Sequence record: NC_048170.1
Length of the DNA stretch: 64,000 nucleotides
Origin: Escherichia phage vB_EcoM_Goslar
Reading direction: 5' to 3' (one strand)
Shown: positions 1 to 64,000 of the stretch, in pieces
Layout: each line of letters starts with the position of its first letter
Position numbering within the stretch: position 1 is the stretch's first letter
Translations under genes and position numbers: made by a program
The notes under the pieces: model-generated
What the model saw: the letters and a program-made list of their open reading frames with translations, nothing else
The model's database searches: none
What the model was told of the DNA's origin: nothing

Positions 1-1091
1 TCGTCACCGAATTTAACAGCGTCTTTGAAGCCCTGGGATTTCTTACCGATGTTGCCTTTCAGCGCCAGCAGTTTGTCAGCCAGTGCTTCAACACCGCTAA
101 CCGCAGCAGCCAGCTGATTCAGGGACAGGACGGTAGCTTCAACTTCTTTTGCTTCGCCAGAGCGTTCCCAGGTTACTTTACCATCGTTGGCTTTGAAACC
201 CCAACCTGCCGGACCAGCAACGTCAGCGATCGCCGGAGCGTTCAGTTTATCAGCGTACTCGGTGTGAGACTTAGCAACAACGGTACCAACGAATTTATCA
301 GCACGATCGTCAGCAGCCTTCATTGCTTTCTCGAAGGTGTCGGCGATTTTAGTTGCGCCGGTAACCAGATCGTCGCCACCGATGTAGCCTGAAACGCCGC
401 CACCCAGTTTAACTTTGGTATTTTTAGCAGCGCCTTTACGCTTGCCGATCATTTCTTTCAGTTTAGCGGCACGTGCTTTCAGTTTGGTTGCGCCGTCGAA
501 GATACGATCCATGAACTTCACGAAGGTTTCCCAGGAAGTTTTCAGGAAGTTCTTGATGGTTGCCCACAGTTTCTGCCACCATTTTTGTTCTTCCAGGAAG
601 ATCATGTTGGTCGCATCGTAACGGGAAGCGGAACCACCGAAGCTTTCGAAGGACGGCATGGTTTCCGGCAGTTTGAAACCGATAGTACCACACAGACGTT
701 TCAGATTACGCATGTGTTCCTGAGCGGTTTGTGCAGACATACCACCGTCTTTCAGGTAGCTTTCGGTTGCAACAACGGTTTCCGTCAGTTCATCCATGGC
801 TTCATCCATGGCTTCTGCGGTTTCGTCGTCTTTTGCAATTTCGATAACAACAGCATCAACCTGCTCGATATCACCACGAACTTCGATAGCCAGTTCGGTT
901 TCAGCTGCGGTATCTTCAGCGATTTCAGCACGTTCGGTCAGTTCAGCCACAACGGTTTCATCCGCTGGTGCAGCATCAGCTGCCGGTTCTGCTTCAACGG
1001 TTGCCGCTGCATCCGGATCGATCTCAGCAGCCAGTTGAACCAGCTGTGCGTTAGATGGATTTGCGACAAGACGATCAAAAATAGAAGGCAT
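1..1091 (-). CDS. Partial CDS (N-terminal ~363 aa; 3' end beyond window edge): hypothetical abundant protein with acidic Ala/Glu/Asp/Thr-rich N-terminal region
   Basis: Continuous minus-strand frame from ATG near 1091 to position 1, not in ORF track because no stop in window; AAGGAAA Shine-Dalgarno 8 nt upstream; strongly optimised codon usage (CTG, CGT, GGT, AAA, GAA). Confidence 0.8.
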   Translation of the reverse strand, partial: MPSIFDRLVANPSNAQLVQLAAEIDPDAAATVEAEPAADAAPADETVVAELTERAEIAEDTAAETELAIEVRGDIEQVDAVVIEIAKDDETAEAMDEAMDELTETVVATESYLKDGGMSAQTAQEHMRNLKRLCGTIGFKLPETMPSFESFGGSASRYDATNMIFLEEQKWWQKLWATIKNFLKTSWETFVKFMDRIFDGATKLKARAAKLKEMIGKRKGAAKNTKVKLGGGVSGYIGGDDLVTGATKIADTFEKAMKAADDRADKFVGTVVAKSHTEYADKLNAPAIADVAGPAGWGFKANDGKVTWERSGEAKEVEATVLSLNQLAAAVSGVEALADKLLALKGNIGKKSQGFKDAVKFGD

Positions 1092-1155
1092 AATTTGTTT
1101 CCTTTACAATAAATTGCACATTAGCTAATGTGGCTTAAGTGAACCGTCAGCTCAC

Positions 1156-1686
1156 TTAAAAGCCCTTAAAACCCGGTGCCATAGGTTGCCCAAACACCGC
1201 ATTCAAAGTACATATGATGTCCTGGATGCCATTGTCCCAATGGAGCCAAGTACGCACCATCTCTTCGTCTGACAACGTGATATAACTCATAAGTTTACCG
1301 CTGCTTTCCAGACGTTGGTGTGAACTTAACGACTGACGATCTGACCAGTTATCAATCAATTGACCAGCAATCTGAACGTTCGTGTCTCGTCTACCCGTGT
1401 GAATGAACCGTAGTGTATCGCGGATAAACTCCAGACTGGTGAAATTCAGATTTGGGTTATGGCTGTTCATTTCCACCCAATCGGTGATGGGGTACATCAA
1501 ACGATAAAGGGTAGAAAGAACCTGACGTTCATATTTCCAGTCATCGAGAGGAGTACCGTCGACCAGACGCTGATACAAACTAACAACGTCGCGATCGTAG
1601 TTCTCCTGGCGTTTTACGCCGTTAACCGGAAATCCGAAGAACCCGGTACCGTATAACGTTAAAGGGACGTCACGAAGTGCACTCAT
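1156..1686 (-). CDS. Hypothetical protein (176 aa)
   Basis: ORF track; same strand as neighbours; 4-nt overlap with upstream gene suggests translational coupling. Confidence 0.75.
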   Translation of the reverse strand: MSALRDVPLTLYGTGFFGFPVNGVKRQENYDRDVVSLYQRLVDGTPLDDWKYERQVLSTLYRLMYPITDWVEMNSHNPNLNFTSLEFIRDTLRFIHTGRRDTNVQIAGQLIDNWSDRQSLSSHQRLESSGKLMSYITLSDEEMVRTWLHWDNGIQDIICTLNAVFGQPMAPGFKGF

Positions 1687-2585
1687 ACAGCCGCCTCTTC
1701 TTTTCGTTTGATGTCGTAACGAAGTTTCTTCAGTCGCTCTTCGTGATATTCGATCTGTTGCTGGATTTTTGGATCGTTGCCCGCATTCTGTTGCTTTTGC
1801 TTCAGTGACAAAATCCAGTACTCCAACGCTTGGGCTTCTTCTTTGGCTGCTTGTAACGACGCTTCTTCACGTTCGCTGCGCCAGATGCGATAACGGTAAA
1901 TAAGCGTGTTGGTCATTTGAGTGTCGGACCATGAGCCCATACGCATCGGGTCAGTATTACCCGCGTTGTATAAGCCATTACCAACACCGTCTTCATCAGA
2001 AACCACAACATCCGGGATTTTATCCAACCCAGCAAGGATCTGTTGTTTCTGTCCACACAGCACCTCGGTGGCAATGGCGAAACCGTACATGTTGGCGGTT
2101 AGGTAAGCAATCTCGTTTTTGGTGAAGAACTCACCAAGTGCTTTATCACCACCCGGCATGCTTTCGCAGATGACCGTCGCACGAAGCAGCGTACGAGCGT
2201 AGCTAACGTAGAAGCCCAGGGACTCAACAAGACGTACCAGAGCGGCTTCTTTGAAACTCAGACCGTCGGCAGCAACATCGATTTCCAGGTTTTTGTTAAC
2301 ACGTTTAACAATTTCTGGAATCAGATCAACAGCATTACGTAGCGCTAAGTGAACGTTTTCTACCCAGCTTCCAGAGCGAACGCGGGTTAAACGCTGGTGC
2401 AGATCCTTATCAGCAAGTTTCCATAAGGCGCTTTCCCCTTTTTGGAGAAGCGAAGCGGATGTCTCGTAGTAAGGAATCGCGGTGTTGTTGATTTCGTCAC
2501 GGATTGATTCAAGTGCGTCAGCAACACCGGTGCGTTTAAAAAGCGGTTTCAAACCGCGAATGAATTCTTTAAAATCAATTGCCAT
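1683..2585 (-). CDS. Hypothetical protein (300 aa)
   Basis: ORF track; tight spacing in a minus-strand operon. Confidence 0.8.
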   Translation of the reverse strand: MAIDFKEFIRGLKPLFKRTGVADALESIRDEINNTAIPYYETSASLLQKGESALWKLADKDLHQRLTRVRSGSWVENVHLALRNAVDLIPEIVKRVNKNLEIDVAADGLSFKEAALVRLVESLGFYVSYARTLLRATVICESMPGGDKALGEFFTKNEIAYLTANMYGFAIATEVLCGQKQQILAGLDKIPDVVVSDEDGVGNGLYNAGNTDPMRMGSWSDTQMTNTLIYRYRIWRSEREEASLQAAKEEAQALEYWILSLKQKQQNAGNDPKIQQQIEYHEERLKKLRYDIKRKEEAAV

Positions 2586-2624
2586 GAGTGAGCACCTATG
2601 CTATTTCGAAACAGGTTACGTGTA

Positions 2625-3731
2625 TTAACGAATCTGTGGGACGTTTCCGGTACGGAGCGCCTGGAGGATCGTCAGAAGATCGGAACCCGAAGTTGACGAA
2701 CTGTTGGATTTTTCCAGTTGCTTGAAGCTTACGGTGGTCCCTTGATCCAAGCTGTGGAAATAGAAGGTCACCATCTCTTCAGCTTCGTCGATGATGATCA
2801 ACTGCATTGCGAGGGCTTCAGCCATGACTTTCTGACGTGTGGTATAGTCAGATAAACGACGTCCGATCTTACGCTCGATGGCTTCCTGGTTAGCCTTAGA
2901 GATGATATAGGTGGAGGCGATTGCTCCAGAAGAAGGGATCTTTGTGCTCGCTGCAGCTTTTGCGGCATTGATGCGCGCAGCATTAACAGCCTTGCGGATA
3001 CCCTCTTTATCCATGCGTGAGATTCGTTTATGTTCACGAACCAGATCGCTAAGCAGGATCATATCGCTCCAGAAAGACAGCTCACCAGCCATCATGCGAT
3101 GCCAACGTGCTCGCCAGGTGTTCTGTGGGCCACCGATCGCTAAAATCGATGCAAGCACTTCCGCTGGAGAGCTTGCAATACGCATGCTGATGTTCAACGG
3201 CATTTTCATCGTTGCCTGACCATCGGTCAGCGTCACGGTTAAGAACTTGCCGGTGACCGCGTTCGCATCTTTGTTCAGCAATTCGATCGCCGCGTCGCTA
3301 GCTCCAACATCGAGGCTATTTTTTTGTTTCCCCTGCAGGTTGAATCCTTTGTCATCAAGGAAAACAAGGCTTTTGCTATCCGCACTTTCCAGCGCTAATT
3401 TGATAGCCTTATCCGTCAGATTAGCATTACGATTTGGGTTCACACGACCCAGCGTTTTATCTACACTGATGTTACCCACCTGCATGATGGTATTCAACGC
3501 CAGTAAATAGAACCCGGTATACATGTTTTCAGCGGTGCGCATGCAGTTGCCTAACGCATTGCGTGCGTCGCTATAATACAACTCACGTTCAAAGATCAAC
3601 GGCGCGATAACGCGTGAAGGTTGTGAGAGTTCAACCAGCGAACCTGGCTGGATAAGTTTATTAACTTCGTAGACTTTAGCGATACCGGACGCAACAACGT
3701 TAACAGCGTCGGCAATTTCTGATGCTACCAT
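2625..3731 (-). CDS. Hypothetical protein (368 aa)
   Basis: ORF track; coding-like codon usage. Confidence 0.8.
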   Translation of the reverse strand: MVASEIADAVNVVASGIAKVYEVNKLIQPGSLVELSQPSRVIAPLIFERELYYSDARNALGNCMRTAENMYTGFYLLALNTIMQVGNISVDKTLGRVNPNRNANLTDKAIKLALESADSKSLVFLDDKGFNLQGKQKNSLDVGASDAAIELLNKDANAVTGKFLTVTLTDGQATMKMPLNISMRIASSPAEVLASILAIGGPQNTWRARWHRMMAGELSFWSDMILLSDLVREHKRISRMDKEGIRKAVNAARINAAKAAASTKIPSSGAIASTYIISKANQEAIERKIGRRLSDYTTRQKVMAEALAMQLIIIDEAEEMVTFYFHSLDQGTTVSFKQLEKSNSSSTSGSDLLTILQALRTGNVPQIR

Positions 3732-3765
3732 ATTGAAATCCTTATTTACAAATAAAGGAAAGAAA

Positions 3766-4971
3766 ATGTCTAATTACTACGACCAAGCTATTCAAACCAT
3801 TCAGGAGAATAATGCGTCGTTAACACCCGAAGCTGTGGAGGCAGCGGGCAATGCGGTGTTATTCACTGATTCGGATTGGGCAATAGCGCGGAAGAATATT
3901 CGTACCAGTGTCGGTCAAGGGACATACGAGGACAGTATCGCCAGACGGTATCGGAACGTGTCACCTATTCCAGGTAACAGCCCGATCCCGATTAACCGCG
4001 ATCATTCCGGTATTACCTTCTTTACACGACCTAATTTACATCTTACCGACGCGAACTTAAAACGAGATCGACGTTTGTGGTCGTTACGCACGGATAACCC
4101 TAACAGTATTCAGGCTGTTGTCCGCGACTACTTGGACCCTGTGGGTGCCAGAAAGCGGAACCATCGAGGACGTGCCATCGTCGATGAGCGCAATCCATTC
4201 ATAAGTATACTGACGGACAACCTGACGGATATCAGCGGTTTCAATGACATGGAAATGCAGGTCTATCAGGGTAAACCGGGATTACGCCAAGAAACCGTTG
4301 TGATGGCTGACGGTTCAGTGGATATGTTTCAACCCTATAACCTGAACGCGACGTTCAAGAACATCATGGGTAACCCCATCATGTTCCTTCATTATATTTG
4401 GTTGATTTACATCGCTGGTGTGCATAATGGCGAACTGACGCCAAGCCCTCAGGCCATCATTGATAATGAAATGGATTACTGGACAAGATGTTATCGTATC
4501 ATCTTGGATCCGACTGGGATGTATGTTCGTTATATCTTCGCGCCGACCGCGATGTTTCCGGTTGGGCTACCGATTGGTAATATGGCCAACTACAGCATCG
4601 ATAAACCCTTCACGCAAGATAACGAACGTATCACTATTCCATACCAAGCGGTTGGTAACAACGCATTTGATGAGATTCTGAAGGATGAATTCAATCGACT
4701 TGTCCTGATGTTCTATTACGGTGAGAACGATACCCGTACGTTCCTTGAAGATGAGGAGTTGGTACCTATCTCACCCTACGAGCGTCGAATCATGTCGTAT
4801 CGTGTCGATATGTATCCATTTATTCATCCGTTGACCTCAGAGCTTCTTTGGTTCGTACCCGCTGATGATTACAACGAATTCTATCTGGACCTTGAGCCGT
4901 CGGCGTTACCACCGGATACGTTCAGTCGCGATCTTGTCCGTACCACCATTCCGCAAAATTACGAGGGATAA
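3766..4971 (+). CDS. Hypothetical protein (~401 aa); track start 3733 is a TTG, the ATG near 3766 has an AAGGAAAG RBS
   Basis: ORF track 3733..4971; internal Met (MSNYYDQ...) preceded by Shine-Dalgarno. Confidence 0.8.
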   Translation: MSNYYDQAIQTIQENNASLTPEAVEAAGNAVLFTDSDWAIARKNIRTSVGQGTYEDSIARRYRNVSPIPGNSPIPINRDHSGITFFTRPNLHLTDANLKRDRRLWSLRTDNPNSIQAVVRDYLDPVGARKRNHRGRAIVDERNPFISILTDNLTDISGFNDMEMQVYQGKPGLRQETVVMADGSVDMFQPYNLNATFKNIMGNPIMFLHYIWLIYIAGVHNGELTPSPQAIIDNEMDYWTRCYRIILDPTGMYVRYIFAPTAMFPVGLPIGNMANYSIDKPFTQDNERITIPYQAVGNNAFDEILKDEFNRLVLMFYYGENDTRTFLEDEELVPISPYERRIMSYRVDMYPFIHPLTSELLWFVPADDYNEFYLDLEPSALPPDTFSRDLVRTTIPQNYEG

Positions 4972-4974
4972 TAA

Positions 4975-7968
4975 ATGAGCGTAACCAACAAAGATCTTGC
5001 TGAACAGCTCAATCGCTATATGCTTTCACCTATTGAAATGCAGGCTGTTGCAAGCGATATGATCCGTTTGGCTTCTGATGGTGAATTAACCCTGGTTGAC
5101 CCCAGCTGTCCGTTTGTTTATCTGCTGGAGGTTGCAACGGCGACGGCGGCGAACCAGAACGCACGGGATGAATCCCGTGTTCGCGAACTGTATCCGAAGC
5201 TCGCAACGAACTGGAACCAGCTCTATCGTTGGATGTATGATGAGTCGTACGTTGGACGTTTCGCAATGCCGGGTAAAACGGAAATCATCTATTCGTTAGG
5301 GTATCAGGAAATCCTCGATCGCGCTGTAGAGATTCCCAACACCATCGCCTCCGATGATTTAAGCCGTTCTTACAGCCGTAAGTTAGTGATACCACGTACG
5401 ACGGCGTTTACGGTGGCTGGAATGGATTTCGGGTTGCATTATCCCATCGAAATCCAAGTACAAGCGCACGACCAGATCCGCGTCGTTTATAACACCGATA
5501 ACATCAGCCCATTGCAAACCTTGGAGAGTAACCAGGTTGAGTACGGGGTTGTTCGTGTAAAAGCGGGTAAAGTGTTGGTGATGCGTATTCCGCTGTTCCA
5601 GTTTAAAACACTGGTAAAAGATGTGCCGTTTAACAGCGTTCACGGGATGAACAGCAGCATTACCTTCGAAGATCAGTTTTACCATTGTCGTGCGTACATG
5701 TCGTCGGATAACGATACCTGGACGGAGATAGCGACAACACACAGTCAGCAGATCTACGATCCGTTAACACCAACCATCGCGTTACAAGTAGAAGGGAACA
5801 AACTTAACTGGCGTGTTCCTGAAATTTATTTGTCTCAAGGTACGATGGATAAAAGCACCATTCGACTTGAGGTGTTGACGACGAAAGGGAAAATCAGCGT
5901 CGACCCGTCTGATTACGACGTGACCGATTGGAAAGATAACTACATCGATTTGTCACCAAAAGCTGAACAGAAATACAGCGCGCCGCTAAGCGCATTCAAC
6001 ATTAAAGGGATTTATAGCGAAGGGGCATTGTCGGGTGGACGATCTGCATTAACGTTCGAGGAACAACGTGAACGTGTTATGGCGGGTGTGAACAAAACCA
6101 AGGTACCGATCACGGGAACGCAGGTAGAGCTGGTGCTTCAAGATGCGGGTTATGGGATGGTGACCACCATCGACAACGTAACCAATCGTTCGTTCCTGGC
6201 AACCCGAGATTTACCGCAATTGAGCGACAGCGTGCCGCAAGCCGGTTCGTTGATGGGGTCTTTCTATACGTCAGCTGCAGCATTGGTGAAAAGTAAGTTT
6301 GTCGCCGATAACGGCGATCGTATTACAATTAAACCTGACTGCCTGTATCGCGACAGTAACGGAAGTATCACGCTGTTGTCGGACGATGAAATTGACCGTA
6401 TTAATGCAGGCAACTCCGATGCGAAGTTGAACGCGGTAAACAACGCCATGTTGTTCTACAGTCCGTTTCATTACGTATTAGATGCAACAAGCGATTTCGA
6501 CATCCATGCTTATTACCTGGATGCCCCTAAGATCGGCACACAAGCATTCCTCGACGCGAACGAGACGATCCCGTTAACCGCTATGGTGACCGGATACCGT
6601 CTGGATCGTATCGCTGAAGGATATCGTCTAAGCCTCATTGTAGAAGGTAACGACGCATGGAAGGCGCTCGACGATAAAAACGTGCACATCCAGCTGGGAT
6701 TCAATCCGCGGGGTGAGGGTGATTATGCGACGATGCTGGCGTCACCGACAACCGATGAACAAGGTCGTCGTTTGTTCACCTTCGATATCACCACGAATTA
6801 CGATTTTACACGAATCCTGGCCGATGATTCCACGGCGTATGAACCGTATATCGCATTGACTTCGTTCTCGATGTATGAATCAACACCGCGGGATTATTGG
6901 GCATCACTGCAGCAGTATTTGGAAATCTTCCATGTGGTGACGGATTACGCGCCTGAAGATGTCGACGGTATCTTACACAGCGCTTCCGATAATTACCTGG
7001 TTAAGAAACTCACGCTTCAAAATGGGTATTGTTTCTACCGTGAACGTCTCACCGCAACCTTTGGTTATGATCTGGATGGTCTTTGGATGCGTTCTCGTAC
7101 GGTGGCCTCGGAGATCACGTATAAACGTTACACCGAGAACATTCCGTGGGTGTATGATGAAGATATCCCAGCGACGGATGAGACCGGTTCTGTTATCATT
7201 GAGCCGGGTGACGATGGTACGTTGTCGGTTAAATATCTGCATCGTAAAGGAGATCCGAAATTAAACAGTGATGGGAGCCAAGCCTATCGTTATCTGAAAG
7301 GCGACATCATGAAAGATAATTACGGTAATCCGATCCCCGTCGATGAACGTGAGGTTCTGCGTAACCTGGATATGTTCTTTATTGATGCATCGTATCTGTT
7401 AGCGAACGATACAGACGTGATTGAGTATCGTAATGCGATTCCTACGCAGCTTATCGAATGGATCCAGAACGATATCGACACGTTCAGGAATTTCTGTTAT
7501 GAAGAAACAGAGATTTCATTGTATCCTAAGCAATCGCTGGGGTATGTGGATGTTATTGTGGAAAACGGATTGGAAACGACGCTTCCTGCTGCCCTATCGT
7601 TCAACGTGACGCTGTACTTACCAGCTAAGCAATACGCTGACCTGGATTTACGTCAGGTCCTTCAAGCGATGGTATCGAAAGTCATCAATGAATGCTTAAC
7701 ATCCCGTACAGTGGCGAAAGCAGAAATGATCGCGATGATTCGTGAGGAGGGCGGTGACGACATCCTTAACGTTGAAATCGATGATTTTGGACCAGGTAAG
7801 AACCTCAGTGTTTATACCGCGAAGAACGATGGTGTTCGTTGTGCGGTGAAGAAAGAGCTTTATGTTAAAGCGGATGGTATCTTGTCCGTACGTGAAGCGA
7901 TCGATGTAAGTTTTGTGAAACATGCACAAAGCAACAGCACAGCGTTAGCGCAAGGCCTCCGTGTCTAA
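4975..7968 (+). CDS. Large hypothetical protein (997 aa), possibly virion structural
   Basis: ORF track; GAGGG RBS 9 nt upstream; starts 4 nt after previous stop. Confidence 0.85.
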   Translation: MSVTNKDLAEQLNRYMLSPIEMQAVASDMIRLASDGELTLVDPSCPFVYLLEVATATAANQNARDESRVRELYPKLATNWNQLYRWMYDESYVGRFAMPGKTEIIYSLGYQEILDRAVEIPNTIASDDLSRSYSRKLVIPRTTAFTVAGMDFGLHYPIEIQVQAHDQIRVVYNTDNISPLQTLESNQVEYGVVRVKAGKVLVMRIPLFQFKTLVKDVPFNSVHGMNSSITFEDQFYHCRAYMSSDNDTWTEIATTHSQQIYDPLTPTIALQVEGNKLNWRVPEIYLSQGTMDKSTIRLEVLTTKGKISVDPSDYDVTDWKDNYIDLSPKAEQKYSAPLSAFNIKGIYSEGALSGGRSALTFEEQRERVMAGVNKTKVPITGTQVELVLQDAGYGMVTTIDNVTNRSFLATRDLPQLSDSVPQAGSLMGSFYTSAAALVKSKFVADNGDRITIKPDCLYRDSNGSITLLSDDEIDRINAGNSDAKLNAVNNAMLFYSPFHYVLDATSDFDIHAYYLDAPKIGTQAFLDANETIPLTAMVTGYRLDRIAEGYRLSLIVEGNDAWKALDDKNVHIQLGFNPRGEGDYATMLASPTTDEQGRRLFTFDITTNYDFTRILADDSTAYEPYIALTSFSMYESTPRDYWASLQQYLEIFHVVTDYAPEDVDGILHSASDNYLVKKLTLQNGYCFYRERLTATFGYDLDGLWMRSRTVASEITYKRYTENIPWVYDEDIPATDETGSVIIEPGDDGTLSVKYLHRKGDPKLNSDGSQAYRYLKGDIMKDNYGNPIPVDEREVLRNLDMFFIDASYLLANDTDVIEYRNAIPTQLIEWIQNDIDTFRNFCYEETEISLYPKQSLGYVDVIVENGLETTLPAALSFNVTLYLPAKQYADLDLRQVLQAMVSKVINECLTSRTVAKAEMIAMIREEGGDDILNVEIDDFGPGKNLSVYTAKNDGVRCAVKKELYVKADGILSVREAIDVSFVKHAQSNSTALAQGLRV

Positions 7969-7983
7969 AACAAAATAGCGTGA

Positions 7984-8030
7984 GCATAACCCTCCTCCAA
8001 CCCGTAAGGGAAGGAGGAGGGAATATGCTG
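7984..8030. terminator. Bidirectional stem-loop between convergent genes (CCCTCCTCC / GGAGGAGGG arms, extended by CATAAC...ATGCTG flanks)
   Basis: Near-perfect inverted repeat read directly; lies between the + gene ending 7968 and the - gene ending 8031. Confidence 0.6.
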
Positions 8031-10823
8031 TTATCTTACGTTATTGCTATTCTGCTGTTCGCTGAACCAGCCATACACCTTGAGATCGGTACCGTATTTC
8101 AATGCGATATACGCATTCAGCGCAGCGCAGAACAAAGACGCGAATGCCCATATCAGCGAAGGATCGACGTCTTCCGTTACCACTGGGAGAGTATTATCCG
8201 GTTCCCATGATGGTGAACTGTCCATGAACGTCGCGTACCATCCCCGCCGTTGTTCTTCGGTGGTAAAGTCGCTATGGGGTTCCAATGCTTCTTTTGCCAG
8301 ACGTCGATATTCGAACATATGCGTTGCTAAAGCCGATGAGTTACCAGATTCGCCCTCATAGTTCGGATCCACCGCATAACAGAGTTCTGTTGAATCTAAC
8401 AAAGCAACCGCCTGTGTGATGCTGTCGGCAGTGCCTGCACCATAGAGCTCGATAGACCGCGAAAGCTTTTCACAGAACGCATTTAACGCGGAAGGATTGG
8501 ACACCTGAAGGTCAAGGCCTAATGTCCACGGATAGTTACTGAATACACCCGTAAACCGTGGCATAACACCCAACAGATGCTGTCCGATTACGGCACGGTT
8601 ATAAACAGCCCTGTTATAGACTTGAAGCGCGGCCTCCAGGGCTTGGTTATAATGACGACGAAGCTCGTCACGAGAGTTGCGGAACCTGTTTGCCGCAAGA
8701 CTTGTGGCTGCGACGCTACAAACATCGTAATTGGTGGACGAGAGCACAACCTCGTTAAGATCGAACGCTTCCTGTTTCAATGTTCCGCTAACAGCCGCTG
8801 CTTCGCTGTTCGCTTTATCGACAACTGTACTCAAAGCGTTAATATAACGTTTAGCTCGGACCTCCAACCATTGTGCGATACCGAGAATATCCACCGCAGC
8901 TTTAGCAAGATCACGTGCATTCACGATTTCGTTCTTCAATGCCCCTAAACCTTTATTTTCAGGCGATGAGGCTTGTTGACGAATCATGCTGTTCAACATG
9001 GTAAGCAGATTATCCAACTCATGTCCGCTGACCTTGTTACGTGCATCGGTAATCGGCCCTTGCAGGAATTTACGGCAACCGTCGTTGTATCGAATCAGTT
9101 TATCCACATCGATAGATTCGTTCGTGGATTCCTTGAACTGATCCTTCAATTCTTCACGGTAATCATGGATTTCACTTGCGAGATTATCGATAGTGATACC
9201 ATCATGTCCAAGAAGAACTTTATTGAAGTTACCTTTCTCGAATGCAAGAGTAAGACCTTCACGAATCTTAGCGAGTTTGTCCTGATCAAGTTCACGACCG
9301 TTCGATAGCTCTTTCACTTCCGAGCTGATTAATGCCGAAACGTTACCCAGATTGTCGGTAACCCCTTTGAACGCTCCCGACCAGATCGTTCCTGCTTCAG
9401 CATATTTCGCAATGGTCTGAATACCGACGGTATGTAACGATGCTAAGCGTTTCTTCGTGCCTTCGGTAAGCAGTGCGTCTTTAGCTCGCGTAAGCTGACT
9501 GTTATTAGCTTCCGCCTGCTGAATCGCTGCTTTCGCACTTCCATTACGCCAGCTCTTAACCAGCCAATCAACCAAACGTTTTAGGATATTGACGGTGTAT
9601 TCCATTGTCCGCCGTAACGTTTCCCACGCGCTTTCTGCGGTATAGATGCCGTACCCTTCCATCTTCGTTGGGTCAAAGAAACCTTCCTGCACGAGATCGG
9701 TACGTGTGTAGCCATCAGCAGCTTCTACTTCCGCCTGGGTTTTATCCCAGAAGTCGTCGCTCTTTGCAGCAATCGCTGTATCTTTAACGTCCAGGATGAT
9801 CTGACCAACCGTTTGTGCAAACAGCAAGGCTGCACGTACCGATTGTGCGAACATCCGCTGATATTTGATTCGAACGCATTGCATCTGGGTTAGCAGATTC
9901 AGTTGTGCGATCCCATCCAAGGTGCTATCCTGAGCAAGTCCTTCGGCTTTAGCGATAACCTGTTTTACACGTTCAGCGACATCACCGTACTGCTGGCAAA
10001 CATCCCGCAGAATACGTGCCGCGAAGACCCCGGTACCGATATAGTTCAATAGGTCTTTTAACGACCATTCGGTCGGACAATCGGTCGGCGCAATAGGGAG
10101 TAAGCAACCATCACCGTCCATGAATCTCTCTAATGCGCTAATATCCTGATTTTCTACGCTCATGGGGATATCGACATCAGCCGCTTGCAGATCCAGCATC
10201 TGTTGTAGGATGTTGGTATCGGCTTGTACAAGCGTCGCAAGCGCTTGGCTGTGTGCGATTATTGGTAACGCAGGTGACCATACTGCAGCAAGCTTGTCGG
10301 CGTGACGTTGAATGGCATACCCCATATCCTCGATCACATCGGGATGCTCGATAACCCCCTGAAGCGTTTGATGTAGCTCACCGAGTTGCTGAGACAGATC
10401 GACCATCATGGTGTTGAAGGTTTCGTCATCCTCTTTGTGGTTGTCCAGACGCTCGAGTTCATGTCGAAGCAATGTAACGAGCTGTCCGTTGCCTTCTTGC
10501 TTCAGCTTGCTTTCCATTAACGTAATGGCTTTATCGACGATCTGACACGCTTCACGAAAACCGGTTGTGGAAGGAAGCTCTGTCCATAACGCCAGCGGTT
10601 TACCGTCAAGGGCTTCCGGCATCGATAACGAAAGCATAGACAGTTGTTGACGTGATACTTGCTGTTCACGGTGTAATGTTTCTTTTAACGCCAGGAGATC
10701 GTCAAGAAACGCGCCGTTAAGGGTGGTCGTACGTGGTGTTGAATTAATACCGTCAGTTAACGATTCAAGCACCAGGAGACCGTTATCAGCTGAAGAGAGT
10801 CCCGCGGCAAGATATTTGTTCAT
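8031..10823 (-). CDS. Large hypothetical protein (930 aa)
   Basis: ORF track; start MNKYLAAG sits 12 nt downstream of a hairpin. Confidence 0.85.
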   Translation of the reverse strand: MNKYLAAGLSSADNGLLVLESLTDGINSTPRTTTLNGAFLDDLLALKETLHREQQVSRQQLSMLSLSMPEALDGKPLALWTELPSTTGFREACQIVDKAITLMESKLKQEGNGQLVTLLRHELERLDNHKEDDETFNTMMVDLSQQLGELHQTLQGVIEHPDVIEDMGYAIQRHADKLAAVWSPALPIIAHSQALATLVQADTNILQQMLDLQAADVDIPMSVENQDISALERFMDGDGCLLPIAPTDCPTEWSLKDLLNYIGTGVFAARILRDVCQQYGDVAERVKQVIAKAEGLAQDSTLDGIAQLNLLTQMQCVRIKYQRMFAQSVRAALLFAQTVGQIILDVKDTAIAAKSDDFWDKTQAEVEAADGYTRTDLVQEGFFDPTKMEGYGIYTAESAWETLRRTMEYTVNILKRLVDWLVKSWRNGSAKAAIQQAEANNSQLTRAKDALLTEGTKKRLASLHTVGIQTIAKYAEAGTIWSGAFKGVTDNLGNVSALISSEVKELSNGRELDQDKLAKIREGLTLAFEKGNFNKVLLGHDGITIDNLASEIHDYREELKDQFKESTNESIDVDKLIRYNDGCRKFLQGPITDARNKVSGHELDNLLTMLNSMIRQQASSPENKGLGALKNEIVNARDLAKAAVDILGIAQWLEVRAKRYINALSTVVDKANSEAAAVSGTLKQEAFDLNEVVLSSTNYDVCSVAATSLAANRFRNSRDELRRHYNQALEAALQVYNRAVYNRAVIGQHLLGVMPRFTGVFSNYPWTLGLDLQVSNPSALNAFCEKLSRSIELYGAGTADSITQAVALLDSTELCYAVDPNYEGESGNSSALATHMFEYRRLAKEALEPHSDFTTEEQRRGWYATFMDSSPSWEPDNTLPVVTEDVDPSLIWAFASLFCAALNAYIALKYGTDLKVYGWFSEQQNSNNVR

Positions 10824-10838
10824 AAAACACTCCGTTGG

Positions 10839-10869
10839 CCTAGGGGAAGGTTTTCAGCCTTCCCCTAGG
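10839..10869 (-). terminator. Stem-loop (CCTAGGGGAAGG / CCTTCCCCTAGG) between tandem minus-strand genes; terminator or attenuator
   Basis: 12-bp perfect inverted repeat; followed on the minus strand by GTTTTAT and then the next start codon. Confidence 0.5.
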
Positions 10870-10882
10870 GTTATAAACACAA

Positions 10883-13687
10883 TTAAGCTAATTTACCGAA
10901 ACCGGCTTTCTGCAGTTTCTCGTTGATGATTTTCGCTTCAGCGAAGACGTAATCGCGGTAGGCGGTCACTAACGCATCCACACGTGAACGCAAGGCTTCT
11001 TCGAAGCTATACCACGCAGCGATTTCACGAATCTGTGCGTTGATATAATCAACGGTTGAGCGAAGCTCGGTTGCGTTTTCCTGCGGGATGGCTTTCACCT
11101 GGCGAGCAACGTCATTTAAACGACGGAACTGTGTTTCGATTTCTTTAAACTTATTGTCGGCAAGTTTGCTGAATTCGTCACCAGAACGGGTAAATAACAG
11201 ATAGCTGTTGCCATCAAGTGCGGTCGCTAACTGCTGAAGTACGTTGGTGTCCGGATACACAGGAGTACCGCTTTGCAGTACCTTCTCACCGAATTCCGCG
11301 AAGTCCTTCGGTGGTAAGTGCGCAGACGTTGTCAACTCGTTGAAACGGAAAGTCAGCGAACTATCATACAACATCCGGTACGCTTCCATACCCTGCTTCA
11401 TGGTGCCAGCCAGGTTGGCCAGACGCGGAGCAATCTCACCCTCTTTAGCGCGTTTCTGGTCTTCTAACGCCCCTTCGAGTTCTTTACACTGGTCGTTCAG
11501 ATACACGATACGATCGGGACGCAGACGACGCATCTCACGAAGAATGGTATCCAGCTTACCTTCCTGGAAATAACCTAGCGTTAAAGACGTACACGCTTGC
11601 TGAAGACGATCGAACACCGGTAAGGTTACCATCTCCTTACGGATACCATCAACAATCGCAGAAACAGCCGAAAGTTTCTGTTCTGTCGTTAATGGAACAT
11701 CAGAGACCGACTTGCTGGGCGCACCAACAACGTTACGCATTGCGTCGGTATCCTCGGTTTTATCAACCTCTTTACGAACATGCTCATCAGGAACATAAAC
11801 GTTCGCATTACGTTTCGCCTGCTTGATGGCATCGTTGGCCGCTTTTTCGGTGGCTGCTACGCTATCGGCACGTTTCTTCAAGAGTTCAATAATCCAGAGC
11901 ACCAGACGACGAATCGCAGTATAGGCCGTCGTGATGATGACACCGATAACAGCCATCTTCATGATACCGAACGATTCCATGGTCGGCTCTAATGCCTGGT
12001 CTGGCATATAGCGTTCACGCAGCTCCAGATAGATCTGCTCATCCGGTTTGCTGATCTCGCCACGATGCGAAGTCCGATAGATGGCTTCGTCAATCTCAAC
12101 AAGATCTTTGCGTGCCTGACGGTCTGTTTCGGTCAAATAAGCGCAGCCGGATACGTCGTCTTCAAAACTTTCGAACTTAAAGAAATCGACAACCATCTTG
12201 GCAAGCGCCTCTTTCTTAGCAGGATCGAGTGTCTTCGCATCTTCTTTTTGCTTATCCATTTTTTCCTTGAATTTCTCTTTGTAGTCATTCAAGGGTTTTA
12301 CCGCTCTTGCTTTCAACGCGTTATAGATAGCTTTCCACTCATCGTTACGTTCGAGGACAATGAAATGGTTTTTGAGTTCGAAAGCGCGATAGCGTGCAAC
12401 GAGCTGTTCTACCTGAATATGAGCGAGTTGGATATCCATTAACCAACGCGACATCGCCGAGATCAAACGGCTATAAGCGAACAACGTTTGGTAGGTTAAC
12501 TTCATGTATGTTTCATACAGCTCAATATCGCCGCTCTGAATATTGGCTGTTGGATTCATTTCCTTTGTTGCCTTGAAGACCTGTTCTGCTTCTCTCAGCG
12601 TCTTTTCGAACTTAACGTCATTAAACGCAGTGAATGGTTCAGCCAACTCATGCATTTTATCGTGGAGTTCGCGGATCCAAGCTTCCTTGCTGTCGCGGAT
12701 GGTGTTTTCATCATGGAGCACGGTTTGATGTTTTCGTACCCATTCTTCCACGATATCAGCAGCGGAAACAATCGGAACGCGATCTGAAATGAGCGGGACG
12801 ATCGTGTGAAGCGCCCCGACACATTCTGGCGTGTCCCAGTGTTTCTGGAGTTCATCACGGAAACGGTTAATGTTTTCTAAGGTGGTACCTAAATCAAGGA
12901 AAGTGCCGCCATTATGACTCATCTGTGCAACCAGATCGGCAAATACCTTTTGTTTTTCGATGACAAAAGGAACCATCCGCATAAGCCATTCAGCAGTTGC
13001 TTTAGCCTTTTCTTTCAGGTTCTTATCGGCGATTTCTTTAAGGTTAATCGCGCTACCGTATCCTGCAAGTTCGTTGTAGACGTCGTTAACCGTCATCTCT
13101 TTATCCAACATTTCTTTGAAACGTGGATAATCTGCACCTAACGCGTCGATGACTTCTTGGATGATGTCGTCTGTGGTAGCGATAAATTTATTTGTGCCGC
13201 CGTAATGGTTCCAGATTTTCTGTAGCGTCTTCTTAAAGAATTCGAAGACGAATGTCCAGATACGCTTAATGAGTTCCCAGACTTTCTTCGCACCATCGAC
13301 AAACAGTTTAGAGACTTTGGCAACGAATCCTTCCTGCACCAACTCAACGCCGTTACGTGATGGAATTTCGGTGAAGAAAGCATCTGGCAGTTGTTTCGGG
13401 AACGCGTCACCAAGACGCATACGCAATTCGGGTACATCGGCACGAGAAATACCGCGCGTCGTTAACTGCTCGTGAAGACGAACGTTTTCTTCACCAGAGG
13501 CTACGAATTCGTTAACGTCAAATGACACCAGTTCTTGATCTTCGGTGGTGACGACGCTTGAACCATCACTGGTTTGGATGTCTTCGTCAGGGAATGCCAT
13601 GAGCATACCGTGACGCATTTCAACCACTCCGTAATCGGTTGCTAAACCGAATTCGTTGTGATCGGGGGTAATAACTGGGATACTCAT
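10883..13687 (-). CDS. Large hypothetical protein (934 aa), helical/charged, one hydrophobic segment
   Basis: ORF track. Confidence 0.85.
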   Translation of the reverse strand: MSIPVITPDHNEFGLATDYGVVEMRHGMLMAFPDEDIQTSDGSSVVTTEDQELVSFDVNEFVASGEENVRLHEQLTTRGISRADVPELRMRLGDAFPKQLPDAFFTEIPSRNGVELVQEGFVAKVSKLFVDGAKKVWELIKRIWTFVFEFFKKTLQKIWNHYGGTNKFIATTDDIIQEVIDALGADYPRFKEMLDKEMTVNDVYNELAGYGSAINLKEIADKNLKEKAKATAEWLMRMVPFVIEKQKVFADLVAQMSHNGGTFLDLGTTLENINRFRDELQKHWDTPECVGALHTIVPLISDRVPIVSAADIVEEWVRKHQTVLHDENTIRDSKEAWIRELHDKMHELAEPFTAFNDVKFEKTLREAEQVFKATKEMNPTANIQSGDIELYETYMKLTYQTLFAYSRLISAMSRWLMDIQLAHIQVEQLVARYRAFELKNHFIVLERNDEWKAIYNALKARAVKPLNDYKEKFKEKMDKQKEDAKTLDPAKKEALAKMVVDFFKFESFEDDVSGCAYLTETDRQARKDLVEIDEAIYRTSHRGEISKPDEQIYLELRERYMPDQALEPTMESFGIMKMAVIGVIITTAYTAIRRLVLWIIELLKKRADSVAATEKAANDAIKQAKRNANVYVPDEHVRKEVDKTEDTDAMRNVVGAPSKSVSDVPLTTEQKLSAVSAIVDGIRKEMVTLPVFDRLQQACTSLTLGYFQEGKLDTILREMRRLRPDRIVYLNDQCKELEGALEDQKRAKEGEIAPRLANLAGTMKQGMEAYRMLYDSSLTFRFNELTTSAHLPPKDFAEFGEKVLQSGTPVYPDTNVLQQLATALDGNSYLLFTRSGDEFSKLADNKFKEIETQFRRLNDVARQVKAIPQENATELRSTVDYINAQIREIAAWYSFEEALRSRVDALVTAYRDYVFAEAKIINEKLQKAGFGKLA

Positions 13688-14124
13688 GCATTCTCTCCTT
13701 GCAGTGCGTTAGCGAAAGCTGTTGCGAGCTGCGCAACCAGTTTCGGATCAACGCCTTCGATAACGTCAGGCAGCCCTGCGGTTTCTTGGTCACGAACAGC
13801 GGAGGCTAATAACAGCATGGTTTCAGGCGCGGTTGGCTCATGCACCATGCGGTAACGCAGGCACCAGAAGTAGCGGGCAACGTCTAACGCATCAGCCAGC
13901 CCAATAACCAGCACCTTGTTCAGTTTATCCAACCCGTCACGGATTTTAGGGAGATGTTCACGAACGAAGATGCTATCCGCAGTCAGATCTTCTTTTTCAG
14001 CGAATACCGGCATGCTGTAACCGGCGATGTAACCTGCGGCAATACTTAACGCGCGGGTCTGTTGTTCGGCTGGGAAGTCACGTACCAGGTCTTTCAGCTG
14101 AACGGCGAAATCAGAAATATTCAT
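13684..14124 (-). CDS. Hypothetical protein (146 aa)
   Basis: ORF track; 4-nt overlap with downstream gene. Confidence 0.75.
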   Translation of the reverse strand: MNISDFAVQLKDLVRDFPAEQQTRALSIAAGYIAGYSMPVFAEKEDLTADSIFVREHLPKIRDGLDKLNKVLVIGLADALDVARYFWCLRYRMVHEPTAPETMLLLASAVRDQETAGLPDVIEGVDPKLVAQLATAFANALQGENA

Positions 14125-14157
14125 GTTAAATTCCTTTATAGTAAAAAATAGAAGAGA

Positions 14158-15468
14158 TTAGGCGATAATGGAATCAAGAGTCGCTGCTGTTTTGAACAGA
14201 TCGCTGTTCATTGTAGAAGAAAGGACTTGCTGAATTTCTTCCTGTTTAACGGCTTTACGAACTCCAGGACGAAGGATAAGCGTAACCATCTGCATAAATG
14301 TACGGTTGTTGTTCATCGCGCTTAACGTTTCATCAATTGTTTTGATGGTATCTAACGTAGTGGAGCGTATGTCGCTAGGGAGGTCACGATCTTTCAGACG
14401 TATAATCAAATCTTGTTTGATTTTTCTGAATCGTTCCATATCGTTGTCATAGATGCTGTATGTCGGATCTAACCAAACTGCAAGCGCCATAGCAGCAACA
14501 AATATTGCCATACCAAGAATATTAACCGAGGTGAAGCTGATCGCTATCAAAATTGTCACGGCTGCATCTTTAATGAAGGAGAGCCAGAACATCGTTTTGG
14601 ACTTCATGGAGTTGGTGCCATAAAGCCGAAACATTTTAGCAAGCCCGCTAACGAGATACTCCCCACTGCCGTGACGTGTAGCGAACTGATCGGCCATGAA
14701 TTCGGAAGCAACGTCGGTATATCGTCCAGCGTTGTTTACATTTCTTAACTGCATCGCTTTGTTAGACACGTAAACCGTGTACCAGACACTACCATCGTCT
14801 GAATCACTGATTTTATTTACGTCGACGTTAGTATCTAGCGTTTTGTTTAACGCTTTCGCCAGTTCGATACGTTTTACCTTATCGGTTGTTCCCAACAGTT
14901 CGCGCTGCACGGTCATGATTGAGGCTTCGACACGAACCGTTTCCGACAATGTTTCAAGGAAAGTAAACGCATGACCGATTTCATGCAGCATTATGGCTGC
15001 TTTTTCTTCCGGAAGAAAGGGTTCTGTCGCTGTTAGCAATTCATACGTGATGGCAGAACGAATCTTCAACTCCTCAAAAATACCGTAAACGCGACCTTTT
15101 TCTAAATCGACGTAACCGACAGGTGCATCTTTAATCTTCTTAAGAAGTGCGACACCATCGACACCACGCATCCATAATCGATGATAGTCTGCCAATATCG
15201 CGTTGTTTGTTGAAATATCCGGCGGGTACACGTAGGCATTCATCTGGCCCATTTTCACGTCAACCGAAAATTCGATGTTCAACCCCGTATAGCGTTTAAC
15301 CATCTCGGTTAAACGACCGTCCTTGAAAACGTTTAAAACCTCTTTTTTATCCAGTCCCTGTTTGCTTCTGAAGAACTCGGTCATTTCCTTGAACAAGGAA
15401 CCATCCTGAAACTTGATGGCCTCCATCGTTAATTCGTCATGACCATACACGCGTTGTAGTAATGACAT
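14158..15468 (-). CDS. Putative membrane-anchored zinc metallopeptidase (M48/M56-like HExxH ... ExxADxxA)
   Basis: HEIGH motif, downstream EFMADQFA motif, hydrophobic helices about residues 285-330. Confidence 0.55.
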   Translation of the reverse strand: MSLLQRVYGHDELTMEAIKFQDGSLFKEMTEFFRSKQGLDKKEVLNVFKDGRLTEMVKRYTGLNIEFSVDVKMGQMNAYVYPPDISTNNAILADYHRLWMRGVDGVALLKKIKDAPVGYVDLEKGRVYGIFEELKIRSAITYELLTATEPFLPEEKAAIMLHEIGHAFTFLETLSETVRVEASIMTVQRELLGTTDKVKRIELAKALNKTLDTNVDVNKISDSDDGSVWYTVYVSNKAMQLRNVNNAGRYTDVASEFMADQFATRHGSGEYLVSGLAKMFRLYGTNSMKSKTMFWLSFIKDAAVTILIAISFTSVNILGMAIFVAAMALAVWLDPTYSIYDNDMERFRKIKQDLIIRLKDRDLPSDIRSTTLDTIKTIDETLSAMNNNRTFMQMVTLILRPGVRKAVKQEEIQQVLSSTMNSDLFKTAATLDSIIA

Positions 15469-15689
15469 TGTACACTCTCTAAATTTACGTAAATTTAAGG
15501 GCTAATGGATCGGCTGGCCGCACCAATCACAATGTGTCCGCTGCTATGCAACGGCATTCATAGAAATACCTTTTGACGGTAACATCACCCATCACACCCC
15601 AAGCAATAAGAGTGGTCGGTTAAAAACAACAGAACGTGAGGATGATATAGAAATTCACCTTTTAACACCTATTACGAGTTTATCAAGCC

Positions 15690-17189
15690 ATGAGCGAACA
15701 AGAACGAAAACCTAAGAAGAAACTGCTCGGTATTCAATGTCGACACATCAGCTATAACGAAGCGAACGATGGCAGCAAGAACGACCTCATGATCGCAAAA
15801 GAGATCATGTTCTTTGATGATAATACGCAAGCGACGAACCTTCGCTTCTTTGAGAATTACAAACGTCCGTTTTGGGTGACAGTAGAGAGTAAACGTAAGA
15901 ACAAATATAAAAAGGAAAGCGAGAAGCTGTCACATGTGCGACGCTACGATGTCCGTCAAAGTGAACTGGTTGAAAAGATCAGTTCGGTGCTTTATAAAAG
16001 ACGTGCCGATGATAACACCCGTTTACAGCAGCTTGCACGGAGTCCATACCTCTATGGAACGGACGTTAGCGCCAGCTGTTATTTAAAAACCCAATACAAT
16101 ACAAAATGGCCGGAATACGTCGATAAATTACCCGCTTCTATCGCCTGTTTCGATATCGAAACTGACGTTGTCCATGGACACGGTAAGATCGTCTGTATGT
16201 CTATTACAATGGGATACAATGCGATACTTTGCTATACCAAGGACTTCGTTGGTCATATTCCGAATGCGATTGAGAAAACTCATGAGAAGATTCGATATTA
16301 TCTGGCCGAACGTCTGAATACCAAAGAAGATCCTCACGCGTTCGAAAAATATCATTACGATGTGCGAATCGTAGAAAGTCCGGCACAAGCGGTCATCCAA
16401 TGCATGCAAAAGGTTCACGAATGGCAGCCGGATTATCTCCTCGGCTGGAATATCGCGTTCGATATTCCGCGCATGCTCCAGGCACTGAACGAGGAAGGGT
16501 ATCGTCCCGAGGATGTTTTCTCCGATCCTCGTGTACCACCTAAATATCGTATTGCTCGCTGGGTACCACCGAAGACCGACAAGGTATCTGCTTCAGGTCG
16601 TAAAACCAACCTTACCCTCGAGCAGACCTGGCCGATGTTTTATACGATGGCTACGTATCAGGTTATGGATGCGATGTGTGGCTATAAGTTCGTTCGTTTA
16701 GGAAGACCGGATGAAGGACGCTATTCACTCGATGCGGTATTAGAGCGAAATAAATGCCATACGAAATTAAAAGCGATTCCTGGTACAGAAGGGTTCACGG
16801 AGCTTGCGTGGCACGAAGAAATGCAAACGAACCATCAAATCGACTACGGCGTATATAACCTTTGGGATAACCAAGGCATCGAGGCGTTGGACCAGAAAAC
16901 AAAAGACTATTCGATGACCATCCCTATCCGTTTAGCGGCGTCGGATTTGAAAGATTTCAGTTCTAACCCTAAACGTATCTGCGATAAACTTTTCTTCGTT
17001 TATCTTAACCGTGGGGAAGTCATGGGATGCACCGCCGACGACATGACCCAGGAAGAAGATAAGTGGGTTATCTCACGAACCGGACATATCGTCACATTAC
17101 CATGCGATCTCATGGCGGACAACGGCATTCATCTCTTCTGGGATATGCCTAATTTAAGGAGCTATATTCGATTATTTGTTGCGGATTAA
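15690..17189 (+). CDS. Family B DNA polymerase (E. coli Pol II-like) 3'-5' exonuclease domain; ORF ends before the polymerase palm motifs
   Basis: Exo I CFDIETD, Exo II GWNIAFDIPRML, Exo III YNLWD in canonical order and spacing; no motif A/B/C in this ORF. Confidence 0.7.
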   Translation: MSEQERKPKKKLLGIQCRHISYNEANDGSKNDLMIAKEIMFFDDNTQATNLRFFENYKRPFWVTVESKRKNKYKKESEKLSHVRRYDVRQSELVEKISSVLYKRRADDNTRLQQLARSPYLYGTDVSASCYLKTQYNTKWPEYVDKLPASIACFDIETDVVHGHGKIVCMSITMGYNAILCYTKDFVGHIPNAIEKTHEKIRYYLAERLNTKEDPHAFEKYHYDVRIVESPAQAVIQCMQKVHEWQPDYLLGWNIAFDIPRMLQALNEEGYRPEDVFSDPRVPPKYRIARWVPPKTDKVSASGRKTNLTLEQTWPMFYTMATYQVMDAMCGYKFVRLGRPDEGRYSLDAVLERNKCHTKLKAIPGTEGFTELAWHEEMQTNHQIDYGVYNLWDNQGIEALDQKTKDYSMTIPIRLAASDLKDFSSNPKRICDKLFFVYLNRGEVMGCTADDMTQEEDKWVISRTGHIVTLPCDLMADNGIHLFWDMPNLRSYIRLFVAD

Positions 17190-17257
17190 CCTTCGTTCTG
17201 TAAAAGTTTACTTCATGTAAGAATCGTGTGCGGCATAAGAGAGGCCGATACATCTAG

Positions 17258-18469
17258 ATGTTACATGAGGTTTACGAGATGGAAAAATCTATACATACTC
17301 AAACTGGAACTATTGACTATCGCGATTCAGCATATTTGCCGTACACAAATCATCGTTATCGTATATTTGAAGATGGCGAGTTGTACGACTATAAAGAAGA
17401 TAGGGTCGTCCCTTACGAAGTTGTAGACGGTGTCCCTTATGTTGAAATCGATTGGTATAGAGGCATTGGAAAATACGATCTCGGTATGATCATTCTCACC
17501 GTTCTTGAACGGGTTGCTTTACCAGATCACCTTTACGATGAAATTGAATCGTTGTTTGTGGACGGAGATCCGACTAACTTTTCGTATAGCAATCACATCT
17601 ACCGTTTCCGTAATGGGCCGTTAGAAGTTGAGGGATTCGAAGGTTATTGTTATATTCCGTTTGCATCTCGTTACGCGATAAATAAAGAAGGACATTGTAT
17701 TAGTCTTCTTTCGTTGGATCCTATCACGTGGACGAAAACGGTTCAGCAAGGCACACGTCTTGGCGGATACGCTTATCGTAAAGTGGTTCCCGACAGCGGG
17801 TTTACACCGCAGTTATATCGTCACCGAGCTATCATGTTAGCGTTTACGAGATATGATGCTAACGTTGTGAACTTAACTGTAAATCATAAAAACGGAATTA
17901 AAGGTGACGATTGGTTTGACAACCTCGAATGGGCGACATATGCCGAGAACAATCAACATGCTCGTATGGCAGGGTTGTGTATAGGTACGTCAAAACCTGT
18001 TTTGGTTTATGATTACCGTGCACGAATCGAACGTCGTTTTAATAGTATCGCAGAAGCGGAACGTGCTTATCCGTACGTGCCGAAAGGACGTTTCAAATGG
18101 TGGGTAAACAATCCTCCGAAACGTATCCCAGAATGCGATTTATACATCAAGTTTGCCACGGACAATACGCCTTGGCCGGAGTGGAAACTTGGAGAAGATC
18201 GTCGTGTCGAGGACACCGACGGTCGCGGTATTCTCGCTATTAATAAAGAGACGAACGAACGACATGTGTTTCCATCAGTAACTGCTGCCGCAAATGCGTT
18301 AGGAATCTCCTGGATTACCGTAAGACGTCATTGCGATCGTCGTGCAGTACCTACGAAACAGCCTTGGTGTTTTCGTTACGCTGATGATATCGCTGCCATG
18401 CCTGATTTCGATGTTAATAAATTAGTTCCTAAGAAGAAGCGTGTATTTAATGTCCCATTAGAACGATAA
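17258..18469 (+). CDS. HNH homing endonuclease (403 aa)
   Basis: HNH motif LTVNHKNGIKGDDWFDNLEWATYAENNQHA; AGAGAGG RBS; location between polymerase gene segments. Confidence 0.8.
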   Translation: MLHEVYEMEKSIHTQTGTIDYRDSAYLPYTNHRYRIFEDGELYDYKEDRVVPYEVVDGVPYVEIDWYRGIGKYDLGMIILTVLERVALPDHLYDEIESLFVDGDPTNFSYSNHIYRFRNGPLEVEGFEGYCYIPFASRYAINKEGHCISLLSLDPITWTKTVQQGTRLGGYAYRKVVPDSGFTPQLYRHRAIMLAFTRYDANVVNLTVNHKNGIKGDDWFDNLEWATYAENNQHARMAGLCIGTSKPVLVYDYRARIERRFNSIAEAERAYPYVPKGRFKWWVNNPPKRIPECDLYIKFATDNTPWPEWKLGEDRRVEDTDGRGILAINKETNERHVFPSVTAAANALGISWITVRRHCDRRAVPTKQPWCFRYADDIAAMPDFDVNKLVPKKKRVFNVPLER

Positions 18470-18504
18470 CAGGTCCCCCTACTTGTAATGAGTGGGTGAA
18501 CTCT

Positions 18505-18905
18505 CTTTAATTGCTGGAAACCTTTAATGCCCCTCCACACCACAACGCAATCCGAAAGGGTAAACGTGATGGTTGTCGAAAGACAGAAAAAAGTTGGAGG
18601 GGATTACCTATGTTGCAATAAAAGCCACCGCTTTCTTGGATAACGAAAGATGACGGTGGTACTAAGGGTAGAAGATAGAAATAAGGTAACCGTAGCAGCG
18701 AAGACCCTACGGACTGTCGTGACCGACTCGATGAGTTGGCGTGGTTAACACGGACAGGCTACGGGTAACGTTCAACGACCATCCGGTTGCGCGGAGTAGG
18801 AGAATTAGGATGTTCTCTGAAAAGGGAGAAGTCGGTCGAGGTGTTGTAGAAACACCATTCGGTTTGCTAACGCAAACCTAAGGCAGGCTAAGATATGGTC
18901 TATTT
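18505..18905 (+). ncRNA. Candidate group I intron catalytic core (P-, Q-, R-, S-like elements)
   Basis: R-like GTTCAACGACCA (~18770) and S-like AAGATATGGTC (~18890) with a compensatory P7 pair (GACCA/UGGUC versus consensus GACUA/UAGUC); P-like AATTGCTGGAAA (~18509); Q-like AACCGTAGCAGC (~18687); several hairpins; no ORF on either strand. Confidence 0.5.
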
Positions 18906-18948
18906 TTCGTTGTGTTCATGTATAGAAATTACTGAACCATCGTAAGAG

Positions 18949-19203
18949 CTCGATATATCTTCAAGCTATCCAAATGGGCAGATACTGCTCAATCTATCCA
19001 GAGCATGTGTTTTTCGTGAGCTCTCACGCATTGAGGGCGTCTCTGACTATCAATTCAGGAAGCTAGGTATCAACTTTATCACTGGAGGTAAAACGAACGC
19101 TGTAGACTTCTGTAGAATCGTTTATAAAGCGCCATCGATGTTTGAACTTTTAGAACATTTCGATGCGACGCGTCCAAAAGAGGAAGCGCGGACCATCGAA
19201 TGA
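18949..19203 (+). CDS. Candidate downstream exon: start-less open frame with polB motif-A-like sequence (LDISSSYPNGQ), stop at 19201-19203
   Basis: 86-codon open frame with no start codon until its last 21 codons; DISSSYP resembles DxxSLYPS; joining after 17186 to 18949 would be in frame and obey U at the 5' splice site and G at the intron 3' end. Confidence 0.3.
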   Translation, partial: LDISSSYPNGQILLNLSRACVFRELSRIEGVSDYQFRKLGINFITGGKTNAVDFCRIVYKAPSMFELLEHFDATRPKEEARTIE

Positions 19204-19245
19204 ATCAAGTATGTTGATCCTCGTTTAACAAAAAGAAAACGCATG

Positions 19246-19284
19246 CGAAGCCCCTCCCCCTGGCGGAAGCCGGAGGGAGGGGTG
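19246..19284 (-). terminator. Rho-independent terminator of the gene ending at 19289
   Basis: CCCCTCCC...GGGAGGGG stem with inner CTGGC/GCCGG pairing, followed on the minus strand by a T-rich tract (GTTTTCTTTTTGTT). Confidence 0.65.
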
Positions 19285-19288
19285 AGGT

Positions 19289-19774
19289 TTATGCGCGTTC
19301 GTTGCCAACCGTTACTTTGTAGTCAGCGTCGGTTAAGAAAATAGACAGGAATCCATGTTCTTTGCAAATCTTACTAAGGATGTCAGCAATGATTTCGTTG
19401 ATCATCGGCTTGTTTGCAAGGGCATAGATGTACCCGGGTGTAAAAGAAAGTGCGTGATTGATCATAGGCTCATGAGAAGCCAAGATAAGGATCACGTGAT
19501 GCTTCCCATCGTCGGTAACGACCGCTTGCGTAGACACGAAGAAATCAGTGAAGCAGCAGCGATCACAGGCTTTAGGTATATACAAGTCACCCAGAGCTTC
19601 GTCACGTGCTTTTACGTGTGTTTCAGGGGTAATGCTGCTAAGTTGATCTTCAGCGAGATCCAAGACATCCTCAATCGTTTTAAGAATAGCGTTGCGGAAA
19701 TCCTCACGGTAGAATGGGATGATATCACGATCGTTCATGTAATCGCCGGATTCGATAGTAAAGTTGATGTTCAT
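19289..19774 (-). CDS. Hypothetical small protein (161 aa)
   Basis: ORF track; terminator immediately downstream; preferred over the overlapping + strand ORF 19355..19777. Confidence 0.75.
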   Translation of the reverse strand: MNINFTIESGDYMNDRDIIPFYREDFRNAILKTIEDVLDLAEDQLSSITPETHVKARDEALGDLYIPKACDRCCFTDFFVSTQAVVTDDGKHHVILILASHEPMINHALSFTPGYIYALANKPMINEIIADILSKICKEHGFLSIFLTDADYKVTVGNERA

Positions 19775-19884
19775 TGAATGCTCCTAGTGGTTATGTCGAT
19801 TGATTGATGTGTTAATTTATGTTTGATGGGGTATACTTGAAACTACAAATAAGGCTCTTGGCGTTGCTGTTATGGTTCAGTTCT

Positions 19885-20334
19885 TTATCCCTTGTTGGAT
19901 TCGTCAATATACTTGGTGTCGTAAGACAAATGCTGAATTAATTTTCTAGGTCTGATGAAAATACGACATGTGATAAACACATCGGGATCGTATTGTTCCA
20001 CGCAACGTCCGAAGGCTCGTTTTGCGGACTGACGCATCAAGGCTAATTCCTGATCGTTCATCTCATCATCAAATTCGATGAGTATTGTTATTTTATCGGG
20101 AAATAAATAGATAGAGTAATCGCTACCGATATCACCGTCGTCAAAACGATAATCGTTGTGGTAATGGCGGAGCTTACCTTCGTGCTCCGCCTGGTACCAC
20201 CCGACGATACTATCAAGGCCCATACCCAGGCGTCCGAATGCCTGATTAATAATATCATCAACGACGGATGCAGGTGTGGGGCCATTGAATAATCTATCCA
20301 GACATTTTTTCATCGATTTGGTTTTCACGTTCAT
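19885..20334 (-). CDS. Hypothetical small protein (~149 aa; probable start at the second Met, MNVKTK)
   Basis: ORF track 19885..20361; AGGAAAAG RBS before the internal ATG. Confidence 0.7.
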   Translation of the reverse strand: MNVKTKSMKKCLDRLFNGPTPASVVDDIINQAFGRLGMGLDSIVGWYQAEHEGKLRHYHNDYRFDDGDIGSDYSIYLFPDKITILIEFDDEMNDQELALMRQSAKRAFGRCVEQYDPDVFITCRIFIRPRKLIQHLSYDTKYIDESNKG

Positions 20335-20363
20335 TGTTTCTTTTCCTGTTATAGTCAACATAT

Positions 20364-20398
20364 AGCCCTTCCCCGGCCTTGACGGCTAGGGAAGGGGC
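20364..20398 (-). terminator. Stem-loop (AGCCCTTCCCC / GGGAAGGGGCT) between tandem genes
   Basis: Inverted repeat read directly. Confidence 0.5.
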
Positions 20399-20423
20399 TA
20401 GGTACGTTATTTATGCTTCATTA

Positions 20424-20909
20424 TCAACCAGAGATGTTGCACGTTTCTTCTTCGTCGAGTGCGTACTCCATTGTGTAGAATTCATAACCATCGGAAAACT
20501 TGAGTGTTACTGTAATAGGGAAATCGCACGGCATAGCTGATTTCTTAAATGCGTTATTAGCAACATCAGCCAACCGACGTATAGCATCAGTCCCGCTGAC
20601 ACTGAATGGTAGTTGTATGTTGATAAGGATGCGGTGCTTGTAAACATAGAAAACAACGGTGCTGTCAAGATAAACGCTATGGAACGGTATTGTTGGGATG
20701 CGTTCCACGATGGTAAAATACGTCCCATCAATATCACTATTTCCCACTGACCACTTATCGGATTTGCGTAGATTTTCTTTGAGGAATTCGACGCTTCGAG
20801 TGACAGCCTCAGTAGTAGGTGCGACGTATGCGTCTTTATGCGTGTCGAAAAGTTCGTTGACGTTAGATTTGAATGAATACGCTGTTGCCATTTTGATAAC
20901 ACCGGTCAT
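20424..20909 (-). CDS. Hypothetical small protein (161 aa), paralogous to 20952..21449
   Basis: ORF track; shared C-terminal pattern (MP..ITVTLKFSDGYEFY versus MPVTLTISGHDGSGLFEFHY). Confidence 0.75.
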   Translation of the reverse strand: MTGVIKMATAYSFKSNVNELFDTHKDAYVAPTTEAVTRSVEFLKENLRKSDKWSVGNSDIDGTYFTIVERIPTIPFHSVYLDSTVVFYVYKHRILINIQLPFSVSGTDAIRRLADVANNAFKKSAMPCDFPITVTLKFSDGYEFYTMEYALDEEETCNISG

Positions 20910-20951
20910 GTTTAATTGATGAGTATTCCATCTAGTAAGGGAATACGTTAT

Positions 20952-21449
20952 TTAGCTATCGATCTCGCCATCTTCAGGATGGTAGTGGAATTCGAATAGC
21001 CCTGAACCATCGTGCCCGCTGATTGTTAATGTAACAGGCATATCGAATCCTCGTACGCGTTTATGAAAACACTCCGCTAACTTACGTTCAGCGTAATCTA
21101 CTATTTCATCGGTTGCTTCGACGCCACCTGTTACGCTGAGCGTGATATCGATACTAATGATGTTATCATGCAACGCAAACCGCCAACGATCGATACGATT
21201 ATTATCTTCAGCAGGCGTCTCGTTTACAAGATAGATTTTATCGTCAGCTGACAAAGCGGGACTCCAGCAACGTTCGTTTATTAATTTCGCCTGGAGTTTT
21301 AGTATCGTCTGATCAATAATATCCCAACACGTAACCAGCGTGACGTCAGGCACTGAATTGAGAAGGGCGAGCACTTTATCCTTTATTTTAAGTGCTTCCG
21401 CAGGACGCCCGCAAATACCATGCATTTCAACTTTCTTATCCATATTCAC
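20952..21449 (-). CDS. Hypothetical small protein (165 aa), paralogous to 20424..20909
   Basis: ORF track; similarity to neighbour. Confidence 0.75.
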   Translation of the reverse strand: MNMDKKVEMHGICGRPAEALKIKDKVLALLNSVPDVTLVTCWDIIDQTILKLQAKLINERCWSPALSADDKIYLVNETPAEDNNRIDRWRFALHDNIISIDITLSVTGGVEATDEIVDYAERKLAECFHKRVRGFDMPVTLTISGHDGSGLFEFHYHPEDGEIDS

Positions 21450-21495
21450 TTCTTCACTTCTTTCTTAATCTAAATGTTAGTTGGGGATGGGATGC

Positions 21496-22128
21496 TTACA
21501 TGCTTTCTAACATATCGATGATCATGGAACCCATACCGAAACTCGGTCTCTCGCCGATGTACTCAGCAAGCTGACGATGAACGTCTTTTGGATTTCCTTC
21601 TTCACCGTCGGCATCGATGTAGACCGAAAAAGAAAATGAATCGGAATCCACGCTGATAACCAGACGGCGTTCATTGCGTTCCTTGAGTGTATCGACAATA
21701 GCCGCTTTCAGTACCGCGATCGCATTCATCGCGTGCAAGATGTCTCCATCGGGTTTCGGTAGATCGATCTTTTCTTTCAGGTCGATATTGATGTTGGTTA
21801 CAATTGGATTGAGGTCGACCTTGACATAATCGTTAGGGAAAACGCGAATAATTGCACGATCGATATCTGAACCGTAAAAGTCAACACGTGGCTTTAACAC
21901 TTCTTTGTTTGGATCCATGTTTTCATCCATCCCGGCCTGCAAGAAACGTTCTACGTTATCCAGTTCACGATAAACTGACGCTTCGATTTCTTTCAGATAG
22001 TTGGCTGCGGTTTCATGTTCTTTACGCAGCTCGTCTTTAAGGAGCTGTACGGTGACTTCACTAGAACGAATGCTGTTCGCGAATTGGGTAATTGACATAT
22101 CGAATTCCTTAAATTCTCTTGAGTTCAA
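21496..22128 (-). CDS. Hypothetical protein (210 aa)
   Basis: ORF track; AAGGAA RBS. Confidence 0.8.
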   Translation of the reverse strand: MNSREFKEFDMSITQFANSIRSSEVTVQLLKDELRKEHETAANYLKEIEASVYRELDNVERFLQAGMDENMDPNKEVLKPRVDFYGSDIDRAIIRVFPNDYVKVDLNPIVTNINIDLKEKIDLPKPDGDILHAMNAIAVLKAAIVDTLKERNERRLVISVDSDSFSFSVYIDADGEEGNPKDVHRQLAEYIGERPSFGMGSMIIDMLESM

Positions 22129-22146
22129 TTAATGATGAAAAGCTGT

Positions 22147-22172
22147 AAAAAAAAGGTGGGGCGAACCCCACC
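22147..22172 (-). terminator. Rho-independent terminator (GGTGGGGCGAACCCCACC hairpin with an 8-nt T run on the minus strand)
   Basis: Hairpin plus A8 on the + strand, directly downstream of the gene ending at 22197. Confidence 0.65.
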
Positions 22173-22196
22173 AAAACGTCAGACACACGCAGAAAA

Positions 22197-22622
22197 TCAA
22201 TTCAGTGATGCATATAACGCATAACGACTGTAGATCTCAACCGCCGGTCCGTTATGCGTTAACAGACCATCCCGGTTGTAATACTGGAAAAATGAATAAC
22301 GTTTGTCGAAGTGATAAACAAAAGCAATGTCTTTGCCGTCAAAACCTGTGATGCGTGGTCTGTTTTTATCTAACAATGCTTTGACTTTTAACAGTGTTGC
22401 CGCACGTGCTTTAACGTTAGGGATTAATCCATCACAGTCGATATAAACGGTGTAACCTGTTTCAGATGTTGCGACGGTTGTATTACGATTGACGCGGAAG
22501 ATTTTTGTTTCGTATGTACTATCTTCAAGAATTGGGTTTTGTTTTTCGTATTTTCGTTTACGTAGAAATTCTACAACGGTGATATAGTTAGCGGTAATAT
22601 GCCCGGTTATAGCTTGTAACAT
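22197..22622 (-). CDS. Hypothetical protein (141 aa)
   Basis: ORF track; preceded by the conserved upstream element. Confidence 0.75.
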   Translation of the reverse strand: MLQAITGHITANYITVVEFLRKRKYEKQNPILEDSTYETKIFRVNRNTTVATSETGYTVYIDCDGLIPNVKARAATLLKVKALLDKNRPRITGFDGKDIAFVYHFDKRYSFFQYYNRDGLLTHNGPAVEIYSRYALYASLN

Positions 22623-22735
22623 CTCGACATCCTTTTATATTGGATTGATTGCAATTGTCTTAAATAGATGATAAGATATTTTGCTCTTATCACTAAGGTA
22701 ATGTAGTCGTGAAATAAACTGCGTTAACAAGAAAT
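22623..22735 (-). promoter_or_regulatory. Conserved upstream element, copy A (second copy at 49717..49812): conserved flanks around a covarying hairpin, ending in AAGGA RBS and ATG
   Basis: Near-identical 25 nt (CATCCTTTTATATTGGATTGrTTGC on the + strand) and a second conserved block (CACyTAAGgTAATrTAGyCGTGAAA) flank hairpins of different sequence (GATAAGA/TCTTATC here, GGTGAAGC/GCTTCACC in copy B). Confidence 0.45.
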
Positions 22736-22797
22736 AAAAACAGCATAGAACCCTCCTCCCCCATCCTTCAAGAGGACGGTGGGAAGAGGGAGAGAGA

Positions 22798-23199
22798 TTA
22801 AATGTCGTGGACGGCATTGCCGTTTAACCAGCAATACAGTTTAACGCGACAGGAATACCGCTTCGTTGCAGCAACCATTTCATCGCGTAAACGCTGGTAG
22901 ATTTCATCCTGGTGTTCACGTTCAATGGGGTAATCAGCCCAACATTCGATCATGACGTCACCATTAGTCAGAATCGTCGTACGCATCCTGTCCTGGACAC
23001 GACGATCTTTCCCAGCATTAGGGAAATACATCCCTTCAGTACGAATAAGGTCGCCGCAGGGCATGACTAACCATTCGTTCGTTTTGCCGGTATTCTTATA
23101 ATCCATTACAGCTTGCATTGCGGTGTCAACGCTAAAAGAAACATAATTCCAAACGGATGTCCAACGATAGATTGCGGGTTGTTCGAGTGTTTCGTTCAT
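22798..23199 (-). CDS. Hypothetical protein (133 aa)
   Basis: ORF track. Confidence 0.75.
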   Translation of the reverse strand: MNETLEQPAIYRWTSVWNYVSFSVDTAMQAVMDYKNTGKTNEWLVMPCGDLIRTEGMYFPNAGKDRRVQDRMRTTILTNGDVMIECWADYPIEREHQDEIYQRLRDEMVAATKRYSCRVKLYCWLNGNAVHDI

Positions 23200-23254
23200 G
23201 GAGTGCTTTTCCTATTTTTATTTTCTGCACAGGATAAATTCAACGGCATAAAGC

Positions 23255-23285
23255 CCTTCCCTGCCCTTATATGGGGCGGGAAGAG
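23255..23285 (-). terminator. Imperfect stem-loop (CTTCCCTGCCC / GGGCGGGAAG)
   Basis: Inverted repeat in a 210-bp intergenic region. Confidence 0.45.
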
Positions 23286-23412
23286 TTTATGACCGCAATG
23301 AGAATCTCTCACGACAAGCTCACGACGATTATCGCATCACCCCGCGAGTGAGGGAGATCAGGATCACCTCCTACGTCGTAACGACAGCAATCCCGTTACG
23401 TCGCATTAGACG

Positions 23413-24051
23413 TTATGCAAAGCGACGCATGTAACCTGCCAGGTAGTTACGTGTATCGAAGTAGGCAATTTCAGGAATTGCGATATTAAGGTCGATAGCA
23501 CGGATTTCAACTTGGCGACGGCTTTCATCATAGATCGCATCCATCAGACGCAGTACTGTCAGGAAAGCCATGCGGGTATGGTAGTCCAGCGGCATGTTAT
23601 CGATACCGCGATACAGATAACGGTTTGCGTTAAATGCCCCTTCGCTGTTATCTTTCCAGATCTTCAGAATATCAGCAAAGGCGGTGCGGAAAACCTCAGG
23701 ATTATCCACATCCAGTAACGCACGGAAAGCAGACATTAAAGACCGCTGATGACGGATCAACGACTGCGGTGTTTGCGGCATGGTTGGACCCATTTCTTCC
23801 GCATATTTCTGGAACGGGGCAACCAGGGTTGCGGCACGAGAAGCCACGATAGAAACAGCAGGCGATTCTTTCACCGCCGGTTTCGCAGGCTTTTCTTCAA
23901 CAACGGTTTCCTTCTTCTCAACAGCGACCGTTTCCGGCTGTGCTACAACGTTGTTGGTCGGAGCAGCAGCCGCACCATTTTCCACGGCGGTCTCTACTGC
24001 TGTAATCTTTTCGTCCATTTGTGCGGAACGTTGGTCTTTATTCTTGCTCAT
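23413..24051 (-). CDS. Hypothetical protein (212 aa) with Ala/Pro/Glu/Val-rich N-terminal region
   Basis: ORF track. Confidence 0.8.
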   Translation of the reverse strand: MSKNKDQRSAQMDEKITAVETAVENGAAAAPTNNVVAQPETVAVEKKETVVEEKPAKPAVKESPAVSIVASRAATLVAPFQKYAEEMGPTMPQTPQSLIRHQRSLMSAFRALLDVDNPEVFRTAFADILKIWKDNSEGAFNANRYLYRGIDNMPLDYHTRMAFLTVLRLMDAIYDESRRQVEIRAIDLNIAIPEIAYFDTRNYLAGYMRRFA

Positions 24052-24076
24052 GTTTATTTCCTTTCATTTAACAAGG

Positions 24077-25378
24077 TTAACTAATATAAAGTTCAGGATC
24101 GTAAGGCGCTAACGATACACTGGCGTTATGCATTGCTTTCATCATAGTGTTCATGAAAACGTTGTTTACACCGGTGATCTCCGCCCCGATCGCGTCTGGG
24201 GTTGGAGCCATCGCGTTACCGCAACAGGTAGCACAGTATTCCAACGGACCCGCTTTACAGCGCTGAGGATCGCGTAACTTGATGGTTTGTCCTTCCAAGG
24301 AAGCAAGTAATTCAGCATCAATAAGTTTAAGCGCCGCACCGTCGATCATGTAACGGCCGACAAGCAGCTTATCTTTGATATGATCGCGGTTTACCGTGAA
24401 CAGAATATGTTCTTGGGTACCACAGTCGTCCATCGTGATTTTAAGGTTCTGTGTCGCACGTTGTGATTCTTTCGCCGTCTGTCCCGCTAAAGCGGTCAAC
24501 GCACCACGTGAGAACGAACCCGCACGTGCACTGTTGTTGTACTCCGCCCAATGGTCGACACGCATCCCTTCAGCCAGGCTGTGCGTGATAACGTTACGTT
24601 TACCAGGGTCAACGAAGTCGGCTTCAACCCCCATCATGATGTGCGTTTTCTTTCGAGTATTACCGAAACTCTTGCCAGGGTTAATATAGAACCCTTCCGA
24701 TTCGTCGCCCTTAAAGGATTCCTTATCCATTTTGGTTAGCGTGGCTTCGAGTTTAATAAGTTCTTCAGGCGTGAACTTACCTTCCTCTTGCAGACGCGCT
24801 AACTCTTTATCACGATAGGCAATAATATCGTCATCGACCGTTAACGCTTTATCGCTCATCGATGGGACAATTAAACGGTTGATGGCGGTTAATGCGCTGA
24901 TATTGTTGGTGAATTTCTTCACTTCGCTTGCGTACAGCGGGCCAATAGGACGTTCGTTAGGATCGGGTATCCCCTCTTCGGGATCGTCCGCTACGCGCGG
25001 CGCAATCAGTGATTCCAGTGTACCGCTGGTCAACCGTCCTGCCTGATATTCAATCTGAATACCGAAAGCATCATAAAGGACGTACATATTGAACAACGCT
25101 TCACCGAAGGTTGTGGTGGTCGTATTCTTAACCGACGGTAGATCACCAGGTGCGAGCTCCAATGGCTCCCAGAAACTCAACAAGGGTTTTGTTGGCTCGG
25201 TTTCCCATTGATGTTCCTCACCGTCGATGGTAACCGTAACGACGTTACCTTGACGACGTAATTTGGGCTGATACTTCTCAGCACCACCTTCCGTAAAAGC
25301 AAATGCGTCGTTAATCCATTCAAGATAACGGTAGTGCCCTTCACGCATCGCGTAAAGGAAATATTCACGAGGTGTCAT
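24077..25378 (-). CDS. Multisubunit RNA polymerase beta-prime C-terminal fragment (bridge helix / trigger loop region)
   Basis: NSARAGSFSRGALTALAGQTAKESQRATQNLKITMDDCGT matches the E. coli beta-prime segment [42 protein letters not shown] recalled from memory; ORF is only 433 aa, so a split subunit. Confidence 0.65.
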   Translation of the reverse strand: MTPREYFLYAMREGHYRYLEWINDAFAFTEGGAEKYQPKLRRQGNVVTVTIDGEEHQWETEPTKPLLSFWEPLELAPGDLPSVKNTTTTTFGEALFNMYVLYDAFGIQIEYQAGRLTSGTLESLIAPRVADDPEEGIPDPNERPIGPLYASEVKKFTNNISALTAINRLIVPSMSDKALTVDDDIIAYRDKELARLQEEGKFTPEELIKLEATLTKMDKESFKGDESEGFYINPGKSFGNTRKKTHIMMGVEADFVDPGKRNVITHSLAEGMRVDHWAEYNNSARAGSFSRGALTALAGQTAKESQRATQNLKITMDDCGTQEHILFTVNRDHIKDKLLVGRYMIDGAALKLIDAELLASLEGQTIKLRDPQRCKAGPLEYCATCCGNAMAPTPDAIGAEITGVNNVFMNTMMKAMHNASVSLAPYDPELYIS

Positions 25379-25391
25379 GTAACAACTCCTT

Positions 25392-26270
25392 TTAAACCTG
25401 GGTCAGGTCGCCGCGACGTGAAACGAACTCTGATAACGCTCGGGTTGCTTCTTTGGATTCTTCAGCCATCGGGAAGTTTGCGGTAATAAGTTCTCGTAAG
25501 ACGGGAATAATTTCATTATCTTCGAGATCAGAAGCTAAAGCGAATGCAATCAGTTCTTGGGTGTATGCATACGGTTGCTGGCGTAATGTAGCCAACTGAT
25601 TCCGACACTGCGCCATCAGCAAGTCTAGTGGAACCGCTATCGTACCCCCTTCATCAATATACTGGCTGAACACCGGTGGGAACGCATCGCTGATGACACG
25701 AATTCGTCGACGAATATGATCCGGAATCAGGACGTTTTCTTCGTCGGTGATATTTTCGCTGTCTTTCTCCAGCTTCTTGGTCAGTACCTGTTGAATGCGT
25801 GGAAGTAAGCTTGAATGTACGAAATTGATTAACGGTGTTACGTTAACAGCATCAACGCCGTAAATATGATGCGCGCATTCCGCCAGCACTTCAGCTGTGG
25901 TGTAGTCTTCATCTTCAACGATAGCGAGTAGAAAAGCGGTATCGTCGTGTGTTTCCAGGTCTAATAACGTAGACGCCAGTGCATGAAGATATTTCAGGCT
26001 ATCCAGAGTTAGCTGTCCTTCGTTAATTCGGATCCCGAAGGCAAGCAATTGTTGTTTATAAAGTTCGATACATCCGTTTGTTAAAATGATATCTAATTCG
26101 TTTAAATCGTATTGTTCCCCAGCACCTGATAACATCGTACTGCAGAACGTTTCCAGTTGTTCGCATTTAAAATCTTGGTATAAACGATGCATGCAGTGCT
26201 GTAACAGCGTACGCCTTGTTTCAGGGATCTTACCTTCTAACAAAGCCAAGACGGAATCAATCATATCCAC
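25392..26270 (-). CDS. Hypothetical protein (292 aa)
   Basis: ORF track. Confidence 0.8.
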   Translation of the reverse strand: MDMIDSVLALLEGKIPETRRTLLQHCMHRLYQDFKCEQLETFCSTMLSGAGEQYDLNELDIILTNGCIELYKQQLLAFGIRINEGQLTLDSLKYLHALASTLLDLETHDDTAFLLAIVEDEDYTTAEVLAECAHHIYGVDAVNVTPLINFVHSSLLPRIQQVLTKKLEKDSENITDEENVLIPDHIRRRIRVISDAFPPVFSQYIDEGGTIAVPLDLLMAQCRNQLATLRQQPYAYTQELIAFALASDLEDNEIIPVLRELITANFPMAEESKEATRALSEFVSRRGDLTQV

Positions 26271-26360
26271 TCCGATGCGGTAAATGTCTACTAGCTCTCA
26301 TAATCTATTGAAGAAACTACCAGCTTACGCCAACTTAGATTAATCAGGAGTAACCATCCC

Positions 26361-26834
26361 ATGCCAGTTTCATCCAAACCAAGAAAAAAATCCGTAGGAA
26401 ACCCTAAAGCTCAGGAAACAACAGCAATTCGTTGGGACGAGTTACGTGAACCTATCGAAAACTGCGAATTGTTATTGGGCACCCTGGGTGCGGCTATTTA
26501 CCAAGCGACGCAACCCTGTCGTTTACGATTAACCCAAAACAAACGTGATGAGTTCGTTGCGTTATCAACGAGCACGAATAAAGATCTGACCGAACTTCAA
26601 ACCGAGTTGACGACGATCAAGAACTCCATTACGCCGATGTATGGTAAAGAAGTCGATGAACAAAGTATTCTGTTACAGTACAACTACGGGATGTCGTTAA
26701 TGAACATCCTGGAACGCGCATCCGATATTCTGCGTCCTGACGTTGCACGCCTGAGCCAACTGCGTGTTGAAGGGATGGAGAACCAGATCCGATTCGCTAA
26801 CAGTGTTAAATCTCAAGGAGCCACCGAAGCATGA
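26361..26834 (+). CDS. Hypothetical protein (157 aa)
   Basis: ORF track; CAGGAG RBS. Confidence 0.8.
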   Translation: MPVSSKPRKKSVGNPKAQETTAIRWDELREPIENCELLLGTLGAAIYQATQPCRLRLTQNKRDEFVALSTSTNKDLTELQTELTTIKNSITPMYGKEVDEQSILLQYNYGMSLMNILERASDILRPDVARLSQLRVEGMENQIRFANSVKSQGATEA

Positions 26835-28495
26835 GCGAACAAGAAAAAGAAGTCGTGACGAATCAGGAAGCCACCGAACGTTCAGAGTCGTCCGTTGAAA
26901 CTACGATTCCGGCAAGTTCCGAGCCGGTTGGTTCCGCACAGCAGGAAAGTAAAGAAGATGTAGTGGCTCCAGAAGCAACCCGTGAAGAAGAACCATCACA
27001 TCCACCGCTAATCGATTTCTCGAAGGCGACGATACGTTTCCAATGCGAAGACATTCGTCCTAAGAGTCCGAAGAAAACAAAACGTCAGCCGTTGGTGTTA
27101 CCGCTGTATTCTCCGCGTGTACAGACAGCGTATTACCGGGAATACATCAACGAAGCAATGGATACCGTACAAGCCATTGTCGCTCAACGCGGTAAACCGA
27201 CAGACGAACAGTTTGATAAATTCAGTAAAGCGGTGGTGCAATCGGTTGCTGATGGACAATATCATCCGCGTGGTCCAGCTCACGATCGTGCGTTGGAACG
27301 TAAGGGCAGTCAGTGGACTAACGTGCCCGTAGACTCATCGGGTGTTGGTCGCGTTATTCCTGGCATCCCGCAACCGAACCATATTCCTGATGATGTCGAA
27401 GCGCCGCTGACAGGAACCGATGCGATCTATTTTGCCATCCGTAATACGAAATCAGGTGCGCCTGCGGTAATGCCGTTATGGCATAGCGGTATTAAGCTGC
27501 AGTTTAATCCGCCGTCAAATGAACGTGTCGCAATTATGCACGAACGTATTGCCCGCGATAAAATCCTGGGTGGACGTGATAGTACCGGTTTCCTGTTTTC
27601 GGCAACCTCGATTATCACCATGAAGCACGCAATCGAATTAGCATTAGAATGCTGCTACATGGCCAACGTACCTAACCTGGATATCCAGCGTTTGAAAGAC
27701 ATTATTCCGGTTACCGATGTTCCAGCGTTATTGTTGAACGTGCTGGTAACCATGTATCCGTACGGATATCCTTACGTACAGACCTGCTATCAGAATCCAG
27801 AAACCTGCGACTATCGTGTTGAAGATACCGTAAGCTTTGCGAAACTCTATCAAGTTGACAACAGCGCAATAACCAAACGTATGCGACAGATCATGACCGA
27901 AGGTCCGGTCATGACAGATGAACTTTTGCGTGAGTATGCAAACGAACTGGGTGAAACAAACTCCCGTACGTTGGATCTGTCCGACAACGGTTCTGTTATC
28001 ATTGAACTTGAAGTACCGAAGATTTCACGTCAGATCGCCATGGGCGAACGCTGGTTAAGCGATACCCTGGAAGATCTGCGTGATATTCTATCGCGTCCGT
28101 CAATGACCGAAGAAGAGCGTGATCGTGTTATTCGTGAACGTCAGTTCTATAGCTGGATGCGTCAGTATGATGCATGGATCAAATCCATGCACGTGTCAGT
28201 AAACGGCACCATGCGTCGTGTAAGCGATGCGGATACAGCAACGGTATTAGCGCAGCTGTCTCGTGATAGCGATCTTCGTGAACGCTATATCGATGGGTTG
28301 ATGCAATTCATCGGTGATTCGACGATTGCGCTCGCAGCGATGCCTGCCTGGAAATGTCCGAAATGTAATACCGATATTGCCGACAATCTGCGTGACCAGA
28401 AATACTACGATCTGATTGCTTTGGATGTACCCCAGCTTTTTTTTACCCTAAACTCCGTCCAATCTCTTCAGGAGGGGATGGACGCGGTATTCTAA
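26831..28495 (+). CDS. Hypothetical protein (554 aa) with acidic low-complexity N-terminus
   Basis: ORF track; AAGGAG RBS; ATGA overlap with upstream gene. Confidence 0.85.
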   Translation: MSEQEKEVVTNQEATERSESSVETTIPASSEPVGSAQQESKEDVVAPEATREEEPSHPPLIDFSKATIRFQCEDIRPKSPKKTKRQPLVLPLYSPRVQTAYYREYINEAMDTVQAIVAQRGKPTDEQFDKFSKAVVQSVADGQYHPRGPAHDRALERKGSQWTNVPVDSSGVGRVIPGIPQPNHIPDDVEAPLTGTDAIYFAIRNTKSGAPAVMPLWHSGIKLQFNPPSNERVAIMHERIARDKILGGRDSTGFLFSATSIITMKHAIELALECCYMANVPNLDIQRLKDIIPVTDVPALLLNVLVTMYPYGYPYVQTCYQNPETCDYRVEDTVSFAKLYQVDNSAITKRMRQIMTEGPVMTDELLREYANELGETNSRTLDLSDNGSVIIELEVPKISRQIAMGERWLSDTLEDLRDILSRPSMTEEERDRVIRERQFYSWMRQYDAWIKSMHVSVNGTMRRVSDADTATVLAQLSRDSDLRERYIDGLMQFIGDSTIALAAMPAWKCPKCNTDIADNLRDQKYYDLIALDVPQLFFTLNSVQSLQEGMDAVF

Positions 28496-28587
28496 TCGAT
28501 CCGCGATACGGGTTACACGACGGGCAACTTGTTCGTAATGATGAAAAAATCTGGGAATTGCTGTTAGCGCGTAAAGGCGATGGTGGC

Positions 28588-28917
28588 ATGAAGCTGAACA
28601 TCGAAATGGGTATTGCGTACGATACCATGTTTGGCTTGTACGATCGTGTTAACGACTGGACGCCGTTGAAATGGGTGGCTCAGCATCCCGCTGAAGATCC
28701 CTGGGACAGATTAGGGATTAAACCCTTAATCGAGGATTATGTCCGATTCGGTATTAAAGAGTTCATGACGCTGGATGCGTTTTTAAAAGCACCGTATCCT
28801 TACGCGCAAACGGTACTCAAAATCGCACAAGACGAACTGCGGAAACGTAGTGCGGTACTGGACGACGATGAGGACAAGTTACGACGAGAAGAAGAACGTT
28901 TACGAAACGGAAAATAA
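28588..28917 (+). CDS. Hypothetical protein (~110 aa; start uncertain)
   Basis: ORF track 28558..28917; track start is probably over-extended. Confidence 0.6.
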   Translation: MKLNIEMGIAYDTMFGLYDRVNDWTPLKWVAQHPAEDPWDRLGIKPLIEDYVRFGIKEFMTLDAFLKAPYPYAQTVLKIAQDELRKRSAVLDDDEDKLRREEERLRNGK

Positions 28918-28918
28918 A

Positions 28919-29428
28919 ATGGCGAGATTTACCAGTTTGATTGGATTGGACATTTGGGAAACACCGGCTGACGTTCGGGTTATTCCTGTCAACACCGTCG
29001 GTGTGATGGGACGTGGTCTTGCCAAGCAGGCTGCCGAGCGCGTGCCCGGTCTTCTTGAAGCGTACCGCAAGCAATGTCGAGATGGGTTTACGGTGGGTGA
29101 AGTCGTGTCATATCAGCATGGCGAGAACGATCAGCTCACCTACGTGTTGTTTCCATCAAAATCGGATTGGCGTGAAAGAACACGACGCGAGTATATCGTT
29201 AACGGTTTACTGGCGTTAAAAGCATGGTTATTGGAGCTTCAGTTCGAAAGAGACGGCTTCTCATACCACCGTCCGGCTGAACCGTTGATTGTCGCAATTC
29301 CTCCGGTTGGTTCTGGTTGCGGTAATATCGGTTACGGACAATCCGAAACAATCCAGCCTCAGTGGGTACGCGCACAAATCAAACAGTATCTTGCCACCGT
29401 ACCGAACGTTCATTTCTACTTGTTCTAA
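28919..29428 (+). CDS. Putative macro-domain (ADP-ribose binding/hydrolase) protein
   Basis: VIPVNTVGVMGRGLAKQ and AIPPVGSGCGNIGYG resemble the two glycine-rich macro-domain motifs; start at internal ATG (MARFTSL), track start 28850. Confidence 0.5.
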   Translation: MARFTSLIGLDIWETPADVRVIPVNTVGVMGRGLAKQAAERVPGLLEAYRKQCRDGFTVGEVVSYQHGENDQLTYVLFPSKSDWRERTRREYIVNGLLALKAWLLELQFERDGFSYHRPAEPLIVAIPPVGSGCGNIGYGQSETIQPQWVRAQIKQYLATVPNVHFYLF

Positions 29429-29439
29429 TGCAACGGTAA

Positions 29440-29485
29440 CATAACCCTCTCCCAACCCAGCAGGGAAGGGAGAGGGCTTATGCTG
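29440..29485. terminator. Bidirectional stem-loop between convergent genes (CCCTCTCCC / GGGAGAGGG), same family as 7984..8030
   Basis: Inverted repeat; same AACCC...AGGGAA loop and ATGCTGTTAT flank as the 7984 element. Confidence 0.6.
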
Positions 29486-29493
29486 TTATGCTA

Positions 29494-29868
29494 TTAATGT
29501 TCGTTCCAGATGGCATCTTCCGGTGGAACAATAGGATCTTTCCTTGGCATTGACGGCACTTCATGACGATGCTTACGGAACTGCCTATCAATAACCTCAC
29601 GAAGCCGGTACGCGTCAACCCATGTTGATTTATTGAACAGCTCCAATGTCACAGTTAATCGTGTTCTTGACATTGAATAGCTTTTCTTTGCAATCAAATT
29701 GGGATAATTCAGTTGAGCGAACCATGCACGTATTTGTGCTTCGGTAAAAGCGATGCTGTAATAACTAAGTTTACCGTCATTAAAATCGTGCGCGTGGGTG
29801 TAGCGTCCAGCGTAACGCCAGACAAGATGCACATTCAGATCGATCCATGGTGGGGTGGTATCAGCCAT
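29494..29868 (-). CDS. Hypothetical protein (124 aa)
   Basis: ORF track. Confidence 0.7.
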   Translation of the reverse strand: MADTTPPWIDLNVHLVWRYAGRYTHAHDFNDGKLSYYSIAFTEAQIRAWFAQLNYPNLIAKKSYSMSRTRLTVTLELFNKSTWVDAYRLREVIDRQFRKHRHEVPSMPRKDPIVPPEDAIWNEH

Positions 29869-29877
29869 GTGTTACCC

Positions 29878-30447
29878 TCAACGATTCTTCATCACTTTAC
29901 CCAGGCTTTCGATATTATCCCAAAAGCGATTTTTACTTGGTGCATCGCCAACGATGACCGACATCAAATCGCGACGTTCACGACTGATGATGCCTTGTGA
30001 TTTCCAGATCACCATCGTCCAGCAAGCTGCCAGAACGAACAGATGGTTAATGCTCGGTTTGGTTTGTGCGATGAACGCAAGCCATGCCCAGATACCGGTA
30101 TATACTATCGTCACTAAAAAGAGGGAGATTGTTGCAACGACAACAACGAAGTTTTGGACAGCGGGTTGATTCGCGTTATCATGAATAGCGGTAAGATCAG
30201 GAAGGTTACCTTCAACTGAACTCGTTTCATCGATTTCCAATTCTTCGATTTCTTTTCGTGTGTCGGGAGCTAATCCGGCATCATCAAGATGCTTTTTTAA
30301 CCGCTGTATACTTAATCGTTGACCGACAGGAATGTTGATGTTGTCGTAACTATTAAGCGCATCAACCAGGGAGCGTCCATCAACGAGAACCAAGCTCGCA
30401 GTACCCATTGTCTGCGGTTTTATTTTGTAAAGGTCTTTTACTTTCAT
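29878..30447 (-). CDS. Hypothetical membrane protein (189 aa)
   Basis: ORF track; long hydrophobic segments (VVVATISLFLVTIVYTGIWAWLAFIA). Confidence 0.7.
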   Translation of the reverse strand: MKVKDLYKIKPQTMGTASLVLVDGRSLVDALNSYDNINIPVGQRLSIQRLKKHLDDAGLAPDTRKEIEELEIDETSSVEGNLPDLTAIHDNANQPAVQNFVVVVATISLFLVTIVYTGIWAWLAFIAQTKPSINHLFVLAACWTMVIWKSQGIISRERRDLMSVIVGDAPSKNRFWDNIESLGKVMKNR

Positions 30448-30468
30448 GTAGACACCACCTCCAACGTG

Positions 30469-33081
30469 TTAAGCGTCTGGTGTAAAATCAAAAGGAATGT
30501 CCGTACGAATGATATCATAACGTTTTCCTAATAAATAGAACTCTTCGGGAACCTGGCCGGGAATAATGCTATCGCCGATGAACTGCGGATACGCCCAGAT
30601 GTACTGAGTGAGTCCTTCGAACATATCCAGGTTATTTGCGTGGTTACCCATGATACGTTTCCAGAGTTCGCGTTTATACGGTGTTTTAACATCGAATCCA
30701 TAAAGCGGTGCAAGATCTTCACCAGGAACAAATCCCAGGTAATAATGGATCTGACTAACCGGGAAACCAAGCGTATCTCGCGGAATGGTGATCGCTTGCT
30801 CAGCCTTGGTGACATGCGTTTCAATAATCCAGTCGTAGCACTCCGAATAGAACCGATCGAATTTCTCTGGGTTATACCACGCTTTGGGAAGATTCAGTTT
30901 CTCCGTGAACGCGTTCGACATGATCGTCGGCAAGAACGGAAGAACGCCGGTTTTGATCTGCGTGTATTTCGATTTTACCCGGTTAACCAAATTCCAGCAA
31001 CTGTATCCTAATTGGTCGTTACAAAACTCAACGTAGAGATCGTAGTCACCACCGGATAACGGGTTGTTAATATCACCGATGTCTGCGGCGTATTTGTTGG
31101 GATATCGGTTATTGAAAGCCAGTTTGGTTTGGTAATCGTAGATACACGGTTTGTTGTTCGCTGTATTGATCCACCACCAGGGTTCACCTACTTGTACACA
31201 AATGTCCTGGACATGGGGGTAGATGATATCAGCAAACGCGGTTAACACATCCCCTAACCACGCCATCGCCTGTTGGTTACATGGAGACAGCAACCAGGAC
31301 GGTGGTGTATATCCGGTTGCTGCGATGTTTCCTTCCCAATCCTGCTGCGCCCACTCGAATGGACACGCCGTACTCATCAATTCGTAACTTAAACTGATGG
31401 TGACAGAGAAATGGTGTTTTGCAGCATATGCGGCGAAAGCTTCATGCCACGCGATACAGGGTGGATTTAATACATCCGTGGTGTTCACCAGTAACTTACC
31501 CGCACTTGGCGTCCAGACAGTATCGTAGAAATGCGACATTCCAACATAATGCACTAATTCATCCTGATATCCCGCATAAACCAGGTTTTCAAATACACGC
31601 TCTGGCGTGATGTTGTAATGGTCATCGTAAGCGGTTATCGCACGAAGTTCGTGTGGCGTACAATGATGGCGATTAACCGTCATTTCCTGATACACCCCAT
31701 CGATAGGAAGAATCTCGAGGGTTAAACCGAGGTCGATTGGCGTTTCCAGATAGGTCGTTTCAGTCGCATCTTCCTTATAATGTCGAGAACTCATGCTGAA
31801 CATCAACGACGTTACCGATTCAAGTTCGATAGGTTCGTCAGCATAGAACCCCGCCATTGCGTCATTGAAATCGATCGTCACGATTGCGCTTGTACCGTCT
31901 TCAGAGACGTCGGTCGCATATCGGGTTAATGAGATATACTGACGGCTATCGTCTTTGTGTACGATGGTTAGAACCGGCGGGTTTTCGGTATCTGCAAAGT
32001 TACGCTGATCGCCAGTAAACGTGATCTTCGCTTTAAAGATCAAACCGAATAACGACGTCATGGGATCATACGCAATACAACCGTGATCCAGCGTATCCGT
32101 TGTCCGCCATTCTATCCCGACCAACCCGTTAGCGGTATGGCATCGCATATACGCATTAAGGACCATGTCTTCACTGACAACCGCGAAGTTCTCTGTTGAC
32201 TGACCGTTGATAATCCAATACATCGGTTGCCAGAGGTTACGCGTACCTTTTGCGTAGCGGTAGGTTGGTGCGCCTTTAGGGTTGCCATTATTGAGATGGA
32301 ATACGGCAGTACCTTGATAATGGTCGTTCGTATTAATCGGAACACTGTAAGCATCACCGAGATCCGTACGTTCCACCTTCGTGACTGTTGCGTTTTCAAA
32401 CAACCCACGTAGCGCCGGTAAACCGATATCTTCAGGTGCGTTTTCTCGACGAATCGCATCCGCGATGCGGTGGGCTAAGGCGGGGTAAATGGCCTCACCC
32501 TGCTGTAGGTTTGCAAGACCTACAAAGCGATCGGGGTCGATGCCAGCAATCAATAACTCGACATCACCCTTCGTTCTATCGTCGTTAAGATATTTCAGTC
32601 CGGTAAGGTCAAGATGCTGAATAAGCGACAACAGGTTGTATTTACGGTTTTCAACAGTTAGTACAAGATCGCCTGCCCAAACCAAACTTCCCTCATCCGC
32701 TGTTACTTTAACGGATTGTCGGCCTGTGGTAGACGTTGTTGTCGTTTTATTTAATTGTCCTTGTAGGAAGTCGGTTGCGAGGTCAAAGGCAATGCCGTAA
32801 CGGTCAGCGACCGCTTGCATGATTTCACGTAACTGGGTATCTTCTTCAATGATAATCTTGATAGGTATTCCCAAGAACGCTTTAGCGAGGTCTCGTTTAA
32901 CCAACGAGACGAATACGGATTTGTAGTATCGGCTTCCATCTTTCCCTTTAAAAAGAATGGAGGTTGTTTCGGGTGCCGATAGAACACGTGCAAATTCAAC
33001 ATCGTCGAATGTAAGAGAAAGTCCGTTTTTCTCGTTGACCAATCTTAGTATTTCATTTTGCGCGGTTTCATGTAACTTCAT
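30469..33081 (-). CDS. Putative tail fiber / receptor-binding protein (870 aa) with N-terminal domain shared with 38868..39413 and 43211..44041
   Basis: N-terminal similarity (RDLAKAFLGIPIKIIIE versus RDIAKAFLGIPVKIVLE); Trp/Tyr/Gly-rich C-terminal part; position in the fiber locus. Confidence 0.55.
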   Translation of the reverse strand: MKLHETAQNEILRLVNEKNGLSLTFDDVEFARVLSAPETTSILFKGKDGSRYYKSVFVSLVKRDLAKAFLGIPIKIIIEEDTQLREIMQAVADRYGIAFDLATDFLQGQLNKTTTTSTTGRQSVKVTADEGSLVWAGDLVLTVENRKYNLLSLIQHLDLTGLKYLNDDRTKGDVELLIAGIDPDRFVGLANLQQGEAIYPALAHRIADAIRRENAPEDIGLPALRGLFENATVTKVERTDLGDAYSVPINTNDHYQGTAVFHLNNGNPKGAPTYRYAKGTRNLWQPMYWIINGQSTENFAVVSEDMVLNAYMRCHTANGLVGIEWRTTDTLDHGCIAYDPMTSLFGLIFKAKITFTGDQRNFADTENPPVLTIVHKDDSRQYISLTRYATDVSEDGTSAIVTIDFNDAMAGFYADEPIELESVTSLMFSMSSRHYKEDATETTYLETPIDLGLTLEILPIDGVYQEMTVNRHHCTPHELRAITAYDDHYNITPERVFENLVYAGYQDELVHYVGMSHFYDTVWTPSAGKLLVNTTDVLNPPCIAWHEAFAAYAAKHHFSVTISLSYELMSTACPFEWAQQDWEGNIAATGYTPPSWLLSPCNQQAMAWLGDVLTAFADIIYPHVQDICVQVGEPWWWINTANNKPCIYDYQTKLAFNNRYPNKYAADIGDINNPLSGGDYDLYVEFCNDQLGYSCWNLVNRVKSKYTQIKTGVLPFLPTIMSNAFTEKLNLPKAWYNPEKFDRFYSECYDWIIETHVTKAEQAITIPRDTLGFPVSQIHYYLGFVPGEDLAPLYGFDVKTPYKRELWKRIMGNHANNLDMFEGLTQYIWAYPQFIGDSIIPGQVPEEFYLLGKRYDIIRTDIPFDFTPDA

Positions 33082-33103
33082 TAAAAACCTCTGCCCTTTA
33101 GAA

Positions 33104-33745
33104 TTAGATGTACTGCTTACCGCCCACGAAGGAAGTTAACCAGTTACCCGAAACAAGCTGCGAAGCCCAGCCAGGCACTGCCCTACCGTTCTGACTCATG
33201 ATGTTACCACACCAACCAGGGAATCCGGGACGGATGTAATAGAAAGTTAAATTGTAGAGATGGCAATTCCATACCGCAACGTTATGTTTACCAGAAACCG
33301 CTTTAAAGATAAATGCGACAGGTAACGGAGACGATAACAATTCGGTCACAGGGACGGCTGACCAGTTCGCATTCGCGTTCCATGGCTGCCAGGTATGGCT
33401 ACGCGAGTCACCGTTGACGTTACCGTTGCTACCGCGTCCGCCCGCGTTCCACCATAGCGACGGACTCATGTTCTTAAGTGAGGTAAATTGCTGCGGTGGA
33501 ATATTCGGAATGATAACAGGGTTGGTACCTTGTCCGTGTTTCTTTTCTTTTGCGTTCACATAGCCGTTTATCGATTCCAGGTATTTGACACCAGGATAAT
33601 TGTTCTGGACTTGTGTCGCAATATCACGAACGTCGAACGTCCAGCAGATCATGGTGTTGTAGTAAGCGTCGGTGTTATCGTGCCATGAGTTACCATCTTG
33701 TAAACGTGCGCCACTATTCGGTGTTTTATCTGTACTTATAGCCAT
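33104..33745 (-). CDS. Hypothetical protein (213 aa), Trp/Asn/Gly-rich; possible fiber-tip accessory protein
   Basis: ORF track; composition; position between fiber genes. Confidence 0.6.
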   Translation of the reverse strand: MAISTDKTPNSGARLQDGNSWHDNTDAYYNTMICWTFDVRDIATQVQNNYPGVKYLESINGYVNAKEKKHGQGTNPVIIPNIPPQQFTSLKNMSPSLWWNAGGRGSNGNVNGDSRSHTWQPWNANANWSAVPVTELLSSPLPVAFIFKAVSGKHNVAVWNCHLYNLTFYYIRPGFPGWCGNIMSQNGRAVPGWASQLVSGNWLTSFVGGKQYI

Positions 33746-33883
33746 GGTCTTGTCCTATATGTTGGTGGTTGAGGTGGCGGATATCGGATGCGTGCTGGAC
33801 GTGAACCCTATAGTTCGCGCTATCGCCATTTTCTACCTCGTTTCTATTCTCAAAAAGGAAATTTCATACGATGACGCCATAGC

Positions 33884-33913
33884 AGCTCCTCCTTCCCTGA
33901 CGGGTTGGAGGAG
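33884..33913 (-). terminator. Stem-loop (GCTCCTCC / GGAGGAGC) downstream of the lipoprotein gene
   Basis: Inverted repeat followed on the minus strand by a T-rich tract. Confidence 0.5.
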
Positions 33914-33922
33914 CATACTTAA

Positions 33923-34426
33923 TTACTTACTGATAACCTCAACGGAATTGGGATCAGCGATCAACGCACGATCGGTAGAACAATTGAAGAAGACCATGCC
34001 AACACCATCGCCGTTCGAGTTCAGGGTTGAACTTGCGTAAGACAATGTTGGTTTATTCATGCGGTAGAAGCGTTCGCTGGTTGCGGTATTGAACCCCAGA
34101 TCAACGTAGTCTTTCACCGTGGTATACAACTGGGTGGACTCGAAAACGGTTACCGGAGAGTCGACGGTAAACTGACTACCTTCATCCACAACCAGAACTT
34201 TATCGTTCCAGATTTCAGTGGTTGAAAACTTCGGTTTCCAATGTTCGAATTCCTGGGTTGCGCCCCAGCAGGAATACACAGCGAGATTGCTGTTCTTCTC
34301 AACAGGTTTCAACCCCACCAGTTGTGTCAGGTCTTTATCCAGGTTCGGTAAGCCTTCCAGCGTAGCGCACCCACCCAGAGAAAGCACCATCAACATACCA
34401 AGAATAATCGCGCAAAGTTTCTTCAT
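33923..34426 (-). CDS. Putative lipoprotein (167 aa)
   Basis: N-terminal signal peptide with lipobox (MKKLCAIILGMLMVLSLGGC). Confidence 0.7.
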   Translation of the reverse strand: MKKLCAIILGMLMVLSLGGCATLEGLPNLDKDLTQLVGLKPVEKNSNLAVYSCWGATQEFEHWKPKFSTTEIWNDKVLVVDEGSQFTVDSPVTVFESTQLYTTVKDYVDLGFNTATSERFYRMNKPTLSYASSTLNSNGDGVGMVFFNCSTDRALIADPNSVEVISK

Positions 34427-34470
34427 CGTCGGATTTCCTTATGTGTTAACGGAAGTGATTTCCATAGTAA

Positions 34471-34911
34471 TTACTTAGCAGCAGGAAATTCCGGCCAATC
34501 GATATTTGGTGCAGCATCGGTATCGACAGCCGACACCGCGTCAACGTAATCCAAAACGGCGTTAAGTCGGGTCGTTTCTTCCGGAGTCAGTTTTCGCCCA
34601 GCCCGTAATTTTAACTGAATAAGATCGATGGAAGCCAGCGAAGAATCAATCAAAGATTGTTTTATCTGTTCTGCCTCGGCGACAAGTTCTTCGTGTTGCC
34701 GCTCGGGTTCCGGAGGCGCGATAAACTCGCCGTTTGAGTATAACCAACCTATTCCAGGTGACACAGCTGCCGTATCGCTAATGCTAACCAGCTGCTGATT
34801 GTCGAATATATCGAGCTCTGCTTCACCATCGTAAACAATCGTGTTTACTACCACTCCATTTTCAATAACAGCGTATAATGTACTCATTACATAAACTCCT
34901 CGATGATGCAA
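34471..34911 (-). CDS. Tail fiber assembly chaperone (Tfa-like)
   Basis: C-terminal VSAVDTDAAPNIDWPEFP closely matches the lambda Tfa C-terminus (LNRVDTSTAPDIEWPAVP); 25-nt overlap with the tail fiber gene. Confidence 0.8.
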   Translation of the reverse strand: MHHRGVYVMSTLYAVIENGVVVNTIVYDGEAELDIFDNQQLVSISDTAAVSPGIGWLYSNGEFIAPPEPERQHEELVAEAEQIKQSLIDSSLASIDLIQLKLRAGRKLTPEETTRLNAVLDYVDAVSAVDTDAAPNIDWPEFPAAK

Positions 34912-37900
34912 ATCCCATTAGCACCACGCCCACCAGGCTTAGCGGTTCCTGAGTAAGAGTTATCGTAAGCACCACCACCACCCGAACCAGGCGCGAGGCC
35001 GTTATGGGCGGTGCCAACACCAGCGCGACCGCCACCGCCCCAATATGACGCACCCCCACATCCACCGACGGCAATAGTACCGGCTTGTCCATCGCTACCG
35101 TCTCCGCCCGGAATGCGTATATCCCCGGTAGCAGGTGCGCCCCCATAGCCACCGCCAGTGTTTGTGACAGTTGTTTTTCCTGCGCCTTGCCCGCCGGGAG
35201 CAGTTAGCAGGGATGCAAATTTACTATCCCCACCCCCGTTCCCAGACGTCGCCCCAGAGCCACCGGAACCACCAGAACCAATTATAACAGAATAACTAGC
35301 AGCTGTTACCGTTATAACCGAAATTACTGTTCCGCCAGCTCCTCCCCCAGCACCAAAAAACGTTTCGCTGTTGGAATAAGCCTGACAGCCACCGCCGCCA
35401 CCGCCGCCACCGGTTATTGTTACTCTAATCCGTTTTGTTCCTTGTGTTGGAGTGTACGTCCCTGACGATGTGAAAACACGCATGTTCAGTAAACGTCCGA
35501 CATATCCGCTAGAATCGGCTAAACCAAGATCTTTAGCTGCTAACGTGATATTAGCTGTACCATCGAAAGGTTTACCGTTAATCGTGCGCGCAGTTTGCAA
35601 CTTCGTCGCCGTGGCTGCGTTCCCTGATGTATTCTGGTTCCCCGCGACGTTAACACCTGGTAGATTGATGTTCGCACTACCGTCGAAAGACACCCCACCA
35701 ATGGTGCGGGCTGTTTTCAGTTTTGTCGCCGTGGCGGCATTCCCCGTAGTGTCTTGGTTTCCTGCTGCGTTAACACCCGGCAGACTGATATTTGCCGTAC
35801 CATCGAACGCGACACCGCCAATCGTCCTTGCCGTTTGTAGTTTTGTCGCCGTGGCGGCATTACCGGTTGTGCTTTGGTTACCGGTGGTGTTTACCCCAGG
35901 TAGGCTGATATTTGCTGTTCCGTCAAATGAAACGCCGCCAATCGTCCTTGCCGTTTGCAACTTCGTTGCGGATGCCGCGTTCCCCGTGGTGTTTTGGTTA
36001 CCTGTTGCATTCACACCAGGGATACTATCCTTAGATGTATAGATCTGTGCCCATTCCGACCAATTCGAATCGGCTGCATCCCGACGAGAACGAAGATAGG
36101 CTGGCGCATGCGCCCCCGATGTACCAGACCATCCAATAAGGATCTCACCTTCACCTACTGCGGTTGCGCCTTTAAGATGAATAATATTGCCGTACGCTGT
36201 AGGGTATCCGTTATTGTACGCTTCATACATCTGGATACCCGTATTGCTACCCTGGGTCGCATTAGCTAAAGCGGTGACCCGTCCCTTGGAAGCGAGCACG
36301 TTAATGCTAAAGCTAATATCAGTTGTACCGTCAAAGGCGACCCCATTAATCCTCCGTGCCGTTTGGAGTTTCGTGGCAGTAGCCGCATTACCAGAAGTGC
36401 TCTGGTTACCCGCTTTGTTCACACCCGGTAAATCAATGTTGGCAGTCCCATCAAACGACACACCCCCTATGGTTCTCGCCGTCTGGAGTTTTGTTGCTGA
36501 ACCGGCGTTTCCGGAAGTGCTTTGATTGCCCGCGGCGTTGACACCAGGTAGGTTAATGCTAGCAGAACCATCAAAAGAAACTCCACCGATCGTAATGGTC
36601 GTTTGCAACTTCGTGGCTGTCGCAGCGTTACCCGTCGTATTCTGATTACCAGCTGCATTGACGCCAGGTAATGCGATATCAGTTGTACCGTCAAAAGCGA
36701 CACCACCGATTTTACGGGCGGTCTGTAGCTTGGTTGCGCTTCCTGCGTTTCCGCTGGTGTCTTGGTTTCCTGCAGCGTTAACACCCGGTAGACTGATGCT
36801 GACCGAACCATCGAAACTCACACCACCGATCGTAACAGCGGTTTTCAATTTCGTGGCAGTAGCTGCGTTACCGGTTGTATTTTGATTGCCTGTCGCATTA
36901 ACGCCCGGTAATGCAATATCCGCTGTTCCGTCAAAGGCAACGCCACCGATTCTACGTGCAGTTTGTAGCTTGGTCGCTGTAGCGGCATTACCGCTGGTAT
37001 TTTGCGTGCCTGCTTTATTTACACCGGGAAGATCGATGTTAGCAGAACCGTCGAAGCTAACGCCACCTATCGTTCTTGCCGTAGCAAGTTTAGCTGCTGT
37101 AGCAGCGGCGTTACCGACTTTTAACCATTCGCCCCATGGACCATCCTGGCCGTTCCATGATGCCGTTAAACTACGTACGTAAATATTGCCGGTACGTACA
37201 GTGTAACGTTGTGTTCCACCGAATTGCCCGGTTGGGAGCACTTCAATGTAACCTGCGGCGTTTGCTTCAGGGAAATTGTGGGCGACGTCCGCGTTCGTCG
37301 TTATTGGTTTAGACCAAATACCCACAGATGCTTCGACTGGACCGAAGGTATTCAGATTTGCGTCCGTCGCCATAGCACCATTAAATTTCAGGTACGTCTC
37401 TGGCGATAATCCGATCGTTTTAGCAAACGCAACTTTATCTACGATATCACTACCGTTATTCCCTGCCTGCAATGCTGTCTTAGCTGCCTTTATGGTTTCT
37501 GTCAATCCAAGATACAGTAAGACCGCATCAACGCTTCCTTTGCTTAGCAGATTCAGACCTGTTGACGTTACGTTAGTTAGCCCGATTTGGTTCCGTCCAG
37601 TAAAATAAGGGAGTTTATTCGCATCTGTTGTTAGGTTAGACCACGCGGTCAGCAACGCGTTCAACGGTTGTTTACCCGCCAACGCATTGGTTACTGTCGT
37701 TGCGAAATTAGGATCGTTCCCTAAAGCTTGAGCCAGCTCATTAAGCGTATTTAGCGCTTCTGGAGACGAGTCGATCAGCGATGCGATAGCACGCATCACA
37801 AATTCCGTGTTGGCAATCTGTCGACTGCTATCGTTCTCTGCAGCCGTAGGCGCTGCCGGGATACCGGTGAACACAGGGCTATTAAGATCTGCCTTGAGAG

Positions 37901-38861
37901 CGATGAGACGTTTAAGTGCGTCGACATCGACTTTCAGGTTTTCCCATCCGATGAGAGAACCACCACTGGCGTTATGATAACGGTTGTACCAGAAGTCGCC
38001 GTTAACGCCAAAAAAGAATATACCTTTCTCTTCGTATTGTGGGCCAGAACTATTTCGTGATGTTTCGATATATTTGATTTCAATAAGACCGCTAAACACC
38101 ACTCCTGGGATTATATTGTTGTTTCCAGCTGACTGTGATACCTGGTAAATCCCCGGGGTTGCGGCTTTAACCCATGTTAAGAATTCTGTTACTCCAGCGG
38201 CACCGCTAAAATTCTTAACGTCGGTAAGTATCGCCCCATAACCGAACATACCGGGTAGAGCCACTCGTTCGCTGGTACGGTCACGAATATCTGTCGCAAC
38301 AACGGGCAATTGTTTACGAACAGCATTAACCGCTTTAGGCGTGGCCGATTTTGTCTCGTCGTCGCTATCGGTTTCATTACTTAGAATAGTTAAACCGCGT
38401 GTAGCAGTAGTTGCATCAGGAAGAAATGCGTTATCCAACACCTTAAGCTGTATTGCACTCGTATTACTAACAACGACATGCACCTGACAGTTAAGAACGC
38501 TGGTTGCGCCTTCGGCAGGCGTAGGCTTATATCTTTCTGGCGCACTGCAGACGGCAATCAGAACACCTTGGTCATCATACAGACCGATCTCACGTACCCA
38601 GAACCCACCTTGACCAGCGGGAATAATACCCTCAACGATAATCCTGGTTGTGCTATCACCATCCGCATGGATATTAGAAACTTCCCCACGATAAACTTCG
38701 TGAACAAGCGCTGTTTGGCTGGCGGTCGGGGTTGGGATCGAGCCGTTACCATCACCAACGGCAAAGTGTGTGATTTTTAGTTTCTCACCGTCGGGAAGTA
38801 ACGCAGCGGTGATACGTTCTGCTCCTTTATCGGTAACTACCGTTATATATGCTGTACTCAT
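34887..38861 (-). CDS. Tail fiber protein (1324 aa): conserved fiber N-terminal domain, eleven 40-aa repeats, polyglycine-rich C-terminal region
   Basis: N-terminus resembles lambda Stf / P2 gpH-type fibers (RGLTILSNETDSDDETKSATPKAVNAV); repeats of GNAATATKLQTARTIGGVSFDG; Tfa gene immediately downstream. Confidence 0.85.
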   Translation of the reverse strand: MSTAYITVVTDKGAERITAALLPDGEKLKITHFAVGDGNGSIPTPTASQTALVHEVYRGEVSNIHADGDSTTRIIVEGIIPAGQGGFWVREIGLYDDQGVLIAVCSAPERYKPTPAEGATSVLNCQVHVVVSNTSAIQLKVLDNAFLPDATTATRGLTILSNETDSDDETKSATPKAVNAVRKQLPVVATDIRDRTSERVALPGMFGYGAILTDVKNFSGAAGVTEFLTWVKAATPGIYQVSQSAGNNNIIPGVVFSGLIEIKYIETSRNSSGPQYEEKGIFFFGVNGDFWYNRYHNASGGSLIGWENLKVDVDALKRLIALKADLNSPVFTGIPAAPTAAENDSSRQIANTEFVMRAIASLIDSSPEALNTLNELAQALGNDPNFATTVTNALAGKQPLNALLTAWSNLTTDANKLPYFTGRNQIGLTNVTSTGLNLLSKGSVDAVLLYLGLTETIKAAKTALQAGNNGSDIVDKVAFAKTIGLSPETYLKFNGAMATDANLNTFGPVEASVGIWSKPITTNADVAHNFPEANAAGYIEVLPTGQFGGTQRYTVRTGNIYVRSLTASWNGQDGPWGEWLKVGNAAATAAKLATARTIGGVSFDGSANIDLPGVNKAGTQNTSGNAATATKLQTARRIGGVAFDGTADIALPGVNATGNQNTTGNAATATKLKTAVTIGGVSFDGSVSISLPGVNAAGNQDTSGNAGSATKLQTARKIGGVAFDGTTDIALPGVNAAGNQNTTGNAATATKLQTTITIGGVSFDGSASINLPGVNAAGNQSTSGNAGSATKLQTARTIGGVSFDGTANIDLPGVNKAGNQSTSGNAATATKLQTARRINGVAFDGTTDISFSINVLASKGRVTALANATQGSNTGIQMYEAYNNGYPTAYGNIIHLKGATAVGEGEILIGWSGTSGAHAPAYLRSRRDAADSNWSEWAQIYTSKDSIPGVNATGNQNTTGNAASATKLQTARTIGGVSFDGTANISLPGVNTTGNQSTTGNAATATKLQTARTIGGVAFDGTANISLPGVNAAGNQDTTGNAATATKLKTARTIGGVSFDGSANINLPGVNVAGNQNTSGNAATATKLQTARTINGKPFDGTANITLAAKDLGLADSSGYVGRLLNMRVFTSSGTYTPTQGTKRIRVTITGGGGGGGGCQAYSNSETFFGAGGGAGGTVISVITVTAASYSVIIGSGGSGGSGATSGNGGGDSKFASLLTAPGGQGAGKTTVTNTGGGYGGAPATGDIRIPGGDGSDGQAGTIAVGGCGGASYWGGGGRAGVGTAHNGLAPGSGGGGAYDNSYSGTAKPGGRGANGICIIEEFM
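35544..37106 (-). repeat. In-frame tandem coding repeats (120-bp unit, about 6.6 + 4 copies, interrupted at 36024..36314) within the tail fiber gene
   Basis: Periodicity read from the translated protein; explains the spurious antisense ORFs 35452..37182. Confidence 0.85.
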
Positions 38862-38867
38862 GGTGTT

Positions 38868-39413
38868 TTATCCTGGATAAATAGTGATGATATCACCAAT
38901 GACGGTTGTGGCACCGGCGTAAAGATGAGCCGGAGATACATCGTGTTGGTTTGTCACAGTAAGATCCAATCGACCACGCCAAACCACGGAGGTATTCGCG
39001 ATGGGGATAGAAATCTTTTTGGATATATCGTCACGAAAATCAATAACAGTGGCAAGGGTAACCGCATCAAAATCAACGTCGGGGTCAAAGACGAACCCGT
39101 ATTGATCTGAAATCGCCCGAATAATCGCATGTATAGTTGTTGTCTCGACGGACTCTAAAACGATTTTTACCGGTATTCCTAAAAATGCCTTCGCGATATC
39201 GCGTCGAGCGTAAACGATAAAACTTTCACCACACCACTTTGTTCCTTCATTTGCTGTGACGATCACTTTTGCCCTGTTAGCACCAGAACTCCCATCCAAG
39301 GTTAATGTAAGATCGGAGTTGCTGAACACGCTACCGTTACGTTGGTTTATCAACGTAATCAGTTCGTCTTTCCATGGCGGGTAAAGTGAACGCATAAGCG
39401 CACCCTCCTCCAA
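38868..39413 (-). CDS. Short paralog (181 aa) consisting essentially of the N-terminal domain shared with 30469..33081; possible adaptor
   Basis: Alignment by eye across about 150 aa with the N-terminus of the 870-aa protein. Confidence 0.65.
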   Translation of the reverse strand: MEEGALMRSLYPPWKDELITLINQRNGSVFSNSDLTLTLDGSSGANRAKVIVTANEGTKWCGESFIVYARRDIAKAFLGIPVKIVLESVETTTIHAIIRAISDQYGFVFDPDVDFDAVTLATVIDFRDDISKKISIPIANTSVVWRGRLDLTVTNQHDVSPAHLYAGATTVIGDIITIYPG

Positions 39414-39600
39414 TAATCAAATTAAAATGTAAAACGCCTCGAAACCGGAGTGCGATTCGAGGTAAACGTAAACAGTCCAGACGACCGCATAAAATTCCGC
39501 GCATATTGCCCCTCTACCCCGACAAAGCGAGATAGAGGGGAGGATAATACGATTATGCTACTACACTCCAAAGTTCATGGGGCGGTAATCGCCCCATCGG

Positions 39601-42600
39601 TTAAATTGTTGGTTTTACATCGCGTAATAGGGCGATATAATAGCCTAATCCTCGGAGGATCTCCCCGCTCCAGAAACCAAAATACATTCCGTCTCTGCCG
39701 AGATTAGCGCTATCTGGTGCAGGACTCCATCCACCATTCATTACGTCATCAACGGTGTAGCGGTTGATGTAGTTTTCAACGATTTCGTTATAAGCATTAA
39801 CCGCAACAGAATAGCCTTTATCGTTGGGATGTCCGTACAACATTGCTAACGACGCACCCGCCAACCATAATCCTGCCATATGACCAGTAAAGTCGTTCGG
39901 GATAAAAGCAGGAGGTTTATCCATCGGAAAATCCGTAGGTGATTGATAAGCGTTTTCCTGTTGATACGTAAACAAGAAATCAATCCAATGACTGATGTAA
40001 GTGGTTAACTTCTCAGGGACAGCCAAACCACGATCGAGCAGTCCAGCATAAAGCCTCACCGCTGAAAAGAAAGCCCTCGGCTGATAACCAGACCATGCTG
40101 TCTGATCGCCGAAATGGTACATCGTAAAATCATTAACTTTTGATCCGCTTGGCGCATCCCAACGATCCCACACGTACGCACTTGCCCCTGGCCCTAAAAC
40201 CCCGAATTTCTGATAATACCACTGCTGTGAGTCATACCAGAAATTCACAACATTCTGAATCATGAGGTCACGTCGTTCAGCCGATACGTCCATATCCAGG
40301 AAGACCCATGGATGCTGGTAGCCGGGATAAGGCTGACCGCGCCAACTGTCGAACGTCGGTGCGTTAGGGATATAGTTGTTAGAGAACGGAATAATACCCG
40401 GAGTATAAGGCAATGGATCCAGACGTTGGTTGACAATCGTACAATCGCCAACACGCAATGTGCCCTCTGCCTCAAAGATTGCTTTTAACGTAAACAGCAT
40501 GGTATATCCGTCATCCGTGGTGTAAGTTGACGGTGGATTGTTGATGGCGTAAAGCTTAAATACCCCTTCAGCGATATCGCTGCCATCAGGCAAGAACAGA
40601 ATTTCAGTTGAACCGTCGCCCCACACAGGTGCGGAAGGTTTAGGGTCAGTATCAGCATGGCCAGGTTGATACCCTGAGAGCCTCCATCCGTTCGCCGAAA
40701 GCGTCAATGTATTTCTTGCTGTGGTGGCCGGTAGCATATACCACCATCGCCAACCATTTGCATCTTCTACACGAACGTTGTAGTCAATCGACGCGAAATA
40801 ACTGACCTGTCTTACGATCTGTTTTGCGGTTGGATTGAATTCAAATTGCCCGCCTGCCGCAGTAAGCTGCGCTTTTAAGAACAACCCATCCCAGGAATCT
40901 TCCGCTGCTTCGCTGAATTCTGTTGTGATTGCGACATCGTCTTTCCAGCCGACTTTATCAGCCGATATCAACACAGAACCTGTAACAGCATCACCGGTTG
41001 GCGTTGAAACTTCATCAACCGCATCAGCAGGAATCAACGAGCCTATTTTGAAATCCCATCCTTTCGGTTCAGCGCTGGAAGGTAATACCAGCTTGTACGT
41101 TTTGGCTTTCGCTTCGGTTTTGTCCAAAGAAAGCGAAAGTGAAATCTCAACCGGAATTGCAATACCTGCCGTATCCTTACCTCCGCAGGTTACACGAAGA
41201 ATTGAATCACGATTGACGCGGAACGGAATGGCCTGCTGTTCAAGATAAATTTGTGCTGAAGATGCTTGAATCACGATCCAGCCATCGGCATCACGTGTGA
41301 TTGTGAACGGTGCTTTCGATGGATAGGTATACGTGTAAGCGATACCATCGGTGTCGTAACGATCGGTTCCTTTTACCTGACGGAAGAACTTATCGTTGGC
41401 GTCGATACGGGTATATTCTTCAATCGTAAACAAAGATGCCTTGTACGCTTTCTGATAACGCTCCTGCTGCGTTAAACGGTATAAGGTGTAGGCTGCTTCA
41501 CAAAACCACTGTTCAGCGTCTGACGCGTTTCCCATGTAGTCTCTGGTGACCGGCACCTGGATCGGTCGGTTATGCTGACACTCGTTCGTTTTGATGAGGT
41601 ATCCGCCATATTCGACAGGAACGCGGGGTGCCCACGCAACCAAATAAGAACCGCTGACGGATTTATCTTTGAGTACGATGGTACCTACCTCATCGTCAGT
41701 ACACGCTTCAAGATCGTCCCCGTCAGCACTTACGTAACGTTTTGTGCGTAACGCAACTTTCTCGATAGGGAACACCGTACCCTTTGTATCCCAGTCAATC
41801 GTCCCATCATCATTGGTTTTGAACACATCGGCGTTCAAATTCTGCCAGCCGAGTTTACCCTCATAGACCTGAACAACAAGATCCATGTATTCCCCGAACG
41901 TTGGTGCCCCATGTGTTATTTTCCCGATACCGTTGGTGAATGTAACCGCTGTGTCATGGAAACCCCCGTGTGTTGGGTAATCGTCTTTTGCAAGAGGATA
42001 ATGAGCCAACACCGGTTGCTTACCATTAACGATCCAGTTAGCGATCCAGCGTGTCGGTGTATCCGGTGGTTCAAGGCCTGCGTAGAACGCTTTTATATAC
42101 GCATCGAACGATGACTCTGCTAATGCGAGATAATGCGCTTTAAGCTTGGTATCATCCGTTGTATGACTGAATATACCCGCACCCAGAATTAACAACGACT
42201 GTCCTTCTGTTGTTGCGTCACCATCCGGTTGTGCTTCTTGTCGTGTTGCTGCAATGAAATGGCGGTTGTTTACCATCACCCCGCTTTCATTTAACACGTA
42301 ATGATCGGTTTCTGGATCGGTAAACGTTCCTGTGTTTCGGGTTAAGAATCTTGCATGACCATAACCAACGAAATTAACCGGCGACGCTGTAATCATCCAT
42401 TTACCGATAAGTTGAGCAACATCATTATAACGCTCGGATGCGGTGATTTGTTTCACGTACCAGTCTTTATGGTTAAATGTCCAAAGCAGGAAGTAATAAG
42501 TTGTATCGATTTCCATCACCGGGAACGTTGGTGTTAACGGCTCCAATGTTAAGTAGTTGCTCCAGTCAATCTGTCCGCCAACAACCGATGGGGTAATCTC

Positions 42601-43197
42601 TAATAACTGACACCATTCATAACGGTCCGGTACACTACTGGACGTTGTTGGTAAAGGTAACTTGTATACACCAGTACGATTCAGATTGAGTGCTTTTCTA
42701 GCCGATCCTAAATCAACATAAATGCTCGATGATACGCTTGCACTATATGCCCCCAAAGCACCTAGCGTTGACCGATACATTGAGATGAACAACGTATCTT
42801 TCCAGTAAGGGTTATCCTTGGTTGGTTCTAAAGCGATTTGTGCGGAGATGCTGTTCCATGTCCCTAACTGGTATGTTGCATTTAAAGATTCTTCCGTGAA
42901 ATAACTTTCTGCAATTGCCAGATGGAACCGCTCGTTCAATAATGCGAGTGCGGCGCGTCCTGAGATATCTTCATTACCCGTTTCCTTCTTCATGATTGCG
43001 CCGAATGGAAACAGTGTCGCGAATGACCGTTTTGGTTTATTAACCGTAACCGTCCCCGTGTAGTTTCCAACACCGTCAAGTTTTTGACTATCGCCAACAG
43101 CAGTGACTGCGATACCATCAACCGGGATATCTGTTTTGTTTAGTGTATTGAGTTGGTCAACCAGATCCTGCTTATCGTCAGGTAAGAATGTCGCCAT
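39601..43197 (-). CDS. Large putative receptor-binding or tailspike-like protein (1198 aa)
   Basis: ORF track; Trp/Tyr/Gly-rich carbohydrate-binding-like composition; locus context; no catalytic motif recognised. Confidence 0.5.
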   Translation of the reverse strand: MATFLPDDKQDLVDQLNTLNKTDIPVDGIAVTAVGDSQKLDGVGNYTGTVTVNKPKRSFATLFPFGAIMKKETGNEDISGRAALALLNERFHLAIAESYFTEESLNATYQLGTWNSISAQIALEPTKDNPYWKDTLFISMYRSTLGALGAYSASVSSSIYVDLGSARKALNLNRTGVYKLPLPTTSSSVPDRYEWCQLLEITPSVVGGQIDWSNYLTLEPLTPTFPVMEIDTTYYFLLWTFNHKDWYVKQITASERYNDVAQLIGKWMITASPVNFVGYGHARFLTRNTGTFTDPETDHYVLNESGVMVNNRHFIAATRQEAQPDGDATTEGQSLLILGAGIFSHTTDDTKLKAHYLALAESSFDAYIKAFYAGLEPPDTPTRWIANWIVNGKQPVLAHYPLAKDDYPTHGGFHDTAVTFTNGIGKITHGAPTFGEYMDLVVQVYEGKLGWQNLNADVFKTNDDGTIDWDTKGTVFPIEKVALRTKRYVSADGDDLEACTDDEVGTIVLKDKSVSGSYLVAWAPRVPVEYGGYLIKTNECQHNRPIQVPVTRDYMGNASDAEQWFCEAAYTLYRLTQQERYQKAYKASLFTIEEYTRIDANDKFFRQVKGTDRYDTDGIAYTYTYPSKAPFTITRDADGWIVIQASSAQIYLEQQAIPFRVNRDSILRVTCGGKDTAGIAIPVEISLSLSLDKTEAKAKTYKLVLPSSAEPKGWDFKIGSLIPADAVDEVSTPTGDAVTGSVLISADKVGWKDDVAITTEFSEAAEDSWDGLFLKAQLTAAGGQFEFNPTAKQIVRQVSYFASIDYNVRVEDANGWRWWYMLPATTARNTLTLSANGWRLSGYQPGHADTDPKPSAPVWGDGSTEILFLPDGSDIAEGVFKLYAINNPPSTYTTDDGYTMLFTLKAIFEAEGTLRVGDCTIVNQRLDPLPYTPGIIPFSNNYIPNAPTFDSWRGQPYPGYQHPWVFLDMDVSAERRDLMIQNVVNFWYDSQQWYYQKFGVLGPGASAYVWDRWDAPSGSKVNDFTMYHFGDQTAWSGYQPRAFFSAVRLYAGLLDRGLAVPEKLTTYISHWIDFLFTYQQENAYQSPTDFPMDKPPAFIPNDFTGHMAGLWLAGASLAMLYGHPNDKGYSVAVNAYNEIVENYINRYTVDDVMNGGWSPAPDSANLGRDGMYFGFWSGEILRGLGYYIALLRDVKPTI

Positions 43198-43210
43198 TAT
43201 TTACTCCACC

Positions 43211-44041
43211 TTAATCGTAACTAAAATAAAGTTTGCTGCTGACGCCGCTATCGGAACGAGGTTTTAATACCAGAACAGAGCTTCCGAACGACGGAAGTAT
43301 TGGAACATCTAAATCGTTCGCATCGGCAACTTTTCCATTATAAACGACATTGGCTGTTGTGATGAGTTCCCAAGCTAAGGTATAACTCATTGAAATCAGC
43401 GACGAGGCTAAACGGAATGCGTTGTATCCTTCTGGAGTATCTCCAACCGACATCGAACGTATCGCATCTTGCGGCGGTAAATTTAGCTTGATGCCGTAGG
43501 TGCTGAATGTGTGGAAATCCCCTTGTTTACTATCTTCTGGATAATACGAGGTTAGCGGTTCTCGCACCGTAATCAGTTCGCTAATATCGGTACTTACATC
43601 TTTTCGTGCGAGGAATTGAAACGTACCGTGCCATGATGCCGACGCGTCAGAACGAACGGGAACAGATATGGTTTTCTCGCCGCTTTCAAATTTAACCTGT
43701 GACGCTAACGCTGAAGAATCAAAGATCGTTAAATCGATCTTCAACCCATACTTCTTAAACAGCTGCGTTAAGCAGTCTGCTATCGTCGTCTTATCAGCAA
43801 CGACAATAAAAGGTTGGTGTTTGATAAAGAGCTTATTAATGTCTCGACGTTGAAGATAAACCTGTACGGGGTCTTCGACGTAGTAAACCGATTGTGGTGC
43901 AGGGGCTATAGAAAGGCGTAACCGACCCGATGCACCATACCAGGCTGGCGTTAACGTAATGTCTGACAGGGACAACGGATGCTGGAGATAGGCGTTTATT
44001 TTAGATAACACTTCCTCCTGCCATGATGCTTCAGGATACAT
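43211..44041 (-). CDS. Hypothetical protein (276 aa) with weaker similarity to the shared N-terminal domain
   Basis: ORF track; pattern similarity (RRDINKLF...YG...D...TISVPV). Confidence 0.65.
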   Translation of the reverse strand: MYPEASWQEEVLSKINAYLQHPLSLSDITLTPAWYGASGRLRLSIAPAPQSVYYVEDPVQVYLQRRDINKLFIKHQPFIVVADKTTIADCLTQLFKKYGLKIDLTIFDSSALASQVKFESGEKTISVPVRSDASASWHGTFQFLARKDVSTDISELITVREPLTSYYPEDSKQGDFHTFSTYGIKLNLPPQDAIRSMSVGDTPEGYNAFRLASSLISMSYTLAWELITTANVVYNGKVADANDLDVPILPSFGSSVLVLKPRSDSGVSSKLYFSYD

Positions 44042-44099
44042 GCTGACCTCATAGATGATCGTTGATAGGAAAGAAACCTAATTCATACCATGGGAACCT

Positions 44100-44161
44100 C
44101 AAAAAAAAAAACGAAAAAAAAAATAGGAAAACGGTGTTCATCCCTAAAAAGGATGAACACC
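44100..44161 (-). terminator. Strong rho-independent terminator (11-bp perfect hairpin GGTGTTCATCC / GGATGAACACC with long T tracts on the minus strand)
   Basis: Perfect inverted repeat and poly(A) on the + strand, directly downstream of the gene ending at 44183. Confidence 0.75.
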
Positions 44162-44182
44162 GCGTACCGTTATATCGAACGA

Positions 44183-44761
44183 TTAGTAAGGAATCAGATC
44201 GTTAAGCTTTTCTTCTTCAATGACAAAGAAGTTGTTCTGGTCGTCTAAATCTGTTAACATGACTTGTCCGACAGTAAAGCACGTGCCGCCCTTCTTAGGC
44301 ATCCATACCGGCTCATTCGTTACCTTATCGGGATACCATTTGAAACGATTGGTATCCAAGAAGAACGCTGCTTTGTTCGCTTTATCGGTTGAACGATAGC
44401 TAACCAATGCAGGCCACTCAATCCAGGTATTCGTACACGGTACATGTAAAGGATACCAGGCACGCCAGCGTTTGCCTGGGTTGCTAGGATCAACCCAATA
44501 CTCGGCAGTCAATACAGCATCTTTATAGTGTTTCTGCATTAACATTTCGAGCACAAGCTCATTGCCTTTTGATGCATCTAAAGTCACTTCCGCCATATAA
44601 AGAGATTTAGGTAATCCAGACTGTTTTGCGGCTGGCGTTACAACACCGGTAACCAACGGTCTGCTCGGTTTACGTTTCTGTTCTTTCCGACGGGTGTAAA
44701 AGAATAGTCCGACAGATACGGCAACAAGTATAATAAACAACACTACCTTAATCCAATTCAT
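44183..44761 (-). CDS. Hypothetical protein with N-terminal transmembrane anchor (192 aa)
   Basis: ORF track; N-terminal hydrophobic helix followed by a basic stretch. Confidence 0.8.
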   Translation of the reverse strand: MNWIKVVLFIILVAVSVGLFFYTRRKEQKRKPSRPLVTGVVTPAAKQSGLPKSLYMAEVTLDASKGNELVLEMLMQKHYKDAVLTAEYWVDPSNPGKRWRAWYPLHVPCTNTWIEWPALVSYRSTDKANKAAFFLDTNRFKWYPDKVTNEPVWMPKKGGTCFTVGQVMLTDLDDQNNFFVIEEEKLNDLIPY

Positions 44762-45525
44762 TCGTCAATATCTCCTTCTACAAACAGAGTCAATTTGATT
44801 TCAGGGTCATAGAACATAGTAATCACATCATCCTGCTCTACTGAACGTTGCGCTGTCCATATTAACTGTTCATCCCGAATATCAAATTTATGTCGTTCGT
44901 CACTCACCACAGCTTCCGCATCAACGTAATGGTAAACTTCACCGAGAGGATTCTCAATCCAGCCGCGTACCATCAAACGTTCTTTTTGTTTACGTGTAAA
45001 GAAGCGATAAGGATCTTCGCACGTGCGCCATACATCCCCGTTCTCGTTAACCAGTTCATCATAAACTTTAGAGAGTTCGTCAGGTACCGGAATCAAAATG
45101 TTATCTTGATAGTTCGACCAGAAACGACGTACGTCTTGGATCAACTCATCGTCTGGGAGTTTAGTCGCTATGTTACTATAATCGATTTCAACAGTATCGA
45201 TATCAAGACGGGTAAACGGAAGAGCGTCTAGGTTTCCCACCATGACCTCGATATTATCATGATGAACACGAATCCATCCATCGAACCATCTGTACCCATC
45301 AGCTTGATATAACGTTGTATGATAAGTGACGACATTGATGTCTTCGAACGATTCTAATAAGGCTTTAGCTGCTAAAAGCGGTGAAAAGTTCTTCGATTGT
45401 CCTGGTTTACGTATTTCTTCTTTGATAAACAATTTACCAAGTATCGGGTGTTCGATAACAAAACCACAGGAAAGCATGATGCTTCCTTGATAACGTGCTT
45501 CTTGCATTTTCCATTCCTCAAACAA
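44758..45525 (-). CDS. Hypothetical protein (255 aa)
   Basis: ORF track. Confidence 0.8.
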   Translation of the reverse strand: MFEEWKMQEARYQGSIMLSCGFVIEHPILGKLFIKEEIRKPGQSKNFSPLLAAKALLESFEDINVVTYHTTLYQADGYRWFDGWIRVHHDNIEVMVGNLDALPFTRLDIDTVEIDYSNIATKLPDDELIQDVRRFWSNYQDNILIPVPDELSKVYDELVNENGDVWRTCEDPYRFFTRKQKERLMVRGWIENPLGEVYHYVDAEAVVSDERHKFDIRDEQLIWTAQRSVEQDDVITMFYDPEIKLTLFVEGDIDE

Positions 45526-45584
45526 AAGATTGTCTTTTACGCGACATGCTTACAAGTACACAGGTTACTGAATTTCTGTAAAAG

Positions 45585-46115
45585 TTAATTCTTGTTCTTT
45601 ACGATCTCTATCGCTTCCAGAATAGCGGTGTTTAATCGTTGACCACGTTCCTCCATTGTCCCGCCATCGCGATGTCTGAAGTTAACCGAGTGGATATCCC
45701 AAGCCCAATAGAGTGTCTCCGACGTGTCGTCTTCTCTGGTGGGATCGCTCAATCTGTTAACCCCAATTTGCCAAATATAATCAGCGGATTGTCGCTGCAA
45801 GCATTCTCCGATAGCGCTTATATAAGACAACCCTTCGGTCGTCACAGCGACGACAACATGTGGGTGTTTTTTGACTTCTTTGGTTGTTTGTTTGCCGTCC
45901 AATGTCACGCTGATCTTTTGAATTTCGTGCCCTTCACATGACCACATCGGTGCAATACCGGGCGCATCCAACAATGCCTGGCATGCGGGTAAAATTCCAG
46001 GTTCTATGATTTCTTCCTCTATAGCGGCACGCGCACGTGCTTTAAAACGGACTAATTGTTCTTCGGTGACAACAAAAGAAAACATGATTACTCCTTTCTG
46101 GTTCTTCCCCTCCAC
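45585..46115 (-). CDS. Hypothetical protein (176 aa)
   Basis: ORF track. Confidence 0.75.
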   Translation of the reverse strand: MEGKNQKGVIMFSFVVTEEQLVRFKARARAAIEEEIIEPGILPACQALLDAPGIAPMWSCEGHEIQKISVTLDGKQTTKEVKKHPHVVVAVTTEGLSYISAIGECLQRQSADYIWQIGVNRLSDPTREDDTSETLYWAWDIHSVNFRHRDGGTMEERGQRLNTAILEAIEIVKNKN

Positions 46116-46156
46116 AGCCTCAGGAAGAGAAGAACCGTTTGCTAAGTTGTTATGTA

Positions 46157-46414
46157 TTAAAATGCATTGATTGGACTGTTCAACGCTTTATCACGGATTT
46201 GAATCGCCGCCAGCATTGCTTTCTGGTACGAATCGTAGGCATCGACAGAAACAGTCGTATCAACCAATTCCTTTAATGCGGATTCAGCCGCTTTTACGCG
46301 GACGCGGAACTTGGTGATTGCGTTATCTTTGTTACGATAAACCGTGATGTGGTGCAGCGGTTGAACGTTAGTTTTATTGGTTTTAACAGATTTAGTTGCT
46401 TTGATCGTTTTCAT
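46157..46414 (-). CDS. Hypothetical small basic protein (85 aa)
   Basis: ORF track. Confidence 0.6.
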   Translation of the reverse strand: MKTIKATKSVKTNKTNVQPLHHITVYRNKDNAITKFRVRVKAAESALKELVDTTVSVDAYDSYQKAMLAAIQIRDKALNSPINAF

Positions 46415-46461
46415 GATGATTTCCTTCTTTATTAGGATGATTACATTTAGTCAGTTTAACA

Positions 46462-46495
46462 GCATAAACCCTTCCTGCGTAAGGCAGGAAGGGCG
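46462..46495 (-). terminator. Stem-loop (ACCCTTCCTGC / GCAGGAAGGGC), CATAAACCC family
   Basis: Perfect 11-bp inverted repeat downstream of the gene ending at 46508. Confidence 0.6.
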
Positions 46496-46507
46496 TACGG
46501 ATTTGTT

Positions 46508-47005
46508 TTACGTGTGTCGTCGTTTACCAAAGAAAATGTGGCTATCTACCACGGTGATATTGGTAGCATGTTTTCTGAAATGTTTAGGGCGAAGATGTTT
46601 CGCGTTAAAGAATACGGCTCCTCGTGTTGGGTCGGCTTTATGGTAAGCCGCAATGTCAGTATAACGTAATGTTGCGACCTCTCGTGCTATTGCTCTTGCT
46701 CGCTCAAAAGCAGCACGATCGCGTATGACAATACGCCTTTGTTTTGTCCAGGGGAATTGACCTCTTTGCAGTACGACGTCTTTGACGTTCGTAGGGAATC
46801 GGTAGTCCATAGATCGATTATGTATTAAAAACGCCACGGAGTATTGCCCTTTTACAGATTCGCCTCTGGCTTCCATATACACAGCACATGCGACGATCTC
46901 TTTCCGGCAATCGATTCTAGGTCCTGCGTTCACTGATGCTTGACTGAACGGTGTAATAAGCAACATAACAAGCCCTAAAATCAACGTGTGTAAAATACCT
47001 TGCAT
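46508..47005 (-). CDS. Putative secreted cell-wall hydrolase, SleB/CwlJ-like (Hydrolase_2-type domain)
   Basis: Signal-peptide-like N-terminus; CAVYMEARGESVKGQYSVAFLIHNR...QFPW matches the conserved SleB-family core. Confidence 0.55.
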   Translation of the reverse strand: MQGILHTLILGLVMLLITPFSQASVNAGPRIDCRKEIVACAVYMEARGESVKGQYSVAFLIHNRSMDYRFPTNVKDVVLQRGQFPWTKQRRIVIRDRAAFERARAIAREVATLRYTDIAAYHKADPTRGAVFFNAKHLRPKHFRKHATNITVVDSHIFFGKRRHT

Positions 47006-47097
47006 CTTAATAACCTCACGATAAGGTGCTGTCCACTGGCGTCTTGATAACGCATCCCGTCATCGGGTTGTTCTATTCAGCGGGCAGCAGGTTAGCG

Positions 47098-47310
47098 TCA
47101 GATGTTTGCCCGACATCCACGACAGAAATAAACGGTACTGAAAATACGGTCTCCTCTGGTTTGGCAATAAACATAACGTTGGATAACAGAACCCATTTCC
47201 CGCATCCAACGCGGTAAAGGTGTACATCGTTTGAAGTCATATAGTTTCTCAAAGATGTTAACCTCTACCGTCGAGCCATAGGTTGTATTTATCCCGAAGG
47301 TATGGCTCAC
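47098..47310 (-). CDS. Possible small protein (70 aa); weak
   Basis: ORF track only; would fill an otherwise noncoding 250-bp gap. Confidence 0.3.
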   Translation of the reverse strand: MSHTFGINTTYGSTVEVNIFEKLYDFKRCTPLPRWMREMGSVIQRYVYCQTRGDRIFSTVYFCRGCRANI

Positions 47311-47578
47311 GATAAATACGTCGATAGACTTGATGCGGTATAAACTTACAATTTACGAGTTCGTCGCTTAATTTATGCCGTCGCTCCATACCGTTGTGAA
47401 TACGACGTATCTCCCGGATATTAAAGGTTGTTTTATTCAAGAGAATAGACATAATGGCGGATCGATGATCCAGATTAAAGATCGCCATCACGCTTCGTAT
47501 CTCGCGTAAAACAACTTCTCTATCGACAAGGATGCGACTGTTGAGCTTAAGATTCTCCGTGATACCCATAACCTTCAT
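47258..47578 (-). CDS. Hypothetical protein (start probably at internal Met MKVMGITENL)
   Basis: ORF track 47258..47662; long overlap with the upstream gene suggests a later start. Confidence 0.5.
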   Translation of the reverse strand: MKVMGITENLKLNSRILVDREVVLREIRSVMAIFNLDHRSAIMSILLNKTTFNIREIRRIHNGMERRHKLSDELVNCKFIPHQVYRRIYREPYLRDKYNLWLDGRG

Positions 47579-47918
47579 CCTCGACACGACGACACATCGG
47601 TAAAAATAAACACCAGCTTGTTGCACTGAGGATCGCCGTTGCGATGATATTTGCGATATCACTCAGTCGAGCATCGACCTGCCACATAACAAGCATAAAA
47701 AGAACGTACGCGAACCCATACACGACAAACCGTTTTATGTTACGTGTCGACCATGTACAAATATACAAAAGGGGAAGCTGCCCTACAACACAAACGATGG
47801 TTCGGATAACGTAATAAACGCGTTCCGTCGATGTTTCAAAATCGATACCCACAGCAAAAATCCCAATCAGTATAAAAGTGATAAAGCAATAGATTTTTGC
47901 GTATTCTTTTAAACTCAT
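47547..47918 (-). CDS. Hypothetical integral membrane protein (123 aa, about 3-4 transmembrane segments)
   Basis: ORF track; hydrophobic segments. Confidence 0.65.
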   Translation of the reverse strand: MSLKEYAKIYCFITFILIGIFAVGIDFETSTERVYYVIRTIVCVVGQLPLLYICTWSTRNIKRFVVYGFAYVLFMLVMWQVDARLSDIANIIATAILSATSWCLFLPMCRRVEDEGYGYHGES

Positions 47919-47934
47919 AACTTTTCCTGTTCGT

Positions 47935-48168
47935 TTATTTGCGTTTTCCTACATTCCTCAACAAGGAAACGATAACGAATACCGCTATCATCAAAAAGAC
48001 GAACCATAACCCTACGTTAATTCGGGCAGCCGGTTCATCTACCATGAAGAACATCATTCCACAAAACCCAATCGCCATCCATGCTAAGACCATTCCTGTT
48101 AATCCCCGTAGTAGCATATGTCCCATCATGAACTCCTTCTTACTTTTTCTGATAAAGCGACGATTCAA
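47935..48168 (-). CDS. Small membrane protein (about 65-77 aa, two hydrophobic segments)
   Basis: ORF track; hydrophobicity. Confidence 0.55.
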   Translation of the reverse strand: MNRRFIRKSKKEFMMGHMLLRGLTGMVLAWMAIGFCGMMFFMVDEPAARINVGLWFVFLMIAVFVIVSLLRNVGKRK

Positions 48169-48302
48169 ATTTTAGAAACACCGCTAACGCGAGTGCGATT
48201 AATAACGCACGTACCCACATACCTCCTTGACAACTGTTATACAACATAAAGACCAGAGCGATGCCGCCCATATGCAGGCGGCACTTATCGAACAGTGTTG
48301 GT

Positions 48303-48530
48303 TTATACATAAGAGATTAAACGTTGAATGATTTTTACTTTACCTTTACCTGGGCCTTTCTTGCAGCGATTCAACAGACGGATACGGGTTCGAGTTACCA
48401 CGTCGCCATCATAATCAGCCTGGAACTGTGATAAAAAAGCAGGCTGTATCGGATCGACACCAGGATTGCTATAGAAAGGATTGAGACTTAAAAGAGAGTT
48501 AGCTGGAATCATCGTATTGTCCTTACTCAA
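48303..48530 (-). CDS. Hypothetical small protein (75 aa)
   Basis: ORF track. Confidence 0.5.
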   Translation of the reverse strand: MSKDNTMIPANSLLSLNPFYSNPGVDPIQPAFLSQFQADYDGDVVTRTRIRLLNRCKKGPGKGKVKIIQRLISYV

Positions 48531-48881
48531 TTATTTACCCAGATAGAGGTATTCACCACCCTGAACAACACCGGTTGCCGGATCGACAAGTATACGAACC
48601 CGTGCGTAGGTCTTGAAAGAGGGGTTGAAAACTTCGAAGTCTGCCACTTTCAATTTCACGCTGGGGTTGGTCGGGTTCTTAACTCCAGGGAGTTCTTTCG
48701 GGGTACCGAAATCAACACCGCATTCTTCAAGGTCTGCTGGTGTCATGCTCTCCATGGCCATGTAGATTGCTTTTGCTTTATCGTAAACTTCTGGGCTATC
48801 CAGCAATCCAGCCTGCGCTGAACCGACAACACTACCGAACAGAATAGCAACAGCAACAAACAATTTAGTTAACGTTTTCAT
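48531..48881 (-). CDS. Secreted/periplasmic small protein (116 aa) with cleavable signal peptide
   Basis: Signal peptide MKTLTKLFVAVAILFGSVVGSAQA. Confidence 0.7.
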   Translation of the reverse strand: MKTLTKLFVAVAILFGSVVGSAQAGLLDSPEVYDKAKAIYMAMESMTPADLEECGVDFGTPKELPGVKNPTNPSVKLKVADFEVFNPSFKTYARVRILVDPATGVVQGGEYLYLGK

Positions 48882-48917
48882 GATATTTTCCTCGAAAGTA
48901 AAATGTTACAATACCTA

Positions 48918-49340
48918 TTAACGTACGGCCACTACACTGTTAGCGCATGCCTGAATATCATCGGTATTTACGATGATGGTTTCGTTAAACGCACGAATAC
49001 GCGCACGACGTGCTTCTTTAAGGCTGGCGATTGCATTAGCAGCTTGATCTGTATTCGCAAGGCTAATAACCGGGATCAAACGCATGTCAGGACTACAGAT
49101 ATTCAATGCTTGGTATACACGTCCATTGATTCCTACGGTATCAGACATCGGATAGTGCGCACGGCATTGAAATTGACCCATGACAACAAGCGAACGATCG
49201 GAGATACCAATCTGATAACGACCGTCTTCGCTGTAGGCGTAGCAGTTATTCCCACGAGCCATCCAGTTAGCCTGTGCTTGCGTGCTAACAAAAGCCAGGG
49301 TGGTGACGATAGCGAATACGATATTTTTGAACAGTTTCAT
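48918..49340 (-). CDS. Secreted/periplasmic protein (~140 aa; start at MKLFKN)
   Basis: Signal peptide MKLFKNIVFAIVTTLAFVSTQAQA; track start 49409 would run through the terminator hairpin of the upstream gene. Confidence 0.7.
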   Translation of the reverse strand: MKLFKNIVFAIVTTLAFVSTQAQANWMARGNNCYAYSEDGRYQIGISDRSLVVMGQFQCRAHYPMSDTVGINGRVYQALNICSPDMRLIPVISLANTDQAANAIASLKEARRARIRAFNETIIVNTDDIQACANSVVAVR

Positions 49341-49373
49341 GATAAAGATCCTTATTGAAATAAAATCGGTATA

Positions 49374-49396
49374 AAGGCCCCCATTTAGGGGGACCT
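49374..49396 (-). terminator. Stem-loop (GGCCCCC / GGGGGACC)
   Basis: Inverted repeat downstream of the gene ending at 49399. Confidence 0.5.
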
Positions 49397-49398
49397 GA

Positions 49399-49716
49399 TT
49401 AGTTTGCACGTAAGAAATGACCCAGAACCGTTACGATTGGAAACAGCCCCGTAACAGTATTATCACCCGAAAACATCATCATTGTTCCGTTAACGGTGAT
49501 GAAACGGATGTCGGTTGCGGACCCATCGATAGCGACAAAACGCATCGAGTTCGGTGGAAGGTCCTCAACCACTTCCACGAGGTACTCGCGATTATCAAAG
49601 GCTTCTTTAACACGACGCATGAAACGAATCAAGGTTCCTTCCGCGTCAGCTTCCAAATGACCTAAGATATCGCGATTATTACGAATAGCAAATACAGCCA
49701 TTTTAAACATACTCAT
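49399..49716 (-). CDS. Hypothetical protein (105 aa)
   Basis: ORF track; preceded by the conserved upstream element. Confidence 0.7.
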   Translation of the reverse strand: MSMFKMAVFAIRNNRDILGHLEADAEGTLIRFMRRVKEAFDNREYLVEVVEDLPPNSMRFVAIDGSATDIRFITVNGTMMMFSGDNTVTGLFPIVTVLGHFLRAN

Positions 49717-49812
49717 CTTGACATCCTTTTATATTGGATTGGTTGCTAATAATTCAAGGTGAAGCTGATTACTGCATTGCTTCACCTAAGTAATATAGCC
49801 GTGAAAATTAAT
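49717..49812 (-). promoter_or_regulatory. Conserved upstream element, copy B (see 22623..22735)
   Basis: Same conserved flanks as copy A with a different, self-complementary hairpin (GGTGAAGC / GCTTCACC). Confidence 0.45.
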
Positions 49813-49824
49813 GTATTAACCCAT

Positions 49825-50778
49825 TCACGCTTTTGCTAAGTAGGGTTGGATCTCATTAATCCGTTTAACCACAACCTCAGGGAAAAGTTTGAGTATTTCA
49901 TCAGGTGGTATCGTACCTTCTGTCCAACGATAGCGTTCGACCATCTCGATGCGTGGACTCCCTCCGACATCAGCGATACGAAAGATACAGGCGATGCCTA
50001 AATCGAAGCATACGCTGTAAATATCTTCCGTACCTCCTTTATCAGCAAGTATTTTCGCAAAATGCTCGTTGTCAGGAAGAATGGCTAAATTACGGATACA
50101 CCAAACATTACTACCCATTTCTTCAAGTTTTGGGTAAGTTAAAGTGTGTCCGTATTGTGTTAACCATCGATGACTTTCGAGGTAGAAGTCCTTATCCCCT
50201 GGTCGATAACCCAATATCACTCCCGTGTAGAAGAGATTGGGCATATCGAGCAGTTCTCGAATCGTTGGGCCGGTATGCTCCCAGAGACAGATTTGTTTAC
50301 GGTCTATATCGTAATCTGTGACGTTACTCACCTCCCAACTTATCGTAAGTTCATCGGCAACACGCCAACCTAAAGCATGTTCGCCACCAAGCAGATTAAC
50401 AATGGCCGATATTTCATACTTGTCAAATACGCCTAAATTACGCGGTGGTTGCATCGTACGTAATGGCTCCCACAGCACACTGTAATCATAGAGCAAATGG
50501 CGACATAAACTTTTTGTTAGGGGTGTCTGTTCAGTGAAAAGTGGAAGAATCACCGTATCCAATAACGGGCGTAACGGATGATCGTTCGGTGGTAACGGGG
50601 CAGCCAGCCGACCTCCTTCTTTGGGGTAATCGAGACCAAACCCGTAACGCTCCGAAATAAGCGCAACCAGCACTTTTGCTACGCGGTTACGTAGCATGCG
50701 ATGGATATCATCACTGTAACTGAATTTCGGTTTATTTCCGCAAACGAAGGTGAAGTATCTAGGCGATAGCTTAACCAT
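49825..50778 (-). CDS. Hypothetical protein (~317 aa)
   Basis: ORF track 49825..50835; start trimmed to an internal Met to limit overlap. Confidence 0.75.
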   Translation of the reverse strand: MVKLSPRYFTFVCGNKPKFSYSDDIHRMLRNRVAKVLVALISERYGFGLDYPKEGGRLAAPLPPNDHPLRPLLDTVILPLFTEQTPLTKSLCRHLLYDYSVLWEPLRTMQPPRNLGVFDKYEISAIVNLLGGEHALGWRVADELTISWEVSNVTDYDIDRKQICLWEHTGPTIRELLDMPNLFYTGVILGYRPGDKDFYLESHRWLTQYGHTLTYPKLEEMGSNVWCIRNLAILPDNEHFAKILADKGGTEDIYSVCFDLGIACIFRIADVGGSPRIEMVERYRWTEGTIPPDEILKLFPEVVVKRINEIQPYLAKA

Positions 50779-50788
50779 AGTCTTTTCC

Positions 50789-51235
50789 TTAATCCAGATA
50801 GTACGTGATGGATAGGTCTTTTCCATCGAATACAATATCCGTGCAGTCGTGGATGGTCGGTAATACCATTTTTGCTGCTATTGGGACGTATGCTTGCAAC
50901 TCCATGAAGTTATTCATACGGAACGCACGACGTACCATCAACGGCGTTAGTGTAAACGTTACGCTAACGTTACCGCTTGGGAGCAGGTGCATTATCGCAT
51001 GCCCGTGATCGCACCAGCAATGGTTTTCGATCCATCCGGTGTAAATCAGAATATCTTTATCTTCGTCGTAATAAGCAATACCGGTCTGCTTTAAGTGGCT
51101 GGTAAATCGAGAGGCTTGCTCGTAGCCTGCACGCAACATTCGAGCAACCAGTCGAGTATTGTTAGCGATTCGATTCTGTTCGTTGGTTTTTGTGGTTTTG
51201 AAAATTTCGATACGTTCTGCTTTTGTAATTTGCAT
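50789..51235 (-). CDS. Hypothetical protein (148 aa)
   Basis: ORF track. Confidence 0.75.
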   Translation of the reverse strand: MQITKAERIEIFKTTKTNEQNRIANNTRLVARMLRAGYEQASRFTSHLKQTGIAYYDEDKDILIYTGWIENHCWCDHGHAIMHLLPSGNVSVTFTLTPLMVRRAFRMNNFMELQAYVPIAAKMVLPTIHDCTDIVFDGKDLSITYYLD

Positions 51236-51237
51236 GG

Positions 51238-51654
51238 TTACTGTCCTATTGAATTGTGTTTAAATAATTGGATAAATGGGGTACCAAATAAAGGGCTATA
51301 TGAATGTATTCGGTTCTCCTCCGATTCGTAATACTCGATAGGCCACGATATTGGTTTAGGTAGACGATCTAATGCTTGCAACACAGCGTGTTTAACATCA
51401 TTACTTTCGATCGGATACGGAAGTACCGTCGACGAACAGAACACGCGTGTTCGATGTAAATAAATGAGATGCTGCTGTAGCTTAGACAAACGCCTACGCT
51501 TGATTAAGAAACCGATTACGCGGCAATCGGGGTGATCGTAGTGATAACGTGCGCTATCGAAATAAGCCCGTTCCCCTTTAGCAATGAGATACTTTATCGC
51601 TTGCATGAAAGAGTAACGGCGTAATTCTCCATCAGCCAACATAACACGAATCAT
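51238..51654 (-). CDS. Hypothetical protein (138 aa)
   Basis: ORF track. Confidence 0.75.
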   Translation of the reverse strand: MIRVMLADGELRRYSFMQAIKYLIAKGERAYFDSARYHYDHPDCRVIGFLIKRRRLSKLQQHLIYLHRTRVFCSSTVLPYPIESNDVKHAVLQALDRLPKPISWPIEYYESEENRIHSYSPLFGTPFIQLFKHNSIGQ

Positions 51655-52253
51655 TACTTAGGTTCCAGTGTTGGTCCGAACAACCAGAATGTCAGACGCT
51701 GGTAAACCTGTTCGATGACTGCGGCTTCTGTTTGCTCTTCTAGTGCTTTCCCTTTCTTATGTTGTATTTCTGGCGGGATGTCGCCGTTGTAAACATACTC
51801 TGTTGAGAAGTCCCACGCCAGCCGTTTACCGAAAGTGGGTAAGAACACCTCTTCGAATCGGAACGCTTTCGAATTCCAATGAAGCAGCTGATCGGATTCA
51901 ACATGTAAAGCTTTATTACGTTTGCTTGGCATGTTTCCGAAGTACTGAACGATAGCTGATTTCATAACCTGATCTGCGAAGTCTTTGGCTTCGGCCTCAT
52001 CGAGGGGAGGCAGACGATGCGACAGATTCAGCTTGCGTTGCTCAACATCGATCTTACGCATTGCTTTAATCAAATCACCAGGAACGATTTTACCCTTATG
52101 GCCTTCCTGTCGATGTACGAAACACCCCTGGAATAGCACGCAAAGTTCTTGAGGTGCGGTACTTTCCATTCGTCCGTAAGCAACGATCACCGATCGACGA
52201 CGATCGATAACTTCACGGATAAACCGCGGCTCAGTAATACTCACCACTGTCAT
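51654..52253 (-). CDS. Hypothetical protein (199 aa)
   Basis: ORF track. Confidence 0.8.
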   Translation of the reverse strand: MTVVSITEPRFIREVIDRRRSVIVAYGRMESTAPQELCVLFQGCFVHRQEGHKGKIVPGDLIKAMRKIDVEQRKLNLSHRLPPLDEAEAKDFADQVMKSAIVQYFGNMPSKRNKALHVESDQLLHWNSKAFRFEEVFLPTFGKRLAWDFSTEYVYNGDIPPEIQHKKGKALEEQTEAAVIEQVYQRLTFWLFGPTLEPK

Positions 52254-52297
52254 TTAAAGCCCTCTTTATCTTTTTCCATTTCTCTTTACATAACCAC

Positions 52298-52990
52298 TTA
52301 AGACGTTGCCATCTTACCTTCCAGAGACTTCTTCGGTAAACCATGGATAACTCCTTCCGGGGTTAAGAACACACAGTCTGGATTCTGCGTTCGTGAACGG
52401 TCTTCTGGACTGTTCAACGAGAACAACAACGCAGAAATACCTTTTGTCCGATTTAACGTTGCGACGATCACATCAAGCTGCCGTAGCGCATCCGATACGG
52501 TTCGATGTGGAACGATTCGCGACTGTTTGAAGCTGGCTAACCGCCAAGTCTCGAACAAACAACGCAGTTTAAACACGTCGGACGGAATAGCTGTAGATCC
52601 CTGTTCGATAACCTCAACCCGATCAGCTTCAGGATAACCTACAGCAACCGCACTAAAGTGTCTTACCCCATTATGAAAATCATCGATAGACGCTTCAGCG
52701 TATTTACATACCGTACCAGAAACGACCATCACTTTTGCTAAACCGCGATAATTGATCGTTAACGGAATACGAAATACACGTAAAGCATGTTCCGGATTTA
52801 ATGAGACGTCATTCACTTTCGCAGATACCAGCGCACCTCGTTCATATCGAGCTTTGAACGGCAGCCCATTATAAACGGGATTGATCACAACGCCCCCTGG
52901 GGAGGCGTTAGCGTTAAGATGAGTGTTAAGCCAATCGGATACTTCCTGTCTGCTGGTTACGATCAACATAAAACGGTCCTCCATTTCTTT
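52298..52990 (-). CDS. Hypothetical protein (~230 aa; start trimmed)
   Basis: ORF track 52298..53104; its 5' extension overlaps the methyltransferase gene. Confidence 0.7.
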   Translation of the reverse strand, partial: KEMEDRFMLIVTSRQEVSDWLNTHLNANASPGGVVINPVYNGLPFKARYERGALVSAKVNDVSLNPEHALRVFRIPLTINYRGLAKVMVVSGTVCKYAEASIDDFHNGVRHFSAVAVGYPEADRVEVIEQGSTAIPSDVFKLRCLFETWRLASFKQSRIVPHRTVSDALRQLDVIVATLNRTKGISALLFSLNSPEDRSRTQNPDCVFLTPEGVIHGLPKKSLEGKMATS

Positions 52991-52994
52991 TCCT

Positions 52995-53645
52995 TCATTC
53001 ATGACGCATATCTTCCAAATCATCCTTTTGTTTTGTAAATTCTGATTGCTTGCGATAAACCGTCCATAAGTCGTATATACCGTGAAAGTTAAGATGGCGC
53101 GCATTTAAGTTAACGGTGAATTCTTCCACAGAGGCAAAATCCGAACGAAGCATCGAATGGAAGGTGTCATCTCCAGTGCAGCCTCCGTATCCTTCACCCT
53201 GATAGACCAAAAGCTGGTGAGGTTGGATACGTGCGGCAACCAATGCAGCTTGTGGTTCGTCGTAAGGCGGCCACGACAGTAGAATAACGTCGTACTGTGA
53301 AAGATCGATGTTTGTGTAGTCGGCTTGCTGGATATCATCAATAAACGGATGGGGATGTATTGCGGTGTCGTACGCGGTAACGTCCTCAACACCAAGTTTA
53401 CGTAACACGTAAGTCAGATAACCTGTCCCACAACCCAAGTCAGCGATGCGTCGTCCGTAACAGATGTTCGCTAACTGGAGCGCGGTATCCATGGTTAACA
53501 ACGACCATCCGATGTGCTGAGTGTATTCTTCACGCATATCCCATTGTTGTCGATACGGCATCGGTTCTAAGATAGCAGCAAGCTGCTGGTACGGCAACGG
53601 CATTTTGGTTTCGCCTTGCGTGAGTAATGCGATAACATCGTTCAT
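52995..53645 (-). CDS. SAM-dependent methyltransferase (Rossmann-fold class I)
   Basis: Motif I DLGCGTGYLT; start trimmed to MNDVIALL because a hairpin lies in the track's 5' extension. Confidence 0.65.
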   Translation of the reverse strand: MNDVIALLTQGETKMPLPYQQLAAILEPMPYRQQWDMREEYTQHIGWSLLTMDTALQLANICYGRRIADLGCGTGYLTYVLRKLGVEDVTAYDTAIHPHPFIDDIQQADYTNIDLSQYDVILLSWPPYDEPQAALVAARIQPHQLLVYQGEGYGGCTGDDTFHSMLRSDFASVEEFTVNLNARHLNFHGIYDLWTVYRKQSEFTKQKDDLEDMRHE

Positions 53646-53693
53646 TTTGTTTCCTTTTATCGGCATAAGCCCTCCCATGCCGGGAGGGTACAA

Positions 53694-54122
53694 TTATTCA
53701 TTTTCAATAACTTTAAGATTCGGTGTACCGAGCGTTTTCTTCACCAACGCTTCGGCAACACGTTTCTCGATGAAATCGGTTGCATTGCTTCCGTCTATCG
53801 TACGCATATCGCCACGGAAATTGCTGAAGACCATAAACAAGTCACAACCATCGATAGGTATCGCAAGATCATAACTGACTTGTGATGCTGTGAAATGGAC
53901 ACCCACGACAACGGCGGGAACGAATTTAACCGCTATGTTATCTCCTTCTTCTCCGGTTCCGAACGGAAGCTCAACACGATCACCGATAGAGAACTGTGAG
54001 ACATCATTAATCGCGTGAGTTAGTGCGATTCGTTGCATGTCGGCGATCTTTTCCTTATTCGCGTCGCAAGGTAGGTCCAAGACTTCTTCCAACGTGAAGA
54101 ATTTACGATCGAACCAGCTCAT
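53694..54122 (-). CDS. Hypothetical protein (142 aa)
   Basis: ORF track. Confidence 0.75.
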   Translation of the reverse strand: MSWFDRKFFTLEEVLDLPCDANKEKIADMQRIALTHAINDVSQFSIGDRVELPFGTGEEGDNIAVKFVPAVVVGVHFTASQVSYDLAIPIDGCDLFMVFSNFRGDMRTIDGSNATDFIEKRVAEALVKKTLGTPNLKVIENE

Positions 54123-54123
54123 G

Positions 54124-54657
54124 TTAAGCTCCTTTGTGTTTTACGGACGATGTTAACCAGGACGATCTTACCGTGAAACCCTCAGACTCGTAGAACGCCT
54201 GGGCTTCGTCGTTATCAGCACGAACATCCAGACCGATAGAATGACCACCGCATCGGTAAGCGATGTTACGTGCTTCATTCATCAAGGCGTGGCCGATCCC
54301 GCGTCCACGGTATTCCGGTTTTACAATAATCGATGTAACATCGTGAATACCCATATGGCTCTCTGTATTCACTTCCAAGAGACCCACTGGTACTGAAGCG
54401 ATAGCATCGATCATAACGACCAACTTTGCGGTGTCTGGTAAACGCTTTTCTAATTCTAAAGCATCGTACTCGCGTTTTAAATCGGGGATATTCTCAAACA
54501 TAAACGTGGTAGCCCATGCCTCTGATTCTACATCGTCGAGAATACGGTACAGCTCACGAATCTGTCGTTTATGTGGGTAAAGGTGTGGATCGGCAGCCGT
54601 TGAGGCGATAACGCAATAGAACGGTCGTTCATTAATAACTACTGTTTTGATGCTCAT
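54124..54657 (-). CDS. GNAT-family N-acetyltransferase
   Basis: Acetyl-CoA-binding motif IIVKPEYRGRGIGHALMNEA. Confidence 0.7.
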   Translation of the reverse strand: MSIKTVVINERPFYCVIASTAADPHLYPHKRQIRELYRILDDVESEAWATTFMFENIPDLKREYDALELEKRLPDTAKLVVMIDAIASVPVGLLEVNTESHMGIHDVTSIIVKPEYRGRGIGHALMNEARNIAYRCGGHSIGLDVRADNDEAQAFYESEGFTVRSSWLTSSVKHKGA

Positions 54658-55160
54658 GCTAAAATTCCCTCATTACCTAACAGTCGATTACGATGACGTC
54701 GGTACATTTGACAAAGTGTTGTGATTTGATAATGTTTGTTGTAACGTACCTCGATACGTTTTTGCACCTCTTTCCATGGAAGTTTATCGTATTGCCGATA
54801 ACGATGGATTTCATTTAACATACGAAGACGAGTAGGATCGGTGTTCTTTATCGTCGTGAGCTTCACACGTTGATATCCACGCTGTAGTCCCGATTCGGAA
54901 TACGTGACGTCAAACTCATCTTGAATGATGGTAATGATCTCCCGCCACCGACGGTTCTCGCCGTCACGTAAATGGACAACCCGTGATAAGATATCGTTCC
55001 GATTACGATGACTCAGTTTAATGTTAAGCATTGAAGCAATCGCGCTAATTGCTCTCTGACTCCGTCCTAACGCTTCACCTATTTCTTTCGATGTCATGAC
55101 GCCCGCGTTTCGGCGTATGAATGCGATTTCGGTTGTTGTGTATTCTTTACCTGCTGCCAT
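54654..55160 (-). CDS. Myb/SANT-like HTH DNA-binding protein, paralog 6 of a tandem array
   Basis: Repeated W/Y...EI...R...I modules; C-terminal WREIITIIQDEF...LQRGY and WKEVQKRIEVRY...LCQMY. Confidence 0.6.
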   Translation of the reverse strand: MAAGKEYTTTEIAFIRRNAGVMTSKEIGEALGRSQRAISAIASMLNIKLSHRNRNDILSRVVHLRDGENRRWREIITIIQDEFDVTYSESGLQRGYQRVKLTTIKNTDPTRLRMLNEIHRYRQYDKLPWKEVQKRIEVRYNKHYQITTLCQMYRRHRNRLLGNEGILA

Positions 55161-55675
55161 TTCTTACCACGTGTGTTATAATAGTAACGCTGACAAAGAT
55201 GTGTGTGATGGTACTCCCGTTTGAACTCGACGCTGATAATGCGAGCAACTTCTCTCCAGTTAACTCCTTCATGCCGGAGTGCTGTAATACGGTCTGAAAT
55301 TTTGCACCATTCATCTGGATCGTATCGTCGTAGCTTGAGTCGTCGTATTACGGAGGCGACACTCGCTCTCGATCGGCCAAGATGATTTGACAGTTGTTTA
55401 ACCGAGTATCTGTGGATATTGTCACGAATATAGGAAATCTCGTTGTTCGTATATGCCTCATTGGTTCTCGACGAAGGGAACAGCATATACAACTTATTCT
55501 TAATCGCGCTTTCTGTGCGTTGAAATACAGAAGCCAGCTCACTAACCGGTGGTCTGGGTATCTGGTCCGCGTAATTCTCGAGGCGTGAGAGTTCCTCATC
55601 TGTCCAGCGACGGTATTTGCGCACGGGCAACTCCTTTGTTTTTCGTGTAGTAACACCAACGTTGATACAACGCAT
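55094..55675 (-). CDS. Myb/SANT-like HTH DNA-binding protein, paralog 5 (start uncertain)
   Basis: WTDEELSRL...; ...SVKQLSNHLGRSRASVASVIRRL; ...VNWREVARIISVEF...LCQRYY; track start 55726 overlaps paralog 4. Confidence 0.55.
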   Translation of the reverse strand: MRCINVGVTTRKTKELPVRKYRRWTDEELSRLENYADQIPRPPVSELASVFQRTESAIKNKLYMLFPSSRTNEAYTNNEISYIRDNIHRYSVKQLSNHLGRSRASVASVIRRLKLRRYDPDEWCKISDRITALRHEGVNWREVARIISVEFKREYHHTHLCQRYYYNTRGKKWQQVKNTQQPKSHSYAETRAS

Positions 55676-56099
55676 GTTTATTCGTCGTAATCCCAAATTT
55701 AACAACAACGTCGTATGTGATAACATTCCAATTTTGGGTAACGTTAAGTCGTTCCGCGATAAACGCGATAATCGCTTCCCGTTCTTGCTTTGTTAACGCA
55801 CGACGAATTCCATTAAGCCGTATAAACTGACGAACCGAGTCATACGAACGGTTTAAATCGTACGCAATCTCCCTCAACGATTTTTGTTTGATTACGGACT
55901 TGATGTACGCGCGTTCTTCTTCCGTATACGGTCGATGCTTTTGGCGTTGACGTATTCCCAAACGTCCCAGACGCGCGTCGATGCTGGCGCGTGTTCGTCC
56001 TGTCCGTTGTGCGATTTCATCAATCGTCAGCGACGTGTTCAAGTACAGGTGTATAACATCTTTTAACTCATCGTTACGCCACGGCCGAGGTCGTCCCAT
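55596..56099 (-). CDS. Myb/SANT-like HTH DNA-binding protein, paralog 4
   Basis: WRNDELKDVIHLY...IDEIAQRTGRTRASIDARL; YTEEERAYI...LREIAYDLNRSYDSVRQF; QNWNVITYDVVVKF...LYQRW. Confidence 0.6.
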   Translation of the reverse strand: MGRPRPWRNDELKDVIHLYLNTSLTIDEIAQRTGRTRASIDARLGRLGIRQRQKHRPYTEEERAYIKSVIKQKSLREIAYDLNRSYDSVRQFIRLNGIRRALTKQEREAIIAFIAERLNVTQNWNVITYDVVVKFGITTNKHALYQRWCYYTKNKGVARAQIPSLDR

Positions 56100-56577
56100 C
56101 TTGTATCCCTCTTTTCTTTCTATGATGCCACCAACGCTGATAAACAGCCTGCTTCGTACGTGTTATACCGAAATGCGCATTAACCCGTTCAGCAATGTGG
56201 TGCCAATCCTGTGTTTCTTCTAACAATGTATCAACGAAGGCTATGAAGATCTTAGTATCATCCTCGCTTAACCGCTTGAAACCATGACGGTGTGCTATCG
56301 TTCTAATACTGTTTGGATCCCTGTTTAAATCGCGTGCGAGTTGTTTGTAACTTTTGTGTTTGCAGTGCACTCTGATATATTCCAACTCATCGACACTGAA
56401 ACGTTTATGCGGTTTACGACGTTCAACATTTAAGTATATCAACCTCGATTTAATTGCACCGTACGTTGTTTCCATGATTTCTGCGATTTCACGGATTTTT
56501 AATTTCGGGTGACGATAGTACAATTCCAGCAACTGTTCATCATCCTTACGATTCCATCGTCGTACTGGAGGTTTCAC
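56074..56577 (-). CDS. Myb/SANT-like HTH DNA-binding protein, paralog 3
   Basis: RWNRKDDEQLLELY...IREIAEIMETTYGAIKSRL; ...QDWHHIAERVNAHF...VYQRWW. Confidence 0.6.
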   Translation of the reverse strand: MKPPVRRWNRKDDEQLLELYYRHPKLKIREIAEIMETTYGAIKSRLIYLNVERRKPHKRFSVDELEYIRVHCKHKSYKQLARDLNRDPNSIRTIAHRHGFKRLSEDDTKIFIAFVDTLLEETQDWHHIAERVNAHFGITRTKQAVYQRWWHHRKKRGIQDGTTSAVA

Positions 56578-56590
56578 AACGAGATTTCTC

Positions 56591-57058
56591 CTATTCTACG
56601 CGTTTTAATGCTTGAGTGTAGTAGAGGGCATGAACACCGCTTAACGTGTAATGGGTGTTAAATTCGTTATTGATGATATTCTGTATTCTCTTCCAGGTGT
56701 TATTCTCTTTTCTAAGGGTGTGTATTCGATGATAGATCATCTCTCGACGTTGCGCTTTGCATGCAACAATACCGTAACGGTAGCAGAGTTTAGCGATTGC
56801 GTCCACGCTACGGTTGAACATCGCTGCAGCTTCTTTCACGCTATGTGTCTTAAGATAATCGGCTAACATCACACGTTCTTCGAAACAACAATAGCGGTGA
56901 CGCGACATGAGTTTCCAGCGCTTGCGATTGCGGTTAATTCGACCTTGAACAGAGCCTTCGGTTCGGTCAAGCCGTGCCGCAATCTCTTGCATCGGGATAC
57001 CGTTTCGGTACAGGGTAATCAATATCGCGTCTTCTTCGGGTGTCCAGTCCTTGACCAT
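56591..57058 (-). CDS. Myb/SANT-like HTH DNA-binding protein, paralog 2
   Basis: DWTPEEDAILITLY...MQEIAARLDRTEGSVQGRINRNRKRW; ...NTWKRIQNIINNEF...LYYTQ. Confidence 0.6.
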   Translation of the reverse strand: MVKDWTPEEDAILITLYRNGIPMQEIAARLDRTEGSVQGRINRNRKRWKLMSRHRYCCFEERVMLADYLKTHSVKEAAAMFNRSVDAIAKLCYRYGIVACKAQRREMIYHRIHTLRKENNTWKRIQNIINNEFNTHYTLSGVHALYYTQALKRVE

Positions 57059-57070
57059 AGCGCCACCCCA

Positions 57071-57391
57071 TCAACGTCTTACTTTAAGCGTTATCTTGTT
57101 TCGAAAACAATAACACCGGATGGCGTGTACGCTACGATTCATTATTTCAGCAATCTCTTTTAGCGTATGTTTCTTTGCAAGCGTGGCAACCCTAACCCTT
57201 TCTTCTGGCGTGTATACTCCCCCGCGAGGTGGTAGATCACCCCATCGTTTCCTCAACTTGAGGTAACGTGCGCGAATAGAGCACGGTGTTCGATTCATGC
57301 TTCGCGCTACTTCTTTATAGCTCGCTTTTGGTGATGTACTAAGAATAAGCAGCAACGTTTCATCTTCTTTATCTGTCCAACGTTTACCCAT
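57071..57391 (-). CDS. Myb/SANT-like HTH DNA-binding protein, paralog 1 (two repeats, 106 aa)
   Basis: RWTDKEDETLLLIL...YKEVARSMNRTPCSIRARY; YTPEERVRVATL...LKEIAEIMNRSVHAIRCY. Confidence 0.6.
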   Translation of the reverse strand: MGKRWTDKEDETLLLILSTSPKASYKEVARSMNRTPCSIRARYLKLRKRWGDLPPRGGVYTPEERVRVATLAKKHTLKEIAEIMNRSVHAIRCYCFRNKITLKVRR

Positions 57392-57395
57392 TTTC

Positions 57396-60473
<3,078 letters not shown>

Positions 60474-60553
60474 AAAATTGTCAAAATGTACATCAGCATA
60501 ACGCCCGTGCCCGCCCGCGATGGGAGGGACACAGGCAATACGCTTTTATTTCG

Positions 60554-61162
60554 TCAAGACTTCACAACACATTCGACTTCGTCGTTCATATAAGCTTCGT
60601 ATAACGACAGCACTTCCTTCATTTTAATTTCAGGTAGCGCAACGGAACGAATCGCTTTCAGGATATTCCGTGTTTGATGGTGTTTAACCTTCGCTTCACG
60701 TAGTTTACAGAATTGACGGATGCAGGTATTAACCTTACCCCCTTCCGCACGTTCGAGGGCGACATGCAGTTTCAGGTCCAGTAATACTTCCGTGAGTTCC
60801 TGGGTGGCAGGATCGTTACGAATAAGCCGCACTGTACGTTCATCCGGATTCAGCATCTCGAGATACTGAAGCTTGATATGTTCAGGTACGGGTTTCGTGT
60901 TCATCATGATGGCATCAAGCTGTTCCTTAACACCCAACTCATTGAACACGTAACGTTCGATGTTTACGACGTGTGCTTTTCCTGACTCGCCATAAACCGC
61001 CATCGCACGATAGTCATCAAACAACACAGCATACAACAAATCCTGTTCCGGTCCGATGGTACCATCGATGAGCTTCGGCGCATGCTTCTTCAGGAAGCCA
61101 TAGCGAATCGCCTCATCCGGCATGAGCGTCCACGCATTAACGGGTTGCTTTACGAGTTCCAT
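60554..61162 (-). CDS. Hypothetical protein (~200 aa)
   Basis: ORF track 60554..61186. Confidence 0.75.
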   Translation of the reverse strand: MELVKQPVNAWTLMPDEAIRYGFLKKHAPKLIDGTIGPEQDLLYAVLFDDYRAMAVYGESGKAHVVNIERYVFNELGVKEQLDAIMMNTKPVPEHIKLQYLEMLNPDERTVRLIRNDPATQELTEVLLDLKLHVALERAEGGKVNTCIRQFCKLREAKVKHHQTRNILKAIRSVALPEIKMKEVLSLYEAYMNDEVECVVKS

Positions 61163-61457
61163 GTAACACCTCATCAAGATTATCACTTACACCTGGCGGT
61201 ACCACGATACCGGTACGAATCACAGCAGCAACTTCCTGCATGCCTTTACCTTTCAACGCGTAGGTTTCATATACCGTATTACGTCGCGTCGTTAATCCAA
61301 CAAATTTACATACAACCATGTTGTTTTCTGAAAGGTAGGCGGTGTCGAGTTCGCCGTGCAACAATTCTTTTTCTTTGGTATCAATGCCTAATAACGCAAT
61401 TTGATAAGCAGAAAGTTTCCAATAGCGCATGTTATCACCCAAACTGTTAAGAAGCAT
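61137..61457 (-). CDS. Hypothetical protein (106 aa)
   Basis: ORF track. Confidence 0.6.
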   Translation of the reverse strand: MLLNSLGDNMRYWKLSAYQIALLGIDTKEKELLHGELDTAYLSENNMVVCKFVGLTTRRNTVYETYALKGKGMQEVAAVIRTGIVVPPGVSDNLDEVLHGTRKATR

Positions 61458-61863
61458 CCTGTTTAATGTCGATGACTATTTCCGTTCGAACCGGATTAGT
61501 CAGCACAGCACGCATGCGTTCAAGCATCATTGGGTTATCCGTAACCACCACATCGGCGTAACACAATGGATGACTTTCGAACGCTTCAGTGTCGCTTACT
61601 AACAGAACACCCATCACATTTACGTATTGCGGTATGCGTCCACGGATGCGTTGCCACATGTCTTGAGTAAGGTCTTCGTTTTCTAATGCGACCACGACAA
61701 CAGGACTGATGTTTACCGGGAAACGCGGGTGCACCGTACGACGAAATGTTACCCAGTTTTCGACGTGGGATAATGCAAGTTCAAGAGAACAGCATTTTGG
61801 AGAAATCTGTATGTTTATTTGCTGAATCAATGAAAGGGGGTTTTGTACAGTCGCTTCAGCCAT
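61447..61863 (-). CDS. Hypothetical protein (138 aa)
   Basis: ORF track. Confidence 0.75.
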   Translation of the reverse strand: MAEATVQNPLSLIQQINIQISPKCCSLELALSHVENWVTFRRTVHPRFPVNISPVVVVALENEDLTQDMWQRIRGRIPQYVNVMGVLLVSDTEAFESHPLCYADVVVTDNPMMLERMRAVLTNPVRTEIVIDIKQDAS

Positions 61864-62841
61864 TTACTTTTTCCTGAAAATCAATGTCGGTAAGCCGTTT
61901 CTTACAGCATAATACAACACTAAGAGGTTAATCTTGCCTGCGGATACCGTAAGCATTTTACGACGACGTGGTAAACTAACCGGTACGGTAGATGCCATCG
62001 TTGCGCTGTTCTTGAACGTTTGGGAATAACGTCGCAGCGACGCTTCACCTAACAATGGAAGGAACAGATCCTCGGTAAGAATATCATCGCAGATATACGT
62101 AATCGCAAGTAACGGCGGATTCCACTCGTTCAGGAACTCGAAAATCTCGTTTGCGATACCCAACGCATTATTAGGAAGCGGAACCTCACGAACGTATTTC
62201 TGATTGCCTTTATCCAGCAGGATTCTTGACATACAGTAATCGTGGATTATACCCGCGACGTCATCCGCTGTTTCTGCGTTCTGCATCAACGCCTGTGCTT
62301 CTTCCCAGGTCAGCTGACGTTTTGTTTCGTAGTAGGTTGGTTTCAAAACCGCGTAAAAATCATGGATCAAACGACCAACATCCCCACGAGTTTTTGTTGC
62401 TAACGCGACTGCGTACGCTTTCTTCTCCGCATCCGTTAAGATCTGATTACGCCACAGTTCGTATTCGTCTAACAGCTCGGTGTATTTGGCTGTCCATTCA
62501 GAGGAAAGATAATAACCAATACTGTCAATCAATGCGTGCGTTAAAACACCCAGACGCTCGCGTCGGGGATCGACCGACGGCTCATAGACAAAAGGTAGCT
62601 TCGGTTTTTCAAAGCCATTGGCTACGACGGTATCTGAAAAAGCGTTAGCGAAAACACCCATCGGTTTCCATGACGTAAGGAGATCCTGATATAGCATTGG
62701 ATGAACGTTATTAATCGCTGTGAGTTTATCATCGAAAAGACTTACGCTTGGATGTTCGGCATTCGCAAGCTCAAAATAAATTCTTTCGAGCAACGCCTTT
62801 ACCGCATCGCGTGTCTTATCGATTGGGCCAACAGAAGCCAT
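61864..62841 (-). CDS. Hypothetical protein (325 aa)
   Basis: ORF track; abuts the downstream gene with no gap. Confidence 0.8.
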   Translation of the reverse strand: MASVGPIDKTRDAVKALLERIYFELANAEHPSVSLFDDKLTAINNVHPMLYQDLLTSWKPMGVFANAFSDTVVANGFEKPKLPFVYEPSVDPRRERLGVLTHALIDSIGYYLSSEWTAKYTELLDEYELWRNQILTDAEKKAYAVALATKTRGDVGRLIHDFYAVLKPTYYETKRQLTWEEAQALMQNAETADDVAGIIHDYCMSRILLDKGNQKYVREVPLPNNALGIANEIFEFLNEWNPPLLAITYICDDILTEDLFLPLLGEASLRRYSQTFKNSATMASTVPVSLPRRRKMLTVSAGKINLLVLYYAVRNGLPTLIFRKK

Positions 62842-62855
62842 GTAAATTATCCTCG

Positions 62856-63122
62856 TTAAAAAGTACCCATGATCGATAGGGCAATATGGTCTTTGTTCAC
62901 ACGCGCATTTAACGACATATCGAGACCGCTTTTCTTAATATGCCAGCGTGCCACCAGTTCCGGTTGGTCAACGGAATACAGCCCTTCTCGATGTTGATTC
63001 AACCATTTAGCAATCGGATGCAATTTATCGGGATTGACCACACCCAATTCCAAGCCACCCGGGGTTAATGGTTTAGAATAAAAGTCAAGTGCGTTCCGTA
63101 AAAAGTCATCCTCGATACTCAT
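62856..63122 (-). CDS. Hypothetical protein (88 aa)
   Basis: ORF track. Confidence 0.65.
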   Translation of the reverse strand: MSIEDDFLRNALDFYSKPLTPGGLELGVVNPDKLHPIAKWLNQHREGLYSVDQPELVARWHIKKSGLDMSLNARVNKDHIALSIMGTF

Positions 63123-63311
63123 CGCAGCATACCCACCATGCCGATTACGGCAAACAGTATACCGACCGCACTATACGCAAGCAGCGCTTTAGCAACCCAA
63201 GATTTTATTTCCGTATACTCTTCATTATTCACCATGTCTCACCTCGTTCGGTTATTGTCTGATCTCATACCTTTACTTAAGCATATCCCCGTCATTAAGA
63301 CGGGGTGTTTA

Positions 63312-63686
63312 TCACCAGAGACGATTACCTTCCTCGTCCCACCAAGCAATCGCTCGTGTCGACTCGAATGTGTTAGGGCGTAACGTCATGCCCTTGCGGT
63401 CAACGATTAACCGCAACTCAGTACCGAACCACTCAATCGAGATAAACAAACCCTTCCGAATGATTGCTTGATAACCTGATAGCCGCTCAAAGAGTCGTTG
63501 AAAGATCTCATCATGCCCACACGACACTAATGCTTCTGAATAGCGTCGCATCGATTTTGCATCGCTAGGTAAACGTGTTTTACAATCCCACCATAACACA
63601 GCGTACATCAGTGCGGCATTACGCAATCGTAACGATTGAACTGGTGTTAGCTGCCGTCCTTCAACATCATCGATAATAACATACAT
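63312..63686 (-). CDS. Hypothetical protein (124 aa)
   Basis: ORF track. Confidence 0.7.
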   Translation of the reverse strand: MYVIIDDVEGRQLTPVQSLRLRNAALMYAVLWWDCKTRLPSDAKSMRRYSEALVSCGHDEIFQRLFERLSGYQAIIRKGLFISIEWFGTELRLIVDRKGMTLRPNTFESTRAIAWWDEEGNRLW

Positions 63687-63692
63687 CGCATC

Positions 63693-63947
63693 TTATTCCG
63701 CGCTTGTTTCCTTAACATGGACACATTCCGCATCGATAGTCACACCGGTAGAACGATGGGTCTCGTTGGTAGAATCAAATCCGCTGTTGAACAACACTGC
63801 GAATGTGTTATTATCCATACGAGCAAAGGTCTCCGCAATACGATCGGGATGAAAATCAGTGCGGCTGATGGTCGATTTCACAAAAACTCCTATAAACAAT
63901 TTAATTATTGGTATTAAGATTAAAGCAGGATCTGCGGACAGCAGCAT
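63693..63947 (-). CDS. Possible small protein (84 aa); competes with the + strand ORF 63717..63917
   Basis: ORF track only. Confidence 0.4.
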   Translation of the reverse strand: MLLSADPALILIPIIKLFIGVFVKSTISRTDFHPDRIAETFARMDNNTFAVLFNSGFDSTNETHRSTGVTIDAECVHVKETSAE

Positions 63948-64000
63948 GATTCGTAACCACCTTCATGCGGTAACGTATTGCTGGTGTCAGGCCAAACGAG

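What the first reader, a model, noticed from the sequence alone, without database searches (positions are those of the whole stretch)
33923..34426. Lipoprotein gene inside the tail-fiber locus: candidate superinfection-exclusion factor
A 167-aa protein with a classical signal peptide and lipobox cysteine (LSLGGC) has its own terminator and sits immediately upstream of the fiber chaperone and tail fiber genes. Several phages place a receptor-blocking lipoprotein next to their receptor-binding protein gene, for example T5 Llp.
Basis: inference. Interest (0 to 1): 0.55.

Follow-up and report, generated by a model that had tools for sequence, protein, structure and literature searches.

The report
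Late outer-membrane lipoprotein of jumbo phage Goslar
This gene of the giant E. coli phage Goslar encodes a genuine, very abundant, late-made outer-membrane lipoprotein found only in related jumbo phages. It may stop new phages being wasted on infected cells and debris, but this is untested and it does not behave like the classic phage T5 blocker.

Summary
The window is Escherichia phage vB_EcoM_Goslar. ORF 33923-34426 (-) is gp088 (YP_009820773.1).

**Confirmed**
- The ORF, the signal peptide and the lipobox (LGG|C20) are real.
- Cys20 is invariant in 29 homologs, and residue +2 is never Asp, which predicts outer-membrane sorting.
- A strong 3' hairpin follows the stop codon in all five lineages examined.
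- One correction: the gene lies downstream of the fibre and chaperone genes, not upstream.

**The family**
- It is small, with 17 representatives among 1.84 billion proteins.
- It is confined to enterobacterial nucleus-forming jumbo phages.
- It forms a tethered beta-barrel with no informative fold match.

**Published data**
- The gene belongs to the late, nucleus-dependent programme.
- The protein reaches about 740 copies per virion in CsCl-purified Goslar.
- My reading of the same peptide table finds OmpA at 300 or more copies per virion, plus OmpC, OmpF, EF-Tu and DnaK.
- The SPN3US homolog gp159 is absent from that phage's virion proteome. Membrane carry-over is therefore at least as likely as true virion association.

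**Against a T5-Llp-like model**
- Expression is late.
- The mature protein is about 2.5 times larger than Llp.
- It is under strong purifying selection (dN/dS 0.07-0.09) while the neighbouring fibre tip and chaperone are swapped or absent.

**Verdict**
- An o-spanin role is unlikely: no i-spanin partner lies next to the gene in any lineage, and SPN3US has its own spanin-like pair.
- Best guess (0.35): a late envelope-conversion, anti-readsorption lipoprotein acting on a conserved envelope target.

The parts
33923..34426 (-). gp088 coding sequence (167 aa; Goslar_00088 / YP_009820773.1), a pre-prolipoprotein
   Evidence: ORF listing and sequence. The exact protein is in the collection as Goslar gp088. 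PHROG 9559, E 3e-21. Mass spectrometry found 20 peptides at 77.84% coverage.
34370..34426 (-). Signal peptide, residues 1-19 (MKKLCAIILGMLMVLSLGG)
   Evidence: Hydrophobic window 4-22, Kyte-Doolittle score 2.2. AF2 models a helix at 2-17. No mass-spectrometry peptide covers the N-terminus; the 130 covered residues fit everything except residues 1-31, FYR and MNK (the fit is my inference).
34367..34378 (-). Lipobox L17-G18-G19-C20; Cys20 is the predicted lipidated N-terminus of the mature protein
   Evidence: Rule-based scan. Cys20 is invariant and L17/G19 nearly invariant in 29 homologs; residue +2 is never Asp.
34295..34366 (-). Flexible tether, residues 21-44 (about 12-15 residues in SPN3US and Erwinia homologs)
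   Evidence: AF2 pLDDT below 50 for residues 19-36. This region is variable in length in the alignment.
33962..34294 (-). Globular all-beta (barrel-like) domain, residues 45-155, with invariant Cys53 and Cys149 and the conserved R119-x-Y121-R122 and G139-x-G141-x-G143 motifs
34436..34440 (-). Shine-Dalgarno AAGGA, 9 nt upstream of the ATG
   Evidence: Read from the sequence.
33881..33919 (-). 3' stem-loop immediately after the stop codon (GCUCCUCC...GGAGGAGC), a terminator or mRNA-stabilising hairpin without a U-tract
   Evidence: dG -26.9 kcal/mol, z -3.2. The position is conserved in L003, L006, L005, SPN3US and pEa_SNUABM_11, with a canonical U-tract in the last three. The consensus terminator scan did not call it.
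34471..34887 (-). gp089 tail-fibre assembly chaperone (Caudo_TAP), the gene immediately upstream in the same orientation
   Evidence: Pfam PF02413, E 3e-20. The start is inferred from the L003 ortholog.
34887..38861 (-). gp090 tail fibre (1324 aa; collar-fibre N-terminus, repeats, Gly-rich C-terminus)
   Evidence: Pfam PF12571, PF03406 and PF21722. Internal 120/240-nt tandem repeats.
33104..33745 (-). gp087, 213 aa, no known family, next gene downstream after a 177-nt gap; about 19 copies per virion by mass spectrometry
   Evidence: A 37%-identical homolog sits at the same position in L006.
30469..33081 (-). gp086, a DUF7941 filament module plus TIM-barrel (host-recognition 'fibre cloud' protein)
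   Evidence: Pfam PF25613, PF23844 and PF23845. Basu et al. 2026.

Best explanation
gp088 is an exported lipoprotein. [quoted passage not shown] Its disulfide-stabilised beta-barrel would hang on a 12-25-residue tether.

It is produced in very large amounts in the late, phage-nucleus-dependent programme. I propose that it converts the envelope of the infected cell, and the membrane debris left after lysis, so that progeny virions are not lost by re-adsorbing or injecting there. Its logic matches T5 Llp (lytic conversion) or F-plasmid TraT.

It differs from Llp in its proposed target. The target would be a conserved, probably abundant envelope component, not the specific receptor of the neighbouring fibre.

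**Shown**
- The protein exists and is abundant.
- It is transcribed late.
- The lipobox is invariant.
- It is under purifying selection.
- It resides in the host-recognition region.

**Inferred**
- Export, lipidation and outer-membrane localisation.
- The disulfide bond.
- The binding partner.
- Any effect on adsorption.
For: - **Lipoprotein signal.** The lipobox is present, and Cys20 is invariant in 29 homologs with no Asp at +2.
- **Oxidising compartment.** Two further invariant cysteines are consistent with a periplasmic location.
- **Processing.** Mass spectrometry covers essentially the whole mature chain but nothing containing the signal peptide or Cys20.
- **Late and strong expression.** Read density is about 0.8 reads/nt, like the tail tube and about half that of the capsid gene. 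Reads drop 12- to 60-fold when the nucleus cannot form.
- **Stoichiometry.** Its amount is of the same order as OmpA in the same sample, which fits stoichiometric masking of an abundant target (inference).
- **Location.** It always lies in the host-recognition region: Goslar, L003, L006, L005, SPN3US, Lh1B and pEa_SNUABM_11.
- **Autonomous cassette.** It has its own terminator everywhere and sits alone on the opposite strand in SPN3US and Erwinia phages.
- **Conservation.** dN/dS is 0.07-0.09, and it is the only gene of SPN3US gp148-170 that still hits the Goslar window by tblastn. This points to a conserved partner.
- **Precedent.** Periplasmic exclusion lipoproteins encoded next to receptor-binding-protein genes are known: Llp (PMC9586334) and Rtp45 (PMC12685063).
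Against: - No functional test exists.
- Classical exclusion genes are early, and this one is late.
- It shows no co-variation with the adjacent receptor-binding protein.
- It has no similarity to Llp, Cor, Rtp45 or TraT.
- Virions in the mass-spectrometry sample evidently still carry outer-membrane material. If so, masking is at best incomplete in the K-12 laboratory host.
- The receptor of Goslar is unknown.
- Roughly 740 copies per virion-equivalent is more than simple membrane carry-over easily explains. This leaves room for direct binding to virions.
Confidence: 0.35

Rival explanations
1. Lysis accessory. gp088 is a late outer-membrane lipoprotein that weakens or helps disrupt the outer membrane at the end of infection. 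It would be spanin-like or a new outer-membrane-destabilising factor.
For: - Timing is late, as for lysis genes.
- In phiKZ the lysis cassette sits in the same baseplate/DUF7941 region: i-spanin, o-spanin lipoprotein, class IIIb holin, a weak-DUF7941 regulator, and the endolysin (PMC12894885).
- In L005 the lipoprotein directly precedes the homolog of gp085, a protein with holin-IIIb-like topology.
- In SPN3US it lies beside peptidoglycan-hydrolase-like genes: gp156 (GH108 plus a peptidoglycan-binding domain) and gp158.
- No other lipobox ORF exists in the 64-kb window.
Against: - No i-spanin gene lies upstream of it in any lineage. The upstream neighbours are a fibre chaperone, a 1375-aa gp092-like protein, or nothing on that strand.
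- The mature part is a 135-residue folded beta-barrel, not a short Pro-rich peptide, and it has no C-terminal transmembrane segment.
- It has no similarity to phiKZ gp141.1.
- The complete SPN3US genome has its own adjacent pair: gp204 (transmembrane segment) and gp205 (lipobox). The gp205 family co-occurs with the gp159 family in Asesino and Stratton.
- Its abundance far exceeds what spanins need.
- gp085 homologs occur in chimalliviruses that lack this family.
Confidence: 0.15
2. Genuine virion-associated protein. After lysis, or at the envelope, gp088 binds the fibres or the DUF7941 filament cloud and travels with the particle. It would then aid the next adsorption or membrane step.
For: - It is the fourth most abundant unmodelled protein in PEG/CsCl-purified Goslar, at about 737 copies per virion (range 491-1158).
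- It is embedded among genes for virion host-recognition proteins and co-regulated with them.
- The gp088-to-capsid protein ratio in mass spectrometry (about 0.7) resembles the mRNA density ratio (about 0.5). Most of what is made would then co-purify (rough inference).
Against: - An exported lipoprotein cannot be assembled into particles in the cytoplasm.
- It is not in any cryoEM density, and the authors did not test it by GFP fusion.
- The sample is demonstrably contaminated with outer-membrane and cytoplasmic host proteins and with phage nucleus and PhuZ proteins.
- The SPN3US homolog gp159 is absent from the published virion proteome, while its neighbour gp160 is highly abundant there.
Confidence: 0.12
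3. Periplasmic inhibitor of a peptidoglycan hydrolase. gp088 would be MliC/PliC-like in architecture and T4 Spackle-like in purpose. It would protect the infected cell from lysis-from-without or restrain the phage's own secreted hydrolase.
For: - MliC is likewise an outer-membrane-anchored barrel (from my own knowledge).
- SPN3US gp159 is flanked by peptidoglycan-hydrolase-like genes.
- Goslar encodes a Hydrolase_2 protein with an N-terminal signal or SAR-like segment at 46508-47005.
Against: - Foldseek finds no PDB hit at E <= 1e-3.
- No Pfam MliC or LprI signal appears in any of 29 members, even at E <= 1.
- Late timing fits protection from superinfection poorly.
Confidence: 0.08

Closest known systems
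T5 Llp (also the T1/phi80 Cor and Rtp Rtp45 superinfection-exclusion lipoproteins)
   Same: [quoted passage not shown]
- The gene lies next to, and in Goslar downstream of, a receptor-binding-protein gene, as its own small cassette.
- It has a conserved Cys pair (Llp has a Cys11-Cys58 disulfide).
- The plausible benefit is the same: avoiding loss of progeny on infected cells and debris (PMC9586334, PMC12685063).
   Different: - The mature protein is about 16 kDa, a tethered beta-barrel, against about 6 kDa and compact.
- It is late rather than early.
- There is no sequence or fold similarity.
- It is conserved while the adjacent receptor-binding protein is swapped or absent.
- Its target and any exclusion activity are unknown.
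Two-component spanin o-subunit (lambda Rz1; phiKZ gp141.1)
   Same: - A late outer-membrane lipoprotein of a phage of Gram-negative hosts.
- In phiKZ the o-spanin lies in the same baseplate/DUF7941 genome region, just upstream of the holin.
   Different: - There is no adjacent or overlapping i-spanin gene.
- It is globular, not short and Pro-rich.
- It has no similarity to gp141.1.
- SPN3US has a separate spanin-like pair, gp204/gp205.
F-plasmid TraT surface-exclusion lipoprotein
   Same: An abundant outer-membrane lipoprotein, encoded by a mobile element, that blocks re-entry of its own kind by acting on an abundant outer-membrane protein (OmpA). This is from my own knowledge and was not tested here.
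   Different: - There is no homology; no Pfam TraT hit appears.
- TraT is surface-exposed and plasmid-borne.
- The topology of gp088 has not been tested.
T4 Spackle (Sp) / MliC-PliC lysozyme inhibitors
   Same: An exported small protein of a virulent phage, or an outer-membrane-anchored barrel, acting in the periplasm. There is a weak barrel-fold resemblance to the PliC family.
   Different: There are no family motifs or Pfam hits. Spackle is early and helical (from my own knowledge). No inhibitory activity is known for gp088.
PHROG 9559 / UniProt 'Lipoprotein' entries of Erwinia and Salmonella jumbo phages (SPN3US gp159, Wellington gp172, Asesino gp174)
   Same: These are true homologs at 27-35% identity. 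They share the lipobox, the three invariant cysteines, and the RYYR and GxGxG motifs.
   Different: - None has been characterised.
- In these phages the gene stands alone on the opposite strand between DUF7941, chaperone-like and peptidoglycan-hydrolase-like genes, not behind a fibre.

Membership tests
Bacterial-type (signal peptidase II) lipoprotein | A positive n-region, a hydrophobic h-region, and a lipobox [LVI][ASTVIG][GAS]C with the Cys at position 15-35 | tested here: met
   MKK / LCAIILGMLMVLS / LGG-C20. It is the only real-gene hit in the window. The scan recovers the phiKZ o-spanin as a control.
Bacterial-type (signal peptidase II) lipoprotein | The lipobox Cys is conserved across homologs | tested here: met
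   Cys20 is invariant in 29 sequences down to 24% identity.
Bacterial-type (signal peptidase II) lipoprotein | Outer-membrane sorting: no Asp at +2 | tested here: met
   Residue +2 is A, K, S, V, T or Q in all 29 sequences.
Bacterial-type (signal peptidase II) lipoprotein | Actual acylation and signal cleavage | not testable with these tools
   Only indirect evidence exists. No peptide covering residues 1-31 appears in the held part of the published table, despite 78% coverage.
Llp/Cor/Rtp45-type superinfection-exclusion lipoproteins | Sequence or fold relatedness to Llp, Cor or Rtp45 | tested here: not met
Llp/Cor/Rtp45-type superinfection-exclusion lipoproteins | A small (about 6-7 kDa) compact mature protein | tested here: not met
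   The mature protein has 148 residues, with a 12-25-residue tether plus a barrel.
Llp/Cor/Rtp45-type superinfection-exclusion lipoproteins | The gene is linked to the receptor-binding-protein gene | tested here: inconclusive
   It lies behind the fibre and chaperone in Goslar, L003 and L006. The fibre is absent in L005. In SPN3US the nearest adhesin-like gene (gp155, GP38 domain) is four genes away.
Llp/Cor/Rtp45-type superinfection-exclusion lipoproteins | Expressed early after infection | tested here: not met
   Published RNA-seq shows dependence on the phage nucleus, log2FC -3.6 to -6.0, like the structural genes.
Llp/Cor/Rtp45-type superinfection-exclusion lipoproteins | Blocks adsorption by inactivating the receptor | not testable with these tools
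   No experiment was found. The 2026 jumbo-phage review never mentions superinfection or lipoprotein.
o-spanin (two-component spanin) | The gene is embedded in, overlaps, or lies immediately downstream of an i-spanin gene | tested here: not met
   The upstream neighbours are a Caudo_TAP chaperone, a DUF4376 chaperone, a gp092-like protein, or none on that strand.
o-spanin (two-component spanin) | A short, Pro-rich, largely unstructured periplasmic part | tested here: not met
   Nine predicted strands with pLDDT 82-94. No similarity to phiKZ gp141.1.
u-spanin (T1 gp11 type) | An N-terminal lipobox plus a C-terminal transmembrane segment | tested here: not met
   The only hydrophobic segment is the signal peptide.
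Virion structural protein | Reproducibly present in purified particles and located in the structure | tested here: inconclusive
   It is abundant in Goslar mass spectrometry. It is absent from the cryoEM model. The sample contains OmpA at 300 or more copies per virion and cytoplasmic proteins. The SPN3US homolog is not in that virion proteome.
MliC/PliC lysozyme inhibitors | A family profile match | tested here: not met

The most novel reading that the evidence does not exclude
gp088 is a lipid-anchored protein that truly leaves the cell with the particle. Lipoprotein-bearing outer-membrane patches, or the lipoprotein itself, would be held by the fibre or the DUF7941 filament cloud. The protein would then work at the next infection, for example in membrane contact or in forming the lipid-bounded early infection vesicle that is special to nucleus-forming phages. 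This would be the first exported lipoprotein used as a functional virion accessory by a tailed phage.
Probability: 0.06. Interest if true: 0.85.

Novelty: new variant of a known kind. Interest (0 to 1): 0.45.

Why it matters
**No known exclusion or envelope-conversion system in these phages.** The 2026 jumbo-phage review I checked never mentions superinfection or lipoprotein. This small family is conserved across the Goslar, SPN3US and Erwinia jumbo phages and is the obvious candidate.

**Interpretation of the virion proteome.** One of the ten most abundant 'virion-associated proteins of unknown function' in the 2026 Goslar structure paper carries an invariant lipoprotein export signal. The same sample holds comparable amounts of OmpA. 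The protein is therefore probably membrane-borne rather than packaged.

**Biological consequences if it masks a conserved envelope component.**
- It would be a second architectural class of phage exclusion lipoprotein.
- It would point to the still unknown terminal receptor or entry factor of these phages.
- It would be relevant to phage-therapy cocktails built from such phages.

Tried and rejected
- **Megablast searches.** Searching the locus against the phage and complete-E. coli collections found nothing. Goslar itself is evidently not in the phage collection. The source was identified through the exact protein instead.
- **Repeated 10-mer.** The exact 10-mer TAAGTAATTA overlaps the stop codons of gp089 and gp088. 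It is not enriched (4 matches at one mismatch or fewer, against 4.3 expected), and an extended motif did not generalise. I dropped it.
- **DUF2846.** One Erwinia record annotates its homolog as DUF2846. No Pfam support appeared in 29 members, so I rejected the annotation.
- **gp087 and SPN3US gp157.** Both are 213 aa, so I tested whether they are homologs. They show no similarity.
- **gp085 and the phiKZ holin gp142.** BLAST finds no similarity. Only the topology is alike, so this is recorded as an aside.
- **Spanin hypothesis.** I scanned the window, seven related loci and the reassembled SPN3US genome. The hypothesis is disfavoured.
- **Goslar homolog of SPN3US gp205.** The search found none. 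Its sensitivity is limited, so Goslar's own spanins remain unidentified.
Full report
**Source and observation**

The 167-aa ORF at 33923-34426 (-) is present as described. Its exact protein sequence is Goslar_00088 / YP_009820773.1 of Escherichia phage vB_EcoM_Goslar, a 237-kb nucleus-forming jumbo phage. UniProt already auto-labels it 'Lipoprotein'.

The N-terminus is a textbook signal-peptidase-II signal: MKK, then a 14-residue hydrophobic core, then L-G-G-C20, with Ala at +2. A rule-based scan of all ORFs in the window finds no other real gene with such a signal. The same scan recovers the known phiKZ o-spanin.

On the - strand the order is fibre gp090, chaperone gp089, lipoprotein gp088, hairpin, then gp087 and gp086. 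The gene is therefore the last of the fibre unit, not upstream of it.

The 'own terminator' is a strong stem-loop at 33881-33919 (dG -26.9 kcal/mol, z -3.2) without a U-tract. The consensus scan missed it. A hairpin directly after the stop codon is present in all five lineages I examined. It has a canonical U-tract in L005, SPN3US and Erwinia pEa_SNUABM_11.

**The family**

- There is no Pfam family. PHROG 9559 (function unknown) matches at E 3e-21.
- tblastn finds 27-35%-identical homologs only in Erwinia and Salmonella/Escherichia jumbo phages, including Wellingtonvirus, Machinavirus-like phages and Seoulvirus (SPN3US).
- A profile search of 1.84 billion cluster representatives finds 17 proteins. 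The word-indexed search finds 36 clusters, essentially all on contigs of 225-250 kb.
- In an alignment of 29 members, Cys20 and two further cysteines (Cys53, Cys149) are invariant. The lipobox is L-x-[GS]-C throughout and residue +2 is never Asp.
- AlphaFold2 (mean pLDDT 77) gives a signal helix, a disordered tether (residues 19-36) and a nine-stranded beta domain at pLDDT 82-94.
- A profile search of PDB sequences is empty.

**Published experiments that bear on it**

*Virion mass spectrometry.* Basu et al. (bioRxiv 10.64898/2026.04.21.720040) ran label-free mass spectrometry on PEG/CsCl-purified Goslar. They list gp88 among ten unmodelled proteins above 200 copies per virion with no predicted function. 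Table S4 gives 20 peptides, 77.84% coverage and about 737 copies per virion (range 491-1158).

The 130 covered residues equal the whole chain minus residues 1-31, FYR and MNK. No peptide containing EGLPNLDK occurs in the held part of the peptide table. This is what a cleaved, N-terminally acylated protein would give. The fit is my inference.

However, the authors themselves note that chimallin and PhuZ co-purify. The peptide sheet also contains host proteins.

| Protein in the same sample | Value |
|---|---|
| OmpA, summed peptide area (peptides starting A-E only) | >= 1.2e6 |
| gp088, total peptide area | 1.45e6 |
| OmpA, converted with the paper's calibration | >= about 300 copies per virion-equivalent |
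| OmpC, peptide rows in the held part | 29 |
| OmpF, peptide rows in the held part | 17 |
| Capsid protein, peptide rows in the held part | about 31 |

EF-Tu, DnaK, GroEL, Lpp and Pal are also present. Outer-membrane material therefore travels with these particles. A lipoprotein in that material needs no place in the virion.

*SPN3US virion proteome.* The SPN3US homolog is gp159, at 32% identity. It does not appear in the main or supplementary virion-protein tables of Ali et al. 2017 (PMC5694885). Its neighbour gp160 is one of the most abundant virion proteins there.

*Transcription timing.* RNA-seq from the early-infection-vesicle study (10.1101/2023.09.20.558163, Supplementary Table 2) gives gp088 reads of 358/426/425 at 30 minutes in control cells. 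The ChmA knock-down, which expresses only the early programme, gives 6/11/3. The capsid, sheath, fibre and DUF7941 genes behave the same way.

Read density is about 0.8 reads/nt. That is similar to the tail tube, about half that of the capsid gene, and about twice that of its neighbours. gp088 is therefore a strongly expressed late gene.

**Comparative context**

| Locus | Lipoprotein identity to Goslar | Neighbouring genes |
|---|---|---|
| L003 | 98% | Neighbours near-identical |
| L006 | 87% | Fibre shares only its N-terminal anchor; chaperone is DUF4376 instead of Caudo_TAP; gp087-like protein only 37% identical |
| L005 (40-58% identical overall) | 49% | Order is gp093-like, gp092-like, lipoprotein, gp085-like, gp084-like; gp091, the fibre, the chaperone, gp087 and gp086 are all absent |

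dN/dS for the lipoprotein is 0.07-0.09, against 0.45 for the chaperone and 0.62 for gp091. Of SPN3US gp148-170, only gp159 still hits the Goslar window by tblastn.

In SPN3US, Lh1B and pEa_SNUABM_11 the gene stands alone on the opposite strand. Its neighbours are:
- DUF7941 proteins, one of which has a GP38 adhesin domain;
- a DUF4376 chaperone-like gene;
- a GH108 endolysin-like gene;
- an M15-like gene.

The gene is thus a conserved resident of the host-recognition region, around which fibre cassettes come and go. It is not a partner of one receptor-binding protein.

**The spanin rival**

phiKZ has a lysis cassette in the equivalent genome region. It comprises the i-spanin gp141, the o-spanin gp141.1, the class IIIb holin gp142, gp143, and the endolysin gp144 (PMC12894885).

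gp088 fails the defining features of a spanin:
- No i-spanin gene lies upstream in any lineage.
- It is folded, not short and Pro-rich, and has no C-terminal transmembrane segment.
- It has no similarity to gp141.1.

I reassembled the full SPN3US genome from six loci and scanned it. Besides gp159 it has an adjacent pair: gp204, with an N-terminal transmembrane segment, and gp205, with lipobox LLTGC. This has the canonical separated-spanin layout. gp205 homologs co-occur with the gp159 family in Asesino and Stratton.

Goslar's own spanins remain unidentified, because only 64 kb of the genome is available.

**Interpretation**

*Secure.* gp088 is an exported, outer-membrane-type lipoprotein. It is late, abundant and conserved under purifying selection, it is specific to one clade of enterobacterial chimalliviruses, and it is encoded in the host-recognition region.

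*Most likely function (0.35).* Late conversion of the envelope and post-lysis debris, so that progeny are not wasted. This follows the logic of Llp and TraT. The proposed target is a conserved and probably abundant envelope component. That would explain both the conservation and the need for OmpA-like amounts.

*Rivals.*
- Lysis accessory: 0.15.
- True virion accessory: 0.12.
- Peptidoglycan-hydrolase inhibitor: 0.08.
- The remainder is unassigned.

It does not fit in timing, size, homology, or coupling to the receptor-binding protein.

**Novelty**

The kind of molecule, a phage outer-membrane lipoprotein, is known. This family is uncharacterised and architecturally distinct. The 2026 jumbo-phage review I checked never mentions superinfection or lipoprotein.

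The practical by-product is a caution. One of the 'abundant virion-associated proteins' of Goslar carries an invariant lipoprotein export signal and co-purifies with comparable amounts of OmpA.

Noticed in passing
window 29878-30447 (-), gp085; L005 10644-11210: This 189-aa protein has a soluble N-terminal domain of about 97 residues followed by one or two transmembrane segments. That is the topology of the phiKZ 'class IIIb' holin gp142, though BLAST shows no similarity. It is conserved in other chimalliviruses (Serratia, Klebsiella, Erwinia PhiEaH1). In L005 it lies directly downstream of the lipoprotein. It is a candidate Goslar holin.
   Followed up: partly
window 46508-47005 (-): This Hydrolase_2 (SleB-type cell-wall hydrolase) protein has an N-terminal hydrophobic segment (MQGILHTLILGLVMLLITPFSQASV). 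It could be a secreted or signal-anchor-release endolysin. It is conserved in L005 and L006.
   Followed up: partly
SPN3US JN641803 180017-180976 (L013): gp204 has an N-terminal transmembrane segment and a Pro-rich C-terminus. gp205 (lipobox LLTGC) follows immediately. Together they form an unannotated separated-spanin-like pair. gp198 is annotated as an endolysin with a signal-like N-terminus, and gp200 has two transmembrane segments and is holin-like.
   Followed up: partly
Basu et al. 2026 Table S4 (Goslar virion mass spectrometry): The 'purified virion' sample holds large amounts of host OmpA, OmpC and OmpF, and also EF-Tu, DnaK and GroEL. Copy numbers of unmodelled proteins in that table cannot be read as virion stoichiometry. 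gp087 (about 19 copies) and chaperone gp089 (about 52 copies) are also listed there.
   Followed up: partly
window 34427-34470; L003, L005, L004, L002, L001 upstream of the lipoprotein genes: A TATG motif in an AT-rich context lies 37-59 nt upstream of the start codon in six of seven loci (TACTATGG, TTGTATGG, TAATATGAC, TAGTATGAC). It may be the late promoter of the non-virion RNA polymerase. The motif is too short to test statistically here.
   Followed up: partly
window 33920-33929 and 34468-34477 (-): The exact 10-mer TAAGTAATTA overlaps the stop codons of both gp088 and gp089. It is not enriched in the window, so it may be chance or a module-junction scar.
   Followed up: yes
window 35593-36974 (fibre gene gp090): The fibre gene contains 120/240-nt tandem repeats encoding the repeated GNQxTxGNAxxATKLQTARxIGGVxFDG units. 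The L003 ortholog is 152 aa shorter, so repeat number varies between close relatives.
   Followed up: partly
protein cluster of gp088: The 258-member cluster at 90% identity includes contigs of about 236-248 kb from E. coli, Salmonella and Shigella isolate assemblies. Goslar-like phages are therefore common passengers in clinical or surveillance isolate sequencing. This could reflect a carrier state or contamination. None is in the complete-genome E. coli collection.
   Followed up: no
phiKZ NC_004629 145693-146226 (L008 9694-10227), gp143: One paper describes this protein as a cytoplasmic holin regulator (PMC12894885). Another describes it as a DUF7941 baseplate-filament protein (Basu 2026). 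Pfam gives only a sub-threshold DUF7941 hit (E 0.0017). The two roles have not been reconciled.
   Followed up: partly
SPN3US JN641803 133169-135346 (gp155): This DUF7941 protein carries a T-even GP38 adhesin domain (PF05268, E 7e-18). It is a likely outer-membrane-protein-binding receptor-binding protein, four genes from the lipoprotein.
   Followed up: no

What the first reader, a model, noticed from the sequence alone, without database searches (positions are those of the whole stretch)
35544..37106. Tail fiber with eleven 120-bp in-frame repeats and a polyglycine-punctuated C-terminus
The 1324-aa fiber contains about 6.6 and 4 copies of a 40-aa repeat (GNAATATKLQTARTIGGVSFDGSANIDLPGVNxAGNQxTS), separated by a 97-aa insert. 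The last ~175 residues carry runs of Gly (GGGGGGGG, GGGAGG, GGSGGSG). Tandem repeats of this length are substrates for recombinational length change, and glycine-rich blocks flanking variable segments are known from T2-type gp38 adhesins. This is the likely host-range determinant.
Basis: seen in the sequence. Interest (0 to 1): 0.55.

Follow-up and report, generated by a model that had tools for sequence, protein, structure and literature searches.

The report
Jumbo-phage tail fibre with swappable tip
This is the already annotated long tail-fibre gene of the E. coli jumbo phage Goslar: a shaft of 40-residue repeats whose number differs between related phages, ending in a glycine-rich tip that is exchanged together with its helper gene, so it is an ordinary but well-illustrated host-recognition module.

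Summary
Window 34887..38861 (-) encodes a 1324-aa protein with eleven units at an exact 40-aa period. The seventh unit is interrupted by a 96-aa domain, and the last 175 residues are 34% glycine.

The protein is 100% identical to the "tail fiber repeat protein" of Escherichia phage vB_EcoM_Goslar, a 237-kb chimallivirus. It is a mosaic:
- a P2 gpH-type N-terminal domain;
- a P1 gpS-type distal shaft (repeats plus knob);
- a C-terminal Gly_rich_2 domain homologous to the TNF-like/glycine-rich tip of cyanophage Pam3 gp24.

A Caudo_TAP chaperone gene overlaps the stop codon.

Among 120 close homologue clusters the unit number runs from 5 to 11 in exact 40-aa steps. The tip is replaced wholesale by Peptidase_S74, Collar or unnamed tips. 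The chaperone gene appears, changes or vanishes with the tip, inside flanks that are 92-96% identical.

The repeats themselves are old: third-codon identity is 33% and the longest shared word is 23 nt. They are therefore not hot slippage substrates.

A 2026 screen assigns Goslar's receptor to LPS outer-core glucose II with the receptor-binding protein unknown. This tip is the best candidate. Both structure predictions failed. The result is known biology of modest interest.

The parts
34887..38861 (-). Tail-fibre gene (1324 aa). It is 100% identical to the Goslar 'tail fiber repeat protein', which is gp90 by gene order.
   Evidence: ORF list and translation; identity to P0001; Pfam and PHROG matches; the preprint lists gp90 among virion tail or fibre proteins.
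38439..38861 (-). N-terminal baseplate-attachment domain (aa 1-141), P2 gpH type.
   Evidence: PF12571 Phage_tail_fib, E = 2.6e-41. Identity to gpH of P2, Wphi and other peduoviruses is 41-43% over aa 1-180.
38316..38411 (-). The only copy of the Pfam 'Phage tail fibre repeat' (aa 151-182). It is not the 40-aa repeat.
   Evidence: PF03406, E = 2.7e-08, one stretch at aa 151-182.
36315..37115 (-). Repeat array 1: units A-F (6 x 40 aa) plus the first 27 aa of unit G.
   Evidence: Anchors at exact 40-aa spacing; coordinates; Tandem Repeats Finder period 240 at 36535-36974.
36027..36314 (-). A 96-aa domain (aa 850-945) inserted inside unit G. The same unit-plus-domain arrangement occurs in P1 gpS. 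Some relatives lack it.
   Evidence: Boundaries. P1 S and the S protein of a P1-like plasmid show '...DININTLVSRGRVTA' after a unit. P0080, P0094, P0095 and P0113 have no insert. No paralogue was found elsewhere in the protein. The fold is unresolved: AF2 gave pLDDT 43.9.
35547..36026 (-). Repeat array 2: the last 13 aa of unit G, units H-J, and the 27-aa terminal unit K.
   Evidence: Tandem Repeats Finder period 120 at 35593-36020.
34890..35528 (-). Distal tip (aa 1112-1324): the Gly_rich_2 domain, homologous to the TNF-like plus glycine-rich receptor-binding module of Pam3 gp24.
   Evidence: PF21722, E = 1e-11, covering profile positions 2-224 of 226. phmmer against PDB gives Pam3 gp24 (7YFW/7YPX) as top hit at E = 0.021, aligned to the very C-terminus. 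JD001 gp63 is 62% identical to this tip and hits Pam3 gp24 at E = 5e-8. Conservation with prophage and P1-like tips starts at about aa 1112.
34471..34887 (-). Tail-fibre assembly chaperone (138 aa). Its ATG overlaps the fibre stop codon (TAATG).
   Evidence: PF02413 Caudo_TAP, E = 3.2e-20, and PHROG tail fibre assembly families. Junction sequence. Gene call of 138 aa on independent contigs.
34467..35540 (.). Exchange cassette (tip plus chaperone), replaced in related phages. Its left edge lies in or just after the last repeat unit. Its right edge lies just after the chaperone stop.
   Evidence: DNA identity to relatives L007 and L008 is 92-96% outside the cassette. It is lost at window ~35523-35541 and resumes at 34466. 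Gene content of the relatives.

Best explanation
The gene encodes the long tail fibre of phage Goslar (gp90).

**Orientation.** The P2 gpH-type N-terminus anchors the trimer to the baseplate periphery. The chain then runs outward through helical and globular segments into a shaft of eleven 40-residue units. One unit carries an inserted 96-aa knob. [quoted passage not shown]

**Assembly.** The overlapping downstream Caudo_TAP protein folds and trimerises that tip.

**Receptor binding.** The tip is the receptor-binding element. Its most likely target is the LPS outer core, because glucose II is reported as Goslar's receptor.

**Two layers of evolution.**
1. Whole 40-aa units are occasionally gained or lost by unequal recombination, which changes shaft length in fixed steps.
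2. The conserved repeat sequence at the end of the shaft and the conserved gene after the chaperone act as homology arms. Through them the tip-plus-chaperone cassette is replaced, including by modules shared with P1-like phage-plasmids and small Klebsiella and E. coli myoviruses.

**What is shown and what is inferred.**
- Shown here: the anatomy, the family memberships, the copy-number polymorphism, and the cassette replacement with co-varying chaperone.
- Inferred: the orientation on the virion, LPS binding by the tip, and the functional effect of shaft length.
For: **Identity and family**
- 100% identical to the Goslar tail fibre repeat protein.
- Pfam finds PF12571, PF03406 and PF21722, with PF02413 on the next gene. 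PHROG tail-fibre families reach E = 0.
- The N-terminus is 41-43% identical to P2 gpH.
- The preprint detects gp90 in purified virions at five or more copies. It could not resolve the fibres.

**Tip**
- Pam3 gp24 is the top PDB hit directly (E = 0.021). It is also hit through JD001 gp63 (E = 5e-8), which is 62% identical to the Goslar tip.
- In the Pam3 structure the glycine-rich domain is distal and is clasped by a Tfa-like chaperone.
- A gp24-like Klebsiella fibre, TFP_Y, binds LPS, and its host-range mutations map to the glycine-rich domain.
- Goslar's receptor is LPS GluII, with the receptor-binding protein listed as unknown.
- Glycines are near-invariant and the non-Gly positions between them vary: mean entropy 0.21 against 0.81.

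**Copy number**
- 5-11 units in exact 40-aa steps across 120 homologue clusters, within every tip class.
- A 240-nt two-unit indel is seen directly in DNA alignments.

**Cassette exchange**
- A Gly_rich_2 tip comes with a 138-aa TAP.
- A Collar tip comes with a different, 194-aa TAP.
- Peptidase_S74 and the unnamed 173-aa tip come with no TAP.
- Flanks are 92-96% identical in all cases.
- Tip plus Tfa is about 68% nt-identical to the S/U genes of P1-like plasmids.
Against: - No experiment ties gp90 to adsorption.
- The Goslar structure preprint proposes a separate 'DUF7941 fibre cloud' with carbohydrate-binding domains as host-recognition elements. Genes for these flank gp90.
- The direct sequence match to Pam3 gp24 is marginal and compositionally biased (E = 0.021, bias 51 bits). 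A profile search found nothing.
- The AF2 model of the tip was unusable (pLDDT 42.7), so the fold is inferred, not shown.
- The repeats share at most 23 identical nucleotides. Homologous unit exchange must be inefficient, and some copy-number differences may reflect old lineages rather than ongoing change.
- How a P2-type N-terminal domain docks on a phiKZ-type baseplate is unknown. The nearest sequenced relatives, PCH45 and SPLA10, lack the module.
Confidence: 0.8

Rival explanations
1. gp90 is a real fibre but only an accessory one. Primary host recognition and LPS binding are carried out by the DUF7941 filament proteins encoded on both sides of it: the 870-aa protein with an N4 gp65-like TIM barrel, and the 1198-aa protein.
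For: - The preprint proposes DUF7941 proteins with carbohydrate-binding or hydrolase domains as host-recognition elements.
- Pfam finds DUF7941 plus NCTSP TIM-barrel domains at 30469-33081, and DUF7941 at 38868-39413 and 43211-44041.
Against: - Those neighbours are conserved at 92-96% nt among relatives, while the gp90 tip and its chaperone are the parts that are swapped. That is the usual signature of the specificity element.
- Homologous glycine-rich tips bind LPS in Klebsiella phages.
- The two roles are not mutually exclusive.
Confidence: 0.15
2. The 40-aa units are themselves the binding surface, acting as a multivalent lectin-like shaft. Copy number would then tune avidity rather than length.
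For: - The units are strongly conserved at protein level despite saturated synonymous sites.
- They recur in many unrelated fibres (1017 phage records).
- No solved structure or Pfam/NCBIfam family describes them, so their surface properties are unknown.
Against: - Conservation across phages with different hosts and different tips argues for a structural role rather than a specificity role (Escherichia, Shewanella, Acinetobacter, Aeromonas).
- Within Goslar-like phages the same units sit behind four different tips.
Confidence: 0.07
3. The differences in repeat number among relatives are assembly artefacts: collapsed or expanded repeats in short-read metagenome assemblies.
For: Most relatives come from Logan or ENA short-read assemblies.
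Against: - The units differ by 22-43% at DNA level and share no more than 23 identical nucleotides, so they are resolvable by ordinary reads.
- The 1324-aa protein was recovered identically from two separate runs and from the isolate genome.
- Each length class recurs in many independent clusters and contigs of about 236-244 kb.
- Missing units are specific and orthologous, for example C and D, or I.
Confidence: 0.03

Closest known systems
Phage P1 tail fibre gpS with chaperone gpU, and the S/U genes of P1-like phage-plasmids
   Same: - The same 40-aa unit, and the same unit-interrupted-by-knob arrangement.
- P1-like plasmid fibres end in the same Gly_rich_2 tip followed by a Tfa. The tip-plus-chaperone segment is about 68% nt-identical over 98% of its length.
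- P1 is also an LPS-core binder: GluIII in the table read.
   Different: - P1 switches tips with the Cin invertase. Here there is no second inverted tip/chaperone pair and no cix-like inverted repeat.
- P1 S has 2 units and the plasmid fibre 8, against 11 here.
- The N-terminal half is not P1-like.
- The carrier is a virulent 237-kb chimallivirus.
Phage P2 tail fibre gpH (Pfam PF12571 N-terminal domain) with chaperone gpG
   Same: - The N-terminal 180 aa are 41-43% identical to gpH of P2, Wphi and related peduoviruses.
- PF12571 matches at E = 2.6e-41.
- The fibre gene is followed by a Caudo_TAP chaperone.
   Different: - Beyond aa ~180 there is no similarity to P2 gpH.
- The baseplate it must dock to is phiKZ-type, not P2-type.
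- The docking partner is unknown.
Cyanophage Pam3 tail fibre gp24 with chaperone gp25 (PDB 7YFW, 7YPX); small Klebsiella and E. coli myovirus fibres (JD001 gp63, TFP_Y)
   Same: - The C-terminal domain is homologous. It is 62% identical to JD001 gp63, and both hit Pam3 gp24 end to end.
- A Tfa-type chaperone is encoded next to it.
- Conserved glycine motifs carry variable residues between them.
- TFP_Y binds LPS.
   Different: - Pam3 gp24 and JD001 gp63 are whole fibres of 280-297 aa with a short helical stalk.
- Here the module is the last 213 aa of a 1324-aa fibre.
- The three-dimensional similarity could not be verified.
T2/S16-type gp38 adhesin (polyglycine-II sandwich with glycine-rich motifs and hypervariable segments)
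   Same: - A conserved glycine scaffold presents short variable patches at a fibre tip.
- According to the Pam3 paper, the Pam3 glycine-rich domain structurally resembles S16 gp38 (PDB 6F45).
   Different: - gp38 is a separate small protein that caps gp37. Here the domain is covalently part of the fibre.
- There is no detectable sequence match to gp38 in PDB at E <= 10.
- gp38 binds porins, whereas Goslar's reported receptor is LPS.

Membership tests
Phage tail-collar/P2 gpH-type fibre (Pfam PF12571 Phage_tail_fib) | An N-terminal domain that matches the family profile above the gathering score. | tested here: met
   141.5 bits against a cut-off of 23, aa 1-141, profile positions 1-140 of 150. 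41-43% identity to P2-group gpH.
Phage tail-collar/P2 gpH-type fibre (Pfam PF12571 Phage_tail_fib) | A tail-fibre assembly chaperone is encoded immediately downstream. | tested here: met
   Caudo_TAP scores 73.1 bits against a cut-off of 22.1. Its start overlaps the fibre stop codon.
Pfam PF21722 Gly_rich_2 (glycine-rich domain) | A full-length profile match above the gathering score. | tested here: met
   45.7 bits against a cut-off of 24.3, aa 1132-1321, profile positions 2-224 of 226.
Pam3 gp24-type receptor-binding tip (TNF-like plus glycine-rich domain) | Sequence homology to the solved protein. | tested here: met
   The direct phmmer result is E = 0.021. It is the top hit, collinear to the C-terminus, but compositionally biased. 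The link through JD001 gp63 (62% identical to the Goslar tip) gives E = 5e-8.
Pam3 gp24-type receptor-binding tip (TNF-like plus glycine-rich domain) | The three-dimensional fold: a beta-sandwich leading into a stacked lattice of glycine-rich motifs. | tested here: inconclusive
   The AF2 model had mean pLDDT 42.7, with 25-31 across the glycine-rich part. No fold search was justified.
Pam3 gp24-type receptor-binding tip (TNF-like plus glycine-rich domain) | [quoted passage not shown] | not testable with these tools
   Inferred from the P2 gpH-type N-terminus and from the Pam3 structure. It needs imaging or binding assays.
T2/S16 gp38 adhesin | A separate small adhesin protein that attaches to the tip of the fibre protein. 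| tested here: not met
   The glycine-rich domain is the C-terminus of the 1324-aa fibre itself. The next gene is a Caudo_TAP chaperone, not an adhesin.
T2/S16 gp38 adhesin | Sequence similarity to gp38. | tested here: not met
   No gp38 chain was found in PDB at E <= 10, either with the tip sequence or with its profile. No gp38 family appears among the Pfam hits.
T2/S16 gp38 adhesin | Conserved glycine-rich motifs alternating with variable segments. | tested here: met
   Mean column entropy is 0.21 at Gly against 0.81 at non-Gly positions. Variable patches lie at aa 1160-1165, 1179-1193, 1199-1216, 1260-1271 and 1282-1291.
Pfam PF03406 Phage_fiber_2 as the identity of the 40-aa repeat | The repeat units match the PF03406 profile. 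| tested here: not met
   The only PF03406 stretch is aa 151-182, upstream of the arrays. No Pfam or NCBIfam model matches aa 583-1105. Only PHROG fibre families cover it.
P1 gpS-type fibre | A distal shaft built from the same unit, with the knob inserted in a unit. | tested here: met
   P1 S and a P1-like plasmid S protein contain the unit, with the '...SRGRVTA' knob start directly after it. tblastn covers aa 320-1117 at 45% identity.
P1 gpS-type fibre | An invertible C-segment with alternative tips (Cin/cix). | tested here: not met
   Only one chance-level 18-nt inverted pair occurs in 32500-39600. The downstream genes are conserved non-fibre ORFs on the same strand.

The most novel reading that the evidence does not exclude
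The 40-residue unit is a structurally undescribed fibre repeat: no Pfam, NCBIfam or PDB counterpart was found here. It would do double duty. As protein, it would be a shaft whose length is adjustable in fixed steps. As DNA, it would be a shared homology arm that lets a virulent, nucleus-forming jumbo phage trade tip-plus-chaperone cassettes with temperate P1-like phage-plasmids and small myoviruses. The Goslar tip would then be the missing receptor-binding protein for LPS outer-core glucose II.
Probability: 0.4. Interest if true: 0.45.

Novelty: already known. Interest (0 to 1): 0.28.

Why it matters
- Goslar is a model nucleus-forming phage whose fibres could not be resolved by cryo-EM. Its receptor-binding protein is listed as unknown, although its receptor has been mapped to LPS.
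- This analysis nominates a precise 213-aa module plus a 138-aa chaperone as the element to test and to engineer.
- It defines the natural cassette boundaries (window ~34467-35540) used by related phages to change tips. That is a practical guide for retargeting chimalliviruses.
- It provides a natural allelic series of 5 to 11 shaft units. The series could show whether fibre length matters for reaching LPS through O-antigen or capsule.
- None of this changes the general picture of modular tail-fibre evolution known since the P2, P1, Mu and T-even comparisons.

Tried and rejected
**Searches that found nothing**
- Megablast of the fibre region and of window 1-25000 against the phage collection gave no match. 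Goslar seems absent from that copy, so relatives had to be found through proteins.
- phmmer of the whole protein against PDB matched only aa 355-415, to a 'tail collar fibre gp4' (9D93). It found nothing for the repeats.
- A profile of 49 tips against PDB found nothing even at E <= 10, probably because of composition filtering.
- NCBIfam gave only sub-threshold noise.
- A literature search on repeat copy number and fibre length returned nothing relevant.

**Structure predictions that failed**
- The tip (aa 1079-1324, 49-sequence alignment) gave pLDDT 42.7.
- Unit G plus insert plus unit H (aa 823-998, 45 sequences) gave pLDDT 43.9.
- Both were monomer predictions on shallow alignments (>=63% and >=71% identity to the query), so I did not run fold searches on them.

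**Ideas tested and dropped**
- The 96-aa insert is not detectably a paralogue of the two upstream globular segments (best E = 0.22).
- I considered and rejected an invertase-switched tip.
- I considered and rejected gp38 membership.
- I considered and rejected PF03406 as the identity of the repeat.
- I considered and rejected assembly artefact as the cause of copy-number differences.
Full report
**1. What is there**

Window 34887..38861 on the minus strand is one ORF of 1324 codons. A motif scan finds eleven anchors of the unit GNAATATKLQTARTIGGVSFDGSANIxLPGVNxxGNQxT. Seven are spaced exactly 40 residues apart, then comes a step of 136, then four more at 40.

The arithmetic is exact. Residues 583-1105 are 523 aa, which is ten full units, a 27-residue terminal unit and a 96-residue insertion. 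The insertion (aa 850-945, window 36027..36314) sits inside the seventh unit, between ...DGTTDI and SIPGVN.... The register of the array is therefore kept across it. Tandem Repeats Finder independently reports periods of 120 and 240 nt.

**2. Age of the repeats**

The nine complete units are 62-88% identical as protein but only 57-78% as DNA. Identity is 83% at codon positions 1 and 2 and 33% at position 3, which is essentially saturated. The longest nucleotide word shared by any two units is 23 nt.

Units B/D and C/E are the closest pairs. This explains the 240-nt super-period. The units are old copies held by selection on the protein. They are not a recent expansion, and they are poor substrates for slippage or efficient homologous exchange.

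**3. Identity and context**

The protein is 100% identical to the "tail fiber repeat protein" of Escherichia phage vB_EcoM_Goslar. Goslar is a 237,307-bp jumbo myovirus with 46.5% GC.

The rest of the window fits a chimallivirus. It holds a phage multisubunit RNA polymerase beta subunit, an NAD-dependent ligase, DUF7941 virion proteins and about 46% GC. The phage DNA collection held no nucleotide match.

The nearest sequenced relatives by a neighbouring tail protein are Serratia phage PCH45 and Salmonella phage SPLA10, at about 49% aa identity. They have no such fibre gene at the corresponding place.

By gene order the fibre is gp90. The DUF7941 genes I find at 30469-33081, 38868-39413 and 43211-44041 match the preprint's gp86, gp91 and gp93, and the 1198-aa ORF between the last two sits where its gp92 would be, although my Pfam scan found no domain in it. 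That preprint detects gp90 in purified virions but could not resolve the fibres or the peripheral baseplate.

**4. Domain map**

| Residues | Feature | Evidence |
|---|---|---|
| 1-141 | Pfam Phage_tail_fib, E = 2.6e-41; 41-43% identical to P2-group gpH | |
| 151-182 | The single Pfam Phage_fiber_2 motif | |
| 355-415 | Conserved 'SPEALNTLNELAQALGNDPNF' segment, also in a solved tail collar fibre | |
| 583-1105 | The 40-aa repeat arrays with the inserted knob | |
| 1112-1324 | Tip; Pfam Gly_rich_2 covers 1132-1321 | |

The 40-aa unit itself has no Pfam or NCBIfam model and no sequence-detectable solved structure. It is nevertheless common in phage fibres: 1017 phage records match.

P1 gpS contains the unit twice, once directly followed by the same kind of knob. 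A P1-like phage-plasmid fibre carries eight units, intervening domains and the same tip.

The next gene (34471..34887, 138 aa) is a Caudo_TAP assembly chaperone. Its ATG overlaps the fibre stop codon in the sequence TAATG.

**5. The tip**

phmmer of aa 1099-1324 against PDB gives cyanophage Pam3 fibre gp24 (7YFW/7YPX) as the top hit. The alignment is collinear to the last residue, but the score is marginal and compositionally biased (E = 0.021).

The tip is 62% identical to the small fibre gp63 of Klebsiella phage JD001. That protein hits Pam3 gp24 at E = 5e-8.

The Pam3 structure paper describes a TNF-like sandwich that leads into a lattice of twelve glycine-rich motifs at the distal end. The chaperone clasps this lattice, and the lattice structurally resembles S16 gp38 and the ALK ectodomain.

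A gp24-like Klebsiella fibre, TFP_Y, binds LPS and triggers DNA ejection. Its host-range mutations lie in the glycine-rich domain.

In an alignment of 157 tips the glycines are almost invariant, and variation sits in short non-glycine patches between them. The domain is not a gp38: it is fused to the fibre, and it has no detectable sequence match to gp38.

My own structure prediction of the tip failed (pLDDT 42.7), so the fold remains inferred.

**6. Comparison among relatives**

The 120 best homologue clusters are largely full-length fibres from contigs of about 234-245 kb, that is, Goslar-like phages.

*Unit number.* It ranges from 5 to 11 in exact 40-aa steps.

| Units | Clusters |
|---|---|
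| 5 | 3 |
| 6 | 4 |
| 7 | 10 |
| 8 | 61 |
| 9 | 16 |
| 10 | 18 |
| 11 | 8 |

Goslar sits at the maximum. Four of the clusters lack the 96-aa insert. Assigning each unit to its closest Goslar unit shows that specific units are missing, for example C and D, F, or I. A 240-nt two-unit indel is directly visible in DNA alignments.

*Tip class.* It changes immediately after the last unit, and the chaperone gene co-varies with it.

| Tip | Length from last anchor to C-terminus | Chaperone gene downstream |
|---|---|---|
| Gly_rich_2 | 238 aa | 138-aa TAP |
| Collar | 244 aa | a different, 194-aa TAP |
| Peptidase_S74 | 331 aa | none |
| Unnamed | 173 aa | none |

DNA identity to the relatives is 92-96% on both sides. 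It breaks down at window ~35523-35541 and resumes at 34466. The unit of exchange is therefore tip plus chaperone, about 1.07 kb. The Goslar version of the cassette is about 68% nt-identical to the S/U genes of P1-like plasmids in E. coli.

No invertible-segment signature is present.

**7. Mechanism proposed**

- The N-terminus anchors the trimeric fibre to the baseplate.
- The repeats form a shaft of adjustable length.
- The chaperone folds the tip.
- The tip binds the receptor.

A 2026 genome-wide screen lists Goslar's receptor as LPS outer-core glucose II and its receptor-binding protein as unknown. Homologous tips bind LPS, so this tip is the leading candidate. I put that specific step at roughly even odds.

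The main rival is that the flanking DUF7941 filament proteins do the recognising. Against this, those genes are conserved while the gp90 tip is the part being swapped.

**8. Verdict**

This is a real feature, correctly read by the first stage. It is an annotated gene of a published phage, and each of its modules except the 40-aa repeat unit matches a described family. The added value is threefold:
- the assignment of the tip to the Pam3 gp24 class;
- the natural 5-11 unit series;
- the mapped tip-plus-chaperone cassette.

Interest is modest.

Noticed in passing
window 39414-39600; loci L007 3557-5308 and L008 3556-5310: Two Goslar-like relatives carry an extra 583/584-aa gene (DUF7941 + DUF285) between the 1198-aa tail protein gene and the small DUF7941 gene. 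Goslar and relative L009 have only a ~190-nt gap there. This is a second presence/absence polymorphism in the host-recognition region.
   Followed up: partly
window 30469-33081 (-), 38868-39413 (-), 43211-44041 (-): The fibre gene is embedded among DUF7941 'virion structural' genes. The 870-aa one also carries the N-terminal and TIM-barrel domains of the phage N4 non-contractile tail sheath (receptor-binding) protein. A preprint proposes these as host-recognition filaments.
   Followed up: partly
proteins P0121-P0240 (E. coli chromosomes and plasmids): Hundreds of 308-aa E. coli prophage proteins annotated 'carbohydrate kinase' are in fact short tail-fibre proteins. They end in the same Gly_rich_2 tip, about 70% identical to the Goslar tip. 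This looks like a propagated misannotation.
   Followed up: partly
window 15690-17189 (+) and 17258-18469 (+): A 499-aa DNA polymerase ORF is followed directly by a 403-aa HNH endonuclease ORF. This may be a homing endonuclease next to, or splitting, the polymerase gene.
   Followed up: no
window 37367-37592 and 37949-38242 (inside the fibre gene, aa ~207-304 and ~423-498): These two patches of the proximal half lose high nucleotide identity to relatives L007 and L008, while the surrounding sequence stays at 86-97%. The fibre is therefore mosaic upstream of the repeats as well. First-anchor positions among homologues (555-590, 753, 901-904) point the same way.
   Followed up: partly
whole window against the 'phages' collection: Megablast of 25 kb of the window and of the fibre region found nothing, although the protein is 100% identical to a GenBank Goslar protein. 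Goslar appears to be missing from that copy of the collection, so 'no match' there does not mean the sequence is novel.
   Followed up: yes
locus L007 10474-11241: The relative with the Peptidase_S74 tip has an additional 255-aa gene of unknown function between the conserved 168-aa and 213-aa genes downstream of the fibre.
   Followed up: no
window 34001-38000: G+C rises to 0.50-0.51 over the fibre gene, against 0.43-0.49 elsewhere in the window. This fits Gly/Ala-rich coding, a foreign (P1/P2-like) origin of the module, or both.
   Followed up: no

What the first reader, a model, noticed from the sequence alone, without database searches (positions are those of the whole stretch)
46508..49409. 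Cluster of envelope-targeted proteins: secreted SleB-like hydrolase, small membrane proteins and two signal-peptide proteins
Within 3 kb there is a signal-peptide SleB/CwlJ-like peptidoglycan hydrolase, three small hydrophobic proteins and two small proteins with cleavable signal peptides. A SleB-type hydrolase is, to my knowledge, not a common phage endolysin type. This could be an atypical secretory lysis cassette (hydrolase with holin-like or spanin-like partners) or a set of periplasmic host-modulation factors.
Basis: partly seen in the sequence, partly recalled or inferred. Interest (0 to 1): 0.55.

Follow-up and report, generated by a model that had tools for sequence, protein, structure and literature searches.

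The report
Secreted SleB-like hydrolase gene block
A jumbo E. coli phage carries a conserved block of genes for exported and membrane proteins, built around a secreted SleB-type cell-wall hydrolase; this enzyme type is already common in large phages, and it is probably an accessory because the phage has an ordinary endolysin elsewhere.

Summary
On the minus strand of 46508-49340 lie a signal-peptide Hydrolase_2 (SleB/CwlJ-type) protein, three small membrane proteins (56, 63 and 123 aa) and two signal-peptide proteins (116 and 140 aa).

- **Not rare.** Signal-peptide Hydrolase_2 genes occur in 1037 phage records, including T5-like phages, Vequintavirinae and Stephanstirmvirinae. In the phages whose lysis genes the cited papers describe, they sit beside a conventional peptidoglycan hydrolase.
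- **A conventional endolysin exists.** Contigs of this phage lineage (phiKZ-like, about 237 kb, from E. coli and Salmonella) encode a cytoplasmic GH108 + PG_binding_3 endolysin roughly 95 kb away. No holin was found elsewhere.
- **Best reading.** This is a conserved accessory envelope module whose exported muralytic enzyme supplements lysis or remodels the wall.

Three new points:
- The two secreted proteins are fused into one protein in other bacteria.
- The 123-aa membrane protein is dispensable.
- The 252 nt just upstream of the hydrolase are 98-99% identical in three of four relatives (92% in the fourth), where flanking genes have diverged 22-63% at fourfold sites. They appear noncoding and fold strongly (z = -5.1).

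No function was tested. New member of a known kind; interest is modest.

The parts
46508..47005 (-). hyd165: exported SleB/CwlJ-type (Hydrolase_2) peptidoglycan hydrolase. Predicted Sec signal peptide at residues 1-23 (SQA|S); candidate catalytic Glu45 in the motif YMEARGE.
   Evidence: Pfam PF07486 at E=3.9e-16. PHROG endolysin families match. It aligns with SleB structures 4f55 and 4fet across the YGESRGE motif. It scores 41 bits against TIGR02869, whose cut-off is 236.5. It is the most conserved protein of the block, 88% identical in L017 with the first 50 residues identical.
47006..47257 (-). Ultra-conserved, apparently noncoding 252-nt block directly upstream of the hydrolase. It is a predicted highly structured leader or ncRNA, with the Shine-Dalgarno GAGG paired in the predicted structure.
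   Evidence: It is 99%, 98%, 98% and 92% identical in L017, L011, L003 and L018. Flanking genes are 58-85% identical, with 22-63% divergence at fourfold sites. MFE is -102.6 kcal/mol, z=-5.09. No reading frame shows an excess of synonymous changes, and every frame contains stops. There is no Rfam match, no tRNA and no similar phage DNA. No covariation is available.
47258..47569 (-). p103: small basic soluble protein of unknown function, possibly DNA-binding.
   Evidence: It is conserved in all relatives but diverges quickly, 56% identity in L017. The only family match is a weak hit to CaiF (E=0.026).
47547..47918 (-). tm123: small membrane protein with four transmembrane segments; accessory and dispensable.
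   Evidence: Hydropathy shows four segments. It is 46% identical in L017 and absent from the IMG/VR relative. No family match was found.
47935..48126 (-). tm63: membrane protein with two transmembrane segments and a basic C-terminus (RNVGKRK). Its topology is that of a class II holin or pinholin.
   Evidence: Hydropathy. It is 78% identical in L017 and kept in every relative. No holin family match was found.
48140..48310 (-). tm56: very small membrane protein with one or two transmembrane segments. Its start overlaps the end of p69.
   Evidence: Hydropathy. It is intact in all relatives and 82% identical in L017.
48303..48512 (-). p69: small soluble protein with a conserved basic C-terminus; function unknown.
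   Evidence: It is 71% identical in L017 and shows indels among close relatives.
48531..48881 (-). sp116: secreted protein. The mature domain has two helices and a four-stranded sheet, a cystatin-like or PepSY-like fold.
48918..49340 (-). sp140: secreted protein with four invariant cysteines and an IalB-like beta fold.

Best explanation
The region is a conserved, lineage-specific accessory module of envelope-directed genes in a phiKZ-like jumbo phage of E. coli and Salmonella.

Its one recognisable enzyme is a SleB/CwlJ-type muralytic enzyme, probably a lytic transglycosylase. A cleavable Sec signal peptide sends it to the periplasm, so it reaches peptidoglycan without needing a holin. It is not the phage's principal endolysin. 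That role fits a cytoplasmic GH108+PG_binding_3 muramidase encoded about 95 kb away on contigs of the same phage lineage. The exported hydrolase therefore most likely supplements lysis or remodels the wall. Signal-peptide Hydrolase_2 genes likewise sit beside a conventional peptidoglycan hydrolase in Certrevirus, Septuagintavirus and Phapecoctavirus.

An exported wall hydrolase is dangerous to the infected cell, so it is probably held in check. The candidate controls, all inferred, are:
- the ultra-conserved structured leader that pairs its ribosome-binding site;
- the small two-segment membrane proteins tm63 and tm56, which might trigger it by collapsing the membrane potential;
- the co-conserved secreted pair sp140+sp116, which might act as periplasmic partners.

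**Shown:** domain identity, a conserved catalytic motif, export signals judged by rule, conserved synteny, the sp140-sp116 fusion, a second endolysin-type gene, and conservation of the leader.

**Inferred:** enzymatic activity, timing, any regulatory role of the leader, and any interaction among the proteins.
For: **The enzyme**
- It matches Hydrolase_2 above the Pfam cut-off.
- The YxE(A/S)RGE motif aligns with SleB structures and is present in all phage homologues inspected.
- It is the most conserved protein of the block.
- A homologue was reported to be toxic when expressed in E. coli (PMC7344957).

**Export**
- The N-terminus is hydrophobic and Leu/Ile-rich with SQA|S, and it is identical in relatives.
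- Homologues in five other phage groups also start with signal-peptide-like sequences.

**Not the main endolysin**
- A GH108 (7e-19) + PG_binding_3 (2e-18) protein, also matching 'holin-associated N-acetylmuramidase' (7e-20), is encoded in three 238-249 kb contigs. These overlap the IMG/VR genome that carries the cluster at 92-96% identity over 11 kb.
- That protein's 175-member cluster sits on 235-259 kb contigs from E. coli and Salmonella.
- Hydrolase_2 coexists with a second lytic enzyme in Certrevirus, Septuagintavirus and Phapecoctavirus.

**A functional module**
- Gene order is conserved in relatives at about 80% DNA identity.
- sp140 and sp116 are fused in P0009 and P0010.

**The leader**
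-.
Against: - No activity, localisation or expression data exist.
- Signal peptides were judged by rule, not by a trained predictor.
- The GH108 gene was not read on the window's own contig. The link rests on overlapping contigs of the same lineage.
- About 88 kb (37%) of the genome was not examined.
- The GH108 gene lies next to tail-fibre genes, so a virion-associated role is not formally excluded.
- The sp140/sp116 family occurs without any Hydrolase_2 neighbour in bacterial islands. This argues against an obligate partnership with the hydrolase.
- An adjacent small membrane protein was seen next to the Hydrolase_2 gene in only one of five other phages.
- The leader shows no covariation.
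- The clustering statistic is weak.
Confidence: 0.5

Rival explanations
1. This is a genuine secretory lysis cassette. tm63, perhaps with tm56 as an antiholin, is a pinholin-like protein. When it depolarises the membrane, it activates the already exported hydrolase, and this route determines when lysis happens. The GH108 enzyme would be redundant or tail-associated.
For: - tm63 has the size, two transmembrane segments and basic C-terminus of class II holins, and both tm63 and tm56 are kept in all relatives.
- The hydrolase lies two genes downstream on the same strand.
- In Escherichia phage A73, the signal-peptide Hydrolase_2 gene overlaps a 70-aa protein with two transmembrane segments and a charged C-terminus.
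- The GH108 gene sits beside tail-fibre genes with no holin-like neighbour in the 1.1 kb that was read.
Against: - No holin family matches tm63, tm56 or tm123.
- There is no spanin pair in the cluster.
- The other Hydrolase_2 loci inspected lack an adjacent membrane protein.
- GH108+PG_binding_3 is a standard endolysin architecture (PMC8223927).
- The N-terminus is a classical cleavable signal, not a signal-anchor-release (SAR) domain.
Confidence: 0.2
2. This is not a lysis device. The genes are accessory, moron-like envelope modifiers acting during infection or in a carrier state. Possible roles are wall remodelling to accommodate a swollen cell with a phage nucleus, or exclusion of superinfecting phages. 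The genes may act independently of one another.
For: - Homologues of the secreted pair are cargo of bacterial mobile islands with no hydrolase nearby.
- tm123 is present or absent among relatives.
- None of the eight non-hydrolase proteins has a homologue in 50,697 phage records.
- The phage occurs as 235-259 kb contigs in E. coli and Salmonella isolate assemblies, which is compatible with long-term carriage.
- The clustering statistic is weak.
Against: - Order and content are conserved across diverged relatives, with strong purifying selection.
- Genes overlap or lie 14-38 nt apart, apart from the 252-nt leader, and all are on one strand, which suggests co-expression.
- A homologous hydrolase was reported as toxic and implicated in lysis.
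Confidence: 0.25
3. The hydrolase is a virion-associated lysin that opens the wall during DNA injection.
For: Large myoviruses carry tail-associated lysins, and the gene lies a few genes upstream of tail genes.
Against: - A cleavable export signal would remove the protein from the cytoplasm, where virions assemble.
- It is a small single-domain protein.
- The SleB-domain protein of jumbo phage PA5oct was not detected in virions.
Confidence: 0.03

Closest known systems
Signal-peptide SleB-like 'cell wall hydrolase' of large enterobacterial phages, e.g. Pectobacterium phage CB7 gp83, Cronobacter CR3_087/CR9_095, Escherichia phage A73_73 and T5-like 'cell wall hydrolase'
   Same: - Single Hydrolase_2 domain of about 150-180 aa.
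- N-terminal signal peptide and the YxE(A/S)RGE motif.
- Encoded outside a classical lysis cassette.
- Coexists with a second, conventional peptidoglycan hydrolase where lysis genes are described, in Certrevirus, Septuagintavirus and Phapecoctavirus.
   Different: - Only 30-38% identical; nothing between 40% and 87% identity was found.
- The host phage is a phiKZ-like jumbo phage.
- It is embedded in its own set of orphan secreted and membrane proteins, behind an ultra-conserved structured leader.
Bacillus SleB / CwlJ spore-cortex lytic enzymes with the PepSY protein YpeB
   Same: - Same catalytic domain family and conserved Glu motif.
- A small co-encoded exported protein (sp116) whose predicted fold resembles PepSY and cystatin-type domains.
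   Different: - No N-terminal peptidoglycan-binding domain.
- Far below the SleB equivalog cut-off, 41 against 236.5 bits.
- No PepSY sequence match.
- sp116 homologues occur without any Hydrolase_2 gene nearby.
Exported endolysins: signal-anchor-release (SAR) endolysins with pinholins (phage 21, P1) and signal-peptide endolysins (Oenococcus fOg44 Lys44). Named from general knowledge, not tested here.
   Same: The muralytic enzyme would be delivered to the periplasm by the Sec system before lysis, with a small two-segment membrane protein encoded nearby.
   Different: - The N-terminus is Leu/Ile-rich with a cleavage motif, not a Gly/Ala-rich releasable anchor.
- The catalytic family is different.
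- The phage also has a conventional cytoplasmic endolysin.
Bartonella invasion-associated protein B (IalB, PDB 3dtd)
   Different: There is no sequence-level match, identity is 10%, and the model has moderate confidence (pLDDT 69.6). I know of no defined biochemical function for IalB (general knowledge, not checked here).

Membership tests
SleB/CwlJ catalytic domain (Pfam Hydrolase_2, PF07486) | Score above the Pfam gathering cut-off over the whole domain | tested here: met
   60 bits against a cut-off of 27, residues 48-159 covering profile positions 1-100 of 100.
SleB/CwlJ catalytic domain (Pfam Hydrolase_2, PF07486) | Conserved catalytic glutamate in the Y-x-E-(A/S)-R-G-E motif | tested here: met
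   YMEARGE (Glu45) aligns with YGESRGE of 4f55 and 4fet, and the motif is present in all phage homologues read. That this particular Glu is the catalytic one rests on my recollection of the SleB literature. PMC12331253 confirms only that a catalytic Glu is essential.
SleB/CwlJ catalytic domain (Pfam Hydrolase_2, PF07486) | Muralytic (lytic transglycosylase) activity | not testable with these tools
   Needs a zymogram and muropeptide analysis.
Spore cortex-lytic enzyme SleB proper (NCBIfam TIGR02869 equivalog) | Full-length match, including the N-terminal peptidoglycan-binding domain | tested here: not met
   41.4 bits against a cut-off of 236.5. Only the C-terminal catalytic part aligns.
Classical phage lysis cassette (holin - endolysin - spanins) | A recognisable holin next to the endolysin | tested here: inconclusive
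   tm63 and tm56 have holin-like size and topology, but they match no holin family in Pfam, PHROGs or NCBIfam.
Classical phage lysis cassette (holin - endolysin - spanins) | A spanin pair (type II membrane protein plus outer-membrane lipoprotein) or a unimolecular spanin in the cassette | tested here: not met
   sp116 and sp140 end their signals with AQA|G and AQA|N and have no lipobox cysteine. There is no embedded or overlapping lipoprotein ORF.
Classical phage lysis cassette (holin - endolysin - spanins) | The enzyme is the phage's principal or only endolysin | tested here: not met
   A GH108+PG_binding_3 protein is encoded elsewhere in the same phage lineage.
Signal-anchor-release (SAR) endolysin | Uncleaved, weakly hydrophobic N-terminal transmembrane domain rich in Gly/Ala/Ser/Thr | tested here: not met
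   The core ILHTLILGLVMLLITPF has only 3 of 17 such residues and KD 2.27, with Pro at -5 and SQA|S. This is a rule-based judgement only.
SleB-YpeB type enzyme/partner pair (PepSY partner) | Partner protein carries PepSY domains | tested here: inconclusive
SleB-YpeB type enzyme/partner pair (PepSY partner) | Consistent co-occurrence of partner and hydrolase | tested here: not met
   Homologues P0007 and P0009 lie in bacterial islands with no Hydrolase_2 gene within 6-8 kb.
IalB family (for sp140) | Sequence-profile match to the family | tested here: not met

The most novel reading that the evidence does not exclude
The block would be a pre-positioned, doubly restrained wall-cleaving device. A 252-nt ultra-conserved structured leader gates translation of a Sec-exported lytic transglycosylase. 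The split two-domain periplasmic protein sp140+sp116 (IalB-like plus cystatin/PepSY-like) then holds the enzyme inactive in the periplasm until tm63 and tm56 depolarise the membrane. This would be a Gram-negative phage analogue of the SleB-YpeB arrangement of spores, combined with a new phage riboregulator.
Probability: 0.12. Interest if true: 0.6.

Novelty: new member of a known kind. Interest (0 to 1): 0.3.

Why it matters
Signal-peptide SleB-type hydrolases are conserved in many large virulent phages of enterobacteria, usually beside a normal endolysin, yet their role has never been established. This phage lineage occurs widely, as 235-259 kb contigs in E. coli and Salmonella isolate assemblies and in metagenomes. 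It offers a compact, conserved context for the enzyme: neighbouring membrane proteins, a secreted protein pair and a remarkably conserved structured leader. Together these could be used to test why a phage exports a second wall hydrolase. The practical value is modest. It provides one more candidate muralytic enzyme, one candidate regulatory RNA, and a caution against annotating every Hydrolase_2 gene as 'the endolysin'.

Tried and rejected
1. **DNA similarity searches.** The region has no match in the phage, plasmid or complete E. coli genome collections.
2. **Concatenated query, tblastn.** The eight non-hydrolase proteins joined into one query found nothing in 50,697 phage records.
3. **Concatenated query, large protein index.** The same query returned 8000 word candidates and no hit. 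This is an artefact of concatenation and wasted one search.
4. **tm123 as the holin.** Rejected, because the gene is absent from the IMG/VR relative.
5. **The 55-aa ORF that gene callers place at 47073-47240.** Rejected as coding. Substitutions are almost all nonsynonymous in every frame, and every frame has stops. I had first assigned the wrong frame (47060-47227), which is interrupted in 2 of the 4 gap-free relatives.
6. **sp116 as a PepSY/YpeB-like partner.** The fold resemblance is generic and co-occurrence fails, so it is kept only as a lead.
7. **Synteny with Serratia PCH45 and Salmonella SPLA10.** These are the nearest described phages by tail protein (49%), and I hoped they would locate the endolysin. 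Their GH19 and SLT-like enzymes have no homologue here, and few neighbouring genes are shared.
8. **A repeated motif to fetch the whole genome in one scan.** None of 14 nt or longer exists.
9. **Rfam, tRNA and blastn searches for the leader.** All negative.
10. **Covariation test of the leader.** The sequences are too similar to be informative.


Full report
**What is there**

All genes of the finding lie on the minus strand and are closely packed, overlapping or 14-38 nt apart except for the 252-nt gap before hyd165. In transcription order they are:

| Gene | Coordinates | Features |
|---|---|---|
| sp140 | 48918-49340 | signal peptide ending AQA\|N |
| sp116 | 48531-48881 | signal peptide ending AQA\|G |
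| p69 | 48303-48512 | small soluble protein |
| tm56 | 48140-48310 | one or two hydrophobic segments |
| tm63 | 47935-48126 | two transmembrane segments, C-terminus RNVGKRK |
| tm123 | 47547-47918 | four hydrophobic segments |
| p103 | 47258-47569 | small, basic, soluble |
| (gap) | 47006-47257 | 252 nt, apparently noncoding |
| hyd165 | 46508-47005 | exported Hydrolase_2 enzyme |

hyd165 has a Leu/Ile-rich hydrophobic core at residues 4-20, a proline at -5 and SQA|S. It matches Pfam Hydrolase_2 at E=3.9e-16, 60 bits against a cut-off of 27, and also PHROG endolysin families. Its YMEARGE motif aligns with YGESRGE of the SleB structures 4f55 and 4fet. It scores only 41 bits against the SleB equivalog model, whose cut-off is 236.5, and it has no peptidoglycan-binding domain. 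The one adjustment is that sp140 most likely starts at 49340, not 49409.

**Are the genes real, and is the cluster more than chance?**

The exact hydrolase protein is encoded on at least 23 metagenomic contigs of up to 236 kb. Three levels of relative were read:
- about 95-97% DNA identity (L002-L007);
- about 91% (IMG/VR UViG);
- about 80% (L017 and L018; a protein shared with them carries an E. coli O157 name in NCBI).

All genes except tm123 stay intact and in the same order. Synonymous changes dominate in sp140 (20:3) and sp116 (21:2). Protein identities to L017 are hyd165 88%, tm56 82%, sp140 81%, tm63 78%, p69 71%, sp116 66%, p103 56% and tm123 46%. tm123 is missing from the IMG/VR relative, so it cannot be an essential component.

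The density of hydrophobic or exported proteins is only modestly unusual. Permutation gives P=0.02 to 0.19, depending on the hydropathy threshold.

**Which phage is it?**

The window carries several markers of a phiKZ-like jumbo myovirus:
- a PhiKZ_gp91 vertex protein and a tail tube protein;
- a phiKZ-type RNA polymerase beta fragment;
- phiKZ internal head proteins just outside the window.

Its contigs measure 235-259 kb. They occur in metagenomes and in NCBI assemblies of E. coli and Salmonella isolates. The nearest described phages by tail protein are Serratia PCH45 and Salmonella SPLA10, at 49%. Almost nothing else in that neighbourhood is shared with SPLA10.

**Is a SleB-type hydrolase unusual in phages?**

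It is not:
- tblastn finds relatives in 1037 phage records, including T5-like phages, Vequintavirinae and Stephanstirmvirinae.
- Every homologue I read also begins with a signal-peptide-like sequence: A73, Arash, atrejo, CR9 and 05F01.
- Published surveys list Hydrolase_2 among the catalytic domains typical of lysins from Gram-negative-infecting phages (PMC8223927).
- For Certrevirus CB7, the SleB-like protein is reported as conserved throughout Vequintavirinae, signal-peptide-bearing and toxic in E. coli. It coexists with a separate M15 peptidase (PMC7344957).
- Septuagintavirus has an M15C peptidase plus the SleB-like protein. Phapecoctavirus has a Phage_lysozyme protein plus Hydrolase_2. 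Jumbo phage PA5oct has a SleB-domain protein that is absent from virions.

**Is there a conventional endolysin elsewhere?**

Within the window and 10 kb on either side, no other peptidoglycan-hydrolase family was found by Pfam or PHROGs. I then walked along the 237.5-kb IMG/VR genome and related metagenome contigs. A further ~60 kb scanned as one batch contained none.

The next 10 kb did. L030:1158-1793(-) encodes a 211-aa protein with no signal peptide or transmembrane segment. It matches Glyco_hydro_108 (7e-19) plus PG_binding_3 (2e-18), and NCBIfam 'holin-associated N-acetylmuramidase' (7e-20).

The link to this phage rests on three observations:
- The gene sits at the same place in three 238-249 kb contigs, at 91-100% identity.
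- Those contigs overlap the IMG/VR genome that carries the Hydrolase_2 cluster at 92-96% identity over 11 kb.
- Its protein cluster has 175 members, named GH108 protein from E. coli and Salmonella, on 235-259 kb contigs.

In IMG/VR coordinates the GH108 gene lies at about 66-67 kb and the hydrolase at 209.5 kb, roughly 95 kb apart the short way round. No holin or spanin was identified anywhere, but about 88 kb (37%) of the genome remains unread.

**The two secreted proteins**

An exhaustive profile search with sp140 against 1.84 billion representatives found only two distant homologues, P0009 and P0010 (230-234 aa). Their N-terminal halves align with sp140 and share four invariant cysteines. 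Their C-terminal halves align with sp116: BLASTP E=2e-5 for the single comparison, with ten invariant columns. sp140 and sp116 are thus the two halves of a protein that is fused elsewhere, which is good evidence that they work together.

The resemblance to the SleB-YpeB pairing is tempting, but it fails as a membership claim. There is no PepSY sequence match. The homologues also sit in bacterial islands without any Hydrolase_2 gene:
- P0007 lies after MBOAT-fragment, DUF459 and Ape1-like SGNH genes.
- P0009 is cargo of a CP4-type island with CbtA/CbeA, RadC and an antirestriction gene.

**An unexpected conserved noncoding block**

The 252 nt between p103 and the hydrolase start (47006-47257) are 99% identical in L017 and 98% in the IMG/VR relative. 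In L018 they are 92% identical, and only the last ~40 nt before the ribosome-binding site differ. The flanking genes are 58-85% identical, with 22-63% of fourfold-degenerate sites changed.

Gene callers place a 55-aa ORF there. However, the eight variable positions are nonsynonymous in essentially every frame, and every frame has a stop. The RNA is predicted to fold far better than shuffled controls: -102.6 kcal/mol, z=-5.09, 0 of 100 shuffles. In the consensus structure the GAGG ribosome-binding site is paired.

There is no covariation to test the structure, because the sequences are too alike. There is no Rfam family, tRNA, second copy or similar phage DNA. I read it as a regulatory leader or small RNA tied to the hydrolase, but this is inference.

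**How it most likely works**

The most economical reading has the following steps.

*Shown:*
- The phage encodes a conventional cytoplasmic muramidase and, far away, a Sec-exported SleB-type enzyme with an intact catalytic motif.
- The exported enzyme sits in a conserved co-oriented block with two small membrane proteins, a two-part secreted protein and a highly conserved structured leader.

*Inferred:*
- The exported enzyme reaches the wall independently of a holin.
- It therefore has to be kept low or inactive until late. The candidate controls are the leader, the membrane proteins and perhaps the secreted pair.
- It then helps to dismantle or remodel peptidoglycan.

I put this at about 0.5. 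Two rivals remain:
- A true pinholin-plus-secreted-endolysin cassette that sets lysis timing, at about 0.2. It is supported by tm63's topology and the A73 arrangement, and weakened by the GH108 gene, the absence of spanins and the lack of holin family matches.
- A set of independent envelope-modifying accessory genes, at about 0.25. It is supported by the mobile-island homologues and the tm123 polymorphism.

A virion role is unlikely, given the export signal.

**Verdict**

The hydrolase is a new, fairly isolated member of a known and widespread kind: at most 38% identical to described phage proteins, with nothing between 40% and 87% identity found. The surrounding orphan proteins and the conserved leader are new but uncharacterised. 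Interest is modest.

Noticed in passing
window 47006-47257 (minus strand): This 252-nt apparently noncoding block is 98-99% identical in three of four relatives (92% in L018), although their flanking genes have diverged 22-63% at fourfold sites. It has a strong predicted RNA structure (z=-5.1) and no Rfam match. The 55-aa ORF that gene callers place here is probably spurious.
   Followed up: partly
L030:1158-1793 (minus strand); also in L031 and L033: A canonical GH108+PG_binding_3 endolysin gene of the same phage lineage lies next to tail-fibre and Peptidase_S74 genes, about 95 kb from the Hydrolase_2 cluster. No holin-like neighbour appears in the 1.1 kb read downstream.
   Followed up: partly
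whole window; records named: This phiKZ-like phage appears as single 235-259 kb contigs, and one of 159 kb, in NCBI assemblies of E. coli and Salmonella isolates (e.g. GCA_008106945.1, GCA_020395325.1, GCA_026066175.1) and in many metagenomes. That suggests frequent carriage in cultured isolates. It is absent from the phage, plasmid and complete E. coli genome collections searched.
   Followed up: no
L019:1-6580 and L038:3659-12419: The sp116 homologue P0007 lies in an E. coli chromosomal island after MBOAT-fragment, DUF459 and Ape1_N/SGNH genes and before a sulfatase-family gene. The fused sp140-sp116 homologue P0009 is cargo of a CP4-type island that also carries a GTPase, DUF932, an antirestriction gene, RadC and CbtA/CbeA.
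   Followed up: partly
window 47547-47918: The gene for the four-segment membrane protein tm123 is present in the window and in L017 but deleted in the IMG/VR relative. It is a presence/absence polymorphism inside an otherwise conserved block.
   Followed up: yes
window 60162-60473 (minus strand): A 103-aa protein with two or three hydrophobic segments and a very highly charged C-terminus ([30 protein letters not shown]) looks holin-like in its layout. It lies just upstream of the NAD-dependent DNA ligase and matches no family.
   Followed up: no
window 33923-34426 (minus strand): A 167-aa predicted lipoprotein (lipobox LGGC) lies directly after the tail-fibre assembly gene and matches PHROG 9559 (unknown function). 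It might be a receptor-masking or exclusion lipoprotein.
   Followed up: no
window 54654-57391 (minus strand): A run of five or six small paralogous proteins carries Myb-like or sigma-70 region-4-like helix-turn-helix motifs, next to a GNAT acetyltransferase.
   Followed up: no
window 17258-18469 (plus strand): An HNH plus NUMOD1 homing-endonuclease-like gene lies immediately after the DNA polymerase gene.
   Followed up: no
window 39601-43197 compared with L012 (SPLA10): The 1198-aa tail protein is 49% identical to those of Serratia PCH45 and Salmonella SPLA10. Almost none of SPLA10's neighbouring genes, including its sheath, terminase and GH19 endolysin, has a detectable homologue here. This points to a mosaic origin for the tail protein.
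   Followed up: partly
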